24,000 nt of DNA from Massilia atriviolacea (GCF_045016065.1 NZ_CP051166.1:1946003-1970002); one strand, 5' to 3'; positions 1 through 24,000 are shown, counted from the first letter of the stretch. Program-made: numbers and translations. Notes: generated by a model not told the origin, from the letters alone.

Positions 1-1
1 G

Positions 2-2734
2 ATGCAGCGCGTCGAGATCACCGGCTCGTCGATCAAACGCGTCGCCGCTGAAACCGCGCTGCCTGTCACCATTCTCAAACGCGAAGACATCGAGCGTACC
101 GGCGCCACCTCGGCCCAGGACCTGGTCAACCTGATTCCGGGTAACTTCGGCGGCGGCGTTACCGCCAACAACGTCGGCGCCTCCGGCGTGCCGTCGACCG
201 CCAACCTGCGTGCCCTCGGCGCGCGCTACACGCTGGTGCTGCTGAACGGCCGCCGCGTGGCCAACTATGCGGTCGGCAACAATCCGGTCGACCTGAATTC
301 GATTCCGCTGTCGGCCATCGAACGCATCGAGGTGCTGCGCGACGGCGCTTCGGCCGTGTACGGCGCCGATGCGGTGGCCGGCGTGATCAACTTCATCCTC
401 AAAAAAGACTACAAAGGGATGGAAGTATCGGCCTACAAGACCCACGTCGACCAGGGCGGCGGCAACACCAAGAGCTTTAACGTCACGGGCGGCTTCGGCG
501 ACATCGCGACCGACCGCTTCAACGTGCTGTTCAGCGCCAACCACGAAGAAAACGAAAAACTGCGCGCCTCCGACCGCAGCTTCTCGACCACCTCCGTGCG
601 TCCCGACCTGGGCATCAACAAGTCCTCGCCGCGCAACGGCGTGCCCAACCTGAACTTCACCGATTCGCTCGGCAACAAGTACGTGGGCGTGAACCCGTAC
701 CGCTACAACGGTTGCAAGAACGAGGAATTCAGCCTGGTCATCAACAGCGAAAAAGGCTGCGGCACCGACTACGTCAAGTACATCGACCTGATTCCTGAAG
801 CCAAGCACAGCAACCTGGTCACGCGCGGCGTGTTCAAGGTCAGCGACAGCCTGGAACTGTTCGCCGAAGCGGCGTACACCAAGGACAAGATGATCGCGGC
901 GTACTCGCCGGCGCCGTACACCGAGACCATGCGCTATCCGGCCAGCGGCCGTTTCTATCCTAAAACCGTCAAGCTGCCGAAGGGCCTGGTACTGCCTGCC
1001 GGCTACAAAATGCCGAACGGCACCGTGACCACCGCTGAAACCGTCCTCGCCGCCGACATGGATGTGATGCCGACCGGCGACATCACCGGTACCTGGCGCA
1101 CCGTCGCCGGTGGCGGCCGCACCGACCTCAACGAGACCCAGAACACCCGTGTGGTGGTGGGCGCCAAAGGCAATCTGGCCGGCTGGGATTACGAGACTGG
1201 CCTGAGCTACGGCAAGAATGAAGTCGAAATCAGCTTCGGCCCCGGCAAGTTCAGCTACGCCAAGCTGCGTCCCCTGGTGGTTTCCGGTGAAATCAATGTA
1301 TTCGGCTCACAGGACGCGGCCAGCCTGGCCGGCCTGCTCGGCGCCCAGCTGAGCGGCTTCCAGAACGGCGGCGTCTCGACCTCGAAAGAGTTCGATTTCC
1401 GCATGTCCAAGGAAGTGTTCAACCTGCCGGCCGGCGCGGTGGGCTTCTCGGTCGGTACCTCGTACCGTACCGAAAAGCTGACCCAGACCTCGTCCCCGGT
1501 GCTGTCCTCGGGTGACGAAGTCGGCGGCGCCGGTGAAATTCCCGGCGTCAGCGGCGACCGTAAAGTGTTCGGCCTGTTCACCGAAGCTGTTGTCCCGGTC
1601 ATCAAGGACCTGGAGCTGACCGCCGCCGCGCGCTACGACAAATACAAGAACGGTTTCGGCACCGAATTCGACAACCTGAGCCCGAAACTCGGCTTCACCT
1701 ATCGTCCGAGCACCGCCATCATGGCGCGCGGTTCGGTGGCACGGGGCTTCCGCGCACCGACCCTGGTCGACAACCTGAATCCGAAGGCGCTGAACAATAC
1801 CTCGTCCAACTTCAACGATCCGGTCCGCTGCCCGAACGGCGTGCCGGTCAACAGCATCAATCCGGTCGGCGAGCTGCAGGATGAGTGCTCGGTCCAGCTG
1901 ACCACCCAGAACAGCGGCAATCCGGACCTCAAGCCGGAGAAGTCGAAGCAGTACACCCTGGGCCTGGTATTCCAGCCAACCTCGACCATCAGCGGTTCGA
2001 TCGATTACTGGAACGTGAAAATCGACAAGTCGATCAACGCCATGTCGGAAAACACGGTGTTCGGCGATCCGGTTGCCAACGTCAACCAGTTCTACCGTTA
2101 CGATCCGGCCATCGAAGCGGCCACGCCAGGCGCACCAGGCTCGCTGGATAACCCGATCCGCGGCAGCACCAACAAGGACTTCCCGCTCGCCTACGTGGCC
2201 CTGCCACGCGTGAACACCGGCAAGTTCTTTGCTGCCGGCGTCGACCTGAACCTGAACTATCGCCAGAAGATGGGCGACATGGGCACGCTGGGTGCGAACT
2301 TCGATTCGACCTACTACACCAAGCACGGCTACCAGTACCAGGGTTCGCCGGAAGTCAGCGACCTGGGCAACTTCAAGGATTTCGGTCCGACCCCGCGTTT
2401 CCGCCACACCCTGGGCCTGACCTACGGCATCGGCCAATGGACCGGTTCCCTGACCCACAACTACACCAAGGGTTACTGGGATTACACCGATCCGGCGCTG
2501 ATCGGACCGGATTACCCATTGCTGCGCAAGGTCGGCGACTACTCGACCTTCGACGCCACCCTGGGCTGGAAACCGATGAAAAACGTGAGCCTGACCTTCG
2601 GTGTCAAGAACATCGCCGACGAAGATCCGCCATCGTCGCGTAACGGCGCCAACTTCCAGGTCGGCTACGATGCGACCTTCACCAACCCGCTGGGCCGCAC
2701 GTTCTACGCACGTCTGAACTACAAGTTCCTGTAA
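2..2734 (+). CDS. TonB-dependent outer-membrane receptor, 5' end cut by the window edge
   Basis: The frame is open from the window edge. Plug-domain motifs are present (QRVEITGSSIKR, LLNGRR, IERIEVLRDGASAVYGADAVAGVINFILKK), followed by a long beta-barrel region and a C-terminal RLNYKFL. Third-codon positions are strongly G/C-biased. Confidence 0.9.
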   Translation: MQRVEITGSSIKRVAAETALPVTILKREDIERTGATSAQDLVNLIPGNFGGGVTANNVGASGVPSTANLRALGARYTLVLLNGRRVANYAVGNNPVDLNSIPLSAIERIEVLRDGASAVYGADAVAGVINFILKKDYKGMEVSAYKTHVDQGGGNTKSFNVTGGFGDIATDRFNVLFSANHEENEKLRASDRSFSTTSVRPDLGINKSSPRNGVPNLNFTDSLGNKYVGVNPYRYNGCKNEEFSLVINSEKGCGTDYVKYIDLIPEAKHSNLVTRGVFKVSDSLELFAEAAYTKDKMIAAYSPAPYTETMRYPASGRFYPKTVKLPKGLVLPAGYKMPNGTVTTAETVLAADMDVMPTGDITGTWRTVAGGGRTDLNETQNTRVVVGAKGNLAGWDYETGLSYGKNEVEISFGPGKFSYAKLRPLVVSGEINVFGSQDAASLAGLLGAQLSGFQNGGVSTSKEFDFRMSKEVFNLPAGAVGFSVGTSYRTEKLTQTSSPVLSSGDEVGGAGEIPGVSGDRKVFGLFTEAVVPVIKDLELTAAARYDKYKNGFGTEFDNLSPKLGFTYRPSTAIMARGSVARGFRAPTLVDNLNPKALNNTSSNFNDPVRCPNGVPVNSINPVGELQDECSVQLTTQNSGNPDLKPEKSKQYTLGLVFQPTSTISGSIDYWNVKIDKSINAMSENTVFGDPVANVNQFYRYDPAIEAATPGAPGSLDNPIRGSTNKDFPLAYVALPRVNTGKFFAAGVDLNLNYRQKMGDMGTLGANFDSTYYTKHGYQYQGSPEVSDLGNFKDFGPTPRFRHTLGLTYGIGQWTGSLTHNYTKGYWDYTDPALIGPDYPLLRKVGDYSTFDATLGWKPMKNVSLTFGVKNIADEDPPSSRNGANFQVGYDATFTNPLGRTFYARLNYKFL

Positions 2735-2800
2735 TTGCCGGGGTGCGCGGCGGTTGACAGACAGCCACCGCGTATCTTTGCAAGAAACTTGTATGACGTA

Positions 2801-2838
2801 AAAAACCCCGCCGGACGCATGTCCGGCGGGGTTTTTTC
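2801..2838 (+). terminator. Rho-independent terminator after the first TBDR gene
   Basis: Perfect 11-bp stem ccccgccggac (2806-2816) / gtccggcgggg (2821-2831) with loop gcat and a following T6 run. An A5 run precedes the stem, so it could work in both directions. Confidence 0.8.
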
Positions 2839-2947
2839 TTGCCTCCTGTATTTGCGAAATATCAGGGGCTTGATCTGGCTCAAGCTCACCCGACCCGGCG
2901 CACGTAAGCTCTAAAGCGGACTGATCCAGATCCGCTTGGGAGGACAT

Positions 2948-3925
2948 ATGCAAATCGTGCTGGCCAATCCGCGCGGCTTCTGTGCCGGGGTCGAGCGGGC
3001 GATCGAGATCGTCGAGCGCGCCCTCGACGTCTTCGGCGCCCCGGTCTACGTGCGTCACGAGATCGTGCATAACCGCCACGTGGTCGCCGCTCTGCGCGAG
3101 CGCGGCGCGGTGTTCGTCGAGGAACTGGCGCAGGTGCCGGAGCACGGCATCGTCGTGTTCAGCGCGCACGGCATCGCGCCGCAGGTCCGGGCCGAGGCCG
3201 ACGCGCGCCGCCTGCGGGTGTTCGACGCCACATGTCCGCTGGTCGCCAAGGTCCACATGGAGGTCGGGCGCCACGCGCGCGACGGCCGCGAGGTCATCCT
3301 GATCGGCCACGCCGGCCACCCGGAAATCGTCGGCACGCTCGGCCACTACCGCGGCGCGGCCGCGCGCGCCATCCACGTGGTCGGCACTGCCGGCGAGGCC
3401 GAGCGGCTCCAGGTGCAGGACGGGACGCGCCTGGCCTACGCCACCCAGACCACGTTTTCGATCGACGATGTCAAGCCGATCCTGCAGGCCCTGCAAGGGC
3501 GCTTCCCGGCGCTGATCGGGCCGCGCAAGGAAGATATCTGCTACGCCACCCAGAACCGCCAGTCCGCCATCAAGGAACTGGCCGCCAGCTGCGACCTGAT
3601 CCTGGTGATCGGTTCGCCCGCCAGCGCCAACTCGCAGAGGCTGCGGGAAATTGCCGCGCAACAGAACGTCGGCGCCTACCTGCTCGATCACGCCGACCAG
3701 TTGCAGCGCGACTGGTTCGACGGCCGCCACTGCGTCGGCATCACTTCCGGCGCCTCCACCCCCGAAGTCCTGCTCGAGCAGGTGGTGGCGCGCCTGGTCG
3801 CCTGGGGCGCCGGGCCGGTCGTCAACCGGGCGGGCGTGCAAGAGCACGTGGTGTTCGCGCTGCCGCGCGCGCTGGCCGGCGCCGCGCCGCGCGTCGCCGA
3901 ACCCGAACCCGAACCCGAACTTTAA
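2948..3925 (+). CDS. ispH: 4-hydroxy-3-methylbut-2-enyl diphosphate reductase (IspH/LytB)
   Basis: N-terminus MQIVLANPRGFCAGVERAIEIVE is the classic IspH start. The three Fe-S ligand cysteine contexts are present (GFCAGV, ATCPLV, ICYATQNRQ). I prefer ATG 2948, with GGGAGGA at 2938-2944, over the TTG at 2936 used by the track. The C-terminus ends in an EPEPEPEL tail. Confidence 0.95.
   Translation: MQIVLANPRGFCAGVERAIEIVERALDVFGAPVYVRHEIVHNRHVVAALRERGAVFVEELAQVPEHGIVVFSAHGIAPQVRAEADARRLRVFDATCPLVAKVHMEVGRHARDGREVILIGHAGHPEIVGTLGHYRGAAARAIHVVGTAGEAERLQVQDGTRLAYATQTTFSIDDVKPILQALQGRFPALIGPRKEDICYATQNRQSAIKELAASCDLILVIGSPASANSQRLREIAAQQNVGAYLLDHADQLQRDWFDGRHCVGITSGASTPEVLLEQVVARLVAWGAGPVVNRAGVQEHVVFALPRALAGAAPRVAEPEPEPEL
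3899..3919 (+). repeat. In-frame hexanucleotide microsatellite (GAACCC)x3 plus GAA, encoding the EPEPEPE tail of IspH
   Basis: Read directly: gaa ccc gaa ccc gaa ccc gaa, immediately before ctt taa. Confidence 0.85.
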
Positions 3926-3944
3926 CCTCTTGAGGAGAACCATC

Positions 3945-4295
3945 ATGCCCGAGCAAACCGTTTCCATCGTGTCCTGGCCCGAGCAGCCGGCCCGGATCGA
4001 CCATACCTTCACGCTGGACAAGCCGTGCCCGGTGTCGATCTCCTTCGAACCGGCGCCGGCCAACGTGACGCTGTCGAGCGACCCGCAGCGCCCGCTCCAG
4101 GTCAGCATGAACATGCAGCTCGTCGCGCGCGAGCCAGTGCCGGTCTGCATCACCGTGTGCGAACCGATCTGCGCGCGCAGCGACTATACGATCGGCATCG
4201 AGGTGTTCGGCAACCCGTTCGCCAGCATCAGCGTGCGCGGCACCACGCGCCTGTTCGCGTGCCGCGACGACACGCCGACGCCGGTGCCGGGCTGA
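3945..4295 (+). CDS. Hypothetical 116-aa Cys-rich protein, family not recognised
   Basis: ATG 3945 is preceded by GAGGAG (3932-3937) with a 7-nt spacer, 19 nt after the ispH stop. Third-codon positions are almost all G/C. The protein has five Cys including C68-x3-C72-x3-C76 (VCITVCEPIC) and an internal repeat PCPVSISFEP / PVPVCITVCEP. No signal peptide is evident. The track embeds it in the longer ORF 3651..4295. Confidence 0.7.
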   Translation: MPEQTVSIVSWPEQPARIDHTFTLDKPCPVSISFEPAPANVTLSSDPQRPLQVSMNMQLVAREPVPVCITVCEPICARSDYTIGIEVFGNPFASISVRGTTRLFACRDDTPTPVPG

Positions 4296-4336
4296 TACCT
4301 TCCGATATGCGCCACCACCACCAGGAGCCGTGAGCG

Positions 4337-5026
4337 ATGCCAAGCAATGACAGCGACAACATCAGCATGACCCGGGCCGAACTCGATTACCTGATGCGCA
4401 TGGCCGGCAAGACCTCGCGCATCGTGCAGCAGGCCGCCTCGACCCTGGAAGAGGAAATCGCGCTCGGCGTGGCGGCCGCCAAACGGGTCGAAATGCGTTT
4501 CGTGGACGTGGAAAAACTGCGCGCCGCCGACCCGGCCGACGTGATGCAGCGCTTCCGCCGCGATGCGCACGAGGTGGTCGACATCCTGCTCGACATGGTG
4601 GTGCTGGCCAGCAACTCGCTGGGCGCGCTGTCGGAGCGGGTGGTCACGGTGCGTCCCGGCGGCGCGGCGGCGCCGAAGCAGGGCGGCGACGCCACCGCAT
4701 CCTTGAGAATGCCGCAGCCGGTCGCGCCGGGCGGATCGCTCAGCGTGCCGATGACCCTGGAAAACGCGGCCGATGTGCCGACCGACACCTTCCGCCTCCA
4801 CTGCGCCGACCTGCTCAGCGACAGCGGCGCCCGGCTCGCGTCGGCCCAGATCGGCTTCGCGCCGGAGCAACTGGCCATCCCCGCGCGCTCCTCGGCGACC
4901 GTGCTGATCACCGTGACGGTCCCGTCCGATGCCGCGCCCGGCACCTATTCCGGGCTGCTCCTGGCCAGCCAGCTGGAGCAGGTGCGCGCCGTGCTCACCG
5001 TGCAGGTCGAGTCGGCCGGTGAGTGA
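4337..5026 (+). CDS. Hypothetical 229-aa protein with a helical N-terminal half and a beta-sandwich-like C-terminal half, family not recognised
   Basis: ATG 4337 has AGGAG at 4323-4327. G/C3 bias is strong. The C-terminal ~100 aa (GGSLSVPMTLENAADVPTDTFRL...IPARSSATVLITVTVPSDAAPGTYSGLLLAS...VLTVQV) follows the alternating pattern of CARDB / Ig-like beta-sandwich domains. This is pattern recognition, not a search result. No signal peptide is evident. Confidence 0.75.
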   Translation: MPSNDSDNISMTRAELDYLMRMAGKTSRIVQQAASTLEEEIALGVAAAKRVEMRFVDVEKLRAADPADVMQRFRRDAHEVVDILLDMVVLASNSLGALSERVVTVRPGGAAAPKQGGDATASLRMPQPVAPGGSLSVPMTLENAADVPTDTFRLHCADLLSDSGARLASAQIGFAPEQLAIPARSSATVLITVTVPSDAAPGTYSGLLLASQLEQVRAVLTVQVESAGE

Positions 5027-6062
5027 GGCGGCCGGGCGTTCCCGTTTTGTCGAGGCCAGCCTGGCGCGCTACAAGGAAATCACCATGGCGCGCCTGCTGG
5101 ACTACCTGCCCAGCAAGGAGCCGCGCCGTTATCTGTACGACTTGCTGCCCGTGTATCCGCTGCGCTCCGGCAAGGGCTTGCGTCCGGCGCTGTGCATCGC
5201 CGCCTGCTGCGCCTTCGGCGGCGAGGTGCGCCGGGTGCTCGAATCGGCCGTCGCCATCGAGCTGTACCACAACGCCTTCCTGATCCACGACGACATCGAG
5301 GACGGCAGCGAACACCGGCGCGGGCAACCCACCCTGCAGGCCGACCAGGGCCTGGCGGTCGCGCTCAACGTGGGCGACGCGATGCAGGCGCTGTGCATCC
5401 GCCTGCTGCTCAACAACCTGGCCATCGTCGGCCCGCAACTGACCTGGCGCATCGTCAACGAAATCGAGCACATGGTGTGCCAGACGGTCGAAGGCCAGGC
5501 GCTGGAACTGGGCTGGGTGCGCGACAACGTGGCCAACCTGAGCGAGGAAGACTACCTGCGCATGGTGCTCAAGAAAACCTGCTGGTACACCTGCATGCAC
5601 CCGCTGCGCATCGGCGCCCTGGTCGCCAGCGGCGGGGCCGTCGCGCCCGAGCGCTTCGACCGCTTCGGCTACTACATGGGCGCGGCGTTCCAGATCCAGG
5701 ACGACATCCTCAACCTCGACGCCGACGAGGGCAAATACGGCAAGGAAATCAACGGCGATATCTGGGAAGGCAAGCGCACCCTGATGCTGATCCACGCGGC
5801 GGGCCGCTGCGACGAGGACGAAAAACAGCGGATCCGGCGCTTCCTGGCGCTGCCGCGCGGCGCGCGGGAGCAAGCCGAGGTCGCGTGGGTGCGCGCCACC
5901 ATGGACAAGTACGACAGCATCGCCCATGCGCGCAGCTGCGCGCGCCAGCTGGCCGGCGCGGCCCTGCACGAATTCGACCTGATCTTCGGCGCGCTGCCCG
6001 ACTCCGAACACAAGCGCTTCTTGCGCCAGGTGGTGCTTTACATGATCGAACGCGATCTGTAA
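5019..6062 (+). CDS. Polyprenyl diphosphate synthase (trans-isoprenyl diphosphate synthase family, GGPP-synthase-like)
   Basis: The first Asp-rich motif FLIHDDIEDGSEHRRG lies at 5289-5303 (DDIED). The second motif is FQIQDDILN (5700-5714). GKGLRP and GKEINGDIWEGKRT motifs are also present. The likely start is GTG 5019, overlapping the upstream stop (GTGAGTGA). The alternative start is ATG 5085. The track start at 4929 lies inside the upstream gene. Confidence 0.88.
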   Translation: MSEAAGRSRFVEASLARYKEITMARLLDYLPSKEPRRYLYDLLPVYPLRSGKGLRPALCIAACCAFGGEVRRVLESAVAIELYHNAFLIHDDIEDGSEHRRGQPTLQADQGLAVALNVGDAMQALCIRLLLNNLAIVGPQLTWRIVNEIEHMVCQTVEGQALELGWVRDNVANLSEEDYLRMVLKKTCWYTCMHPLRIGALVASGGAVAPERFDRFGYYMGAAFQIQDDILNLDADEGKYGKEINGDIWEGKRTLMLIHAAGRCDEDEKQRIRRFLALPRGAREQAEVAWVRATMDKYDSIAHARSCARQLAGAALHEFDLIFGALPDSEHKRFLRQVVLYMIERDL

Positions 6063-7561
6063 TCGGGCGCGGCGGGCGTATGCTCCTGTGCGCCGGGCCG
6101 CAGCAGCGCCCCGGCCACGCCGCCGCCCAGCTCGAGCGCGCTGCCGGCCACGCCCAGGCCCCAGTCGAGCGCGGCGCGCGGGTGGGCCGCCATCGACAGC
6201 GCCACCCCAGCCGCCGCCGTGCCGGTCCGCAAGCCGAGGCGCAGGCAATGGGCGCGCCCGCGCAGCAGGTGCTGCGCGCCCATGCCCGCCAGCGACAGCA
6301 CCGCCTGCTGCGCGCTCTTGCGCAGGATGTCGGCGCCCATCACGCGGCGCGCCGGCACCAGTCCGGCCAGCACGCCGCCGGTGATGTCGGCGTAGGCGGG
6401 GTCGGCGCGGGCGCGGGCCACGATGATGTGCAGCGCTTCCAGCCAGAGCGGGGTCAGGTGGCGGTTGCGGATCAGCTGCACGATCAGGCGCGCCAGCGCC
6501 ATGTCGAAGCGCAGCTCGCGTTCGATCCGCTGCGCGTAAGGCAGCAGGCCGGCGTGCGAAAAATCGTCGCGCGCGCGGGCCGCGATGAGCGTCTCGGCGG
6601 CCCAGCGCCCGCTCAGCATGGCGTACTGGATGCCTTCGCCGTTGAGCGGGTTGATCAGGCCGGCGGCGTCGCCCGCCAGCAGCACGCGCCGGCCCACGCA
6701 GGGCAGGGCGGCATCGTAGGTGGTCAGCGGCCAGCCCGTTACCGGTCCGCGCAGTTGCGCGTTGCCGAGGCGCGCGCGCAGGGCCGGATCGCTCGTCAAC
6801 AGCTGCAGCATCCGCTGGCGCAGGTGTTCCTCGTTGCGCGGCAAGGTCTCGCGCACCATGCCGATGCCGACATTGGCCGCGTTCGGCCCGGTGGGAAACA
6901 GCCAGTAATAGCCGGGAAAGGTCGCGTCCGAAAAATACAGGTCGCAGCGGTTGCCGGTGTCCGGCAAGCCATCCATGTAGCAGCGCATCGCGACGATGCG
7001 GTTGCGGTCCGGCACCGCGTGCCCGCGCAGCAGGCGCGCCACCACGGAGCTGCTGCCGTCGGCGCCGATCAGGGCCTGGGCGCGCAGGGTGGCGCGGCCG
7101 GCCGGCCCCTTGACCGTCACGCTCACGCCGCCGGCGTCGCTGGCGAAGCCTTGCACGCGGGTGTTTTCCAGCACGCGGGCGCCGGCCGCGCGCGCCCGGT
7201 CGAGGATCCACTGGTCGAGCGCCTTGCGCGCGATGACCCTGCCGTGCGCCGGCATGCCCGCCACGCGCGGGATGGGATGGGTGATCAGGTGGCGCCCGTT
7301 CAGGTACAGCGCGGCCTCGTGGATGATGTTCGTTTGCCGGTAGCCGGGCAGGGCGGCCATGCCGAGGCGGTGCAGTTCGAGCAGGGCGGCGGGGCCGACG
7401 AAGTCGCCGCAGACTTTGTCGCGCGGAAATTGCTGATGGTCGATCAGGAGGACGGCAAAGCCGGCATCGGCCAGGTGGGCGGCCGCAGCCGCGCCCGCCG
7501 GGCCGGCGCCGGCGACGATCACGTCGCCATCGAACGCGGCGGCAATTTTCAGAGTCAGCAT
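6038..7561 (-). CDS. FAD-dependent oxidoreductase of the geranylgeranyl reductase family (507 aa, with a C-terminal extension)
   Basis: The N-terminal dinucleotide fold GDVIVAGAGPAGAAAAAHLADAGFAVLLID is followed by FPRDKVCGDFVGP, as in GGR/MenJ-type reductases. The internal LLAGDAAGLINPLNGEGI motif is typical of the family. About 100 extra residues follow the expected end. Confidence 0.85.
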   Translation of the reverse strand: MLTLKIAAAFDGDVIVAGAGPAGAAAAAHLADAGFAVLLIDHQQFPRDKVCGDFVGPAALLELHRLGMAALPGYRQTNIIHEAALYLNGRHLITHPIPRVAGMPAHGRVIARKALDQWILDRARAAGARVLENTRVQGFASDAGGVSVTVKGPAGRATLRAQALIGADGSSSVVARLLRGHAVPDRNRIVAMRCYMDGLPDTGNRCDLYFSDATFPGYYWLFPTGPNAANVGIGMVRETLPRNEEHLRQRMLQLLTSDPALRARLGNAQLRGPVTGWPLTTYDAALPCVGRRVLLAGDAAGLINPLNGEGIQYAMLSGRWAAETLIAARARDDFSHAGLLPYAQRIERELRFDMALARLIVQLIRNRHLTPLWLEALHIIVARARADPAYADITGGVLAGLVPARRVMGADILRKSAQQAVLSLAGMGAQHLLRGRAHCLRLGLRTGTAAAGVALSMAAHPRAALDWGLGVAGSALELGGGVAGALLRPGAQEHTPAAPDYRSRSIM

Positions 7562-7781
7562 GGCGGGCAGTTCTGGACAGGGAATCGTTCAGTATCCGCG
7601 CCGTGCGCAAGTGCATTGCTGATGTAGCGCAAAAAGCGCACAAAAACGCGTGCGGCGGTAGGGATCCCAAGCGTGGACATACGCCCGCGCGCGCAGTTGT
7701 GCGATCATTGACTGCCGGCCCTGTTCCCTCGGGCAGACATGCGCATCGCGACCCGCTTCCATCCGTTCAAGGAGAATGACC

Positions 7782-24000: not shown

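Follow-up and report, generated by a model that had tools for sequence, protein, structure and literature searches.

A conserved isoprenoid gene module in Massilia atriviolacea encodes a GGPP-synthase-like enzyme and a predicted two-helix partner protein

In the window analysed here, 24,000 nt of the Massilia atriviolacea genome (GCF_045016065.1 NZ_CP051166.1:1946003-1970002), two proteins of no assignable family are encoded between IspH and a polyprenyl diphosphate synthase (IDS), and a gene of the geranylgeranyl-reductase (GGR) family converges on the run. What might the two proteins do, and what would such a locus make? The features concerned are:

2803..2840, plus strand: intrinsic terminator of the TonB-dependent receptor gene upstream, delimiting the operon on its 5' side
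2948..3925, plus strand: ispH, HMBPP reductase for C5 precursor supply, 325 aa
3945..4295, plus strand: p116, uncharacterised small protein of 116 aa, probably all-beta
4337..5026, plus strand: p229, putative IDS partner protein of 229 aa, helical hairpin plus Ig-like beta-sandwich
5019..6062, plus strand: IDS, trans-isoprenyl diphosphate synthase, GGPP-synthase-like, 347 aa, GTG start
6038..7561, minus strand: GGR, geranylgeranyl-reductase-family flavoenzyme, 507 aa, convergent

The four plus-strand genes, in the order ispH, p116, p229, IDS, are separated by gaps of 19 nt (ispH-p116) and 41 nt (p116-p229), and the stop of p229 overlaps the start of IDS by 8 nt (GTGAGTGA, 5019-5026); the coordinates and spacing reported in an earlier note on this DNA were exact on recheck. 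The convergent GGR and IDS genes overlap by 25 nt at their 3' ends. All five ORFs show the coding pattern of the genome (GC3 of 0.90-0.93, 0.93 in p116, and GC2 of 0.41-0.52), which was absent from the overlapping shadow ORFs when GC2 and GC3 were compared. Shine-Dalgarno-like motifs precede ispH (GGGAGGA), p116 (GAGGAGAA) and p229 (CAGGAGCC). The terminator upstream of ispH, CCCCGCCGGAC-gcat-GTCCGGCGGGG followed by T6, forms a perfect 11-bp GC-rich stem with a 4-nt loop; its strength, also remarked on before, is borne out by a folding energy of -32.3 kcal/mol (z = -6.2), matched by none of 200 shuffled sequences, and its A6 flank means that it is possibly bidirectional. The GC content of the module (0.68-0.72) exceeds that of its flanks (0.59-0.63). 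These genes are well described as a single tight isoprenoid unit, as the earlier note had proposed, and we likewise found no terpene cyclase, UbiA/ABBA prenyltransferase, or squalene or phytoene synthase among the window ORFs scanned. The remainder of the window encodes three TonB-dependent receptors, an oligopeptide-type ABC system, a DedA-rhodanese protein and a glucokinase.

The family assignments made earlier for IspH, IDS and GGR were upheld by PF02401, PF00348 and TIGR02032, respectively. IspH scored 313.6 bits with PF02401 and passed the curated equivalog cutoffs of NF002188 (460.5, cutoff 420) and TIGR00216 (322.6, cutoff 187.85). It retains the cluster-ligand cysteines Cys12 (RGFCAGV), Cys96 (DATCPLV) and Cys198 (DICYATQN), corresponding to C12, C96 and C197, the [4Fe-4S] ligands of E. 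coli IspH. The gene is 87-88% identical to the syntenic gene across three Massilia species and lies between TonB-dependent receptor genes after the terminator, outside the ileS-lspA context. For the dedicated paralog that the earlier note proposed there are circumstantial hints at most: this position, the different arrangement in a Gallionellaceae relative (L022, below) and the rarity of the module within Massilia.

The IDS (PF00348, 193.7 bits) contains the motifs DDIED (91-95), RRG (100-102), KKT (185-187) and DDILN (228-232). FARM, SARM, RRG and KT are invariant across 17 orthologs, as are the key residues D91, D92, D95, R100-G102, K186-T187, D228, D229 and N232, and the ortholog group has a mean column identity of 71% across domains. 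Judged by these motifs, the enzyme is catalytically intact. It is GGPPS-like by its nearest solved structure only, the Thermus thermophilus GGPP synthase 1wmw (206 bits), and the earlier description of it as archaeal in style agrees with its closeness to Thermus and archaeal GGPP synthases. The best NCBIfam models (IdsA_Meth, f2_encap_cargo4 and GGPP_syn) all scored below cutoff, and the GGPP synthase equivalogs were not reached (GGPP_syn 165.9 versus 500, IdsA_Meth 178.9 versus 468, CrtE 87.9 versus 460). The enzyme was also rejected as the housekeeping ortholog, a possibility that the earlier note had named, both for IspA (PRK10581, 69.3 versus a cutoff of 321; FPPsyn, 106.7 versus 275) and for IspB (PRK10888, 111.2 versus 412). 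Relative to FARM, all 17 orthologs have F at -4 and nearly all have A at -5. This pattern, read for chain length with the help of published FPPS mutant data, together with the similarity to GGPP synthases, suggests a short product, most likely C20 GGPP.

GGR exceeded the TIGR02032 superfamily cutoff (217 bits versus 158.8) and carries VCGD (50-53), YYWLFP (218) and GDAAG (297). These align with the Thermoplasma DGGGPL reductase 3oz2 as VCGD/RCGE, GYYWLFPx8GIG/GYIWVFPx8GIG and GDAAGLINP/GDAARLIDP, and the protein has a C-terminal extension of about 150 aa. It was rejected as MenJ, the second-best NCBIfam model (E = 1.3e-40), because it scored 139.6 bits against an equivalog cutoff of 700.

Neither p116 nor p229 matched a Pfam or NCBIfam family above threshold, in agreement with the earlier failure to assign them, and both are real, uncharacterised families. 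p229 belongs to a rare family, with 238 representatives among 1.84 billion. Its AF2 model (pLDDT 78.6, above 90 in the sandwich) consists of a helical hairpin at residues ~13-98 (nt 4373-4630) and an Ig-like sandwich at ~121-224 (nt 4697-5008), and Foldseek returned generic Ig-like folds only. Residues Q71-R-F-R-R-D-A-H78, V80, V81, D82, I83 and D86 form an invariant block in the hairpin; helix 2 carries the uninterrupted invariant octet QRFRRDAH together with D82 and D86, and helix 1 has L-E-x-E and E52. For p116, searches of Pfam, NCBIfam (above threshold), PDB, PADLOC and PHROG found nothing, and none of its 27 homologs contains a Pfam domain. Homolog alignments show W11-P12, C68-x3-C72-E-P-x-C76 and C106 to be invariant. 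The fold is probably all-beta; its AF2 model is of low confidence (pLDDT 49.6).

A p229 homolog lies directly upstream of, and on the same strand as, an IDS ortholog (49-67% identity) in 47 of the 48 distinct loci with downstream sequence, with an estimated median stop-to-start distance of 4 nt. Sampling from the IDS side (P0350, P0401) or the p116 side (P0141) likewise revealed p229 upstream of IDS or fused to it. The earlier note had allowed that the two genes might be unlinked to isoprenoid genes elsewhere, and for p229 the result is strongly the opposite. The pair spans about ten bacterial phyla plus Bathyarchaeota; its hosts include Massilia, Burkholderiales, Gallionellaceae, Gammaproteobacteria, Deltaproteobacteria, Chloroflexi, Calditrichia, Bacteroidota/Balneolaceae, Acidobacteria, Binataceae, Bathyarchaeota, other archaea and 14 Micromonospora genomes, the last of which keep only the hairpin of p229, with the QRFRRDAH motif duplicated in this short form. 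Almost everywhere the two genes show translational coupling, and in some lineages they encode a single polypeptide. Indeed, P0375, P0394 and P0399 are metagenomic DUF2321-hairpin-IDS or hairpin-IDS fusions, and an hhalign comparison (A1 against P0375) matched residues 12-89 of p229 to 124-201 of P0375 with a probability of 99.1% (E = 7e-19). Gene order and fusion show that the core of the module is a predicted GGPP-synthase-type IDS encoded right after its putative dedicated hairpin partner. Of the roles that had been proposed for the two proteins (carrier, scaffold or acceptor), natural fusion to IDS narrows that of p229: its hairpin would be a partner or subunit of the synthase and is unlikely to be an acceptor.

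Around this pair p116, GGR and a gene for C5 supply recur. GGR orthologs adjoin IDS in 23 of the 33 non-Micromonospora loci (44-57% identity in bacterial loci, 37-49% in two Bathyarchaeota loci), and no GGR was found within 10 kb in the other 10. An ispH adjoins the module in 14 of the 33 (~40%), at several positions; the module-linked IspH proteins are of two unrelated types (47-56% and 27-31% identity), and in one locus (L060) a type-2 IPP isomerase (TIGR02151, 386 bits) takes the place of ispH. The varied positions and types, and the isomerase, reflect repeated recruitment of C5 supply. In a Gallionellaceae locus (L022) a canonical ileS-lspA-ispH cluster is followed directly by p229-IDS, and integrases and a transposase flank the pair. 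p116 is present in about two thirds of the non-Micromonospora p229-IDS loci and only where the Ig domain of p229 exists; archaeal loci, several gammaproteobacterial ones and all those of Micromonospora lack it but keep p229-IDS. In other phyla, full-size modules have the same genes after a ~1200-aa membrane/PKD protein, and there the p116 domain is linked to one that this giant protein also possesses. Within Massilia, the module is confined to three species representatives, and the Massilia IDS shares more with its Chloroflexi orthologs (67%) than with the Gallionellaceae ones (60%). These observations, with the mobile genes at L022, point to horizontal spread.

We consider it somewhat more probable than otherwise (roughly 0.55) that this region holds a reduced version of a conserved isoprenoid module that has spread horizontally, one in which a GGPP-type IDS works with a hairpin partner and GGR saturates the chain. 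IspH would supply IPP and DMAPP, which the IDS-p229 complex would condense into a short chain with all-trans double bonds, most likely GGPP (C20). GGR would then saturate one or more double bonds to give a phytyl- or phytanyl-type chain, acting either on the diphosphate or on the chain after its transfer by an enzyme encoded elsewhere. p229 would be a non-catalytic subunit, whose hairpin may dock on the N-terminal helices of IDS, as is suggested by the fusions, where hairpin helix 2 runs straight into these helices. Its Ig-like domain and p116 might form an adaptor that binds the hydrophobic product, passes it on, or anchors the enzyme, possibly to the membrane/PKD protein of full-size modules. 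The adaptor role of p116 is weakly founded, given its absence from ~1/3 of loci and its low-confidence structure prediction. Since the module has no conserved acceptor enzyme, it is from the enzyme families that we infer that the operon probably builds, and then saturates, a C20 isoprenoid chain; the saturated prenyl chain suggested in the earlier note remains the most reasonable product.

The invariant Arg/Asp/His block of the hairpin would also fit a catalytic or ligand-binding role, which counts against the subunit reading. It is conceivable, if unlikely, that p229 (via its hairpin), p116 or both act on GGPP as a small novel enzyme, a diphosphatase, cyclase/synthase or transferase, and yield a new diterpenoid. 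The invariant residues of the two helices include the Arg, Asp, His and Glu typical of diphosphate-Mg sites, the duplicated motif in Micromonospora adds to this, the module has no other conserved tailoring enzyme, and N-terminal fusion to a GGPP synthase recalls the cyclase-prenyltransferase chimeras of fungi. However, an 80-residue hairpin is far below the size of any known terpene synthase or phosphatase fold and matches no enzyme family, and the fusion proteins have other residues in place of D82 and R62, as Micromonospora does in place of D86. More doubtful still is protein isoprenylation of the ComQ/ComX kind, with the IDS homolog or another partner prenylating Trp or Cys of p116 and GGR saturating the attached chain. 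ComQ belongs to the same superfamily as IDS; p116 offers the invariant W11-P12 and four invariant cysteines, of which C106 is in most homologs 2-5 residues short of the C-terminus, and its domain is linked to the giant protein in full-size modules. Yet IDS retains all elongation motifs and is conserved across domains like a true synthase, many loci keep p229-IDS without p116, p116 is conserved over its full length, unlike leader/core precursors, and no ComP/ComA-type or CaaX-type machinery was found.

The analogy drawn in the earlier note was with mycobacterial MenJ, with IDS making the side chain of a quinone, one isoprene unit of which is then saturated by the GGR-family enzyme. The MenJ match and the synthase-reductase adjacency, as in the mycobacterial locus, speak for this, but as a claim of membership it failed: besides the MenJ score, there were no men genes in the window or the related loci inspected, in about 40 loci neither men nor ubi genes recur beside the module, and quinone genes form no conserved part of it. 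IDS also falls far under the long-chain cutoffs (nonaprenyl 108 versus 600, in addition to IspB), the F at -4 before FARM points to a short chain, and hosts of the module include Bathyarchaeota and anaerobes that differ in quinone content, so that we hold quinone tailoring to be improbable. Least probable of all is a chance neighbourhood of housekeeping genes, namely the only ispH of the genome, a general FPP/GGPP synthase and two unrelated hypothetical genes. That IspH passes its equivalog model, and that the L022 pair adjoins a canonical ileS-lspA-ispH, would suit such a neighbourhood; the rejection of IDS as IspA or IspB, its near-universal linkage to p229 across domains with fusions, the restriction of the module to three Massilia representatives, its site between receptor genes and its elevated GC content do not.

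A catalytic IDS accompanied by a hairpin partner, which we favour, resembles the heteromeric trans-prenyl synthases (Bacillus HepS/HepT, Micrococcus HexA/HexB, plant GPPS subunits and the rice GGPPS-recruiting protein), in that the gene of a catalytic IDS adjoins that of a small, non-catalytic helical partner, with which the enzyme presumably acts. In plants, a small partner steers GGPPS to a complex containing GGR. Like known small subunits, p229 is adjacent to and co-inherited with the catalytic subunit (47/48 loci, fusions). Those subunits, however, have the IDS fold or belong to PF07307, whereas the hairpin has two helices, matches neither and is joined to an Ig-like domain; homology of p229 to HepS (PF07307), HexA or plant SSU was rejected, with no match to such Pfam families in any of 49 members and no relative among PDB sequences. 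Also unlike the known heteromers, the p229-IDS complex is proposed from gene fusion and adjacency. The IDS shares HDDIEDGSExRRG and DDxLN, the first and second Asp-rich motifs, with 1wmw and archaeal IdsA/GGPPS, but has A/F where, in alignment to 1wmw, these have W/V at -5/-4 before FARM, and it forms its own ortholog group tied to p229, below every curated equivalog cutoff. Similarly, GGR shares the catalytic Cys motif, YxWxFPx7-8GxG and the GDAA FAD motif with known GGRs (3oz2, Sulfolobus GGR, ChlP/BchP, MenJ) and is an ortholog of none (BchP-ChlP 119.6 versus 343, DGGGPL reductase 110 versus 580, in addition to MenJ), with its extra C-terminal ~150 aa. Family 2 encapsulin cargo was rejected for IDS: NF041169, its second-best NCBIfam match, scored 174.1 bits versus a cutoff of 450, and the scanned window ORFs and the related loci inspected yielded no gene for an encapsulin or HK97-fold shell. 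The ComQ/ComX system would call for a short precursor with a variable core and a ComQ with degenerate synthase motifs; the IDS motifs here are canonical, and p116 is conserved over its full length and absent from many loci. As in terpenoid clusters with their own MEP or IDI copy, a C5 gene heads the operon (IspH here, type-2 IDI in L060); unlike them, the module has no conserved cyclase, prenyltransferase or P450, its companions being a reductase and two proteins of unassigned family. Among these, the hairpin of p229 would represent a previously undescribed two-helix partner of IDS, spanning Proteobacteria to Archaea and sometimes fused to the synthase.

The module comprises four genes on the plus strand and a convergent reductase gene, and all five were found at the positions that the earlier note had assigned to them:

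2803-2840, terminator of the upstream TonB-dependent receptor gene, an 11-bp GC stem followed by T6 (-32.3 kcal/mol, z = -6.2)
2948-3925, plus strand, ORF of ispH
3945-4295, plus strand, p116 (116-aa ORF)
4337-5026, plus strand, p229 (229-aa ORF)
5019-6062, plus strand, polyprenyl synthase (trans-isoprenyl diphosphate synthase, IDS), GTG start
6038-7561, minus strand, reductase of the geranylgeranyl-reductase (GGR) family, 507 aa

All five ORFs have a GC3 of 0.90-0.93 and low GC2, the coding signature of a ~65% GC genome. Between the first three plus-strand genes are gaps of 19 and 41 nt, both with a purine run that resembles a Shine-Dalgarno sequence; the TGA of p229 (5024-5026) and the GTG of IDS (5019-5021) overlap inside GTGAGTGA. 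The 3′ ends of the IDS and reductase genes overlap by 25 nt. No sigma-70-like promoter was detected 5′ of ispH, and a search of the same region against Rfam revealed no riboswitch, only sub-threshold terminator-like matches.

To see how the module is organized in other genomes, we used the p229 profile to scan a set with one genome for each GTDB species, and searched the resulting 49 loci (L-numbers), together with two metagenomic contigs, with the proteins of the window. An IDS ortholog (49-67% identity) lies 3′ of p229, on the same strand, in 47 of the 48 distinct loci with downstream sequence, the sole exception to this order being L051, which has the weakest p229 match. The estimated gap between the two genes has a median of 4 nt; at L016 they are separate ORFs 24 nt apart. 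Reverse sampling gave the same arrangement, p229 directly upstream of IDS, at the loci of the IDS orthologs P0350 and P0401 and of a short p116 protein, P0141. The linkage to isoprenoid genes on which the earlier note had staked its isoprenoid operon is, thus, conserved. The pair is found in Proteobacteria (three Massilia species, one Burkholderiales MAG, Gallionellaceae, Gammaproteobacteria and Deltaproteobacteria/Syntrophaceae), in other Bacteria (Anaerolineae/Chloroflexia, Calditrichia, Bacteroidota/Balneolaceae, Terriglobia/Bryobacterales, Binataceae and 14 Micromonospora) and in Archaea (Bathyarchaeota and other archaea). Of the 33 non-Micromonospora loci, 23 have GGR adjacent, mostly convergent as in the window, about 20 have p116 upstream, and 14 have ispH a few kb or less away. 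The Micromonospora partner is a hairpin-only protein of 143-166 aa with a duplicated RxDxHxxxD helix motif (L037:9944-10375, L049:9956-10456 and 12 more loci), which adjoins the IDS ortholog; p116 is not near it, nor is GGR, ispH or any isoprenoid gene besides IDS; this is a minimal two-gene form of the pair, in a culturable genus. Full-text searches found no description of the module in the literature.

In some lineages the two partners are one protein. Four IDS orthologs, P0375 (539 aa; 11 member sequences), P0393, P0394 and P0399, carry an N-terminal extension. In these natural fusions (locus L059:3387-5006), a DUF2321 zinc-ribbon-like domain and the hairpin of p229 are joined to IDS. Alignment of the p229 profile with P0375 by hhalign matched p229 residues 12-89 to P0375 residues 124-201 (probability 99.1%, E = 7e-19). 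Helix 2 of the hairpin continues without a linker into the first IDS helix of the fusion proteins, which lack the Ig domain, and a LytB gene comes next in the fusion locus L059. Because the hairpin is fused to the synthase in some lineages and adjacent to it in nearly all the others, it probably works physically with the synthase; these fusions and the near-universal adjacency are the strongest evidence for such a partnership.

The two proteins that the earlier note could not assign both turned out to represent real families. The AF2 model of p229 (pLDDT 78.6) has long helices at 13-54 and 66-98, which form the hairpin, followed by a confident Ig-like sandwich at 121-224. A word-indexed protein search found at least 158 relatives, and the family is rare, since an exhaustive phmmer search of 1.84 billion cluster representatives with the hairpin alone gave only 238 matches at E <= 1e-3. 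The hairpin has an invariant block, Q71-R-F-R-R-D-A-H78, V80, V81, D82, I83 and D86, and further invariant residues at L37-E38-x-E40, G44, E52 and R62. Foldseek comparison of the model with the PDB returned just generic Ig-like sandwiches (for example, GH123 N-domain and PapD/ASH/MSP), and a Pfam scan of the members one by one only Ig-like families (NPCBM_assoc, GH123_N, fn3_5 and the PapD/ASH kind). The p116 protein has 27 detectable relatives and is found only where the Ig domain exists; hhalign found no relationship between p116 and p229. Its invariant residues are W11-P12, C68-x3-C72-E-P-x-C76 and S79/Y81, and C106, close to the C-terminus, is nearly invariant. We found no match to p116 in Pfam (also searched member by member), NCBIfam, PDB, PADLOC or PHROGs, and its AF2 model, built from the 27-sequence alignment, is of low confidence (pLDDT 49.6). 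Profiles of both families gave nothing relevant against PDB sequences. A tblastn search of plasmids with p229 gave a single irrelevant Ig-domain match and a scan of viral contigs for p229 gave none; PADLOC and PHROGs gave no matches, and hence nothing to suggest that p116 or p229 originated in a defence system or a phage.

The enzymes of the module belong to known superfamilies but, IspH apart, to no curated equivalog. The IDS has intact DDIED, RRG, KKT and DDILN motifs, and its nearest solved relative is the Thermus thermophilus GGPP synthase 1wmw (206 bits). Its top curated models, archaeal IdsA, encapsulin-cargo polyprenyl transferase and archaeal GGPPS, all scored well under cutoff, and IspA and IspB were ruled out by scores of 69 (cutoff 321) and 111 (cutoff 412), respectively. 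Ahead of the first Asp-rich motif, all of 17 IDS orthologs have Phe at position -4, and the Ala at -5 is nearly invariant. Judged by published work on FPPS mutants, this pattern would be compatible with a C20 product. With 217 bits the reductase exceeds the cutoff of the GGR superfamily model (158.8). When it is aligned to the Thermoplasma DGGGPL reductase, the motifs of the two enzymes (catalytic Cys, YxWxFP...GxG and GDAA) coincide; the reductase has, in addition, an extra C-terminal region of ~150 aa, and an identity as ChlP/BchP was rejected. IspH scores above cutoff in its equivalog models (460 bits against 420 for NF002188), and the three cysteines of the cluster are present at 12, 96 and 198. 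Its C-terminus, EPEPEPEL, derives from a short (GAACCC)n tandem run at 3898-3920 and lies outside the LytB domain.

Two unrelated types of ispH adjoin the module, one with 47-56% and the other with 27-31% identity to the IspH of the window. Their place varies as well: the gene comes ahead of p116 in Massilia and after IDS in Acidobacteria, delta-proteobacteria and the fusion locus, whilst in Gammaproteobacteria it is divergent. At L060 (2068-11747) a type-2 IPP isomerase (TIGR02151, 386 bits against 281) replaces IspH, before short p116, p229, IDS and GGR. Judged from these loci, a gene for C5 supply recurs in the module and was recruited to it independently. The same L060 locus has a second, divergent IDS (IdsA-like, 213 bits) with two methyltransferases and 164-aa and 536-aa proteins of no assigned family, possibly a methylated-isoprenoid branch; a 111-aa ORF ahead of this second IDS is not a hairpin homolog. 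In a Gallionellaceae MAG (L022, 5272-18670), a canonical ileS-lspA-ispH is directly followed by p229-IDS and then by integrase fragments, RelE, a tyrosine integrase and a DDE transposase; here the pair appears to have come on mobile DNA beside a housekeeping ispH. The Massilia module ispH may be a captured extra copy, in keeping with its place outside the ileS-lspA context.

A full-size module is seen in Chloroflexi, Calditrichia, Bacteroidota, delta-proteobacteria, Acidobacteria and others, with the gene order ~200-aa protein, ~1200-aa protein, ~250-aa 'long p116', p116, p229, IDS and GGR. The ~1200-aa protein (L054:6007-9657, L002:6043-9657, L057:2490-6107 and others) has three PKD domains and, around residue 500, a hydrophobic stretch of ~36 residues, and no signal peptide was found in it; 'long p116' consists of p116 plus a domain common to the C-terminus of the ~1200-aa protein (E = 2e-8). 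The ~200-aa first gene (L002:5368-5991, L006:1085-1702, L055:1314-1982 and ~15 other loci; alignment A4) encodes a protein homologous to part of the family-A DNA polymerases, their thumb (residues 462-540 of Taq Pol I, E = 9e-12; about 1e-7 for Pol theta and nu), and the palm and catalytic residues of these polymerases are absent. Such a protein is unexpected beside isoprenoid genes; it might serve as a regulator that binds DNA. Archaeal loci have, in place of the ~1200-aa protein, a 260-aa CarboxypepD_reg+PKD membrane protein and a bPH-like 151-aa protein. The Massilia module is a reduced form, without the ~200-aa, ~1200-aa and 'long p116' genes.

In the window the module is bracketed by receptor genes:

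2-2734, plus strand, TonB-dependent receptor gene
7776-8051, plus strand, homolog of RebB, 'killing trait' R-body family (PF11747, 94 bits; phrog_32040, 82 bits)
~8101-9153, plus strand, 350-aa ORF without a family, directly after the RebB homolog
9233-11866, minus strand, TonB-dependent receptor gene
12139-14931, minus strand, TonB-dependent receptor gene

The GC content of the module (0.68-0.72) is higher than that of the flanking receptor genes (0.59-0.63). The Massilia IDS is 67% identical to Chloroflexi orthologs as against 60% to the betaproteobacterial Gallionellaceae ortholog, and the scan of one genome per GTDB species found the module in only three Massilia species representatives, in line with a horizontal spread of the module. 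The genomes of M. mucilaginosa, M. rubra and M. aquatica are collinear with the window over 1-7596 and again from 9179 onward (87-95% identity). The stretch 7597-9178, which separates the GGR gene from a TonB-dependent receptor gene, is hypervariable: in the three syntenic Massilia genomes its place is taken by unrelated DNA of 0.8-2.6 kb. The RebB homolog and the ORF after it were rejected as module members, having no counterpart in any related locus, syntenic Massilia included.

The above results establish the family membership of the enzymes, the operon architecture, the near-obligate and sometimes fused hairpin-IDS pairing, and the recurrence of GGR, p116 and a C5-supply gene with the pair. 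In the model that we favour, IspH would provide IPP and DMAPP, a complex of IDS and p229 would make GGPP, and GGR would convert it to a saturated chain; p229 would be a non-catalytic subunit, and its Ig domain and p116 would serve as adaptors. The likeliest of the alternatives, which all rank below this model, is that the hairpin, with its invariant block, is itself catalytic. Prenylation of p116, a protein with several invariant cysteines, is less likely, and MenJ-like tailoring of a quinone less likely still: the earlier note had drawn the analogy with MenJ, and the reductase is not MenJ (139.6 against 700). Least likely is mere adjacency of housekeeping genes; a housekeeping ispH does stand beside the pair in the Gallionellaceae MAG, and the p229-IDS linkage recurs across Bacteria and Archaea.

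A bolder reading, to which we would give about one chance in eight, is that of an unrecognised prokaryotic machine. Its parts would be the hairpin-IDS pair, p116 and the Ig domain, joined in full-size modules by the ~1200-aa membrane/PKD protein, which has a domain in common with long p116 forms. The machine would make a saturated C20 isoprenoid and deliver it to, or attach it to, some protein or structure of the envelope; isoprenylation of p116-type domains through Cys or Trp is one example. If true, this would be a lipid-anchoring system common to Bacteria and Archaea. The module joins GGPP synthesis to GGR-type saturation in non-phototrophic, non-archaeal organisms, where, to our knowledge, phytyl- or phytanyl-type chains have no established role; the product might be a novel lipid, might serve as a lipid anchor, or might be where isoprenoid biomarkers of soils and sediments come from. 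The five-gene system, present in culturable Massilia and Micromonospora, provides a functional context in which the p229 hairpin and p116 can be tested.

The usual view of short-chain prenyl synthases is that they are self-sufficient homodimers. Here an orthologous group of IDS, spread over about ten bacterial phyla, actinomycetes and archaea, is near-obligately paired with, and sometimes fused to, a two-helix partner, and this pairing points to an unrecognised way to regulate, localise or extend GGPP synthesis. What is new are two protein families, the p229 hairpin and p116, beside members of known enzyme superfamilies. The closest concept to IDS-p229 is the heteromeric prenyl diphosphate synthase; the p229 hairpin falls outside the known small subunits of these enzymes, and IDS-p229 would, therefore, represent a new variant of heteromeric prenyl synthase.
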